NCBI GenBank assembly: GCA_948443845.1
Contig: CAOJUE010000008.1
Coordinates: 1,822 to 65,821 of the forward strand
DNA length: 64,000 bases
Source of the DNA: an uncultured Eubacteriales bacterium
GTDB taxonomy: Bacteria; Bacillota; Clostridia; TANB77; CAG-508
Reading direction: 5' to 3'
In this document: in pieces, positions 1 through 64,000 of the stretch
Position numbering within the stretch: position 1 is the stretch's first letter
Layout of the letters: every line of letters begins with the position of its first letter
Notes under the pieces: generated by a model
Database searches by the model: none
Seen by the model: the letters and a program-made list of their open reading frames with translations, nothing else
Told to the model about the DNA's origin: nothing
Made by a program: the position numbers and the translations under genes

Positions 1-336
1 ATAACCACCACCTGTCGCACCACCTTTCATGCCAAAAACTGGTCCTAGCGAAGGTTCTCTTAGGGCTAAAATGGATTTTTGACCAAGCCTGTTTAAGCCA
101 TCTGATAGACCAATTGAAATGGTTGTTTTACCTTCTCCTAGCGGAGTTGGGTTGATGGAAGTTACTAGAATTAGTTTTCCATTTGGCTTGTTTTCTAGTT
201 TTTTCATTAATCGACTGTCCACTTTGGCTTTGTATTTTCCGTAGGGAATTAAATCTTCATCTACGATTCCGAATTTTTCTGCTACATCATCAATTTTATT
301 TAATTTTACACTTTTTGCAATTTCTATATCATTCAT
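1..336 (-). CDS. fhs: formate--tetrahydrofolate ligase, N-terminal part (gene continues past window start)
   Basis: Own reverse translation: [24 protein letters not shown]...[29 protein letters not shown]...[20 protein letters not shown], typical FTHFS P-loop and REPSLGP motifs. ATG at 334-336. Confidence 0.9.
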
Positions 337-355
337 TTTATCGTTCCTTTCTTTA

Positions 356-811
356 CTATAAGATTGCTCCAATTGTGATTCCTAGAATAGCTCCTACAAA
401 TACTTGTATTGGCGTATGTCCTAGCACTTCAACTAATTTTTCTTGTACTTCTCCTGTTGTTAAGCCTGGCGTTTCTAATATTTTATTTAAAATTCTGGCT
501 TGTTTGCCTGCGGCACGTCTGACGCCTGCGGCATCATACATAACGACAAAAGCCATTACCATGGAAATGGCAAAAATCCCGCTATCAAAGCCATATTGCT
601 TTCCGATGCAAGTAGCAAGCGAGCAAACAACAGCCGAATGAGAACTTGGCATTCCTCCTGCTCCAATAATTCTTTTGACATCTAATTTTTTATTGACAAT
701 TAATTCGGTCAATACTTTGAATGTTTGTATTAAAAACCATAATATAAACGGAATGTATACGCATTTATTATGTATAATATCATTAAAAATCTGCATCATT
801 GTTTCCTTCAT
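356..811 (-). CDS. divergent PAP2 family membrane protein (DUF212, YuiD-like)
   Basis: 151-aa ORF with GGMPSSHSA motif and hydrophobic segments. Confidence 0.75.
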
Positions 812-1034
812 CTTGGATGAAGTTTTCCTCCTTTATCTCATCATTTTGCTTAATTAAAATGGTTATTTTTTTCTCTGCTTCTTCGATTTGTTGGTTGCAC
901 TTTTTTGAAATTTGAATTCCTTCTTCAAATAATTTCATGGATTCATCTAAAGAAATATTCTCTTCTTTTTCTAGTTTCGTAGTAATATCTTCCAATCTTG
1001 TTAATAATTCTTCAAAAGTTTCTTGATTTTTCAT
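783..1034 (-). CDS. xseB: exodeoxyribonuclease VII small subunit
   Basis: 83 aa, FEELLTRLEDITTKLEKEENISLDESMKLFEEGIQISKKC is the classic XseB helical hairpin; a cognate xseA (large subunit) lies about 1.1 kb away at 2135-3334, separated from it by a hypothetical gene and a TA locus. Confidence 0.85.
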   Translation of the reverse strand: MKNQETFEELLTRLEDITTKLEKEENISLDESMKLFEEGIQISKKCNQQIEEAEKKITILIKQNDEIKEENFIQDEGNNDADF

Positions 1035-1049
1035 AATTTTACCTTTCTA

Positions 1050-1556
1050 TTAATCCATTTCCACAGTTTTGGTTTCTAAATTGACTCTAAAATAATATTT
1101 TACAGTCGCTGTGCTTCTATCTTTAACTGCAACAATGTATTCATCATTTTCGACATGGTCGAATACAAAATCGACTGAATTATCTGAACCCCATTCTTTT
1201 TTCACAAGTTCAATTGCTTTTTGCTTTTTATCTGTAATTCCTGGCTCTGTTGTTACATTGCTTTGATTGATGCTTACATTTTTGACAGTATTATTGGCGA
1301 CAGTATTTTTTACTTCATTTGCTATTTCATTTTGAATCGTATTTTCTTCTACAAAATTTTGATTTTCTTGGTCATTTACTACATCATTTGTGATATTATT
1401 TTCATTCGTATTGGCTAGATTTTCGTAATCCTCCATTTTTTCGATTTTATTTTGGATATCATGTAGCATAAAAAAAGTAACTCCAACCACAATCACACAA
1501 ATAATTGGAACCCAAACTTTCAAATTAATTTTGCTTTTTTTCTCTCTTCTTGCCAT
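1050..1556 (-). CDS. hypothetical N-terminally membrane-anchored protein, Asn-rich linker
   Basis: 168-aa ORF with a single N-terminal TM (VWVPIICVIVVGVTFFML). No recognisable domain. Confidence 0.55.
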   Translation of the reverse strand: MARREKKSKINLKVWVPIICVIVVGVTFFMLHDIQNKIEKMEDYENLANTNENNITNDVVNDQENQNFVEENTIQNEIANEVKNTVANNTVKNVSINQSNVTTEPGITDKKQKAIELVKKEWGSDNSVDFVFDHVENDEYIVAVKDRSTATVKYYFRVNLETKTVEMD

Positions 1557-1727
1557 ACTTTTTCTCCCTTCAAAATAATTATTTCCGTCATCTTTTGAAA
1601 AAATGCTTAACCTTTTATTATACCATATTTTTAGTATTCTGTCAACTTGACAAATTTGCTAAAATGTGCATATCACCATTTTAATACCCCTTCTCCAATT
1701 GGGCTTCTGATCTTTATTCTTTTAAAA

Positions 1728-1936
1728 TTAATTCAATAAATTCTTCATGATTGCTATAACATTATCTATATTTCTTGAAGTATGTATAACTTGAATAATA
1801 ATAATCTCATTTTTTTCAATATAATAGAATATTCGATGCATTTTGTATAATTATTCTTCAACTTACCTTCTGTGATAATTTCTGAATGTTGAGAATAACT
1901 TTTTAAATCATTTATAGCTGTTTTTGCCCAAATCAC
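1728..1936 (-). pseudogene. decayed RelE/ParE-family toxin remnant
   Basis: Own translation: VIWAKTAINDLKSY...CIEYSIILKK, then a frame change in an A7 run, then NEIIIIQVIHTSRNIDN. It is shortened relative to typical ~95-aa ParE and sits directly downstream of the small antitoxin-like gene. Confidence 0.55.
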
Positions 1937-2112
1937 TACCATGTTTTTATCTCCCTTTTCAATTCTTCAGTAGTAAGTGCTCTACTTCTATCAAATGTAT
2001 CAATTCTATTTCTTAATTCATAAATTAAATTTAATGTTTCCACAATATCATCAAAGGTAATATCATCAGGCATTTTTTCTAGAATTTTTATCATAACTTG
2101 TTTTTCACTCAT
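1936..2112 (-). CDS. small antitoxin-like protein (58 aa)
   Basis: MSEKQVMIKILEKMPDDITFDDIVETLNLIYELRNRID..., AGGAG 8 nt upstream of the ATG at 2110-2112. Its stop abuts the toxin remnant. Confidence 0.55.
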   Translation of the reverse strand: MSEKQVMIKILEKMPDDITFDDIVETLNLIYELRNRIDTFDRSRALTTEELKREIKTW

Positions 2113-2134
2113 AATAAAATCTCCTCGTATATTT

Positions 2135-3334
2135 TTATAGAATTTTTGCCTTCGCACTTCTGTCTTGGAATTTCAAATCAATTTCCATATCAGTTTTCAA
2201 ATTTTCCGCACGTGAAATAATTTTATGATTTACTTCTGCCATACAATATCCTCTTGATAAGGTTTTGAGTGGACTTAAGGCGTCCAATTTGGTCATTTCT
2301 TTGGAAAACTGCATCTTTATTTGGTTGATTTTTTGGTCAATTGAGCCTTCCAATTGCTTGGATAATCGATCAATTTCCAAATAATATTCCTTTACTTTTT
2401 GGAATGGTTCTTTGTATATTTTAGAATTCATGCATTTTTCAAATTTTAATCGCATGCGTTCTGTTTTTCGCTTTAATGAGATTTTTAAGCGATTTTGATA
2501 AATCGCAATGGTATTTTGCAAATCTTCGCTATCCGCAACTACTAATTCTGCTGCTGCCGATGGCGTGGGCGCTCTTAAATCGGCCACAAAATCAGCAATT
2601 GTGAAATCGGTTTCGTGTCCAACACTGGATACAAGCGGAATTTCGGAATCATAAATCGCGCGTGCCACAATTTCTTCGTTAAATGGCCACAAATCTTCAA
2701 GCGAACCGCCACCTCTTCCCAAAATGATGACATCTGCCAATTTCATCTCATTCATAAATCGAATGGCTTCTGCAATTTTGACAGCTGCCCCTTCACCTTG
2801 CACTGGTATTGGTAACAAGCGAATATAAACATTTGGATCTCTTCTGGTTGAAACATTGATGATATCACGAATCACTGCTCCTGTATTGGAAGTTAAAACA
2901 CCAATGATTTTGGGCATAAATGGAATTTTCTTTTTGTGTGCTTCATCAAAAAGTCCTTCTTTTTCGAGTTTTTCTTTTAATTGTTCATATTTTTTATAGA
3001 GATTTCCAATTCCATCCTCTTGCATAGCTTGCACGTAAATTTGATAAACACCATCGCGTTCAAAAACACCAACACTTCCTAACACATTGACTTTCATACC
3101 ATCTTTGGGAATAAAATTCAAATGACCAGTCGCACTTTTGAACATAACGCATTTAATCAACGATGTTTCATCTTTTAAGGTAAAATACATATGTCCTGTG
3201 TAATGATGTTTGAAATTGGAAATTTCACCTGCTACATACACAGAATTTAAAAACTCGTCAGTTGCAACTTTATCTTTTACATATTTATTCAGTTCTGTCA
3301 CAGAAATTGGTTTTATTTTCATTTTATTCTCCAA
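2135..3334 (-). CDS. xseA: exodeoxyribonuclease VII large subunit
   Basis: 399 aa. N-terminal OB fold (VYVAGEISNFKHHYTGHMYFTLKD) and catalytic core (GRGGGSLEDLWPFNEE, VGHETDFTIADFVADLRAPTPSAAAE). Confidence 0.93.
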   Translation of the reverse strand: MENKMKIKPISVTELNKYVKDKVATDEFLNSVYVAGEISNFKHHYTGHMYFTLKDETSLIKCVMFKSATGHLNFIPKDGMKVNVLGSVGVFERDGVYQIYVQAMQEDGIGNLYKKYEQLKEKLEKEGLFDEAHKKKIPFMPKIIGVLTSNTGAVIRDIINVSTRRDPNVYIRLLPIPVQGEGAAVKIAEAIRFMNEMKLADVIILGRGGGSLEDLWPFNEEIVARAIYDSEIPLVSSVGHETDFTIADFVADLRAPTPSAAAELVVADSEDLQNTIAIYQNRLKISLKRKTERMRLKFEKCMNSKIYKEPFQKVKEYYLEIDRLSKQLEGSIDQKINQIKMQFSKEMTKLDALSPLKTLSRGYCMAEVNHKIISRAENLKTDMEIDLKFQDRSAKAKIL

Positions 3335-3740
3335 GTTTTTTATCTTTCACAACACTGGCTAAAATTCCATTAATAAATACTGGTGCCGATTCATCTGAAT
3401 ATTTTTTAGCAAGTTCAACCACTTCGTTAATCGCCACTTTGTATGGTACTTCTTTATAAAGCATTTCATAAATCGCAATTTTAATCAAACTTAAATTAAT
3501 TTTGGAAACTCTGGTTAAACTCCAATTTTCCTTTAAGTTATTTGCAATCAAATCATTGATTTCAGAAGAATGCTCACACAAACCTGCCTGAATATCTTTT
3601 AAGTACTGGATTACTTTTTCATCTGTTATTTCATTACTTTCTACAAAAATGTCTACTTGCTCTGAATTTTCTTGGTCTTTTTGCATTTCTAGTCCATAAA
3701 TTAGTTGAAATGCTAGTTCTCTCATGGCTGACCTTTGCAT
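3324..3740 (-). CDS. nusB: transcription antitermination factor NusB
   Basis: 138 aa, RELAFQLIYGLE start and AINEVVELAKKY...FINGILA end. Conserved position next to xseA. Confidence 0.9.
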   Translation of the reverse strand: MQRSAMRELAFQLIYGLEMQKDQENSEQVDIFVESNEITDEKVIQYLKDIQAGLCEHSSEINDLIANNLKENWSLTRVSKINLSLIKIAIYEMLYKEVPYKVAINEVVELAKKYSDESAPVFINGILASVVKDKKLGE

Positions 3741-3749
3741 GATTTCCTC

Positions 3750-3962
3750 CTAAAACTTGTCAATAAAATTTTTTAAATTATCTTTTACGCTTTCTTTGTT
3801 ATTTTGAATATAATTTCCTAAATAAATTCCAGCAATCACCACGATGACAACAATACACAATCTATATAATGACGTGCTCAAAAGGATAATCGCAATAATC
3901 GCTCCAATAATTGCTCCTTTATATTTCTCCCAAAATTCTTTAAAATTGTTCGAATGATTCAT
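3750..3962 (-). CDS. small integral membrane protein (DUF2273-like)
   Basis: 70 aa with two TM segments. Conserved position in the asp23-amaP-DUF2273 cluster. Confidence 0.7.
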   Translation of the reverse strand: MNHSNNFKEFWEKYKGAIIGAIIAIILLSTSLYRLCIVVIVVIAGIYLGNYIQNNKESVKDNLKNFIDKF

Positions 3963-3977
3963 TTTTCTCTTTCCTTT

Positions 3978-4580
3978 CTATTCTTCCTCTTTTCCTTCTG
4001 TTTCCTTTGTATTTTCCGTTTCTTCTCCTGCTGGCAAACCTTTAATTTTTTTGTTCGTAATATTTTTTACACGAACATTAACTTGTCCTACTTCCAAATC
4101 AGCTGTTTTGCTTAATACTTCTTTTATTTTTTCTTGGATTTGGGCAGATACGTCTTTAATCATCATATCTTTAGAAACTAAGGTTGTAACATAAACCACT
4201 AAGTTATTATTTTTATCCAAAATGGTTCGGCTCGAAATCGCTTCGATTCCTTGCACTTCTTTGACGATATTGGCAATAATGTTTTCCAAACTTTCTTTGG
4301 AAATAACCAATTTTCCTGCACCATTTTCTAAAGTAACACCATTTCTACCATCGTCTTCTGGTTCACTTCCGAAAAAGATACATTTTAAAGCAAGTAACAG
4401 TATAACAACTGCCATTCCAATTGTTAGTTTAATGGAAAAATCATCTTTCAAAATTAACGAAATCGTTTTCGTCACCACACTAATTTGGATAACATCCAAC
4501 ATAATCAAAATTAGCCCAATTGATATAACACTCATAATTAGTGAAAATAATATTAAAGATAGTTTTTCTAAAAATTTCAT
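3978..4580 (-). CDS. amaP: alkaline shock response membrane anchor protein AmaP-like
   Basis: 200 aa with N-terminal TMs, located downstream of the Asp23 gene. Confidence 0.7.
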   Translation of the reverse strand: MKFLEKLSLILFSLIMSVISIGLILIMLDVIQISVVTKTISLILKDDFSIKLTIGMAVVILLLALKCIFFGSEPEDDGRNGVTLENGAGKLVISKESLENIIANIVKEVQGIEAISSRTILDKNNNLVVYVTTLVSKDMMIKDVSAQIQEKIKEVLSKTADLEVGQVNVRVKNITNKKIKGLPAGEETENTKETEGKEEE

Positions 4581-4594
4581 TTTTCTTCCTCCGT

Positions 4595-5026
4595 TTATTC
4601 TTCTATATTTTCATTTGAATTTTCTTCTAATTCTTTTTCCGTCTTTTTATGAACACCTTGTACATGAACATTGACTTCGAGCACTTTTAAATCGGTCATT
4701 GCTTCTACTGATTTTTTAATTTTTGTTTGAATTTGATAAGCAACATCTGGGATTCTTGCACCATATTCAACAATGATATTGACATCTATTTTCGTGCTTT
4801 TTTCCCCAACTTCTACCTTAATTCCCTTACTCAAATTCTTTTTTCCGCTGATTGCTTCTGTAATTCCTGCAAATCCGCCAGAGGTCGAATACACACCTTC
4901 TACTTCCGATACTGCAATTCCTGCATAGGTTGCGACAACATCGTTTGAAATTTTAATCGTGTCATTTCCCATGACAGAAACTTCTTCTTGTACCTCGTTT
5001 TCAACCATTTCGTTATTTTCAGACAT
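4595..5026 (-). CDS. Asp23/Gls24 family envelope stress response protein
   Basis: 143 aa. IKISNDVVATYAGIAVSEVEGV and VNVHVQGV are typical Asp23 family motifs. Confidence 0.88.
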   Translation of the reverse strand: MSENNEMVENEVQEEVSVMGNDTIKISNDVVATYAGIAVSEVEGVYSTSGGFAGITEAISGKKNLSKGIKVEVGEKSTKIDVNIIVEYGARIPDVAYQIQTKIKKSVEAMTDLKVLEVNVHVQGVHKKTEKELEENSNENIEE

Positions 5027-5105
5027 AGAAACATTCCTCCTTTATATTAATTTGTATTTAGTATATCAATTTATTCAATTTTTTACAAGCATTTTTAGGG
5101 AATTT

Positions 5106-5675
5106 TTAAGATTCTTTTTCCAAATTCCCATTACATTCGTTCAAAACCAATTTCAAATCATTCCAAAAATCAATTTTTTTCGTGTCATCTCTAAGAAGCG
5201 CCGCTGGATGAAAAGTAGGCATATATTTGATGCCTTTTTTCTCAATCCATTTGCCACGGCTTGAGGTAATTCCATATTGCTCGCCTAAAATATTTTTTAG
5301 TGCCGTATTTCCCATTAGCACCACAATTTCTGGCTTGACTAATAACACTTGATTTCTCAAATAGTCTAAACAAGCGTCTGCTTCATTTTTAAGTGGTGTT
5401 CGATTTCCAGGCGGTCTACATTTTACGACGTTGGCTATATATATTTTTTTGCGGTCAATGCCTAAGCCTTTAAAAGCCTGATTCATAAGTTGTCCTGCTT
5501 TTCCTACAAAAGGTACGCCTTGTTTGTCCTCGTCTGCGCCGGGACCTTCGCCAATAAACATGATTTTGGCGTTGGGATTTCCGTCTGCAAATACCGTATT
5601 AGTTCGATTTTCGCACAAACCACATTTCGTGCAAATTTTTACTTGCTCGTTTATTTCTTCTAATGTTTGGTACAT
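5106..5675 (-). CDS. uracil-DNA glycosylase, family 4
   Basis: [10 protein letters not shown] Fe-S motif, then [12 protein letters not shown] and PFVGKAGQL motifs. Confidence 0.88.
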
Positions 5676-5691
5676 TTATTTTTCCTTTCTT

Positions 5692-6071
5692 TTATTGGAT
5701 GATAAATTGATTGATAAAATTGGCAATCCCGTTATGATTATTGTCTTCTGTCACATAAGTTGCAATTTGCTTTAGTTCTGGAATGGCATTTCCCATTGCT
5801 ACGCTTGTTCCGCTATTTTGAAACATCTCGATATCGCTAAAATCATCACCAAAAACAATACAGTTTTCTTTCTGAATTTGAAAATAATTTAAAATTACTT
5901 TCAAAGCGTTGCCTTTGGTGGCGTTTTTATGGTTCCTCTTCCCGTAATATAAGCGATTTGAAAGCCCTTTTCTTTGCAATACCAAATGGTTTCTTTACTC
6001 TCTTGGGTTATTTCATTTTCACTTGTTAATAAGGTTCCATCTAAATCAAAAACAATTAATTTCTTTTTCAT
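5692..6071 (-). pseudogene. Cof-type HAD hydrolase remnant (cap region deleted, halves out of frame)
   Basis: The N-terminal piece MKKKLIVFDLDGTLL...ITGRG reaches a stop. The C-terminal piece KGNALKVILNYFQIQKENCIVFGDDFSDIEMFQNSGTSVAMGNA is in another frame, and about 130 aa of the expected middle are missing. Confidence 0.75.
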
Positions 6072-6080
6072 ATTTTTCCT

Positions 6081-6395
6081 TTAAATTAATTTTTCAAAAT
6101 TTCTTCGATTATATAACAGCCCTGCTATTTGCATAACATTGTCTTTAACCGTATAAACAACAATATAATTTCCTACATAAATCCTATACCATTTATGTTT
6201 TCTCTTTTTTTCTTCTTTATATACTTCAAATCCTTCTGGATTGATGCTTCTATCAATAATTGCCTTTTGTACGCTCTGGATTAATTTTTCAGCAGCATTT
6301 TTATTGTTTAATTTATAAATAATATAATAAAGAGTTTCATCAAATTCCTTATCAAAAGACGACAAGTATTCAACTTCATACTCATATTTCGCCAT
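6081..6395 (-). CDS. type II toxin-antitoxin system RelE/ParE family toxin
   Basis: 104 aa. ...WYRIYVGNYIVVYTVKDNVMQIAGLLYNRRN is a typical RelE/ParE C-terminus. It overlaps the upstream antitoxin. Confidence 0.8.
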   Translation of the reverse strand: MAKYEYEVEYLSSFDKEFDETLYYIIYKLNNKNAAEKLIQSVQKAIIDRSINPEGFEVYKEEKKRKHKWYRIYVGNYIVVYTVKDNVMQIAGLLYNRRNFEKLI

Positions 6396-6693
6396 TCAAA
6401 ATCCTCCTTGCCTTTCCAAACACCTCTTCATGCGTCAAAAACTTTGCATCTGGATTTTCAATTTGCTTTTCTAATTCATCAATTATTTTCTCCATATCCT
6501 GCTCACCAAACCTTTCTTCTAATTTATTTTGCATTTCAATTTCTTTTGTCAAATTCGAATATTTTTCCAAACTCATAACAACCATAGTTCCATAGCCGTT
6601 TTTGGTTAAATAAACTTCTTCCCCCTCTTTTAAAACTAATTCTTCTATCTCTGGATATTTATTTCTCAAATCTGACACTGGTCTTATATTCAT
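6382..6693 (-). CDS. Phd/YefM family antitoxin
   Basis: MNIRPVSDLRNKYPEIEELV...VYLTKNGYGTMVVMSLEKY. AAGGGGG lies 8 nt before the ATG at 6691-6693. Confidence 0.8.
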   Translation of the reverse strand: MNIRPVSDLRNKYPEIEELVLKEGEEVYLTKNGYGTMVVMSLEKYSNLTKEIEMQNKLEERFGEQDMEKIIDELEKQIENPDAKFLTHEEVFGKARRILNGEI

Positions 6694-6781
6694 TGTAATT
6701 GCCCCCTTTATCAATTTATTATCACTTTTTTATCACAATTTTATCACGATGTCAATATTATTTTCAAAAATTTGGAATCTC

Positions 6782-7423
6782 CTAAATAACATACTGCCCA
6801 TACCCGCGTCTCACCAGCTCTTCATAAGCTTTCCAAACTTTATCTGGTATCTCAACTTCAATCTGCCACCCCTTTTCAGCATATACTTTCATTCGCTGAA
6901 TATCGCCAACTAGCACGCTTATTTCTTCTTTTTGTGCATTTCCTTCATATCGACTAAAATATGTTTCACAACTAACTTCTTCTGATGCAAATACGCCTTT
7001 GTACTCTGGCATAATCTTTTTCAAACAAGCATAACTTCTTCTCTCTACATAAGGTCTCCCAACAATCAAAAGAGATTTGATCGGCAACTTCTTTTTCTCA
7101 ATCAACTTTTTGACATATTTAAAATTTTCGCTTGTATTCGTCGACTGATTTTCAATCTGAATTTTTTCACTTGGAACTCCTTTATTTTCTGCAATTTTAG
7201 CAAACTTTTCTGCTTCTGGCTCTTGCCAAATTTTTTTGCTTCTCTTTCCATATCCTCCCGAAAATATAATTTGACCGCCAAGTCCATCTAAATACAGTTT
7301 TGCTGCTATTTTCGCAACTTCAAGATCCATACATCCTAATCCCAAAATCGCATCACATTTTTCTAATTTTTGATGGAGTTTCATATAATCCCATAAAATC
7401 TTCACTAATTCCATATCTTTCAT
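6782..7423 (-). CDS. YdcF/DUF218 family protein
   Basis: AILGLGCMDLEVAKIAAKLYLDG..IIFSGGYG pattern. Start chosen at MKDMEL; the ORF is open to 7435. Confidence 0.7.
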   Translation of the reverse strand: MKDMELVKILWDYMKLHQKLEKCDAILGLGCMDLEVAKIAAKLYLDGLGGQIIFSGGYGKRSKKIWQEPEAEKFAKIAENKGVPSEKIQIENQSTNTSENFKYVKKLIEKKKLPIKSLLIVGRPYVERRSYACLKKIMPEYKGVFASEEVSCETYFSRYEGNAQKEEISVLVGDIQRMKVYAEKGWQIEVEIPDKVWKAYEELVRRGYGQYVI

Positions 7424-7441
7424 AAATTTACACACTCTCTT

Positions 7442-8233
7442 TTACAAAGTAATTATTGCTGTTGCTCTTCTAAAATTCTTGCCTTCCGCCCTTGCCGAAT
7501 GCACTTTATCCTGATTGCAAACACTGCAAATTCCGCAATCGATAATGTTCGATTCCTTTAACCCTAAATTTTTCAGTAAAATTTTGTTAATCAAAACCGT
7601 ATCAATCATGTATTTTGTCTTGCCCTCTTTGATTTGCCCAACTTCAATAAAGTCGTTCAATTGATTCGTAAAACCAAATATTTCACTACACAAATCTTTC
7701 ACATCTTCGTCCACCTCAAAATGGCATTTGCGGATACTTGGGCAAATACAACAAATAATATCACTTGGCTTGCACTGATAATAATTAATCATTTTAACTA
7801 CTGTTTTTTCAGCAATTTTTTGAAAAGTTCCTTTCCAACCAGAATGCACATTAGCAATGACTTTTTTGACTGGGTCATAAAACAAAAACAAGATACAGTC
7901 TGCGTTTTTAGTCGATAATGCAATACTTTTTTGGTCTGTAATTAATCCATCAACCTCCTGTAATTCCTCACTATCTAGCACCTGGTTAATGCATTTCACA
8001 TGGCTTGTATGGGTTTGAATTGGCTTAACAAGCATTTTTTCATCAATTTCAATTGCCTTTGCAATTTTGGAATAACTTGAGCTTTCATATTCAGAATTTC
8101 GGCTAAAATCAATCGTTTCGCCTTTCAATGTATAGCAGTGTTTGATCCCATATTTTAATAACTTTTTAAATTGAATATACTGTACATCGCCATTATTCTG
8201 AAAAATAATCGTTTCGTTTGAAAAATTAAACAT
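7442..8233 (-). CDS. pgeF: peptidoglycan editing factor PgeF (YfiH/laccase-domain family)
   Basis: 263 aa with QTHTSHV, NADCILF, VHSGWKGT and CGICSVC motifs. Confidence 0.88.
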   Translation of the reverse strand: MFNFSNETIIFQNNGDVQYIQFKKLLKYGIKHCYTLKGETIDFSRNSEYESSSYSKIAKAIEIDEKMLVKPIQTHTSHVKCINQVLDSEELQEVDGLITDQKSIALSTKNADCILFLFYDPVKKVIANVHSGWKGTFQKIAEKTVVKMINYYQCKPSDIICCICPSIRKCHFEVDEDVKDLCSEIFGFTNQLNDFIEVGQIKEGKTKYMIDTVLINKILLKNLGLKESNIIDCGICSVCNQDKVHSARAEGKNFRRATAIITL

Positions 8234-8370
8234 GATATCTTCCTTTCTTCCAATAAAAATTATTTTTATTATATCCTTTTTATGCCTTATCGTCTAGAGT
8301 TTTTTACGAATAAAAAAAGAGTACTGACGTCTACTGTCAATACTCTAAAAAATTTTATTTTGTTTTTATA

Positions 8371-9036
8371 CTATTCTTCATTTATTTGAGTAAATCCCGT
8401 CAAATCTGGTAACGCAATGTCTTCGTCTGTAACTTCGCCAACTTTGAAGTCGTAAGTGGTTTCTGTAAGAAGGTTAATATTTTCTTCTGAATTTATAGTT
8501 TCAACAGAATAGTAGATTGGTAAATAGGTTTCTTTGCTAACAATCAAATTCTTTGTATCTGTTACAATTTTATAACAATCTTGATTATTATATTGGCTTG
8601 ATGATATGTCTTTTATTTTAAAAAATTCCTTAATATTAAAGTATTCCTTCGAATATATAAAAAATATCATTTGTGGTAAATTATTCAAAATATTGGCTTC
8701 AAATATTAATGTATCATTTTCTTTAAAAGTTTTATCTTCTAAAAATATAGCATATTTCTGATTGTTATCAAAATTCTTCCATTGGCAATATACACCACTG
8801 CCATCTTTTTGTTCATTCCACCTTACTATATTATTTTTTGTTATAATTTCTTCTTTTACTATACTACTATCTTTTATCGTAACCGCATAATACCTATTAT
8901 CCTCATTCCTAAAATTTTCAATCGCCTCATAAACATTCCTTATCACAGTAAAATAATATATTCTTTTACCGATAAATACCGCCATTATTATCAATATGAT
9001 TACTACAAAAATTACAATTCCAACTTTCTTTTTCAT
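8371..9036 (-). CDS. hypothetical membrane-anchored protein
   Basis: 221 aa with an N-terminal TM. Last gene of the blaI-blaR1-like operon. Confidence 0.55.
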   Translation of the reverse strand: MKKKVGIVIFVVIILIIMAVFIGKRIYYFTVIRNVYEAIENFRNEDNRYYAVTIKDSSIVKEEIITKNNIVRWNEQKDGSGVYCQWKNFDNNQKYAIFLEDKTFKENDTLIFEANILNNLPQMIFFIYSKEYFNIKEFFKIKDISSSQYNNQDCYKIVTDTKNLIVSKETYLPIYYSVETINSEENINLLTETTYDFKVGEVTDEDIALPDLTGFTQINEE

Positions 9037-9049
9037 CTTTTGTTCCCCT

Positions 9050-10417
9050 CTATTCTACTTCAATTTTTATAGCATAATCAGCACTTTTGTTGTTTCCATA
9101 AGTCAAGGTGAATTTATAAATGGCTTTTCCTCTTTCAAAATAGGTTTCTTTGTTATCCAATAAATTCGCAATTTCCTCGCTAGGTTCAGTTGCATCTAAA
9201 CTCACTCTTTTATAGAATACATAGTCATTTGATTTTGCACCTTTGACCATTAATTTGACTTTATCATTTTGCGTTAGCTTTATCTCATTTATCGCCATAT
9301 TTTCTGTTACTTGTGTTATTTCTATTTTCTCTCCATTTTCCAATTGTAAATATAATTTAGGTGTTTCAAACATTCCATAAGAGGTTGGATATAAAATTAA
9401 ACACATTAGTATCATAATCAAAATTGTAATACTAAAAATAAGTTTCGACTTTTTATCAAAATCATTTTTGGCTGAAATCGCTTTTACTCTTGTACTCAGT
9501 GTTTTAGCAGTCTTCGATAAGCCTAGTATTGACTCAAACTCTATATTTGAATTGGTTGAAAATTTTATTAAAGAATTACAATATGCTATTCTTTCTTCTC
9601 CATTCATTTTACTAATCGCAATTTCATCTGTTGCAAGTTCCATCTCTTCTCTTATATTTTTAAACATGATGTTCAAAATCGGATTAAACCAATGTAGTGA
9701 TTTAATAATCAAAATCATAAAATTTACTACATTATCTTTTCTTTTGTAATGTGATAATTCATGCATAAAAACATTGGTTATTGAAACATCATCCATTTCC
9801 AAAAAGGAATCAAAAACTAATATTTTCACATTAAAAATTCCTATCGTTGATGGCATAAAAGTACAATCTTGTTTAATTAACTTTATAGGTTTGTGAATAT
9901 GTAATTTCTTTTTACAGTTTTCTAATATTGAAATAACTCTTTTATTTTCTACTTGAATTTTCCCAACTTTCTTGTGCATTGAAAAATAAGAATACATTCT
10001 CTTAATTAGCAAAATTACAAAAACAGTAAACCATGTAAATGCAACAAATTTTCCAAAATGTACTTTTAACATTTTGTTGTTGTTCGTAATAATGTTATCT
10101 AATGTATCTTTTGAAATAACCGCATTATTGTTTTCATTCTTCCATAAGCTCATCATATTTTCAACTTCTGTGTCTTTTACTTCCTTCACATCACTAATAT
10201 CAATCAAATTATAAATACTAATTCTACTTGGTACAGTAATCGGAAATAGTAAAGTAGCAAGAAACACTAACCAAAGCAAATACTTAGCATTCGGCGACAA
10301 CCTATTTCCAACCATTTTCTTGATGCCCAAAACAACTCCACCAATAACCATTGCTATAATTGACATATATAATATTTGACAAAAGAATGCTAAAATAAAA
10401 TTACTTATTACGCTCAC
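9050..10417 (-). CDS. BlaR1/MecR1-family M56 peptidase signal transducer
   Basis: 455 aa with N-terminal TMs and the zinc motif HELSHYKRKDN. It follows the BlaI-like repressor. The exact start is uncertain (GTG at 10415-10417 sits very close to the SD). Confidence 0.8.
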   Translation of the reverse strand: MSVISNFILAFFCQILYMSIIAMVIGGVVLGIKKMVGNRLSPNAKYLLWLVFLATLLFPITVPSRISIYNLIDISDVKEVKDTEVENMMSLWKNENNNAVISKDTLDNIITNNNKMLKVHFGKFVAFTWFTVFVILLIKRMYSYFSMHKKVGKIQVENKRVISILENCKKKLHIHKPIKLIKQDCTFMPSTIGIFNVKILVFDSFLEMDDVSITNVFMHELSHYKRKDNVVNFMILIIKSLHWFNPILNIMFKNIREEMELATDEIAISKMNGEERIAYCNSLIKFSTNSNIEFESILGLSKTAKTLSTRVKAISAKNDFDKKSKLIFSITILIMILMCLILYPTSYGMFETPKLYLQLENGEKIEITQVTENMAINEIKLTQNDKVKLMVKGAKSNDYVFYKRVSLDATEPSEEIANLLDNKETYFERGKAIYKFTLTYGNNKSADYAIKIEVE

Positions 10418-10421
10418 TCCT

Positions 10422-10787
10422 TTACTTTATTTTCTCTTCGATTTCCTGAAGTAAACTTTTCAATTCACTCTTTGATAATTCATTACTATCCACAAAATTA
10501 AGCAACATTTCATTAAGTGAACCATGATGCAATTGTTTTATAAGACTACTCGTTCTTTTGGCCTTGTACTCATCCTCTTTTATAAGTGGCACATAGGTAT
10601 AGGTTTTCCCTTCCTTTTTAGCAATTCCTACTGCTTTTTTAGCTATTAATCGATTAATTAGTGTTCGAATTGTGTTATCATTCCAATTGTGATCATCCAA
10701 TTTTTGAATTATTTCCAAAGAAGTCACTTCTTTTTTCTCCCATATTACTTTCATTACTTCAATTTCTGCGTCAGATATCTTAATCAT
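10422..10787 (-). CDS. BlaI/MecI/CopY family transcriptional repressor
   Basis: 121 aa. ISDAEIEVMKVIWEKKEVTSLEI...WNDNTIRTLINRLIAKKAV is the winged-helix penicillinase repressor pattern. Confidence 0.88.
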   Translation of the reverse strand: MIKISDAEIEVMKVIWEKKEVTSLEIIQKLDDHNWNDNTIRTLINRLIAKKAVGIAKKEGKTYTYVPLIKEDEYKAKRTSSLIKQLHHGSLNEMLLNFVDSNELSKSELKSLLQEIEEKIK

Positions 10788-10902
10788 AATTCTCCTCCTT
10801 TACTATTTATGCTACATCAGTAGTTCAACATCGATATATTTTACTATAATTTCTCTCAAAAGTCAATAGTTCTTGCATATTTTGACAAAAAAAGTATTAT
10901 AT

Positions 10903-11018
10903 TGTCGAAAAATGTCGAACGATTTTACTTGACTTATGTCGATTTTCGTATTATATCTATAAATAATTAAATTGTCAAATTTTGAAATTTAATGATGAAA
11001 AATGACGAAATTTGTCAT
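10903..11018. promoter_or_regulatory. array of six TGTCGA-like hexamers (candidate operator array)
   Basis: TGTCGA at 10903, 10913 and 10937; TGTCAA at 10973; TGACGA at 11003; TGTCAT at 11013. Two 10-bp-spaced pairs lie exactly 100 bp apart, upstream of the secreted-protein gene. Confidence 0.4.
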
Positions 11019-11069
11019 TTTATCATAAAAAACAAAGATGGGAGATTTTTTCGAAAGGAGAATAAAAAA

Positions 11070-11600
11070 ATGCAATTTTTTAAAAAACTTAAGAACCTCA
11101 TTGTTTCTGCTTTATTAGTAACAGCACTCATTGTTCCATCAACTGTGGCATTTGCTGCAGAAGATGTAGTGCGGGGACAGGAGATAGAAACTCCTGCTTC
11201 CGTCCAGGAAGCAATTGCTGAATTGCAACAAGACGAGTCATCTGATCATGTGTTCAGTTTTCCAGAAACATATAATTTGGAACCAAGCGTTGTAAATCTT
11301 GCTGCATACCGGGACCGAAATTTCACGAATCGGAGTGCTCCAGAACCATTGGTGTTGAGAAAATCATGTGATACAATTTCCTTAACAGCTACTTGTATGG
11401 AGGAAGGCGTGACTGATACAATCATATGTCATTTTGAGGATTACTCGTACAGTGGAACTTATAATTTCACTTTGCCTTTTACAGCAGATGGTAGTGTTAC
11501 AACAATTGCTTGGCCATTGCCTGAGATAGAAGGCAGAATTTACTTTACTTGTAATACTCCAATGAAAGAAGGTCTTGCAGTATTTTCAAGATACGAATAA
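11070..11600 (+). CDS. secreted hypothetical protein
   Basis: MQFFKKLKNLIVSALLVTALIVPSTVAFAAEDV is a signal peptide. GGAG lies upstream of the ATG at 11070. The ORF-track start at 10992 is probably too far upstream. Confidence 0.65.
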   Translation: MQFFKKLKNLIVSALLVTALIVPSTVAFAAEDVVRGQEIETPASVQEAIAELQQDESSDHVFSFPETYNLEPSVVNLAAYRDRNFTNRSAPEPLVLRKSCDTISLTATCMEEGVTDTIICHFEDYSYSGTYNFTLPFTADGSVTTIAWPLPEIEGRIYFTCNTPMKEGLAVFSRYE

Positions 11601-11658
11601 AGCAAGTTAAGCAGTTTAAATCCATTTAAGTAGTTTATCCCCCCATCTCCCACTTTGT

Positions 11659-11694
11659 CAGAAGGCAAATCTCTTGATTTGCCTTCTGTTTTTT
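11659..11694 (+). terminator. rho-independent terminator
   Basis: CAGAAGGCAAAT-CTCTTG-ATTTGCCTTCTG followed by TTTTTT. Confidence 0.8.
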
Positions 11695-11843
11695 GCTAAA
11701 ATACTACATTTTTCTACACATTTTTACTTTTTTATAAAAAATTTTTCATTTTTTTCAAAAAACATCTTGACAAATGTGATTTGTTTGTTTTAAAATAGAT
11801 TTTGTCGTTACGTTTGTGGTGTCGTGTAGAAAGGGGTGCGATT

Positions 11844-13136
11844 ATGAAAATTTTTGATTTATTATTAAATATAAATTTTTTAATTAATTTAGTTTTAGCA
11901 ATCATCTTTGTAGAAATATCTTTCGTCTTTTTCCAAAAAATTTTTAAAGAAAAAATTACAAAAAAGAATCATCTTTTTTATATTTTCATCAATACTGCTT
12001 GTTTTCTTTTTGGAAATTTATTGGGAAATTGCATTTATGCTTATAGTTTTATGCTTGTTAGTTCTTTAACCTTTATGATTTACGCATTAAAACTTTCGGA
12101 TCTTAAAGTATTAAGTTATTTTAATTTTGTAACAATACTTGTTTTTCATATACAATGTTTGATTTTTAATTTGCTTTCTTATCATTCTTATTTAGAAATG
12201 ATTACTTTATCCGTTTGCAATGTTATTGTTCTTGTCATTGTGTCTATTTTTTGCTTTATGGCTAATTTAGGGTTGCAACATCTTAAATTAGATAATCTTT
12301 TCGTTAATTCTATTAATAAAAACTCAACATTAATTATAAGTATATCGCTTTTTAATTTATTAATTATTTATGCTATTTTTTATGCTTTTTTTGAGTTTGT
12401 TTGTCAAAATATTTTTTGTATTTTAACACTTGATTTTTATTTCTATGTTTCATTTAGTATTATCATATATTTGTGCTGTTCAAATTATTGGAAAATTAAA
12501 ATAAATAATTTACAATTGTGCAACAAAACTGTTTTGAATTTATATGATAATACTCGTGCCTTTAAACATGACTTTCGTAATATTCTTCAAGCAATTGGCG
12601 GATACATTCCAACGAATGATATGGACGGATTAAAAAAATATTACGCCCAAGTTGCAAAAGAATGTAACATTACTAACACCCTTTCCAACCTAAATCCTGA
12701 AGTCATTAACAATCCAGCAATCTACAATATCTTAGCCAATAAATATGATATTGCTAGCACACATAATATTGATATTAATTTAGAGGTTATGTTAGATTTA
12801 AACAATCTTCATATGAACCTCTATGAATTAACTAGAATCTTAGGAATCTTACTCGACAATGCCATTGAAGCATCGAAAGAATGCAACGAAAAAAGCATTC
12901 ATATTGTCTTTAAACAAGATCAATATAAACAAATGCTCACCGTTGAAAATACTTATAATAACAAACAAATTTGCATTGATAAAATATTCGAAAAAGATTA
13001 TACAACAAAACCCCATAACACTGGCTTAGGTTTATGGGAAGTTCGAAAAATTTTGAAAAAGAACTCAAATTTAAACTTACATACAACCAAAAATAATGAT
13101 TATTTTTCACAACAACTAGAAATTTATTCTGCATAA
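11844..13136 (+). CDS. AgrC/ComD-like (HPK10, GHKL) sensor histidine kinase with no adjacent response regulator
   Basis: About 6 TM segments, then H-box FKHDFRNILQAIGGYI, N-box LLDNAIEAS and G-box GLGLWEV. Start taken at MKIFDLL. Confidence 0.8.
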   Translation: MKIFDLLLNINFLINLVLAIIFVEISFVFFQKIFKEKITKKNHLFYIFINTACFLFGNLLGNCIYAYSFMLVSSLTFMIYALKLSDLKVLSYFNFVTILVFHIQCLIFNLLSYHSYLEMITLSVCNVIVLVIVSIFCFMANLGLQHLKLDNLFVNSINKNSTLIISISLFNLLIIYAIFYAFFEFVCQNIFCILTLDFYFYVSFSIIIYLCCSNYWKIKINNLQLCNKTVLNLYDNTRAFKHDFRNILQAIGGYIPTNDMDGLKKYYAQVAKECNITNTLSNLNPEVINNPAIYNILANKYDIASTHNIDINLEVMLDLNNLHMNLYELTRILGILLDNAIEASKECNEKSIHIVFKQDQYKQMLTVENTYNNKQICIDKIFEKDYTTKPHNTGLGLWEVRKILKKNSNLNLHTTKNNDYFSQQLEIYSA

Positions 13137-13160
13137 ATTTCTAGTTGTTAAAAAACAATT

Positions 13161-14609
13161 TTACTTTTTTCTCCAAACAGACACACTTCCATTTTTACAA
13201 CTAAATTCTCCATTTCCTTCTTCGTCAATTCTTACAATATGCTCCTCATTCCCTGTACTATCAAAAAATTCAAAACCTGCAAAATCATTGCCCATATTCA
13301 TTTTTATGGTGCCACCAATCGTATCTGTCATCACAACCGCAATCCCTGAATTAGCATGTTCAAAATCGCCTTTTCTCACAAAACCAATCAAATTAGAATC
13401 TTCAAAATAATCAACTTGTTCTCCATAAGCATACAAATTTCTGACTTCCAATAAATTATCTAACATTTCATTTTTCGCAACTACATTTTTTTCTGGAATT
13501 CCATAATAATCCCCATAAAAAACACAAGGAATTCCTTCTTTTCGTAGTAAAATCAAACTATATGCTAGTGGCTTAAACCAATCTGGAATCCAAGATTCTA
13601 ACGCTTGTCCTAATTCTGTGTCATGGTTATCCACAAATGTTACCGCTTTTTGTGGATTGTTTTTTACTAATGTGCCATCAAAGATCGTTCTCATATCAAA
13701 CCCGCCATTACTAGTAGACGCACGGTAAAAATTATAATGCAAAGGCACATCAAATAGTTTCATACAACCTTGTGATTTTTCTATGTACTCATTCATGACA
13801 TCAATATTAGAACTCCAATATTCCCCTACCACAAATAATTCCTGTTTTTTTCCTTCGGAAATTTCTTCTAGCCATTCTGGAAAAAACTCCGAACGAATAT
13901 GTTTGACCGCATCTAATCTCAAACCATCTGCCTTCGTCATTTCCAAATACCATTTTCCCCAATTTTGCAACTCAATAACAACATCATGATTATTTAGGTC
14001 AATATCCGCCCCCATTAAATAGTCAAAATTGCCTTTTTCTTTGTCGACATTTTCGTCCCAATGTTTTCCATAAAATTTGTAAATTGAGGTCGTTCCTGTG
14101 TTATCGTCCCAATCAACACCGTGAAAATGCGTCCAATTCCATTTGAAATTCGAATAGGTATCTCCTCTTCCCGGAAAATTATATTTGGTCCACGCCTTAA
14201 TCGGAATGGCTTCTGACATATTGATAGTTCGATTGTCCGAATTCTCTCGTGTGGCAAGCACTTCCTCAGTTTCGTCCGCTCCCATTTTGTGGTTTAAGAC
14301 AATATCAACAATAACTTTGATATTCTTTTTTTGAAGTACTTCTATAGCAGTTAAATATTCGTCTTTCGTTCCATATTTGGTTGGAATCGAACCTTTTTGG
14401 TCAAACTCACCTAAGTCATACAAATCATATACGCCATAGCCGACATCGTTTTTACCACCCGCGCCTTTGTAAGCTGGCGGTAACCAAACATAGTTAATTC
14501 CTAATTTTTTCAAATGATTGCTCTCTTCTGCAAGGCGATTCCAATGCTCTAAATCACTAGGTAAATACCATTCAAAATATTGCATCATGGTGCTATTTTG
14601 ATTTTTCAT
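13161..14609 (-). CDS. cytoplasmic alpha-amylase (GH13)
   Basis: 482 aa with DIVLNHK, GLRLDAVKHI, VGEYW and FVDNHD, the four GH13 conserved regions. No signal peptide. Confidence 0.9.
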   Translation of the reverse strand: MKNQNSTMMQYFEWYLPSDLEHWNRLAEESNHLKKLGINYVWLPPAYKGAGGKNDVGYGVYDLYDLGEFDQKGSIPTKYGTKDEYLTAIEVLQKKNIKVIVDIVLNHKMGADETEEVLATRENSDNRTINMSEAIPIKAWTKYNFPGRGDTYSNFKWNWTHFHGVDWDDNTGTTSIYKFYGKHWDENVDKEKGNFDYLMGADIDLNNHDVVIELQNWGKWYLEMTKADGLRLDAVKHIRSEFFPEWLEEISEGKKQELFVVGEYWSSNIDVMNEYIEKSQGCMKLFDVPLHYNFYRASTSNGGFDMRTIFDGTLVKNNPQKAVTFVDNHDTELGQALESWIPDWFKPLAYSLILLRKEGIPCVFYGDYYGIPEKNVVAKNEMLDNLLEVRNLYAYGEQVDYFEDSNLIGFVRKGDFEHANSGIAVVMTDTIGGTIKMNMGNDFAGFEFFDSTGNEEHIVRIDEEGNGEFSCKNGSVSVWRKK

Positions 14610-15358
14610 TTTCGACTTTCCTTTCTTTTTTGAGAATGATATGCAATTTCCAGTGACAAACAGGTTGGTGAAATTTTATTTCCAATATAAATTAATTTCA
14701 TCATTTTTCCGGGAATAATCACTTTTTTATTTTTGAACATCTGGTCAATTGCGTATTTGGCAACATATTCACTAGACAACCCTTTTAAATTAAAATGAAC
14801 ATTTGCCACATTATTAAAATTCGTATTCACAGGACCCGGACATAGCACACTGACCGTAACCATGGAGCCATCCTTTTTTAGTTCTTTATTGATTGCCTTT
14901 GAAAGAGAAACAACATAATTTTTGGTCGCATAATAAGTCGCCATCAGCGGACCTGACATAAAACCTGCAATAGATGCCACATTGAGAATTCGACCACTGT
15001 TTTTCTTTTTCATTTGAGTCAAATACAATTTGCTTAAAATATGAAGTGACTTAATATTGGTATCAATCATGGATAATTCTTTTGTTAGATCGGTTTGAGT
15101 GAACTTTCCGAAGTCGCCAAAACCTGCATTATTAATCAAAATATCGATATCAGGATTGTTTTCGTAAAGTTTCTGGCAATTTTCGATTTGAGATAAGTCC
15201 ATGCATTCGATTTTTACGTTTGTTTTTAACTCATTTTTCAATTCTTCTAAAAGATTTTGATTTCGTGCCACAATGACTAAATCGTAGCCGATTTTCGATA
15301 AATATCTTGCCATATCTCTTCCAATTCCAGAAGATGCTCCTGTTATTAAGGCTTTCAT
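14606..15358 (-). CDS. SDR family oxidoreductase
   Basis: TGASSGIG cofactor motif and the YYATKNY catalytic YxxxK. Confidence 0.88.
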   Translation of the reverse strand: MKALITGASSGIGRDMARYLSKIGYDLVIVARNQNLLEELKNELKTNVKIECMDLSQIENCQKLYENNPDIDILINNAGFGDFGKFTQTDLTKELSMIDTNIKSLHILSKLYLTQMKKKNSGRILNVASIAGFMSGPLMATYYATKNYVVSLSKAINKELKKDGSMVTVSVLCPGPVNTNFNNVANVHFNLKGLSSEYVAKYAIDQMFKNKKVIIPGKMMKLIYIGNKISPTCLSLEIAYHSQKRKESRK

Positions 15359-15379
15359 GAATCGTCTCCTTTTTTGTGT

Positions 15380-16468
15380 TTATGTATTTTCTGTATCCTT
15401 TTTTAATTCGTTTTCCGTATTTTTGACGTAAACCGTTTGCGTTGGATACGCCAAATCAATATTTTCAATTTCAACCAATTGCAAAATATCACAATAAATG
15501 CCTTCTTTGACTTTTAAAAATTTTGCAAAATCGATTTCATTTATGTAAAGAACAACTTTGATGTCTGAACTGTAACTTGATATTTCGTCCAAACCAACTT
15601 GAATGGTATCTTCTAAGACTTCTGAATTATTTCGCAAAATTAATTTGATTTTTTCTAATAAATTTTTGATTTTCTCAGAAGTTGTATCCATACTCAAATT
15701 CAGCACAAATTCCAATCTTCTGCTTTGCAAGCGACTCCAATTTACAACACATTCTGCTGTAATCGTGCTATTGGGAATCGTAACAATCGAATTATCAATA
15801 GCTTTAATGCGTATACTGCGAAATGTCATGTCAATAACGGTTCCTTTATGAGTACCAATTTCGATGCAATCTCCAATATCAAATGGTTTATCTGTTAAAA
15901 TAATCGCTCCACTTAGCAAACTTTTTACAGTATCTTGCGCAGCAAGCGACAAAATCACACCACCAAGTCCAAATCCAGCAATCAAGCCACTTAAATCAAA
16001 CCCTAATTCCTTCATGATAATATAACCCGAAACAATCCACACAATGCCTCTTATAATCTTACAAATAAAATTTCCTGCTGTTGCACTGTTTTTTTGATGT
16101 TCCAAGTATCGTTTGATCCATTTTGCGTCTTTTGTAATAAACGAGTTGACAGCATTTGTTACCAATATAATACAAATGATTCTAAAATAGCAATCTACTT
16201 TTACTAATGTCTCGTAATTTATATGCAACATTCGAATTGCCAAATACAAACCCAAAAAAACAAAATAATAATTTAACGTTTTATAAACCTTACTTTCTTT
16301 TACTTTTCGCTTATTTTTCGTTACCCAAAAAACAATTTTTAAAATAATATTAGAAAATAATTTTCTAAAAATGACAAAAATGAAAAATAGTAAAAATGCC
16401 ATAATTTCTTTGCCTAAAAAATTGACTGGATTGATTTGATTAAAAATTGCTTGAAAATATTCCATCAT
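15380..16468 (-). CDS. mechanosensitive ion channel (MscS) family protein
   Basis: 362 aa with N-terminal TMs, then LSGAIILTDKPFDIGDCIE...GTVIDMTFRSIRI, the MscS beta domain. Confidence 0.82.
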   Translation of the reverse strand: MMEYFQAIFNQINPVNFLGKEIMAFLLFFIFVIFRKLFSNIILKIVFWVTKNKRKVKESKVYKTLNYYFVFLGLYLAIRMLHINYETLVKVDCYFRIICIILVTNAVNSFITKDAKWIKRYLEHQKNSATAGNFICKIIRGIVWIVSGYIIMKELGFDLSGLIAGFGLGGVILSLAAQDTVKSLLSGAIILTDKPFDIGDCIEIGTHKGTVIDMTFRSIRIKAIDNSIVTIPNSTITAECVVNWSRLQSRRLEFVLNLSMDTTSEKIKNLLEKIKLILRNNSEVLEDTIQVGLDEISSYSSDIKVVLYINEIDFAKFLKVKEGIYCDILQLVEIENIDLAYPTQTVYVKNTENELKKDTENT

Positions 16469-16527
16469 TTTCTCCTTTTCGCCTAATTTTTGTACAACAA
16501 GGGCAGACGACAGCGTCTGCCCTTATT

Positions 16528-17937
16528 TTATCCTTTGTAAAATGCTTCGTATGCCTTATAGGCTTGGTACACGTCAAATTTGCTTGTAATTTCATATGGT
16601 GAATGCATTGATAAAACTGGCACACCACAATCAATCACACTCATGCCACGATTTGCCAAAACAACTGCAATGGTTCCGCCACCGCCCAAGTCAACTTTTC
16701 CAAGTTCTGAAGATTGATAGGAAACCCCATTTCTTTCAAAAATTCCTCTTACTTCTGCAACAAATTCTGCTGGTGCTTCCGATGCTCCTGATTTTCCTCT
16801 TGAGCCTGTATATTTCACAATCGTTGGTCCTTTGCCAATAAAGCAACTGTTAATTTTGTCAAACGAAGACGGAAAACTTGGGTCAAAAGCGCCATCTACA
16901 TCAGCCGAAATTACTTTTGAGTTATGAAATACTTTTTCGAGTGCATTGGGTTTATTCTGACCTGATTTGTTCAATAATTCTGTTATAAAATATTCAAATG
17001 TTTTCGATTCCATTCCTGTTACACCACAAAAACCAATTTCTTCTTTATCGGTTAACACACAAACCGCTGTATTTTTCGGTGTTCCAATATCTAAAATTCC
17101 TCTTAAGGCTGTATAACAGCATACTTTATCATCTTGCCCATATCCTGCCACCATGCTTCTGTCAAATCCTAAACTTTTGGCTTTAAATGCAGGAACAAAT
17201 TCGATTTCTGAACTTGTAAAATCAATTTCTTTGATTCCATAAGTGTCATTCAATAATTTTAAAATATTTAGTTTAATTGCTTCTGAAACTTTTTCATCTT
17301 CAAATGGAATACTTCCTGCTACAATATTTAATTCTTCGCCTTGCACACCTTCTTTTAGTTTTCTGTCCATTTGTTGGGCTGCCAAATGTGGCAATAAATC
17401 AGAAATTGTAAAAATTGGATCTTCTTCCTTTTCTCCCATTGTAACTTCGATTTTTTCACCATTCGATTTCACAAATGTTCCATGCATACTAAGCGGAATA
17501 TTCGTCCATTGATATTTCTTGATTCCACCATAATAATGCGTTTTAAATAAACCCAAACCGCTATCTTCGTATAATGGATTTGGTTTTAAGTCAATTCTAG
17601 GTGAATCGCCATGTGCGGCAATCATGCGAATTCCATTTTCTAGGGATTCTTGACCTATAATGGCTGAAAAAATCGTTCGATCGCGATTGACTAAAAATAC
17701 TTTGTCTCCTGCTTTCAAATCTTGTTTTTCATTCAAATCTACAAAACCATTTTTGATAAAAATATCTTTTGATGTTTTTACAATTTCCTTTTCGGTTTTG
17801 GAAGAATTCAAGTAATCCATATATTCATCTGCAAATTTGAAAACTGCACTTCGGATCTCTTCTGACATTCCTTCCCAACCTGTTTTTTTATCATTAAATA
17901 ACTCCTCTTTTAATTTTTGACCTTCTGTGTTTTCCAT
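16528..17937 (-). CDS. M18 family aminopeptidase
   Basis: AAHGDSPRIDLKP, DKEEIG and SMHSPYE motifs. Start taken at MENTEGQ, which has GGGAGA upstream. Confidence 0.82.
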   Translation of the reverse strand: MENTEGQKLKEELFNDKKTGWEGMSEEIRSAVFKFADEYMDYLNSSKTEKEIVKTSKDIFIKNGFVDLNEKQDLKAGDKVFLVNRDRTIFSAIIGQESLENGIRMIAAHGDSPRIDLKPNPLYEDSGLGLFKTHYYGGIKKYQWTNIPLSMHGTFVKSNGEKIEVTMGEKEEDPIFTISDLLPHLAAQQMDRKLKEGVQGEELNIVAGSIPFEDEKVSEAIKLNILKLLNDTYGIKEIDFTSSEIEFVPAFKAKSLGFDRSMVAGYGQDDKVCCYTALRGILDIGTPKNTAVCVLTDKEEIGFCGVTGMESKTFEYFITELLNKSGQNKPNALEKVFHNSKVISADVDGAFDPSFPSSFDKINSCFIGKGPTIVKYTGSRGKSGASEAPAEFVAEVRGIFERNGVSYQSSELGKVDLGGGGTIAVVLANRGMSVIDCGVPVLSMHSPYEITSKFDVYQAYKAYEAFYKG

Positions 17938-17956
17938 GATTTTTCTCCCTTCATTT

Positions 17957-19258
17957 TTATAAAATCTCGTCAATTACCTTTTCTTTTGCAATCGTTTCTG
18001 AAACAATTTGGTAGGCAGATTTTAATTGTTCTACTAAATCGTCAATCTTTTCAGAATGATTGGCATGTAGATACGCCAAACATTCTCCGTTTTCTACTTT
18101 GTCGCCAATCTTTTTGCACAAAATAATTCCTACTCTTCTATCAATTTCATCTGTCTTATTTTTTCTTCCAGCGCCTAAATCTATACTAATTTTACCCACT
18201 TTTTCTGCATTTAATTCCTTCACCCAACCGTTTTTCTCTGAAATAACAGGTACAATAATCGGCGCTTTTTCCAATTTGTTTAAATCGTACAAATACGAAG
18301 CGTCTGCGCCTTGCCTTTGTGCTAATTGCGCAAATTTTTCAAAGGCTTTTCCATTGTGAATCACTTCCCAAATTTGACTTTCCAGTTCTTTTTCACTTTC
18401 TGTACGACCTGCCAATTTTAACATTTGAACACACATCGTAATTACTACCTCTTTCAAATCGTCCGCCATTTGACCATGCAAAGCTTGCACAGCTTCTACC
18501 ACTTCTAAAATATTGCCAACAGCATAGCCCAAAGGTTGTTCCATTTTTGAAATAACGCAAGTAATCTGTCTATCTTTTCCTTTCCAAATTTCCTGCATTG
18601 CTTTGGCTAATCTTTTGGCTTGCATTTGGTCTTTCATAAACGCACCAGAACCATAGGTCACATCAATCACAATTTTATTGCTACCTGCCGCAATTTTCTT
18701 ACTCATAATGCTAGAAGCAATCAGCGGAATGCTGTTTACTGCAGCAATACTATCGCGTAGCGCATATATTTTTTTATCCGCTGGTGCTAAATCCATCGTT
18801 TGAGAAATCAAACTAATTCCAATTTCTTTGACATTATTTTTAAATTCCTCGATAGAAATATCAGTTCTGTAAGCTGGAATCGATTGCAATTTATCGACTG
18901 TTCCGCCTGTAATGCCAAGACCTCTTCCACTCATTTTAGCAATCGGAACACCCAAACTTGCCACTATCGGTGAAATAATTAGCGTAACTTTATCGCCTAC
19001 GCCTCCTGTGCTGTGTTTGTCGACAACAGACTCTGAAATATCACTTAAATCAAGTTTTTCACCTGAATTTGCCATGGCAAGTGTCATCGCTAGAATTTCG
19101 TCTTCGTTCATTCCATTCATGCAAATCGCCATAATTAATGCTGCTGCTTGATAGTCTGGGATTTCGTCTTTGGTGTATCCTTCTATAAAATAATTTATTT
19201 CTTCTTCCGATAGTTCTTTTCCCATTCTTTTTTTATCTATAATATCAATTATGTTCAT
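17957..19258 (-). CDS. pdp: pyrimidine-nucleoside (thymidine) phosphorylase
   Basis: 433 aa with DKHSTGGVGDKVTL and SGRGLGITGGTVDKL motifs. Confidence 0.92.
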   Translation of the reverse strand: MNIIDIIDKKRMGKELSEEEINYFIEGYTKDEIPDYQAAALIMAICMNGMNEDEILAMTLAMANSGEKLDLSDISESVVDKHSTGGVGDKVTLIISPIVASLGVPIAKMSGRGLGITGGTVDKLQSIPAYRTDISIEEFKNNVKEIGISLISQTMDLAPADKKIYALRDSIAAVNSIPLIASSIMSKKIAAGSNKIVIDVTYGSGAFMKDQMQAKRLAKAMQEIWKGKDRQITCVISKMEQPLGYAVGNILEVVEAVQALHGQMADDLKEVVITMCVQMLKLAGRTESEKELESQIWEVIHNGKAFEKFAQLAQRQGADASYLYDLNKLEKAPIIVPVISEKNGWVKELNAEKVGKISIDLGAGRKNKTDEIDRRVGIILCKKIGDKVENGECLAYLHANHSEKIDDLVEQLKSAYQIVSETIAKEKVIDEIL

Positions 19259-19298
19259 TTTTTCTCCTTTGTGTGCACGGTACCCCCGTGCCCCTACA

Positions 19299-29149: not shown

Positions 29150-30997
29150 TTAATCCATAGTCTGAAATTCTTGTTTTAGCCTTACATAACCTAATTCTTC
29201 CCAAAAATTATAGGCCAGATTTAAGCGAAACAATAATTTTGGTTTGGCACCAGCTCTGTTTTTGTCGACAACGCATGAATAGTAGCGCACATCTGGATCA
29301 TCAAAACTTTCCAAATCCACATATTCTTTTGCTTCTTCAATGGGTGAATATTCGTATTTAGAAAGTGTTTGTGGATTGATTTGTTTAATCAAGCAAAGTG
29401 TATCCAAAACTTCTTTTACGGTTCGGCTAGCCGACATATCGTTAATGGTTAAATTAACGGGCAATGTGCTACTTTCTAATAATTGCATGGATGAGCCAAT
29501 AAAAATCTCAAATTTTTGCGCTAAGTTAGACAAAATTGTTGCCGTCTTTTTGACTTCCTCACCGTTTCCAATATTTTCTGTGTCTGCTTTTAAGGTATCG
29601 TAAAAAATATATTCGATGTTTTCTCTGTAGTAATAGTTCATAATTATTTTGCGAATATCGTCATTTGTGTGTTCTGTGATATGGATAAAATAGATGGAAT
29701 TATCGATTTGGTTATTGAGCCATTCAGTTGTTGCAATTGTTTGTTTAAATTCGGTAGAAATTTCGTTTAACCTTTGGACAAAATCGTCCATGGATTCGTT
29801 TTCTTCCCTTAAAATAAATCCCTTATCGTCTAATTTGACACCTTTTTTCTTATCTGGTCTAAACTTTAATTCTAGTAATTCCCCTTCTGTTTTGTGTAAA
29901 TCTTGTCCATGCAAATTTTGATATGCTTTATTATTTAAAATCGTTGTAATTAAGCAAAGTTTCATTTTTTCAACGGACATTTCGTTGGAAATAATGAGTA
30001 CTTTTTTCTTTTCTACAAATGCCAAATAACTTGCAATATTGATTGTAAACCTACTCTTACCAGAGTTAGAAGGCATTGCATATACAAATGTTTCCCCTTT
30101 TCGAATTCCTTTAAATACACTACTTAAAATTGGAAAAGGCAGAGCAGCACCTGTTGCTAATGTACTTTCATCGTTTAGTAGAAAACGAGTGGTATCATCA
30201 TTTAATCTACCTTGACTCAGTCCACTTGTAACACCAATTTGCTCAATCGCGCTTTCAACTTCTTCTACAGTCATTTCATCATATAATTCATAATTGATGA
30301 TATTTAAAATGTTTTCTCGAATGATTTTGGTTGGTGCTAATAAATAATTTTTCTTGAGGATAAATAATTTTTTTAGCATGGTATAAATGACTTCGATGTC
30401 GTAATTTCTTTCGCTTGCCATTTCTTGCAATTGCACTTTTAGGCTATAACTTTCTTTGGCTTCTAAAGGAAGCTTGAAACCTTCTTTGGCGATGGCTGGA
30501 GCATATTGCTCGGATTCACGAAAGATAATAATTCGGTACATATTATCTAATTCTTTGTCTGAAAAATGGCAATCTTCGAATTGGAAATAATAGCGGGAAA
30601 TTGCTTTTGGGTTATTAAGTAGCAAACCTAAAAAGATGTATTCTGCTTTTAGGCTAGATAATTTTTCTAGATCAATTTGCTCGGGAGTTTTTACTGGTTG
30701 TTGTTGGTTTTCTTCTAGCTCTACTTGTTCTGCCTCCTTATCTTCGGTGTCTTCAATATCCTCATATTCCTCGTCGTCTTCTAGCTCTTCGTATTCTTCG
30801 CCATCTTCTAATTCTTCATATTCTTCGCCATCTTCTAATTCTTCATATTCTTCGCCATCTTCTAGTTCTTCGTATTCTTCGTCGTCTTCTAATTCTTCAT
30901 ATTCTTCGCCATCTTCTAGCTCTTCGTATTCTTCGCTGTCTTCTAGTTCTTCAAAGTCCTCTAATTCTTCTAACTCTTTCTCATTTGGGAAATCCAT
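29150..30997 (-). CDS. divergent DnaB-family helicase-like protein with polyacidic N-terminal repeat
   Basis: 615 aa. Residues about 10-85 are EEYEELEDG repeats. It also has a DnaB-N-like LGLLLNNPKAI segment and a C-terminal RecA-like core (FVYAMPSNSGKSRFTINIASYL, LIISNEMS). Confidence 0.7.
   Translation of the reverse strand: MDFPNEKELEELEDFEELEDSEEYEELEDGEEYEELEDDEEYEELEDGEEYEELEDGEEYEELEDGEEYEELEDDEEYEDIEDTEDKEAEQVELEENQQQPVKTPEQIDLEKLSSLKAEYIFLGLLLNNPKAISRYYFQFEDCHFSDKELDNMYRIIIFRESEQYAPAIAKEGFKLPLEAKESYSLKVQLQEMASERNYDIEVIYTMLKKLFILKKNYLLAPTKIIRENILNIINYELYDEMTVEEVESAIEQIGVTSGLSQGRLNDDTTRFLLNDESTLATGAALPFPILSSVFKGIRKGETFVYAMPSNSGKSRFTINIASYLAFVEKKKVLIISNEMSVEKMKLCLITTILNNKAYQNLHGQDLHKTEGELLELKFRPDKKKGVKLDDKGFILREENESMDDFVQRLNEISTEFKQTIATTEWLNNQIDNSIYFIHITEHTNDDIRKIIMNYYYRENIEYIFYDTLKADTENIGNGEEVKKTATILSNLAQKFEIFIGSSMQLLESSTLPVNLTINDMSASRTVKEVLDTLCLIKQINPQTLSKYEYSPIEEAKEYVDLESFDDPDVRYYSCVVDKNRAGAKPKLLFRLNLAYNFWEELGYVRLKQEFQTMD
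30745..30970. repeat. 27-bp tandem repeat, about 8 copies, coding (EEYEELEDG)n
   Basis: Plus strand reads CTTCATATTCTTCGCCATCTTCTAATT-like units in direct succession. Confidence 0.9.
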
Positions 30998-31259
30998 TCT
31001 TCTCCTCCTATCTTTTGTATTTCTTTGTTCAGATTATATCGATGATTGCCATTTTTGTCAACAAAAAATATTTTCTATTTAGGAAAACAAATAAAAACCA
31101 CGTTTACTAAAGACAAAATATCGGAAACTCAGAACAGTAAGACAATCATTCTAAATCTTGTTACCTTTACTCTGACTTGTGCCTAACAAATTTTTTTAAA
31201 TTGTGAATTGTTAATCTTGTTTATTTTTTGAAAATTTGTTATATTTATAAAAAAATATC

Positions 31260-31288
31260 TTGACAGTCTTGAAATAATGCGTTATAAT
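31260..31288 (+). promoter_or_regulatory. consensus sigma-A promoter upstream of tRNA-Pro
   Basis: TTGACA (31260-31265), 17-nt spacer, TATAAT (31283-31288). Confidence 0.6.
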
Positions 31289-31426
31289 AATATTGTTTTG
31301 TGAGTAAATAAAAATAAAATATGGAGTATTATTGGCATTTAATGACTTCTTTTCAATAGGTATTTCTGTTATTCGGCTCAAAATTTTATGGTTTATATAA
31401 AACAAAACTTTGTAATAATTTATTTA

Positions 31427-31502
31427 TCGAGGTGTAGCGCAGTTGGTAGCGCGCGTGGTTTGGGACCATGAGGTCGCAGGTTCGATCCCTGTCACCTCGA
31501 CC
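31427..31502 (+). tRNA. tRNA-Pro (anticodon UGG), CCA encoded
   Basis: Hand-folded 76-nt cloverleaf: acceptor CGAGGTG/CACCTCG, D arm GCGC-AGTTGGTA-GCGC, anticodon arm CGTGG-TTTGGGA-CCATG, T arm GCAGG-TTCGATC-CCTGT, then ACCA. Confidence 0.92.
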
Positions 31503-31761
31503 ATTTTTTGCCCTTTTTTAGGGAAATTTAAAAGAATTTATAAAAATTCAAAACTTACAAATTATGCTATTTTTCAATAGAAATTGAAAATAGCATAATT
31601 TTTTTGCGTTCTGAAAAATTCCTAAAAATATGTCTATTTCTTTCAAGAAAAAGTTTCTGTAAAATTTTACAAAAATTTCTGTAATTTTCTGTAAAACGTT
31701 TTTCCTGAAATTTCAATCATTTTAAAGTTCTTCAAATAAAACTGAAAGGAGAACTGATTTT

Positions 31762-32307
31762 ATGGACTTTATCCCCTACAAATCTAACGAATGTTTTGAA
31801 CATTTATATTATCAAATACCAATGGAGTTGTTTTTCAATCCAAAATATAAAAATAAACTTAATTCGGATAGTAAAATTCTATATGGATTTCTGCTAAACC
31901 GATTAACCCTATCTGCTAAAAATCATTGGTGTGATGAAAATGGCAATGTTTATCTTATTTTCACTCGAAAAGAAGTGCAGGAACTGCTGAATTTATCAGA
32001 TAAAACTGCAACAAAAGCGTTTAAACAATTAAGTGAATGCAAGTTGATATATGAGAAAAAACAAGGTTCTGCAAAACCAAACTTAATTTATGTTGGGAAA
32101 ATACAACATGATGAAAATTTTACAAAGCTGATTCGTAAAAATTACGATTCAAGAGTCGTAAAATCTACGATTCATGAACCGGAAAATTTACGACCAAGTA
32201 ATAACTATAATAATTATATTAATAAAGGAAATAAGCAACATAAATTTTCAAACTTTGAAGAAAGTAATTACAGTAATATTGACTGGAATTTACTATATGA
32301 TAATTAA
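31762..32307 (+). CDS. replication initiator protein A, RepA_N family
   Basis: FEHLYYQIPMELFFNPKYKNKLNSDSKILYGFLLNRLTLSAKNHWCDENGNVYLIFTRKEVQELL is the RepA_N pattern of Firmicutes plasmids and integrative elements. Confidence 0.8.
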   Translation: MDFIPYKSNECFEHLYYQIPMELFFNPKYKNKLNSDSKILYGFLLNRLTLSAKNHWCDENGNVYLIFTRKEVQELLNLSDKTATKAFKQLSECKLIYEKKQGSAKPNLIYVGKIQHDENFTKLIRKNYDSRVVKSTIHEPENLRPSNNYNNYINKGNKQHKFSNFEESNYSNIDWNLLYDN

Positions 32308-32329
32308 AATTTAAAGGAGATTTAGAATT

Positions 32330-32707
32330 ATGAATGATAGAAAAGTAAATGAAAATGGAATTGAATATATAAAAGTTGGTGATTATTATATGCCGAACTT
32401 AAAAGCACCAGAAGATGTAAAAATTTCTAAATTAGGTAAATATGGAAGACTGAGATTACGTTATCTTAAAGAAAATAAAAAGGCTGAATATACGATTTTA
32501 TTTATGGATAATAAATTACAAAATCACCTGATAGAAATAGACAAAATAGCAAATAAAAGATTGGATTTGCTAATGAAACAACTAACTGAAAAAGAACATA
32601 TTACAGAAGAATTAAAGGCAGAAAATCAGCTAGAATGGGTCGGTAAGATGAATAATATTAAAAATTGTGCTGAAGAAATGATACTAAAAGAATTAATTTA
32701 TGTGTAA
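32330..32707 (+). CDS. TnpV-like transposon-associated protein
   Basis: GIEYIKVGDYYMPNLKAPED...LGKYGRLRLRYLKENKKAEY...NHLIEIDK is the TnpV family pattern. Confidence 0.7.
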   Translation: MNDRKVNENGIEYIKVGDYYMPNLKAPEDVKISKLGKYGRLRLRYLKENKKAEYTILFMDNKLQNHLIEIDKIANKRLDLLMKQLTEKEHITEELKAENQLEWVGKMNNIKNCAEEMILKELIYV

Positions 32708-32721
32708 AGTGAGGTAAAAAT

Positions 32722-33042
32722 ATGGAAGATTATGAATTGTTTAATTTAGATTCTACGGAGTTATATGAATGCATTAGTAGTGCAAAAATAAAATTAAAAA
32801 ATACGAATGCTAATTATAAAGAATTATATAGAAAGCTTGAGAAAATTAAAGATAAATTCCCTAATATTCGTGGTATTTTAGAAGATGAACAGCATTCTGA
32901 ATTGACATTAGAAGAAAGCGAAAATCTGCTAAAAGCTATCAATTTATATCGTAATATTTTGCAAATGGAAGAACATGAAATTTTCTTTTTAGGTGGCAAA
33001 GAAACCTATAATTTCTTTAAGAAAATTGACATTTTAAAATAA
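32722..33042 (+). CDS. hypothetical protein
   Basis: 106-aa ORF with a good SD (GAGGTAAAAATATG). Confidence 0.5.
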   Translation: MEDYELFNLDSTELYECISSAKIKLKNTNANYKELYRKLEKIKDKFPNIRGILEDEQHSELTLEESENLLKAINLYRNILQMEEHEIFFLGGKETYNFFKKIDILK

Positions 33043-33103
33043 AAAAATGGTTGAAAAAGATACAAGTTTTATACAATTTGTATCTTCTTTCAGGCAGTAT
33101 TAT

Positions 33104-33201
33104 GAAAGATTTTGAGAGAGTACTCTTGAAAAATCTTGAATAGAGCAAGCAACGTATTTGTACTCACGTTACAAATACACCTATTGAATGGGACAAGTCC
33201 C
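33104..33201 (+). promoter_or_regulatory. candidate oriT of element 1 (cluster of inverted repeats upstream of mobC)
   Basis: AAGATTTT...AGAGTACTCT...AAAATCTT (33106-33137), GTATTTGTA-CTCACGT-TACAAATAC (33154-33178), GGGACAAGTCCC (33190-33201). Confidence 0.4.
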
Positions 33202-33241
33202 AAACCCTTTTAAAATTTTTATAGAAAGTGAGAGAAAATTT

Positions 33242-33631
33242 ATGAGAAAAAGAAACTTAAAAGTTAATGTATTTTTGAATCCAGATGAGAAAAAAATTTT
33301 TGAAGAAAAAGCAAAAAAATCTGGTTTGAATCAATCTGAATTTTTCAGAAAAATAATTTCAGATTATCAGTTAAAAGAGCAACCTGATGAAAGATTTTAT
33401 GAGGTACTTTTTCAATTAAGAGGAATGGCAAATAATTTAAATCAAATGGCAAGAGTTTATAATCGAAATCAAGGTTATGTGAAAGATTACAAAATTGTTC
33501 CGTTGTTTGAAGAAGTTAGAGATTTGGTTTTGAGTTTGCAAGAAGTTTATATCTTGCCTCAAAAGAAAGGAGCTCAAGTTGGCAACAACAAAACTTTGGA
33601 AATTCAAGAGCAGATTAGACAGGTTAATTGA
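33242..33631 (+). CDS. mobC: MobC-family relaxosome accessory protein
   Basis: VFLNPDEKKIFEEKAKKSGLNQSEFFRKII...LRGMANNLNQMARVYN is the typical MobC pattern. Start taken at MRKRNLK. Confidence 0.85.
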   Translation: MRKRNLKVNVFLNPDEKKIFEEKAKKSGLNQSEFFRKIISDYQLKEQPDERFYEVLFQLRGMANNLNQMARVYNRNQGYVKDYKIVPLFEEVRDLVLSLQEVYILPQKKGAQVGNNKTLEIQEQIRQVN

Positions 33632-34847
33632 TTATACAATGAATGGAGAAAAAACAAAAAATAAATTGTTTGTATCAGGTATCAATTGTATGCCTGATAC
33701 AGCCTTTCTTGAAATGACTAACGTTAAGAAACAATTTTTCAAAACTGGTGGAATTGAATGCTTTCATGGTTATCAATCTTTTGTTGAAAGAGAAGTTACA
33801 CCAGAACAGGCTCACGAAATTGGAGTAAAACTTGCTGAAGAATTATGGGGAGATAAATTTCAAATTGTAGTTTCAACGCATATAAATACAGACAATATTC
33901 ATAATCATTTTGTGCTTAATTCAGTGTCTTTCTTAGATGGAAAACGATTTTGTAATACAAAGAAAGATTATGCGTTAATGAGAAAGACTTCTGATAAATT
34001 ATGCAGTGAATATGGATTAAGTATTTTAAAGCAAGAAGAAAAATATGATAAATACGCTACAAGCAGTTTATATAAGGAATTAATGAAAGATTCTATTGAT
34101 TATGCAATTGCAAGTAGCAAAAATTATAATGAGTTTATTAAAATACTTGAAGATTTGGATTACATTGTTACTGATAAAAACAATTCTCTATCTGTAAGAC
34201 GTGAACCTTACAAAAGAAATACAAGAATTGAAAGGCAGTTTGGAAAACATTATTCGAAGGAAAATATTTATAAAAGAATTTTGGAAACACAAACGAGTTT
34301 TCCTTATTCTCCTGAACCCTATTTGTTGATGAATAGAACTCGTGAAAATTACGAAAAACTTAATCCGAAAAAAGGCTCTTTGGCTTGGTTATTTTTGCAT
34401 TATATAAAATTACTCCACCCTCATACAGAAAATGTCTTAAAAACCAATTTTACAAGAATGACACCTATTTTATTGCATGCAATAAAAGAAATGAATGAGT
34501 TTTCTGAACGTGTGAGATTTTTATGTAAGTATAACTTGGAAACTGATGCAGATGTAATGGAATTTAAAAAGTCGGCTTATCAGAGGTTAGCACCTTTAAA
34601 AAGTGAAAGAGAAAATCTTTGGAGAAAGCATAAGCGAGCAAAAACTGATAATGATAAGAAAGTAATTGAAGAAAAAATTGTTGATATTTCGAAACAGATT
34701 AGTCCTATTGATGAAGAAATAGGGATTTGTAATAATATTTTAAACCGTGTTGAAAAAATTAAAAAGTTTGAACTTCATCAGAAGTTAGAGCAAGAAAAGC
34801 AAGATTTTGAAAATAAGCCAAAGAAAATGAGAAATAAAATCAGATAA
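33579..34847 (+). CDS. relaxase/mobilization nuclease (MobA/VirD2 family)
   Basis: TTG start 6 nt after AAGGAG. MATTKLWKFKSRLDRLIDYTMNGEKT N-terminus and the STHINTDNIHNHFVLNSVSF histidine triad. Confidence 0.88.
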   Translation: MATTKLWKFKSRLDRLIDYTMNGEKTKNKLFVSGINCMPDTAFLEMTNVKKQFFKTGGIECFHGYQSFVEREVTPEQAHEIGVKLAEELWGDKFQIVVSTHINTDNIHNHFVLNSVSFLDGKRFCNTKKDYALMRKTSDKLCSEYGLSILKQEEKYDKYATSSLYKELMKDSIDYAIASSKNYNEFIKILEDLDYIVTDKNNSLSVRREPYKRNTRIERQFGKHYSKENIYKRILETQTSFPYSPEPYLLMNRTRENYEKLNPKKGSLAWLFLHYIKLLHPHTENVLKTNFTRMTPILLHAIKEMNEFSERVRFLCKYNLETDADVMEFKKSAYQRLAPLKSERENLWRKHKRAKTDNDKKVIEEKIVDISKQISPIDEEIGICNNILNRVEKIKKFELHQKLEQEKQDFENKPKKMRNKIR

Positions 34848-34875
34848 TAAATTAAAGAAGCATTTAATTGCTTCT

Positions 34876-35859
34876 TTAATTTATAAAAGGTTCTAAAAAA
34901 GTAATAATTGCTGTTATATTAGCTCCTATTTCCATAAGTTTTGGTACTAAATTTATACTTTGCTTTAATCCTTCCGTAAAAGATTTTAAAATCCCTTTTC
35001 TAGGTTTATCACGATTTAATTCTTCTTTTATTCCATCAACATTATCAAGAATTTCATTTTTTACACTTTCATCAATATCATTATTTTCTAATATTTCTTT
35101 TAATTCTTCAATTAGTTTATCTAATTCCGATGTATTATTAATTTGAGATGCAGTTAAGATTGCATTATCTTTTGCGATATTAACTTGATTTCCATTTATG
35201 TATACAACATTTGGATTGATCTCTTTATATTTTTGTTCACGTTCAAAATAACTTCTTCCTGCTTGAGTTAAAGTAGCATAATAAACTGTATCACTTCCCC
35301 AAACAACTTTAATTAATCCATTTGAATCAAGTGTTCCAATTATTCCTCTGAAAATATCTTTCAAATCGTTATCAACTTTGTCTTTTAAAAAATTGGTAAC
35401 ATCACCATTTTCATTATCTATCTTCAATATCTCTCTTAACAATTCTTTCTCACTACTTACTAATTCCTCAAACAACTCTGTTCTTCTTCCTTTCTTATCA
35501 AAATATTCCAAAGCTTCTGGGGTTAAAGTTACACTCCACCCGCCATCAATAAATAATAAATAGTTGGAAATATAATCATATAATTCTAAACTTTCCATTG
35601 TATCTTTTATAGAAAGTCTCATACGTTCAGGAAATTCATCATATGAACCATCTATACAATAATCTTTTATTTCGTCATATTTTCTTAAAAATACTTTTAA
35701 CATTTCTTCTGCATTTTTATTTAAAATATTCATTTTGCCCCTTTCTTTATCCTTTTCAATAATCAGTCTTTTTTGTTCTTTCTTAACAATATCACTAATT
35801 TGTTTATTTAAATCTTTCTCTAATTTTTTCATATTAAATTCTATTTTAAATTTTGCCAT
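34876..35859 (-). CDS. hypothetical protein (cargo), no recognisable domain
   Basis: 327-aa ORF. Two similar segments (LTPEALEYFDKKG and LTQAGRSYFEREQ) and a hydrophobic C-terminal tail. An alternative start is at MNILNKN. Confidence 0.6.
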   Translation of the reverse strand: MAKFKIEFNMKKLEKDLNKQISDIVKKEQKRLIIEKDKERGKMNILNKNAEEMLKVFLRKYDEIKDYCIDGSYDEFPERMRLSIKDTMESLELYDYISNYLLFIDGGWSVTLTPEALEYFDKKGRRTELFEELVSSEKELLREILKIDNENGDVTNFLKDKVDNDLKDIFRGIIGTLDSNGLIKVVWGSDTVYYATLTQAGRSYFEREQKYKEINPNVVYINGNQVNIAKDNAILTASQINNTSELDKLIEELKEILENNDIDESVKNEILDNVDGIKEELNRDKPRKGILKSFTEGLKQSINLVPKLMEIGANITAIITFLEPFIN

Positions 35860-36025
35860 TTAACTCCCCTTAATTATTAAGTTTTAATATATTTGCATTA
35901 ACTTAACTACAAAATGTAATTTACTCTTTTAGTAATCATTATAATATCACAAGAATAATCATTTTTCAACAATTTTCTCTAAATATTATACTTCTTGCAA
36001 AATTTCTCTACAATATCATCAATAC

Positions 36026-36256
36026 TCAATTCACTATATAAAAAAATTCACTTATTTCATCAACTTCTTTTTCATCTTCAATTCCCAATTCTTCTGCAAT
36101 ATCATAAACTGGAGAACATACTGCAGGCGATATATCAATATTAAATAAATCCTTATTTTCATTGATTAATTCCATAAAACTTTCTTCTTGTCGATTTTTC
36201 TCGATCACATAATTCAATAAAATCTTTATTATTTTTAATCTTCTATCGTTTTCCAT
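36026..36256 (-). CDS. hypothetical small acidic protein
   Basis: 76-aa ORF divergent from the XRE gene. Confidence 0.45.
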   Translation of the reverse strand: MENDRRLKIIKILLNYVIEKNRQEESFMELINENKDLFNIDISPAVCSPVYDIAEELGIEDEKEVDEISEFFYIVN

Positions 36257-36358
36257 TCTATATCTCCTTTTAAAATCTGTTTTGACATATACTTAGTGTC
36301 ATATTATCACAAAGCACAGGGTAAAATCAATATAAATTAGTAAAAAGGTGGTAAATTT

Positions 36359-36622
36359 ATGGCTGTTAGAAGATTAAATAATAATTTGAATGTAATTGCT
36401 GAAAATTTAAGATATTATAGAAAATCAAAACATTTATCACAAGCAGATTTGACAAGAGAACTTAATTTACTTGGAATCAATATGCACAAAAATGATATTT
36501 TTCTCATTGAAGCTAACAAAAGAACTGTAAAAGATTATGAATTATGGGGATTTATTAAGGTTTTAGGCATTAATTATGACGATTTATTTAAAGGTATTGA
36601 AAACAAGTTAGAAAATTTCTAA
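36359..36622 (+). CDS. XRE-family helix-turn-helix transcriptional regulator
   Basis: IAENLRYYRKSKHLSQADLTRELNLLGINMHKNDIFLIEANKR. Confidence 0.8.
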   Translation: MAVRRLNNNLNVIAENLRYYRKSKHLSQADLTRELNLLGINMHKNDIFLIEANKRTVKDYELWGFIKVLGINYDDLFKGIENKLENF

Positions 36623-36697
36623 AAATATATTGACTTTTTTTAATTATAAATGTACAATATAATTGACAAAAGTTAAGAATTCATGTATAATAATATT

Positions 36698-36826
36698 GTA
36701 TAATGTATAAATAATTACATATAATTAGATTATAAATATCTTATGATATTTTAATATAAAAGCTCTGTTAATCCGTTTTAACGGCTACGATTTATTCGCG
36801 GTCTAGGATTAACGGAGCTTTATTTT
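36698..36826 (+). ncRNA. candidate small RNA (promoter-to-terminator unit without an ORF)
   Basis: Two tandem promoters: TTGACT-17-TACAAT at 36630-36658 and TTGACA-17-TATAAT at 36663-36691. An AT-rich leader follows, then the long hairpin GCTCTGTTAATCC...GGATTAACGGAGC and TTTATTTT. Confidence 0.4.
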
Positions 36827-36827
36827 A

Positions 36828-37685
36828 TCAATTATTGTCTTTTTTATTTCCCCTTTTAGTAAGAGATTTATCAAAATGAGAATACCTAGAGATAAAGTTC
36901 CAATGTCTATATTGATGTTTCCATATATTCGTTATATCTCCATCATTACTTGTATTCATACCAACATTAAAACCTGGTCTAATATCTCTAATATTTTTAT
37001 TAATAATTTTATATAATTTATCTTTTGCTATAGTTCTTTTGGATCTTTTTCCAGTATCAGCATCTTTAAGTTTATGAAAATCATTTAATCTAAAATTCAT
37101 TGCTCCTAGAATAATATCCATACATTGCTGAATAACATGTTTTTTAGAGTCTATTTCTACGATTTCAATTATCTCAATGTTGCTTTGTTTTAATTCATAA
37201 TTGTATCTATACAAACTATTTTTTAAACTTGTCTTCTGATATTCACTACATGGTAAATCATCTAAATATAATGAAAAATTCACCTTATTTTTAAATGGTG
37301 TAGGATTACTAAATTTTAATCCAAAGGCATCTTTTAAGAAATAATAATACAAAATACTATACTCATTATCAGTATGTTCTTTGGACAAACCTTCTGATAC
37401 ATAAGCATTTTGACCAAACATAACTCTAAACTTTATTTTTCCTGATTTAATAAAAGAAAAAAATAAATTTATTATATCTATGTATTTATCTAAATAATTT
37501 GCGGTAACTTTAGTCCACTTTATCTCGCCATTAAGATTTAATTCTGCTTTTTTATCATTTAGAGCTTTTTCTATAGTTTGTACATCAGCAACTTTTACTA
37601 AAGCACCGACCATAAAAATTACTATAATATGTACCATCACTTACAGATTCATCTGCGTAAATTCTATATGTTATTTCTTGCACTG
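36828..37685 (-). pseudogene. DUF3800-family protein gene, interrupted by a 1-nt frameshift near 37607
   Basis: GTG start 6 nt after AGGAGA. VQEITYRIYADESVSDGTYYSNFYG, then a frame change, then ALVKVADVQTIEKAL...EIKWTKV. Removing one nt restores FYGGALVKV. Confidence 0.65.
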
Positions 37686-37917
37686 CTATCTCTCCTATGT
37701 TTTTAATTATAAGTATTTTATCACATTTATATGGTAAAGTAAAGATTCTTTTATTGAAACTTTTGTAAATATTCCTATTCCGAAAAATCAAGATTTTTTC
37801 ATTTTTTCGGAATAAAAAATTATAATATAATTTCATTCTAAAAAATTCATATACATTTTTAACTAAAATGTTCCATAAGTTAATTGTAATGGAGTGTCTT
37901 TGATTATTTTATAATAT

Positions 37918-39120
37918 TTAATCTTTTTCATCTCTACGATACCAAAACTCTATGTATTTCTCTATTTTATCATTCGTTTCATCTTTTTCAACTATTTTCA
38001 TTAATTTTTTATACACTTCTAAATTTATTTTTTCATCAAAATATGCTTTTTTTAGAGCCGTTCCTCTTATTTTAAAATTCTCAAATTGCTCTTTTAATTC
38101 TTTATTATCAGGATTTCTTCTAGTTCTCATTATTTTTACTTGATAAATTTTATTATATGTAGAAATGGCTGGATCTTGTTCAGCTTTTTGAGCATATTTT
38201 TTCTTTGCTCCAACATCTTTACAAGTACTGCCATCTAAATGTTTGTAATCACAATATATTTCATCTATTCTATGCGTAGGTATAAAATATTTGCCATCAT
38301 TTTCACAAGTTTTAATTGGCATAGTATTTCTTGTTACAATTAATTCTAATATTCTATAACATAAACTATAACAACCATGCTCTGTTTTATAACTTAAATT
38401 ACTACTTACTCTAATTTCTTCTTTTTCTATTAATTTTAGTATTTCACTTAAAGATTTATTTAAATCTGTATCATTAAAATTTTCAGTTATATTTTCTAAA
38501 GATAGTGTATAATTATTTTGTATGACAAATAAATCCCTATTTAGCAATGTGAATGCTCTTAATTTTGAAATACGATTAACTTCTTTATCTCTATTATCTC
38601 CATTCAAATTGTAAATATAATCTACACATTTTCTAAAATTCACTTGATAACCTTGAAAAAACTTTTTCACATAATCATACCATTTTTTTGCATATTCTAT
38701 AAAATCCACTTCAGAATCAAATAACCATTGATTTCGTTCAGAATATTGGTCTTCATCAATCTTAGAATAATCATCGCATCCATAAGCAAAAAAGAAAGTA
38801 TTATAGGCAGTATAAAAATTGGTAAAATCAGCATTTAGAAATCTCATCAATAGCATTCCAAAACGTTCTACAACTGGAGTTCTATTTATATACATTTTTT
38901 TAGAAGAAGGTTTTACTGTTGAAATATCTTCTTTTAATTCTCTTAAAATAATTTTACGTTTGTCAAAAGTTATTCTAGTATTAGTTGCATAATAATCATA
39001 TAAATTTGTTGTATAAAATTCAAGATTATTTTCTGGACAAAATGTCATTTCAATTTTTTTGAAAAAATCAAAAGTAAATAATTGTGTAGAAATACTTATA
39101 TTATTGTCTTTTTCACTCAT
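37918..39120 (-). CDS. hypothetical protein (cargo), Cys-containing C-terminal region
   Basis: 400-aa ORF. ...CENDGKYFIPTHRIDEIYCDYKHLDGSTCKDVGAKKKY... No family recognised with confidence. Confidence 0.6.
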   Translation of the reverse strand: MSEKDNNISISTQLFTFDFFKKIEMTFCPENNLEFYTTNLYDYYATNTRITFDKRKIILRELKEDISTVKPSSKKMYINRTPVVERFGMLLMRFLNADFTNFYTAYNTFFFAYGCDDYSKIDEDQYSERNQWLFDSEVDFIEYAKKWYDYVKKFFQGYQVNFRKCVDYIYNLNGDNRDKEVNRISKLRAFTLLNRDLFVIQNNYTLSLENITENFNDTDLNKSLSEILKLIEKEEIRVSSNLSYKTEHGCYSLCYRILELIVTRNTMPIKTCENDGKYFIPTHRIDEIYCDYKHLDGSTCKDVGAKKKYAQKAEQDPAISTYNKIYQVKIMRTRRNPDNKELKEQFENFKIRGTALKKAYFDEKINLEVYKKLMKIVEKDETNDKIEKYIEFWYRRDEKD

Positions 39121-39160
39121 TTTTTTACCACCTTTGTTATAAATTTAAAAATATTTCCAA

Positions 39161-39350
39161 ATATCTGTTGACATTTTATGGAATTAAATGTATAATGCAG
39201 TTAATAGATATTTAAAATGCTTTTGATATTTTTGACATTTAGAGCTGTGAATATAAGATAATGTTAATAGATATTTAATCAACATCTAATATCTTTGACA
39301 TTTCTATTATATCAAATTAAACAAAAATGTCAATAGATTAAGCAAATTTA
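39161..39350. repeat. three degenerate tandem copies of a 63-65-bp unit upstream of xis, including a consensus promoter
   Basis: ATATCTKTTGACATTT at 39161, 39226 and 39289. GTTAATAGATATTTAA at 39200 and 39263, with TGTCAATAGATTAAG at 39328. TTGACA-17-TATAAT at 39168-39196. Confidence 0.7.
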
Positions 39351-39392
39351 TATGTCTATGATATTAATGAAAACAGAAAGGAGGAAAAAATT

Positions 39393-39584
39393 ATGACTGA
39401 TCCAGAATTTTATACAACCGCAGATGTAAGAAGAATATTAGGAATCGGCAATAAAACCTGTTTAGATTTATTTCATCGTTCTGACTTCCCTTGCATCAAA
39501 TTTGGCAAATCATTTAAAGTTTCTGTACCAGCATTTAACGAATATGTTAGTACAAGAAGAGTTTTTAGTGAAGTAAACGAATAG
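39393..39584 (+). CDS. xis: excisionase-family DNA-binding protein
   Basis: 63 aa. YTTADVRRILGIGNKTCLDLFHRSDFPCIKFGKSFKV. Directly upstream of the integrase. Confidence 0.75.
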   Translation: MTDPEFYTTADVRRILGIGNKTCLDLFHRSDFPCIKFGKSFKVSVPAFNEYVSTRRVFSEVNE

Positions 39585-39743
39585 TAGAATAAAAAGAAGA
39601 TTTAAATATGCGACATTTAAACCTTCACAATACTATTTAAAACTCAAATATCTACAAGGAAAACCTTGCTATAGTATTTAAAATAATTATACACTAAATA
39701 TTTAATCATAGCAAGAGTTTTCCCAAAAATTTTATAGAAAGGA

Positions 39744-41147
39744 ATGAATTTAATGGGAGATATAAAAGGAATATCTTATGGTGTATATTTAGATAGAAGA
39801 ATAAAGCCATCACGAGTATCTTTGCATAAAGATCTTAAACCTAGAGAAGTTTGTGAAAAATGTAAAAATAAAAGTGTTTGTAAATATGGAAACATCAGTA
39901 AATTTGAGAATGAAAAAATTTTCTCAAATAATATTGAATGTGAAGAAATGTATTTTACAATATCACGAAAGGCTTCATTAACCATTAGCAGAGATAAAAC
40001 GACAGGTAAAGAAAGAAAACAGAGTTTTACTGGTAACACAAAAGAAGAAGCAATTAGTAGAGCATTAGCTGCCAAAATTGAATTAGAAAAAAGTGGTGGA
40101 GTTAGAACAATCACAAAAAGCAATAAAACAATGGTTGATCTCATTTCAAACGTGATAGATGAGAGATTTAATTTAGGAAATATAAAACCGAATACCTGTA
40201 GAAGAAAAAGAAAAACATTGAAAAAGTTACAAAATGAAAAAGTTGCTAATATTCCTATTGTTAAGGTTAAACGAGATGATATAGTCAAATATTTAGAAAC
40301 ATTAAAGCCTTATTCTGAAAGTACGATAAAACAAATTTATGAACTAATTTGTATGGCTTTCGGTCAAGCAACTTATGAGCATATTATAAACGATAATTTT
40401 ATGACAGGTTGGAAAAGAGTTGAAAAGCCGAAAAGCGAATATAAAAGTCATAAAAGAAAAGCATTAACAATTGATGAGCAGAAAAAGTTAGTTGATTATT
40501 TAAACTCAGTAGATTACAAAGATTGTCGTCATAAATATCTACTTTTACTATTATTAAGTACAGGAATGAGAATCGGTGAAGCATTAGTGCTGGATTATGA
40601 AAAAGATATTGATTTAGAAACTGGCGAAATTCATATTAGAAGAACTCAAACAAAAAATTTGGAAGGAAAAGCAATTATCGGAGAAACAGCAAAAACATCT
40701 AATGGGCAAAGAACTTTAAATATGAATAATATAAGTAAACAAATCATTAAAAACATACTAGACCACAAAATTGAAAATAAGAATCATTTACTATTTTGTA
40801 AAGAAGATAAGACAATGTATACTGAAAATACGATAAATAGTGCTTTAAAGAGAATCGCAGTGAAGTTAGAAATTGGAATTTATAAAGAAGAAAACAAGCA
40901 AGGAAAACTAATTAAAAAGACTGATGTTCATACTCACATGTTAAGAGGAACTTTTGCTACAAGATGTGCTGAAGCTAAAATTGCACCTGCCGTTTTGAAA
41001 AAAATATTAGGACATTCTGACATTACTGTTACAATGCAATACTATGTGGATGTTGACACAGAATTTGAAAAATCCGAAAATAAAAATGTTGAAGATTATC
41101 TAAAAGATAAAGATATTTTCGGAATAGACTTTACACAAGAAACTTAA
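39744..41147 (+). CDS. int: tyrosine-type site-specific integrase (Tn916-Int-like) with a small Cys cluster in the N-terminal arm-binding region
   Basis: RIGEALVL, HTHMLRGTFATRC and LGHSDITVTMQYY catalytic motifs. CEKCKNKSVC near the N-terminus. Confidence 0.9.
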   Translation: MNLMGDIKGISYGVYLDRRIKPSRVSLHKDLKPREVCEKCKNKSVCKYGNISKFENEKIFSNNIECEEMYFTISRKASLTISRDKTTGKERKQSFTGNTKEEAISRALAAKIELEKSGGVRTITKSNKTMVDLISNVIDERFNLGNIKPNTCRRKRKTLKKLQNEKVANIPIVKVKRDDIVKYLETLKPYSESTIKQIYELICMAFGQATYEHIINDNFMTGWKRVEKPKSEYKSHKRKALTIDEQKKLVDYLNSVDYKDCRHKYLLLLLLSTGMRIGEALVLDYEKDIDLETGEIHIRRTQTKNLEGKAIIGETAKTSNGQRTLNMNNISKQIIKNILDHKIENKNHLLFCKEDKTMYTENTINSALKRIAVKLEIGIYKEENKQGKLIKKTDVHTHMLRGTFATRCAEAKIAPAVLKKILGHSDITVTMQYYVDVDTEFEKSENKNVEDYLKDKDIFGIDFTQET

Positions 41148-41286
41148 AAAACTTTGCAAAACAAAAGAAAAGTACAGAATAATTTACAGAATTTAAAAGG
41201 ATTTTGGTTGAAAAATCTTCTGTAAATTTTCTCTGTAAAGAATATTAAAACTTTAAAATATTGAAATTAAAAGAAAAATAGCATTT

Positions 41287-41309
41287 GAGGTGTAGCCTCA
41301 CCTCGACCA
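41287..41309 (+). repeat. tRNA-Pro relic / acceptor-stem minihelix, including the att direct repeat copy 2
   Basis: GAGGTGTAGC equals tRNA nt 2-11, CT is a linker, and CACCTCGACCA matches the tRNA 3-prime end (the match extends one base into the linker, giving the 12-nt repeat TCACCTCGACCA at 41298-41309). Confidence 0.8.
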
Positions 41310-41310
41310 A

Positions 41311-41340
41311 AAATACCCTATTTTAGGGTATTTTTTTATA
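41311..41340 (+). terminator. hairpin terminator directly after att copy 2
   Basis: AAATACCCT-ATTTT-AGGGTATTT followed by TTTT. Confidence 0.65.
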
Positions 41341-41632
41341 TCTTTCAATATCTGAAAACAGCTTAAAATGGGGATTTTTTATTTTTCTATATCTTGAAAT
41401 ATTTTTTTCTATCAGAAAAACTGCATTAAAAATTACATTAAAAAAATTTTTTTATAGAAAAAACTGCATTAAAATTGCAATAAAAATTTCTTTTGAAAGT
41501 GTTGGTAAATAAAGAATTGAAAGATTGATGTGAAAATTTTTTATTTTTTTATATCAGAAAATATTTTTTTGTATTAAAAAACTGTAATAAAAATTACATT
41601 ATAATAGAAAAACAGAACAATTGTTCTGTTTT

Positions 41633-42706
41633 TTAATCCAAATCAGGAATATTTCCATCTAAACATTTAGCATTTGTATGAGCTAGTACTCGTCCCACTG
41701 GTGTAATACTAATACCACATTTTATAATATTATCGTTCCACCAATTCTTAACTTTTAAAATATTAGGATATTTTTCTATAAGTTTACAAAATCTTTCTTT
41801 AGCTTCATTTATATTTTCACTAGATACATCATATAAATCATGAATTTCATTTAATATAGTATTTACTTTGATTGGCTGATTTGATATAAATGTATCTTTA
41901 ATCTTATTTCGTTTTACAACATCTATTCGTATATGATTATCTATTAAAGAATTAGAAAATACATCTTTTTCATCAATATTAATTTGTTTTATTAAATTTT
42001 TAGCTCTTTGATAGTTTTCAGAATTTATATCTATACCAGCACAAGAATATCCAGATAATAAATTAGGATAAAATTCATCAAAATTCTTATAAGTTAAAAG
42101 TGATTGTCTTCTTACAGCATTAACTATTTCCAAATTATCAATAATCTTTTCATTATATGGAATTTCTTTATTTATTAATATGTTTGCATACATATTATCT
42201 AATGTTTGTAATCCTAATTCAATATTTCCACTATTAGGAACAAATCCGTCCACACATAAAAAAATTGTTAAAAAAAGTAGTGCATCATCAGAAATTTTAT
42301 CTGCTATTTCTATTGCTTTATTAGTTGCTGCAACTGTTGTAAAATCTTCTTTTTTATTTACTCTATGTATTAACATCTCTGAAAGTATTTCATAACAACT
42401 ACGATTGTCCGTACATATTGCAGTTTTTTCAACATTTCTAAAAAAAATTTGAATTGCTGGCTCACTAAAGCATTCAATTAAATTTGACTTTACTAGCTTG
42501 GGTAAAAATATTTCAGAGAACTCATTTAAACGGTTCCTTGCAATGTTTTCTGCAACTAGAGAATTTTCTTTCAGAGCTACATCAATTTCGTTTTTTACGA
42601 TTTGTGTAACATCTGTTAATGTTAAACCATAATTGTTTTCTATTTTCTCTGTTTGAATTTGTACAGAATTATTGCCTGCCTTTTGCGATTGATTACTCTC
42701 TTTCAT
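41633..42706 (-). CDS. hypothetical 357-aa protein, partner of the upstream small TM protein
   Basis: ATG 6 nt after AGGTG. The N-terminus NQSQKAGNNSVQIQTEKI mirrors the tail of the small TM protein. No catalytic motif recognised. Confidence 0.65.
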   Translation of the reverse strand: MKESNQSQKAGNNSVQIQTEKIENNYGLTLTDVTQIVKNEIDVALKENSLVAENIARNRLNEFSEIFLPKLVKSNLIECFSEPAIQIFFRNVEKTAICTDNRSCYEILSEMLIHRVNKKEDFTTVAATNKAIEIADKISDDALLFLTIFLCVDGFVPNSGNIELGLQTLDNMYANILINKEIPYNEKIIDNLEIVNAVRRQSLLTYKNFDEFYPNLLSGYSCAGIDINSENYQRAKNLIKQINIDEKDVFSNSLIDNHIRIDVVKRNKIKDTFISNQPIKVNTILNEIHDLYDVSSENINEAKERFCKLIEKYPNILKVKNWWNDNIIKCGISITPVGRVLAHTNAKCLDGNIPDLD

Positions 42707-42854
42707 TGATATCACCTACTTGAATTTGAACTCCATTATTTTTGGCTTTTTGAGTTTGTGTAATTTTTTTGTTATATCCTATAAAATATCCTATTATTCC
42801 TGATATTATTGTGCATATACCACCTATTATCGATGCTAGTATAGTGCTATCCAT
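42693..42854 (-). CDS. small single-pass membrane protein (53 aa)
   Basis: MDSTILASIIGGICTIISGIIGYFIGY TM, then TQTQKAKNNGVQIQVGDINERE. AGGAG lies upstream and the 3-prime end overlaps the next gene by 14 nt. Confidence 0.6.
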   Translation of the reverse strand: MDSTILASIIGGICTIISGIIGYFIGYNKKITQTQKAKNNGVQIQVGDINERE

Positions 42855-42986
42855 ATTTATTTTCTCCTTTTTCATTTTTAACTTATTATAAATTAATTTA
42901 TCACATATTCTACTAATTTTCAATATATAAATGTAATAAATAAAAATAGAGTAACTGACATCAAATTTCAATTACTCTACTAATTT

Positions 42987-44465
42987 TTACCCAACTTCTT
43001 CTAAAACTTCATACCACTTTAAAATTTCATCCATACAATCCTTCAACTGTTCTTTATGCTTATCTTTTAAATGACTTTCCTTTACACGCTTCATAAGATT
43101 TGTCATTTCTCTTTGTACCATTTCATATTCACTACACTCAAAATCATACAACAACCCATTTTCTTGATAATAATTGTAAACATTTTCATCAAATCTATTT
43201 TCATACGCTGCAAATACATCGGTATAAGTATCTAAAGTTTCTTTTACACTCTTATGTCCTAATATCTTCTGCAAAACATGTGCTGGCATACCACTTTCAA
43301 TTTGCCTTGTTGCAAAGCTATGCCTTAATATATGCGAAGTACAATTTTTATTTTTGGTTATTTTATACTTTTGGCAAAAACGCTTAATTGCACAAGTTAT
43401 CATATTCGTAGTAATTAAATCTCCATTTTCTCTACAAAACAGTAGATTATTTTTATTATCAATCGCACTTGCTATGCAATCTTTTAAAATTTTCTCCACA
43501 TCAGCAGTCATTTTTATATCTCTATAACCACTATATGTTTTGGTTCTATCACCTAAAATAGTGATTTCCTTTCCATTTTCATCTTCTGAAACTGTTAAAG
43601 TATTATTGACATGGATTATCTTTTCTTCAAAATCAATGTCCTTATCTTTATCCAAAGCAAGGACTTCGCCCATTCTCATGCCTGTCGAAATCGACAACAA
43701 CCATTCATTTTGATATTGATGTGGCTTATCTAACGCATGAATTGTTTGAATAAACTTCCTTTGCTCATTTACCGTTAAAGCAACTACTTTGGAAAATGGC
43801 TGTTTACTTCTCGGCTTTCTAATTTCAGATGTTTTAATAGGATTGTGCAATATAACATTTTTCGCAATTGCTCTTTGAAAACCTGCATTTAACATGCCAT
43901 AATCCTTTTTAATAATGGAATCTGAATATCTCGTCCTTGTTGCTAAAAAATCTTTGATTTCATCTGTTGTTATTTTCTGAATAGGCTTATGCACTATTTC
44001 TGCTTTTGATAACCTTTTTAAAGTTTGTTTATTGGTAATATAGGCACTATCTCCAGTTTCATTTAACTTTTTTCTATCTTCAATAACTTCTAACATCATC
44101 CCATATAAAGTTGCATTGTTTTTACCAATATATTTTCCTGTTTCAATATCGCTCGAAACTTTATTTTTCTTACTGGCAACTTCCTTTTGGTTTTTGCCAT
44201 ATACAGAAGATGCTCGTTTTCCACTTTTAGTTGAACATTGTCCAACCCAATGCTTGTAAAAATAAAATTTATCACAATATTCATTATATTTTGTACAATT
44301 CTTACAAGTATCGCATTTGTTACAATCTTCTCTATTATTACAAATTGTTCTATCTTTACAATTTTTGCAATTTTCACATTCTGGCATCACTTTTTTTGTT
44401 TTCGGTCGCTTTTGTTTTTGAGTGGTTTGATAAAGTGTGCCTTCGCCATTTGCTCGTCTTTTCAT
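42987..44465 (-). CDS. int: tyrosine-type site-specific integrase with a 9-Cys insertion in the N-terminal domain
   Basis: RMGEVLAL, HILRHSFATRQ and LGHKSVKETLDTYTDV catalytic motifs. CENCKNCKDRTICNNREDCNKCDTCKNCTKYNEYC at residues about 29-65. Confidence 0.9.
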   Translation of the reverse strand: MKRRANGEGTLYQTTQKQKRPKTKKVMPECENCKNCKDRTICNNREDCNKCDTCKNCTKYNEYCDKFYFYKHWVGQCSTKSGKRASSVYGKNQKEVASKKNKVSSDIETGKYIGKNNATLYGMMLEVIEDRKKLNETGDSAYITNKQTLKRLSKAEIVHKPIQKITTDEIKDFLATRTRYSDSIIKKDYGMLNAGFQRAIAKNVILHNPIKTSEIRKPRSKQPFSKVVALTVNEQRKFIQTIHALDKPHQYQNEWLLSISTGMRMGEVLALDKDKDIDFEEKIIHVNNTLTVSEDENGKEITILGDRTKTYSGYRDIKMTADVEKILKDCIASAIDNKNNLLFCRENGDLITTNMITCAIKRFCQKYKITKNKNCTSHILRHSFATRQIESGMPAHVLQKILGHKSVKETLDTYTDVFAAYENRFDENVYNYYQENGLLYDFECSEYEMVQREMTNLMKRVKESHLKDKHKEQLKDCMDEILKWYEVLEEVG

Positions 44466-44624
44466 ATTTTATCCTCCTTAGACTAAATGAATCGAGTTTC
44501 CTCTTAAACGGAGTAGATTATGCTTTTAAAATTTAGTCAAGGCTGGGCATAGCCCATTTATTTTAGCCTTGATAAAATTTTATAAAGCATAGTATAATTG
44601 CGAAAAGAGGATAAGGAGTGTTTT

Positions 44625-46040
44625 TTATAAAAAACCAATTACTCTTTTATTTTCTATTTCATATTTACTACGATTTCGCTCTATTACAACATTTATATCT
44701 TCCAAAGTAATTTCATTCCTATTTACAAAACCACTACTTTTTATCACTCGATTTGCTTGTATCATTTTTAACTGTTCTGCAATATTTCTAATCTCTCTTG
44801 CATTTCCAAAATTTTTAATTTTTCTAATATCCAAAAAATATTGAATTAAGAACTCTTTACAATTTTCATTCACAAACAAATCATCTTCTTTTAAATACTT
44901 TTCAAATATTGCAAAAAGCTCATTATTTGTATAATTTTCAAAATCTATCACAAAATTCACTCTACTTTTCAATCCAGAATTCATTTCAATAAATTCCTTC
45001 ATCTCATTTGTATAACCTGCGAATATAACACAAAGTTTATCTTTTCGATTTTCCATTTCACGAATTAAAATATCAATCACATTATGCCCGTAGTCTCTTG
45101 AATACTTGTCCGAATAAAGTGAATATGCTTCGTCAATGAATAAGATTCCACCAGTCGCTTTTTCAATTATCTGCATCGTTTTTTCTTCGGTTTCGCCAAT
45201 ATGTCTGCCAACCAAATCTGCTCTTGTTACTTCCACAAAAATTTTTTCATTACTTAATATTTTCATTTCAGATAATATTTCTCCAAGTAGCCTTGCAACT
45301 GTTGTTTTTCCTGTTCCGGGATTGCCAAGAAAGAACATATGCAACATCGGAATCTTATTTTTGAATTTTTGCAATTTCAAATAATCAATAATCTCATTTA
45401 AAGTTGCTTTTACTTTTGATAAACCAACTAATTTTTGTAATTCTTCCATTGCATTTTTTGTTTTCTCTTCTTTCAAAAATTCTGCAAAATAACTGTCTTT
45501 CACAATGTGGCTTTTCAATTTATTGGCTTCGCTACATGCTATTAAAACTGCTTTTTTAGCCTCTTGTATGTTTTGCTTAGAGAAAAACTCTAAAACATTT
45601 GAATTTTTCTCTAACTCAAAACCATTTTCATGAAGAATATTGAAAATAGTAGATTTGTTCATTTCTTCCAAAGTTCCATTGTTTAAATCTATTATCCAAT
45701 AAAAATCCTTAAATCTCTTGTCTGTCGGTAAAAATTTTTCTTTAGTAGTTTTAACAATATAAACAGAATCGCCAAAAACTGTTGTAAAATTTCTATCATT
45801 CTCAATTTCTATACAAACATCGCCTAACTTACTTTTCAAAATATTTTGAATTAAATTGACAACTTTCTCTAAATGAATTTGCGTATAATCATTGATTACA
45901 ACATGATAATTCTTGATTGAAAAATCTTTTTCAACTGTCAAATCAACATATTTCAAATAATTATACAATTCTCTTTTGACTTTTTCATGAATTGCTAAAG
46001 TACGAATTTGCTTTTTGATTTTTTTATTCTTGTCGCTCAT
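44625..46040 (-). CDS. AAA+ ATPase of the CbbX/SpoVK/EccA type with an uncharacterised ~230-aa N-terminal region
   Basis: MFFLGNPGTGKTTVARLLGEIL Walker A, GGILFIDEAYSL Walker B, VIFAGY and GNAREIRN sensor-2-like motifs. Confidence 0.8.
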   Translation of the reverse strand: MSDKNKKIKKQIRTLAIHEKVKRELYNYLKYVDLTVEKDFSIKNYHVVINDYTQIHLEKVVNLIQNILKSKLGDVCIEIENDRNFTTVFGDSVYIVKTTKEKFLPTDKRFKDFYWIIDLNNGTLEEMNKSTIFNILHENGFELEKNSNVLEFFSKQNIQEAKKAVLIACSEANKLKSHIVKDSYFAEFLKEEKTKNAMEELQKLVGLSKVKATLNEIIDYLKLQKFKNKIPMLHMFFLGNPGTGKTTVARLLGEILSEMKILSNEKIFVEVTRADLVGRHIGETEEKTMQIIEKATGGILFIDEAYSLYSDKYSRDYGHNVIDILIREMENRKDKLCVIFAGYTNEMKEFIEMNSGLKSRVNFVIDFENYTNNELFAIFEKYLKEDDLFVNENCKEFLIQYFLDIRKIKNFGNAREIRNIAEQLKMIQANRVIKSSGFVNRNEITLEDINVVIERNRSKYEIENKRVIGFL

Positions 46041-46042
46041 TG

Positions 46043-46329
46043 TTACTCTTGCTCCAATAATTGTATAATTTTATAGCAATCCTTAAATCCTTGCTTATAC
46101 AAATACATACTTTCAACATGCATTAATTCATAAAAGCAATCAAAAAATCTGTCTTCTAATTCAAACTTATCTTTTTTATCTTTAAGTAAATCATCAACAA
46201 ATTTGTGCAACTTTTCTAGTAAATCATTGTATTGTTTTTCTTCGCTTTTATCGTTTTACTATGCACATTTTTGCTTTCCTGTAGGAAATAATCAATATTT
46301 TCCTGAAATTCATCTCTTATTTTTGACAT
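46043..46329 (-). pseudogene. small helical protein gene, apparent -1 frameshift in an A-run
   Basis: MSKIRDEFQENIDYFLQESKNVHSK..., then in another frame EEKQYNDLLEKLHKFVDDLLKDKKDKFELEDRFFDCFYELMHVESMYLYKQGFKDCYKIIQLLEQE. The stop overlaps the AAA+ start region. Confidence 0.45.
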
Positions 46330-46478
46330 AAAAAATCCTCTCCTTTTTAAAAATTTTTTTTAATTTTAGTTGAAAGTAGAGGACTACATATGCTATAATA
46401 GATGTGTAGTTCTACTTTCGAGTAGGACTCGACTGGGGAATAGTGCAATAGATTGACTGTCAGAGCACTATTTCCTTT

Positions 46479-46645
46479 TTATTTATCCAACTTTCTAATG
46501 CCTCTACGAATACCTTCCATTTTTGAAACATTTTCTTTCTTACAGTATTTTTCTAATATATCTAATGTTTCATCATCAACTCTTACTGTCAACTTCGTAT
46601 TCTTAGGATTTTCTGTCGGACGTCCTAGTTTTTTCGCAGTCAATA
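46479..46645 (-). CDS. ribbon-helix-helix (CopG-like) protein, 55 aa, absent from the ORF track
   Basis: TTG start 6 nt after AAGGAGG. (M)TAKKLGRPTENPKNTKLTVRVDDETLDILEKYCKKENVSKMEGIRRGIRKLDK. Confidence 0.7.
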
Positions 46646-46723
46646 TGCACCTCCTTTTCTGACTGTCATAAATATAATAACATTTAGACAGTCAAAAGTC
46701 AAGGATTTTTTATAATATTTTTA

Positions 46724-48019
46724 CTAAATTTCAAAATCATCTTCATACCAGTCAAAACCATCTGAATTTCGATGTTTCAAATACCATTCTTTTCTTGCTT
46801 GTTTGCTTAAATCTCCAAAGCAATGACTTATTGTTCGTGTCGGACCAACATAAGTCATATTTTCAAAGAGATAGGCAAGGTGTTTTAATGTTTCCAAAGA
46901 AAGGTTACACCAATACCTATCGCAATTCCTATCAATATTCCCTGCATAACGTACTTTCTCTTGTTTTTGCTTATATCTTCCAGTTGAGCCTTGTACTCCT
47001 GCATTTGATAACGAAGTTCGTCCTTCACCTTGTCCGATAAACTCTTCTCCAAAGTATTGGTTAATCTCATTTCTATTTGTTCTGGTGTCAGCTGGTCTCG
47101 TATTCTCGAATCCATTTTCTTGTACATATCTTTCATCTCGGTTATCCAGCCATAAATTTTGTCCATTACTTCCATTGGTAGAGTAGTCAATTCTGTTTTC
47201 AACTCTATCACTTGTTTTGTTTCTTGTTCCTTGTTCTTCATTTGTATTGGTTCTATTGAACTCTGATTCATTCTTTTCATTTCTTCTAAATCCATATTCC
47301 ATACTCTCCTTTAAATATTTTTTATCGTGCAAACTTTTATCTCTGCATTTTTGTCCGTCTGGTGTTATATAAGTGATGTATTTTTGAGTGTCTGTCCACA
47401 TAACTTGATAATTCAAACTTTCCATATTTTTGATATATTCGTCTTTTGTATTTGAGATAGACATACAATAATCAATATCATTCATCAATTTAAACTTCCA
47501 ACTTTGTCCTTTATTGGCAACAGTATACTCATTTTTACCAATGTCTTTGACTTCGTTTTTATGTTCTAAGTCAATTGTTTTCAAACCATTTTCTTCACAC
47601 AATTTATTAGAAAACTTTTTAATTTCTTCTAAATCTTTCTTTCCAATGTGAAACTTCTTTCCATTCTCAAAAGAAACAGAATTGATAACGAAATGATTGT
47701 GCAAATGTTCTCGGTCGGTATGCGTAGCCACCAGAACTTGAAAGCCTTTAAAATATTCGGCAAATTGCAAGCCAATTTCGTGAGCTTTTTCATAAGATAA
47801 ATCGTCTTTTGGAGAAAAAGATTGAATGAAATGGAATGCTGTATAACCATTTTTCTTATTAAATATATTTTTGACGGTTTCCATTTCATCATAACAGGTA
47901 GGAACGCTACAATCTTTTCCGCTTATCAAAAATCCATTTTGGGTCTTATGAGGATTTTCAACATATCTTATGAGTCCTTTTATATTGTTTTTTCGTGTGA
48001 GTACCTTAATAACTGCCAT
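46724..48019 (-). CDS. relaxase/mobilization nuclease (MobA/VirD2 family)
   Basis: MAVIKVLTRKNNIKGLIRYVENPHKT N-terminus and the ATHTDREHLHNHFVINSVSF histidine triad. The region after residue ~240 is low-complexity. Confidence 0.85.
   Translation of the reverse strand: MAVIKVLTRKNNIKGLIRYVENPHKTQNGFLISGKDCSVPTCYDEMETVKNIFNKKNGYTAFHFIQSFSPKDDLSYEKAHEIGLQFAEYFKGFQVLVATHTDREHLHNHFVINSVSFENGKKFHIGKKDLEEIKKFSNKLCEENGLKTIDLEHKNEVKDIGKNEYTVANKGQSWKFKLMNDIDYCMSISNTKDEYIKNMESLNYQVMWTDTQKYITYITPDGQKCRDKSLHDKKYLKESMEYGFRRNEKNESEFNRTNTNEEQGTRNKTSDRVENRIDYSTNGSNGQNLWLDNRDERYVQENGFENTRPADTRTNRNEINQYFGEEFIGQGEGRTSLSNAGVQGSTGRYKQKQEKVRYAGNIDRNCDRYWCNLSLETLKHLAYLFENMTYVGPTRTISHCFGDLSKQARKEWYLKHRNSDGFDWYEDDFEI
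46885..47295 (-). CDS. candidate nested out-of-frame gene inside the relaxase gene (136 aa, coiled coil plus C-terminal TM)
   Basis: ATG at 47293-47295, 10 nt after AAGGAG. MDLEEMKRMNQ...ELRYQMQEYKAQLEDISKNKRKYVMQGILIGIAIGIGVTFLWKH. It is the longest same-strand alternative-frame ORF in the window. Confidence 0.45.
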   Translation of the reverse strand: MDLEEMKRMNQSSIEPIQMKNKEQETKQVIELKTELTTLPMEVMDKIYGWITEMKDMYKKMDSRIRDQLTPEQIEMRLTNTLEKSLSDKVKDELRYQMQEYKAQLEDISKNKRKYVMQGILIGIAIGIGVTFLWKH

Positions 48020-48285
48020 ATTTGCTCCATATAGGTTTGAATTTCCTCAATGTCATTTTTTTCGATTAATCCCATGTTACATTTTCTTGCAATTTGATTG
48101 ATATTTATTCCGATTTTTCTTATCTCATTAAATATTTCTTTGTAACCAACAATGACAACAATCTTTTTATTCAAAGCTGATTTCATCATGTAATCTGTCA
48201 TTGTCAAATTTGCTTTTTGACTTCTTTGTTTAAGATAGTCGTAATCATCTTTTGTCAGTCTAATATGTATTTGCTTATCTTTCAT
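47980..48285 (-). CDS. mobC: MobC-family relaxosome accessory protein
   Basis: IRLTKDDYDYLKQRSQKANLTMTDYMMKSAL...IRKIGININQIARKCN. Confidence 0.85.
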   Translation of the reverse strand: MKDKQIHIRLTKDDYDYLKQRSQKANLTMTDYMMKSALNKKIVVIVGYKEIFNEIRKIGININQIARKCNMGLIEKNDIEEIQTYMEQIWQLLRYSHEKTI

Positions 48286-48289
48286 AACC

Positions 48290-48630
48290 TCGTCCTTTCT
48301 TTTAAAGGGGTTTTAGGGGCTTGCCCCTATCAAGATGCCTTTTGTCCGTTAGGTACACAAAGGCTAATCTTGCCAATCATAAATCTCCATTCATCCTTTT
48401 AAATTTCTAATTTTTTTGTACATATCTAAAATTTACTGTTACATCTGCTACAATTTCTTCTACCCCAGAAATTCCAATATTTTCTTTCGATTTATCAAGT
48501 GTTACCGATATGTTACTTTTTGTAACCGTTTGTGTTACAGGTTTGTAGCACTAATTTTCAATCAAGTGTTACTTATCTTTCCTTACAATTCCAAGCATTT
48601 GAAAGTAATGTAGCACTTGTAACAGAAAAA
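48290..48630. promoter_or_regulatory. candidate oriT / iteron region of element 2
   Basis: Hairpins TAGGGG-CTTG-CCCCTA and GCCTTTTGT...ACAAAGGC at 48310-48365. Seven TGTTAC/GTAAC(A/C) motifs and two GTAGCAC motifs between 48437 and 48623. Confidence 0.45.
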
Positions 48631-50418
48631 TTATTGTATGCTACCCATAAATTTGTCTTTTTTCAACCAAATAAATCGTTTTACTTGATTTCCTAAACGC
48701 AATTCTTTTGTATTGCTATTGTTCGAGACTTCAATATAACCATCGTCAGAGAGGTGTTTCAGCAATGTTTTTTTACTAACGGCAAATAATTCGTCTTGCT
48801 CATCGCAAAGCCTTTTAACAGCCTTGTGAGCCATATCTGGTATTAAATAGTAATACATATCGTCTTCATAGCCAATAAAGTTATTTCCACCTGCAAATTG
48901 ATAATTTGACTTCTCTTCGACGATGACACTTTTGCTTTGTAATAGTGAGTTCAACTTGGTCAAAAACTTAACAGATGGGTTATCCTCGCTAATTGCTTTT
49001 GATTGACTTATTGCTAAATCAATTGCAATCTCTAAGAACTCACTTAATAAATCGTCATAATCTCTTTGAGATATGATTTTATTGTTTAGCAAAAAATCAA
49101 TAAAATTTTCAAATCCTAACCAAAGCCAAGCTAATGATTCAGGTATTCTCGGATGTACTGTTACTGCATTGTCATCTAATTTGTTTTGTATTATTGCTCG
49201 ATATTCTATAAAATGATTTCTCAATTTTTCTAAAAACAGCTTTCTCGTATAATCTTCGTTTACATACAGATAAATATTTCTAATATACAAACTCATAATT
49301 GATTTAAAACAGCCATTTCTAGCAAATTCTTGTAATTCGGTTAGTTTTTCAATATTAATGTCGTCTTTGCTTAATTCAACAACAATATATCGCGCTGTTC
49401 CGCTTTCGCTTATATCTGGGGCAGATTCGCCAGTCAAAATGGCATTTCCTCTTGGTGGTTTTGAAATTTTCAAAGTGCTGTCGCAATTTAATTTATTTCT
49501 ACCAATACGATCGCCATAGGAACGCATAATAATTTGGGCAGTTTTATTCATGGATTGTTCGTCCGCTTTTGTAGACGGGTGGTAATCGTCAATGACTGTT
49601 AAAACATCTTTTAGTATAAAAGTTTGTTCAATAATACTGTTTGCTGTATCTCGAAATGAAATTGGTAAATCCGTATTGGTAAAATCTCCAAAGAAAGACA
49701 ATATTAATGATGCTAATGTACTTTTTCTTGCTCCAGTTTTTCCGATTAAAAACAATATTACTTTGGGTTCACAATTTACCATTTTCAAAAAGTGGTTCAG
49801 TGGTGATAAAAAAGCCATTGCGATTAGTGGAAATAGAATTCGATGTGGGATGAATTCTTTGCTTAATAATTTATCGATACATTTTTCGTTCGTATTAAGA
49901 AATCGTTCTGTTGGGTCTACTAATGAATATCTGGATAGTTTACCAGCTAATTCGATGTTTGTTTCAATCCCTTCATCTAAATATAAACCATTGCATAAAA
50001 ATATGAATTTACCATTGATTTCTTGCCAACCTGTATGGGTGTAGATATGATTTGTTGTAATATCATCGGCGGTACATTGAATCGCATGTCTAATACAATC
50101 TTTTACCATTTGCCCAATTTCAATATTACATTGCAATCCCCAATATTGTGTAATCCAATTTAATTTGTTAAATTCATTAGAGGGAATACGAATGTCTGGC
50201 AGATATTTTCCTGTACAATGAACGCCACCTATTGTTAAATATCTTTTTGGCTCGATTCCGTCATCTAAAAGAAGTTCACTTTTAGCATATGGCACAAAAT
50301 TGGCTAACTTTTTTGTAATAACATTGTCTTTTTTGTGAATTTCTTTGTATAAGCAATTATCAATGATTCGATATTCTGTATTAGAAAAGATGTTGTTACT
50401 TGTTTTAGTATCTTCCAT
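48631..50418 (-). CDS. DUF927-type P-loop helicase (element replication helicase, SCC Cch-like)
   Basis: 595 aa. ILFLIGKTGARKSTLASLILSFFG Walker A and LTVIDDYHP Walker B. The N-terminal half has no recognised motif. Confidence 0.65.
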   Translation of the reverse strand: MEDTKTSNNIFSNTEYRIIDNCLYKEIHKKDNVITKKLANFVPYAKSELLLDDGIEPKRYLTIGGVHCTGKYLPDIRIPSNEFNKLNWITQYWGLQCNIEIGQMVKDCIRHAIQCTADDITTNHIYTHTGWQEINGKFIFLCNGLYLDEGIETNIELAGKLSRYSLVDPTERFLNTNEKCIDKLLSKEFIPHRILFPLIAMAFLSPLNHFLKMVNCEPKVILFLIGKTGARKSTLASLILSFFGDFTNTDLPISFRDTANSIIEQTFILKDVLTVIDDYHPSTKADEQSMNKTAQIIMRSYGDRIGRNKLNCDSTLKISKPPRGNAILTGESAPDISESGTARYIVVELSKDDINIEKLTELQEFARNGCFKSIMSLYIRNIYLYVNEDYTRKLFLEKLRNHFIEYRAIIQNKLDDNAVTVHPRIPESLAWLWLGFENFIDFLLNNKIISQRDYDDLLSEFLEIAIDLAISQSKAISEDNPSVKFLTKLNSLLQSKSVIVEEKSNYQFAGGNNFIGYEDDMYYYLIPDMAHKAVKRLCDEQDELFAVSKKTLLKHLSDDGYIEVSNNSNTKELRLGNQVKRFIWLKKDKFMGSIQ

Positions 50419-50513
50419 TGCAGTAATCTCCTTTCTTTTTTCTATGTTCTAGAATATAGAAAAAGTTTTTGAAAAATTTTTCATAGACACATTTTACCTG
50501 TTTAAACCAAAAA

Positions 50514-50564
50514 ACAAAAAGTAACAATTTTCCGAGCCTAGCGATTCTTACTTTATCAAATTTG
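50514..50564. repeat. about 50-bp repeat copy A flanking the small HTH gene
   Basis: AAAAAGTAACAATTTTCCGAGCCTAGCGATTCTTACTTTATCAAATTT with internal AAAGTAA/TTACTTT arms. Confidence 0.7.
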
Positions 50565-50642
50565 TTTTTCGTTGATAATAAAGGATTTTGGGCAAGAAAA
50601 AAGTCCTAAACCTATAAAAGTTTAGAACTTTTAAAAATATTT

Positions 50643-50891
50643 TTAATTTTTTTCTCTTTTTTCTTGTAACCAACTTTTAAGTGCTGATTCTTCAATCTTT
50701 AAATTTCCAATTTTAATGGAAGGTATATCATCTCTTTTCAATAATTCAGTTGCACTATTCACATTAATCCCTAAAATTTTTGATACATCTTTTGCAGAAA
50801 GCATTTTAATTGTGTCTTGTTGTTTTATCTCTTGCAAAGAGTTATTAATGCTTTTTAGTAGCTCTAATAATTCATTCGTATTTTCGCCCAT
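50643..50891 (-). CDS. excisionase/MerR-like helix-turn-helix DNA-binding protein
   Basis: LSAKDVSKILGINVNSATELLKRDDIPSIKIGNLKIEESALKSWL. Confidence 0.7.
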   Translation of the reverse strand: MGENTNELLELLKSINNSLQEIKQQDTIKMLSAKDVSKILGINVNSATELLKRDDIPSIKIGNLKIEESALKSWLQEKREKN

Positions 50892-50952
50892 AAAATTTGC
50901 TCCTTTCTAAAAAAATTTTGGTGAGCAAATTTTATTTGGTTTTTCTCAAAAT

Positions 50953-51003
50953 TAAAAAGTAACAATTTTCCAACTCTAACAATTTTTACTTTATCAAATT
51001 TTA
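50953..51003. repeat. about 50-bp repeat copy B
   Basis: AAAAAGTAACAATTTTCCAACTCTAACAATTTTTACTTTATCAAATTT. Confidence 0.7.
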
Positions 51004-51272
51004 TTATTTGATATTTTCTTATAAATGAGAATTTTTTTGAGAGTTAAGTTGATAATTGTTTATTTTTATGATATTATCGTAATAGATAAATTACAAGTAT
51101 AGCATAGAAAAAGTGAAATGTATTTAAGGGATAGAAATAAATAGGTTATAGAAAGATTAGAATTTGAGAAAAGTCTAGTCTTTTATAATTTTTTCAAAAA
51201 AATATGCAACCGATTTGAAAAATATGCTAATATACAAATGAAAGACGTCTTAAAAAGGAGTTAAAATCTAAA

Positions 51273-51830
51273 TTGGAAATGAAAAACAAGAAAATTTCTA
51301 CTTATATAGCTTATGATAAGTTATTGATGGAAGAAATCATGGAAGATTATACGAATTATATTTATACGATTATTCGAAATTTTTCTATCGGCTTATCAAA
51401 GGAAGATATTGAGGAAGTTGTGTTAGATGTGTTTTTAACGTTATGGAAAAATCAATATAAGTTAGATGTAAATAAAAGTATGTCAGCCTATATAAGTGGA
51501 ATCACGAAAAATTTAATTAAATATAAATATAGGCAAAGTAAGGTTATGGCTAATATTGAAGATTATGAAGAACATTTGATTGACTTTACGAATATTGAAT
51601 TGGTTTTAGCTCAAAATGAAAAAGAAGAAATCATTTCGAATGAATTAGATGTGCTAAAACAGGAAGATAGAGAAATATTCATAGAATATTATTATGCTGA
51701 AAAAAGCATCAAAGAAATTTCAAAAATATATAATATGTCTGAATCAAAAGTGAAATCCAAATTATTTCGCGTCAGAAAAAGGTTAAATAAAATATTGAAT
51801 AAAAGGGGGTATGGTTCGAATGAAAAATGA
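51273..51830 (+). CDS. ECF-type sigma-70 family RNA polymerase sigma factor
   Basis: Region 2 (YTNYIYTIIRNF...EDIEEVVLDVFLTLW) and region 4 (EIFIEYYYAEKSIKEISKIYNMSESKVKSKLFRVRKRL). Confidence 0.82.
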   Translation: MEMKNKKISTYIAYDKLLMEEIMEDYTNYIYTIIRNFSIGLSKEDIEEVVLDVFLTLWKNQYKLDVNKSMSAYISGITKNLIKYKYRQSKVMANIEDYEEHLIDFTNIELVLAQNEKEEIISNELDVLKQEDREIFIEYYYAEKSIKEISKIYNMSESKVKSKLFRVRKRLNKILNKRGYGSNEK

Positions 51831-52980
51831 ATTATTTGATGAGTTTAAAAGACGAGTTGCTATATCCAATTTTGAAGAAGAATATGAGAAGAGGAGAAAA
51901 CAAGAAATGAAAAAATTAAAAATAGCAAATGTAGCAGCAGTTTTAGCAGTTGCAGTTGTGATAGGATGTGTTACACCAACGATTTATGCAAAAATAAAAT
52001 GGAATATTGAATTTAATGAATATAAGGAAAAAACGTTTGAAACACCAACAGAAACATTAGATTATGCAAGAGAATCAGGATTTGCAGATAAAATTGATGA
52101 AGATTATGTTGTGAAAGATGGAGTTGGAATAAAACTTGATTCATTCTTGTTGACAGATGATTGTTTAAATGCTAGAGTAAGTTTTAAATTTTCAGAAGAA
52201 AAGGAAGTTGATTCGGGGACATTTGAGTTTGGATATGTTATTTATGATGAAAATAAAAATATTTATGGCTTGCAAACAAGAAGGCATGAGAATAGAACAC
52301 AAGAAGAGAATTTAATGATTGCTACTTTTAAAAAGTTAGGTGTAAAGTATGATGAGAATGCAATTTTTGACAAAATTCTTAATGATAGATCAAGTATTGA
52401 AAATATTGTAACAACGGAAAACAGAACGATTGTGAGAGACATTACTTTAAGAGCAAAAGATATTTTTCCAAAGAGTCAGAAAATTTACATTGAATTTTTT
52501 GATTTAGGTTATTTAATGATGGATTGGGATGCAATACATGGTGAATATGATCCAAGTCAAGTTGACATGGAGGATTTTCCGATTACAGAAGAAGAGTGGA
52601 TTTTTGAAAGAGATACATCTGAAAAGTTTTCTGAAAGAGATACACTTAATCTTGTATTAAAAGATGAAATTCCAGATTTTCAAATCGAAAAATGTACACT
52701 AACTGAATCAGGAATGATACTTGATTTCAAATCAGAAGAGTATATGAAATTAGTTGGTACAGTCAAAGAGGTGGATGGAATACTTATGAATCCTACTTGG
52801 AATATGGTAACAATAACAGATGGAGAAGGAAAACAGTATGGAAATACAGGAAGTGGAGGTACAGAAAGTGGCAGTTATAGAATGGATATTGATGCTGGCA
52901 AAAAGGATTTAGAGAAAAAGTTGTTTGTAAACTTTATCAGTAATGGTCAAAAATATACAAGTGAGTTAGTTGAAAATTAA
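51811..52980 (+). CDS. putative anti-sigma factor / single-pass membrane protein with a large extracytoplasmic domain
   Basis: Overlaps the sigma gene 3-prime end. Short cytoplasmic N-terminus, TM (IANVAAVLAVAVVIGCV), then a 320-aa external domain. Confidence 0.55.
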   Translation: MVRMKNELFDEFKRRVAISNFEEEYEKRRKQEMKKLKIANVAAVLAVAVVIGCVTPTIYAKIKWNIEFNEYKEKTFETPTETLDYARESGFADKIDEDYVVKDGVGIKLDSFLLTDDCLNARVSFKFSEEKEVDSGTFEFGYVIYDENKNIYGLQTRRHENRTQEENLMIATFKKLGVKYDENAIFDKILNDRSSIENIVTTENRTIVRDITLRAKDIFPKSQKIYIEFFDLGYLMMDWDAIHGEYDPSQVDMEDFPITEEEWIFERDTSEKFSERDTLNLVLKDEIPDFQIEKCTLTESGMILDFKSEEYMKLVGTVKEVDGILMNPTWNMVTITDGEGKQYGNTGSGGTESGSYRMDIDAGKKDLEKKLFVNFISNGQKYTSELVEN

Positions 52981-53089
52981 AGAAATAGAAGATTAGATGT
53001 AATGTCTAATCTTTTTTTGCAAAAAACAAGAAAAACTAATTATATTGGGATGATATTTGTAGTTGGAATATAAGTTACTAATTTTTTAC

Positions 53090-53713
53090 TTATCTAAAAT
53101 CCATATTTTTTACTAAATACTGTGTATTCTCAATCCTTTCAAATCCATTTTTTTCATAAAACTTTACTAATTTTTCAATTTTATTTTTACTTCTAGTCGG
53201 TGTAAATTTGCCTTCTTTTATTTCAAATGGATTCGCCAACAAAACTAAACAGCCTGGCTTTAATTTCAATATATTTCTGATTAATTTAGGCAATTCTTTA
53301 ACAATAACACTTCCAATACCTAAATTTCTGAATTTCTTATCTATAAATATTTTATTAATATAAATTACATCCTCATCCATACCAACATAATTTTCATTCG
53401 GTTCATCTCCATCAAATAAATAATGACATACTCCTTGTTTTTCTGAATCAATCATATCAAACAAGTCATAAACACTATATCCAATCTCATCTGCCATACT
53501 TACATCCATATAAGTCATTTCTATTTCACCGATTTTTCCTGTTTCATTGAAGCCTTCATCTGTTTTATATATCTGAAGAAAGTATTTCTGATTTAATAAA
53601 TCCATATCTGAACAACTTATATCTAATTCGTTCTCATCTATAATTCCCAATGTTTCGCTTATTCCTGAACCTTTTATCACTATATTTTCAAAATCCATAT
53701 TTTCTCCATTCAA
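53090..53713 (-). CDS. GNAT family N-acetyltransferase with an acidic N-terminal extension
   Basis: FIDKKFRNLGIGSVIVKEL acetyl-CoA binding motif and C-terminal FYEKNGFERIE. Confidence 0.7.
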   Translation of the reverse strand: MNGENMDFENIVIKGSGISETLGIIDENELDISCSDMDLLNQKYFLQIYKTDEGFNETGKIGEIEMTYMDVSMADEIGYSVYDLFDMIDSEKQGVCHYLFDGDEPNENYVGMDEDVIYINKIFIDKKFRNLGIGSVIVKELPKLIRNILKLKPGCLVLLANPFEIKEGKFTPTRSKNKIEKLVKFYEKNGFERIENTQYLVKNMDFR

Positions 53714-53731
53714 TACTGTTAAAAGTATTTT

Positions 53732-54730
53732 CTACTTTAATATTTTCCAACTACCCTTTTTATTAGAACCTTCTCTTTTAATGATTTCTTTTTTTCTTAA
53801 TAAATCCAAATGATATTTTATTCCATCTGGTGTTATTCCAATCTTTTCAGCTAACTCATTTCTTGTAATATACTGATTTTCTTTCATTAATTCTAATATT
53901 TTAATTTGAGTATCCGTTAAATTTTCTTGGGTAGTATTTAGGGTAGTTTCTTGGGTAGTATTTTGACTTTCAACCATATCATCTACAGCTTCATCGATGA
54001 TTTTAAGCATGAATTCAATAAATTCAGTTGAATTTCCAACTTTATTACAATAATCAATTACCTTATAATATTCATCTTGATTTTTCTTTATCATACTTTC
54101 AATAGGCAAAAACTTAAATGCTTTTTCCCAATGGGATAAAATTGCAGTTTGCCACAGTCTTGCAGTTCTTCCATTTCCATCCGAAAAAGGATGGATAAAT
54201 AAAAATTCATAATGAAAAATAGAGGATAAAATAAGCGGATTAACATCTTCTTTTACTTCATTCATCCAATTAAATAAATTGTCCATAAGAGTAGGGACCA
54301 TACTATGCGGTGGAGCCATAAAGATTTGTACGTCTCCATCATATACCGCTTCACCATGATTTCTAAATTTTCCACTATCATCTTCGATTAGGAATGTTAA
54401 TATTCCTTGTATTTTTTTTAAATCCTCTACCGAATAAGGATTTACTTTGTCAATTTCTTCATAGGCTTTATAAGCATTTTTAACTTCTTGTATATCCTTC
54501 TGCTCACCAAGCACCATTTTACCATTGATTACATCTTCTACTTGAAATAAGGATAATTGGTTATTTTCAATAGCCAACGATGAATGAATGGAGCGAATTC
54601 TTGATTTTCTCCTTAACTCTGGATATCGATTTAAACTTTCAAAATAGTTGGCTTCTCCAATTTTTTTCATAATGTCAGACACATAATTTAATGTTTTATC
54701 AGTTATTGTATATGGCGGATCGTTTTTCAT
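53732..54730 (-). CDS. Fic family protein with C-terminal winged HTH
   Basis: Fic motif HPFSDGNGRTARL. N-terminal inhibitory-helix-like SLAIEN (SxxxEN). C-terminal ILELMKENQYITRNELAEKIGITPDGIKYHL. Confidence 0.88.
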   Translation of the reverse strand: MKNDPPYTITDKTLNYVSDIMKKIGEANYFESLNRYPELRRKSRIRSIHSSLAIENNQLSLFQVEDVINGKMVLGEQKDIQEVKNAYKAYEEIDKVNPYSVEDLKKIQGILTFLIEDDSGKFRNHGEAVYDGDVQIFMAPPHSMVPTLMDNLFNWMNEVKEDVNPLILSSIFHYEFLFIHPFSDGNGRTARLWQTAILSHWEKAFKFLPIESMIKKNQDEYYKVIDYCNKVGNSTEFIEFMLKIIDEAVDDMVESQNTTQETTLNTTQENLTDTQIKILELMKENQYITRNELAEKIGITPDGIKYHLDLLRKKEIIKREGSNKKGSWKILK

Positions 54731-54886
54731 AGTTGGCCTCCTAAAAATCTCTTAACTTTCTATTTATATATATCATATATTCTGCTAATTTTCAAGGACA
54801 AAAAATTGCATTAAAACTACATTAAAATTTTTTTATCATCCTTTAACTACTTGTAAATACTATATTTTTCATAAAACGACAGGCGC

Positions 54887-54897
54887 CACCTCGACCA
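54887..54897 (+). repeat. att direct repeat copy 3 (11 nt of the tRNA-Pro 3-prime end)
   Basis: CACCTCGACCA. Confidence 0.7.
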
Positions 54898-54906
54898 GCA
54901 AGATGC

Positions 54907-54948
54907 AAAAAGTGTTGAAAATAGTAGTTTTCAACACTTTTTATTTTT
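54907..54948 (+). terminator. hairpin terminator after att copy 3
   Basis: AAAAAGTGTTGAAAA-TAGTAG-TTTTCAACACTTTTT followed by ATTTTT. Confidence 0.7.
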
Positions 54949-55192
54949 ATTCAAAATTATTGAGTACTATCTCAAAGTGCCTAAAAATAAGCATTTTATC
55001 ATTCAATATTACTTAAAACTATTTAGACTAATACAGCGTTACAGAGTTTTTGTTAGATTTATTGTTAGACTTATCAAAAAAACTGTCTAACAAAAACTAA
55101 ATCCGTGCAATCCTTGAATATTAAAAGAAACACGGATTTTAGTTAGAATTATTGTTAGACAGTATTATTTAAAATTATGTATAATAATTTAT

Positions 55193-64000: not shown

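Follow-up and report, generated by a model that had tools for sequence, protein, structure and literature searches.

Small accessory genes that lie inside relaxase genes are known from mobilizable plasmids. In RSF1010, mobB is located within mobA/repB in a different reading frame (PMC2200642), a precedent that an earlier note on the DNA studied here had cited and that the literature bears out. Both RSF1010 and R1162 carry a small accessory gene wholly inside a MobA-type relaxase gene, in another frame (PMC2200642; PMC5572225). In ColE1-type plasmids, mbeB and mbeD (mobB and mobD) are nested in mbeA, again in another frame, and MbeD is a putative entry-exclusion protein (PMC5935869).

Here, we analyse a nested reading frame in a relaxase gene from a 64,000-nucleotide stretch of DNA (the window). 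The nested gene is unannotated and adds to the cases of "mobB inside mobA", a layout already known from mobilizable plasmids. Taken as a whole, the segment 46885–47295 on the minus strand is best explained, with good probability, as a true dual-coding segment encoding a membrane-anchored MobB-like protein. The sequence makes it very probable that the nested frame is a real, separately translated gene; granted a real gene, its product is somewhat more likely than not to work as a MobB-like transfer accessory.

Results

A relaxase gene with a nested reading frame

The relaxase matches PF03432 with E = 6.9e-37 over residues 19–146 (Pfam), and its residues H100, D102, H105, H107 and H109 are invariant in alignment A1, as are the columns of an HxDxxHxH-type motif. 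It has more than 3,600 homologues, the full-length ones measuring 411–436 aa. The relaxase gene belongs to an integrative element (Table 1), and every close locus has the same mobC/nikA-like neighbour. The context of the relaxase gene, with mobC upstream and an integrase downstream, contains no type IV secretion system; the presence of mobC and an integrase together with the absence of a type IV secretion system indicates that the element is mobilizable.

The nested ORF begins with an ATG and lies in the +1 frame relative to the relaxase gene, at an offset of 724 nt from the relaxase start. Both ORFs are listed on the minus strand, in agreement with the earlier note, which had described a same-strand, out-of-frame ORF of 136 aa in the relaxase gene. 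That note had placed its beginning where the catalytic domain ends, and the start indeed falls at relaxase codon 242, at the border of the conserved N-terminal domain in alignment A1. Over the nested stretch the relaxase frame is rich in N, R, E, K, G, S and T, i.e. of low complexity as described, and the nested ORF ranks longest among the same-strand nested cases in the window (GC 29%), followed by one of 93 codons, the figure given at first reading. The AAGGAG sequence noticed 10 nt before the nested ATG can be read directly, and the predicted product does end in a putative transmembrane helix.

Table 1. Features of the relaxase locus and of the surrounding element, with positions in the window
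Feature	Position	Strand	Description
Integrative mobilizable element, whole	42987..50891	-	Same gene order in loci L086–L094
HTH protein	50643-50891	-	First in the gene order of the element
595-aa P-loop protein	48631-50418	-	After the HTH protein, before mobC
mobC/nikA-like relaxosome accessory gene	47980..48285	-	PF21983 1.1e-19; PF05713 1.3e-13; shares 40 nt with the start of the relaxase gene
Relaxase gene, MobA/VirD2-like, PF03432	46724..48019	-	431 aa; N-terminal catalytic domain, low-complexity linker and conserved acidic C-terminal tail
Relaxase N-terminal domain	47297..48019	-	Residues 1 to ~241; single-coding
Shine-Dalgarno sequence AAGGAG	47306..47311	-	10 nt 5' of the nested ATG; inside relaxase codons K-E of the 'YLKE' motif
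Nested, putatively mobB-like gene; dual-coding stretch	46885..47295	-	136 aa; stop TAA 46885-46887; corresponds to the relaxase linker, residues ~242-378
N-terminal motif L-E-E-[ML]-K-x-x-N	47266..47289	-	Nested protein residues 3-10; E4, K7 and N10 invariant or nearly so (alignment A2)
C-terminal transmembrane helix	46894..46950	-	Nested protein residues 116-134; K/R cluster before, only K-H after
Relaxase C-terminal tail (...LSKQARKEW..KHRNS..FDW.EDD.EI)	46727..46884	-	~52 residues; single-coding; conserved columns in A1
RHH protein	46479-46643	-	After the relaxase and nested genes
55-aa ORF		-	Between the RHH protein and the AAA ATPase
AAA ATPase	44625-46040	-	
Tyrosine integrase	42987-44465	-	Last in the gene order of the element

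The predicted nested protein and its possible role

The nested protein would comprise four parts: it starts with a short helix bearing the LEE(M/L)KxxN motif, continues through a disordered region into a long helix of coiled-coil character, and finishes with a membrane anchor. Its C-terminal end reads ...VMQGILIGIAIGIGVTFLWKH. The N-terminal motif is found again in distant lineages. The AlphaFold2 model of the nested protein, based on a 20-sequence alignment, is all-helical, with helices at residues 3–9, 41–65 and 71–135, at a pLDDT of 55, i.e. at low confidence. The predicted complex of the relaxase and the nested protein scores 0.01, a value that counts neither for nor against the pairing.

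Comparison of the nested protein with Pfam returned sub-threshold noise only and no family, and no match was obtained by tblastn in 72,556 plasmids. A feature search of the ESM Atlas yielded no match at 0.9 or above; a single row at 0.87, with partial Activator-TraM membership, is a mere lead. Among 1.84 billion protein representatives, searched exhaustively, only three called relatives turned up. Protein databases lack the nested gene almost entirely, since gene callers do not allow one gene within another.

The nested protein has about the same size as RSF1010 MobB. Parker and Meyer 2007 reportedly found that the transport signals of the relaxase require MobB. By analogy with MobB of RSF1010/R1162 and pC221, the nested protein is most likely a membrane-tethered relaxosome accessory; it would help the relaxase-DNA complex of this element to reach the coupling protein and the type IV secretion system that a helper element provides. 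Its N-terminus would be cytoplasmic according to the positive-inside rule.

The strongest competing proposal accepts the gene and assigns it another role. As ColE1-type relaxase genes carry a nested mbeD next to mbeB, and as MbeD is a putative entry-exclusion protein (PMC5935869), the nested protein could, like MbeD, serve in entry exclusion or immunity, or else it could control how the relaxase is translated or how stable it is. We consider such a role rather unlikely. The predicted topology is nearly all cytoplasmic, judging by the charged residues on either side of the transmembrane helix, which speaks against a function at the surface or in entry exclusion, and no signal peptide is apparent by eye at the N-terminus. 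A purely translational-coupling role is at odds with the selection on amino acids along the whole nested protein.

The start signals of the nested frame are conserved

The nested ATG occupies positions 47295–47293 and is preceded, across a spacer of 10 nt, by AAGGAG at 47311–47306. An ATG with a GGAG/GGA core 9–12 nt upstream is kept in 25 of 25 homologues, and the Shine-Dalgarno core persists also in those homologues whose relaxase has SKG or LKG in place of LKE. In a promoter scan, the DNA immediately preceding the nested start showed no strong promoter-like site on the minus strand, and translation is therefore assumed to proceed from the mobC-relaxase transcript. This mRNA would be read in two frames: frame 0 would give the 431-aa relaxase, with a linker almost free of sequence constraint except for staying open, and frame +1, entered at its own conserved Shine-Dalgarno sequence and ATG, would give the 136-aa protein.

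Since both frames share one mRNA, programmed ribosomal frameshifting could yield a membrane-anchored relaxase isoform, composed of the catalytic domain, the coiled coil and the transmembrane helix, instead of or besides the free 136-aa protein. A membrane-tethered relaxase isoform is functionally plausible, and the +1 frame is open for 30–40 codons before the conserved ATG in L006, L010, L013 and L094. Here and in most homologues, however, a +1-frame stop (TAA or TGA) is positioned 5 codons before the ATG, within the Shine-Dalgarno region, leaving almost no room for a shift upstream of the start. In addition, a conserved Shine-Dalgarno sequence with its ATG marks a frame that is initiated on its own, and casual inspection revealed no slippery motif. 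Frameshifting is therefore very unlikely to account for the nested frame, and independent initiation is preferred.

The nested frame is open across relaxase homologues

All 24 full-length relaxase homologues examined (38–91% relaxase identity) contain a +1 ORF of 119–168 codons at the same place, together with the same Shine-Dalgarno sequence, ATG and C-terminal transmembrane helix; the 119-codon form is seen in L001, L003 and L004. The longest opening of the +2 frame in the same homologues is 52 codons. The earlier note had proposed the state of the alternative frame in homologues as a check, and the frame is open in 24 of the 25 examined. The exception, L005, has an in-frame deletion of 81 linker codons and an intact relaxase despite the loss of the nested gene, indicating that the nested gene is not indispensable to the relaxase gene. 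Since some members have lost the nested gene yet keep the relaxase, the nested gene is dispensable for the relaxase gene itself.

Among 76 complete relaxase genes from Clostridia species-representative genomes (GC 25–63%), 67 contain a +1 ORF that measures 100 codons or more and whose product ends in a hydrophobic tail. Broken copies occur, but as exceptions: besides L005 with its in-frame deletion, L083 has a 1-nt deletion and L084 a 107-nt deletion. The 114-aa sequence P0125, which comes from short contigs, one of them labelled cov 0.51, appears by eye to be a mix of both frames.

The architecture of the nested protein (start motif, coiled coil and transmembrane tail) persists at 20–36% amino-acid identity, where the nucleotides are no longer alignable. 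Specifically, the hydrophobic C-terminal tail is kept in all homologues despite sequence change, with Kyte-Doolittle maxima that reach 1.6–2.9 in the +1 frame and do not exceed 0.63 in the +2 frame. Identity in the overlap is higher for the nested frame than for the relaxase frame in all eight homologues with 59–91% relaxase identity, and in all but one distant homologue (e.g. 82 versus 66%, and 53 versus 37%).

The opening itself has to be judged against the composition of the linker, which is hydrophilic and contains few T at codon position 2. Few stops arise in the +1 frame for this reason, and openness in one gene is consequently weak evidence. When the relaxase codons were randomised synonymously, with the relaxase protein fixed, the longest +1 ORF averaged 60–100 codons, and P for an ORF no shorter than the observed one was 0.06 for this gene alone and 0.0005–0.11 across homologues. 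The earlier note had called the ORF improbable by chance; codon shuffling within the region agrees (P ≤ 0.0035), and the synonymous randomisation makes the point a weak one when taken alone. The +1 frame might, accordingly, be open merely by virtue of a hydrophilic, disordered linker that lacks T at codon position 2, with no separate protein being made, and the 60–100-codon ORFs of the randomised genes lend this view some force. Such a compositional artefact leaves unexplained, however, the conserved ATG and Shine-Dalgarno sequence, the hydrophobic C-terminal helix that is kept in every lineage as the sequence changes, and the higher identity in the +1 frame, and we regard it as highly improbable.

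Selection acts on the nested frame

Nei-Gojobori estimates by region give a frame-0 omega of 0.13 in the N-terminal domain, 1.12 in the overlap and 0.32 in the tail, and a +1-frame omega of 0.98, 0.32 and 0.94, respectively. The frame-0 dS drops threefold, from 0.95 in the N-terminal domain to 0.33 in the overlap, which is the synonymous-site suppression that the earlier note had suggested looking for, while the +1-frame dS rises to 0.86 in the overlap, the neutral level. An overlap-aware dN/dS analysis of nine sequences yields a dNN/dNS of 0.27 (0.19–0.37) for the nested frame, a ratio that is known to be biased downward and that amounts to 0.52 in the non-overlapped N-terminal domain of the close set. 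For the relaxase frame, dNN/dSN is 0.88 (0.65–1.22), with a +2 control of 0.94. Three more distant relaxase lineages show nested-frame omega values of 0.21, 0.49 and 0.58, every confidence interval lying below 1, and relaxase-frame omega values in the overlap of about 0.8–1.06. The nested frame is thus under purifying selection in the overlap, and the relaxase frame is near neutral there. A +1 omega of 0.32 with neutral +1 third positions, a relaxase omega of about 1 and a threefold cut in relaxase dS also run counter to a compositional origin of the opening. Conservation and frame-specific selection are the decisive evidence for the nested gene.

A constraint at the nucleotide level, whether it stems from RNA structure or from a DNA site (an internal oriT or a promoter, for instance), would also suppress relaxase-synonymous sites in the overlap and could mimic coding selection. 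We give this idea hardly any credence: the constraint repeats every three nucleotides in step with the +1 frame, with neutral third positions (dS 0.86 versus 0.95 in the N-terminal domain) and constrained positions 1 and 2; the protein architecture is kept where the nucleotides cannot be aligned; and no strong minus-strand promoter-like site lies just before the nested start.

The relaxase frame is maintained as well. If the nested protein is fixed and its codons are randomised, 7–12 stops are expected in the relaxase frame, and the probability of an open frame is below 0.0005 in each of 25 genes. The relaxase frame is kept open and its C-terminal tail is conserved (omega 0.32), indicating that the stretch is truly dual-coding. 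The alternative raised in the earlier note, that a frameshift fused or split a C-terminus, is rejected: hundreds of homologues have the 431-aa frame at full length, the family as a whole retains both frames in intact and conserved form, and in the relaxase tail past the nested stop it is the relaxase frame that is conserved.

Discussion

The nested gene is real in the evolutionary sense, being open, preceded by conserved start signals and subject to purifying selection. We infer that it is translated, that its product inserts into the membrane, and that this product has a role in transfer. The dual coding is unequal, with sequence constraint in the nested frame and a host frame that is merely kept open, and an overlap with such unequal roles is useful for testing overlapping-gene detection methods.

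Standard gene callers skip genes nested in another frame, yet most of the related relaxase genes do encode the nested protein at the DNA level. As these genes go unreported by callers, a conserved and probable mobilization component of gut Clostridia elements is missing from annotations and transfer models. For work on how mobilizable elements that lack a coupling protein of their own dock to the secretion system of a helper, the nested protein offers a concrete target.

Three groups of known systems can be compared with this locus. ColE1-type plasmids, like the element here, have accessory genes entirely inside the relaxase gene in another frame. Their relaxase is of a different subfamily (MOB-HEN), however, and they have two nested genes, one of which encodes a putative exclusion protein, whereas the nested protein here is without a significant Pfam match.

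RSF1010/R1162 and pC221 provide the closest known cases. In RSF1010 and R1162 a small ORF lies wholly in a MobA/VirD2-type relaxase gene in the other frame, with mobC adjoining. They are IncQ plasmids, whereas the locus described here is part of an integrative mobilizable element in the chromosome of AT-rich Clostridia, and their relaxase has a primase domain in place of which the relaxase here has a short conserved tail.

In pC221 and pC223, as here, mobC is followed by a PF03432 relaxase gene. The mobB gene of pC221, like the nested gene, is a +1-frame ORF that begins after the relaxase catalytic domain, and pC221 MobB, like the nested protein, is a K/E/Q-rich coiled coil followed by a C-terminal membrane segment. 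The two differ in several respects. The overlap of pC221 mobB with mobA is confined to ~270 nt at the 3' end of mobA, beyond which mobB continues, whereas the nested gene here is wholly inside the relaxase gene and is followed by the relaxase tail. pC221 MobB contains at least two hydrophobic stretches, in contrast to the one transmembrane helix of the nested protein, and its C-terminal part matches DUF334 (PF03904) at 2.3e-65, a family unmatched by the 20 nested proteins of alignment A2 and by three from distant lineages. A motif ELK(R/Q)xN near the N-terminus is common to pC221 MobB (ELKRQN) and the nested proteins; hhalign against pC221 MobB aligned only this 10–12-residue ELKRxN motif, without significance (E = 0.017–0.022, probability <3%).

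Tentatively, and with more doubt than confidence, we propose that a nested gene for a tail-anchored protein is an ancient, near-universal hidden part of Clostridia MobA/VirD2-type relaxase genes, in which the linker would be its read-through, without a sequence function beyond staying open, and that the ELKRxN motif hints at descent shared with pC221-type, and possibly IncQ, MobB. If common descent with pC221-type or IncQ MobB is true, a single dual-coding arrangement would have been retained throughout the radiation of the MOBQ/MOBP relaxases.

The nested ORF and its predicted product

The nested ORF starts 724 nt past the relaxase start and therefore lies in the +1 frame, and the bases that it covers encode, in the relaxase frame, a low-complexity stretch rich in N, R, E, K, G, S and T. 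It is the longest of the same-strand out-of-frame nested ORFs in the window (29% GC); the runner-up has 93 codons, as an earlier sequence-only note stated and as a window-wide ORF listing confirms. Re-reading of the sequence agrees with the other factual points of that note (ORFs, frame, Shine-Dalgarno (SD) sequence, low-complexity relaxase frame and length rank). A second +1-frame ORF lies within the relaxase N-domain; +1-frame omega is ~1 around it, it is never the longest +1 ORF in homologues, and it is most likely due to chance.

The nested product ends in VMQGILIGIAIGIGVTFLWKH. It is predicted to be tail-anchored with its bulk in the cytoplasm, because a K/R cluster precedes the hydrophobic helix and only K-H follows it. 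The AlphaFold2 model, computed on an alignment of 20 nested proteins (A2), is all-helical (helices 3–9, 41–65 and 71–135) and of low confidence (pLDDT 55). A Pfam profile search placed the nested protein in no family.

Features of the relaxase locus and surrounding element (window positions unless residues are stated; A1, relaxase protein alignment)
Feature	Position	Strand	Remark
HTH protein	50643-50891	minus	first in minus-strand order
595-aa P-loop protein	48631-50418	minus	followed by mobC
mobC stop/relaxase start overlap	47980-48019	minus	40 nt
Relaxase ORF	46724-48019	minus	PF03432 match, E = 6.9e-37
Relaxase N-terminal domain	to residue ~241		conserved (A1)
Second +1-frame ORF	47629-47892	minus	87 codons
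Shine-Dalgarno AAGGAG	47311-47306	minus	10-nt spacer to nested ATG
Nested ATG	47295-47293	minus	read from sequence
Nested ORF	46885-47295	minus	136 aa, +1 frame relative to relaxase
Relaxase linker	residues ~242-378		variable, low-complexity (A1)
Relaxase acidic C-terminal tail	46727-46884	minus	conserved, LSKQARKEW..KHRNS.SFDW(F/Y)EDD.EI (A1)
AAA ATPase	44625-46040	minus
Tyrosine integrase (PF00589)	42987-44465	minus	belongs to mobilizable element
Tyrosine integrase (PF00589)	39744-41147	plus

Conservation of the nested frame

DNA was sampled from nine closer homologues (59–91% identity) and seventeen species-representative genomes (38–53%). A +1 ORF of 119–168 codons, at gene positions ~700–1100, is open in all 24 full-length genes, the 119-codon form occurring in loci L001, L003 and L004, while the +2 frame reaches at most 52 codons in the homologues examined. 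The nested ATG, with a GGAG or GGA core 9–12 nt upstream, is present in 25/25 genes, and the SD core is kept even where its encoded relaxase residues shift from LKE to SKG or LKG. The translated +1 frames share a common build. From the start M(D/N)LEE(M/L)Kx(x)N they run through hydrophilic residues into a long heptad-like helix, followed by a K/R cluster and one hydrophobic helix, with the stop one to three residues later. The check on homologues proposed in the earlier note thus favours the nested frame, with one locus as a deletion exception (L005:966-1985, an in-frame 81-codon linker deletion that retains the relaxase tail). The dual-coding stretch is also lost by a 1-nt deletion (L083:3125-4207) and by a 107-nt deletion (L084:3231-4207). 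Gene callers reported the nested frame only from such broken copies (database-called protein P0124).

More distant PF03432 relaxases of Ruminococcus, Flavonifractor, Oscillospiraceae and others, whose gene GC reaches 63%, have another linker and tail, yet keep the nested feature. Specifically, 67 of 76 complete genes contain a +1 ORF of ≥100 codons that begins past codon ~200 and has a hydrophobic stretch at its end, and no +2 frame of the 76 contains such an ORF. Most have an AAAGGAG-type SD and an M(N/S)S start, and many an (L/M)E(E/N)LKxxN motif. Among 1.84 billion representatives searched exhaustively with HMMER, only three called proteins are related to the nested product, two of them from broken or short, low-coverage copies; annotation in effect misses the nested gene.

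A +1-frame stop requires T at relaxase codon position 2, which is scarce in the hydrophilic linker, and openness in a single gene is therefore weak evidence. When synonymous codons are randomised under a fixed relaxase protein, the longest +1 ORF already averages 60–100 codons, and an ORF no shorter than the observed one has a probability of 0.06 in the window gene and 0.0005–0.11 in homologues. The earlier argument that the open frame is improbable by chance was overstated in this respect. Codon shuffling within the region gave P ≤ 0.0035. The reciprocal test is far stronger: with nested codons randomised and the nested protein fixed, 7–12 stops are expected in the relaxase frame, and in none of the 25 genes did any of 2,000 trials leave that frame open, indicating that the relaxase frame is actively held open.

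Frame-specific selection on the overlap

Across the overlap, the nested frame exceeds the relaxase frame in amino-acid identity to the window in all eight homologues of 59–91% overall relaxase identity, and in all but one of the distant homologues; pairs of nested versus relaxase identity are 82 versus 66%, 62 versus 47% and 53 versus 37%. An overlap-aware dN/dS calculation on nine sequences, made with our own script in the manner of OLGenie, gave dNN/dNS of 0.27 (0.19–0.37) for the nested frame, dNN/dSN of 0.88 (0.65–1.22) for the relaxase frame and dNN/dNS of 0.94 for the +2 control frame, the statistic being biased downward under strong host-frame constraint (0.52 in the N-domain). Because of this bias, plain Nei-Gojobori values were also computed by region. 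Frame-0 (relaxase) and +1-frame omega are 0.13 and 0.98 in the N-domain, 1.12 and 0.32 in the overlap, and 0.32 and 0.94 in the tail. The relaxase synonymous rate drops from 0.95 to 0.33 on entering the overlap, which is the synonymous-site suppression that the earlier note had proposed to look for, and the +1-frame synonymous rate rises there to 0.86, which is neutral. Such a switch of constraint with 3-nt periodicity is the signature of +1-frame protein coding, and excludes plain nucleotide-level constraint on the overlap. Furthermore, nested-frame omega in three distant lineages is 0.21, 0.49 and 0.58, each with a confidence interval wholly below 1, and relaxase-frame omega in their overlaps is near 1.

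The conserved open frame, the conserved start signals and the +1-frame omega of 0.27–0.32 bear out the proposed overprinted gene. From these sequence comparisons, we infer that the nested frame is a genuine overlapping gene, conserved but missing from annotations.

Host relaxase, surrounding element and proposed role

The relaxase has >3,600 homologues, the full-length ones of 411–436 residues. Family-wide, the tail and the N-domain share one frame across a neutral 137-codon linker, indicating that the relaxase is translated straight through the linker and ruling out a frameshifted C-terminus, the fallback reading offered previously.

The gene upstream of the relaxase is NikA/MobC-like. From mobC on, the minus-strand order is mobC, relaxase with nested gene, a ribbon-helix-helix protein, a 55-aa ORF, the AAA ATPase and the tyrosine integrase, and the gene order of the element is common to close loci. 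The gene content is that of an integrative mobilizable element with no secretion system of its own, which would therefore have to dock to a helper's machinery. The mobC-relaxase overlap has the same length of 40 nt in all close loci, suggesting translational coupling. The 595-aa protein has the P-loop GKTGARKST and no Pfam match, with a faint DUF927 match in the related locus L094; in these elements its place is that of a replication or processing protein resembling a primase/helicase. The two tyrosine-integrase genes lie <3 kb apart, and the plus-strand one may be a sign of a neighbouring or older element at this site.

A promoter scan upstream of the nested start found no strong internal promoter-like site. 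We propose that a single mobC-relaxase transcript would be read in two frames, with initiation at the internal SD and ATG yielding a tail-anchored coiled-coil product of 16 kDa. On the model of MobB from R1162 and pC221, this product would hold the relaxase-DNA complex at the membrane or deliver it there to the helper's coupling protein, and the acidic relaxase tail, a candidate coupling-protein or transport signal, could serve for recognition. A real nested protein may alternatively act in exclusion or regulation, or the +1 frame may be expressed as a frameshift fusion isoform.

Comparison with known mobB systems

The precedent cited in the earlier note holds: RSF1010 mobB lies inside mobA/repB in another reading frame (PMC2200642; PMC5572225). 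ColE1-type mobA genes harbour mobB and mobD (PMC5935869). In pC221 (NC_006977), read directly, a +1-frame ORF begins past the catalytic domain of the PF03432 relaxase. This mobB overlaps the last ~270 nt of the relaxase gene and, unlike the nested gene, extends past its end; its product is a K/E/Q-rich coiled coil with C-terminal membrane helices, the membrane part being DUF334, to which a profile search matched none of the 20 nested proteins of A2 and none of three from distant lineages. The pC221 mobB (L095 4278-4555 and 1-421) spans the record origin and is missing from the PLSDB gene table. ELKRQN in the N-terminal part of its product resembles the LEE(L/M)KxxN start motif of the Clostridia proteins; hhalign aligned the ELKRxN motif alone (E ~0.02). 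The nested gene has the layout and architecture of mobB, a likeness of arrangement, with sequence-based family membership at most putative. The mobB-inside-relaxase arrangement is already known, and the nested gene is, judged by sequence, a new member.
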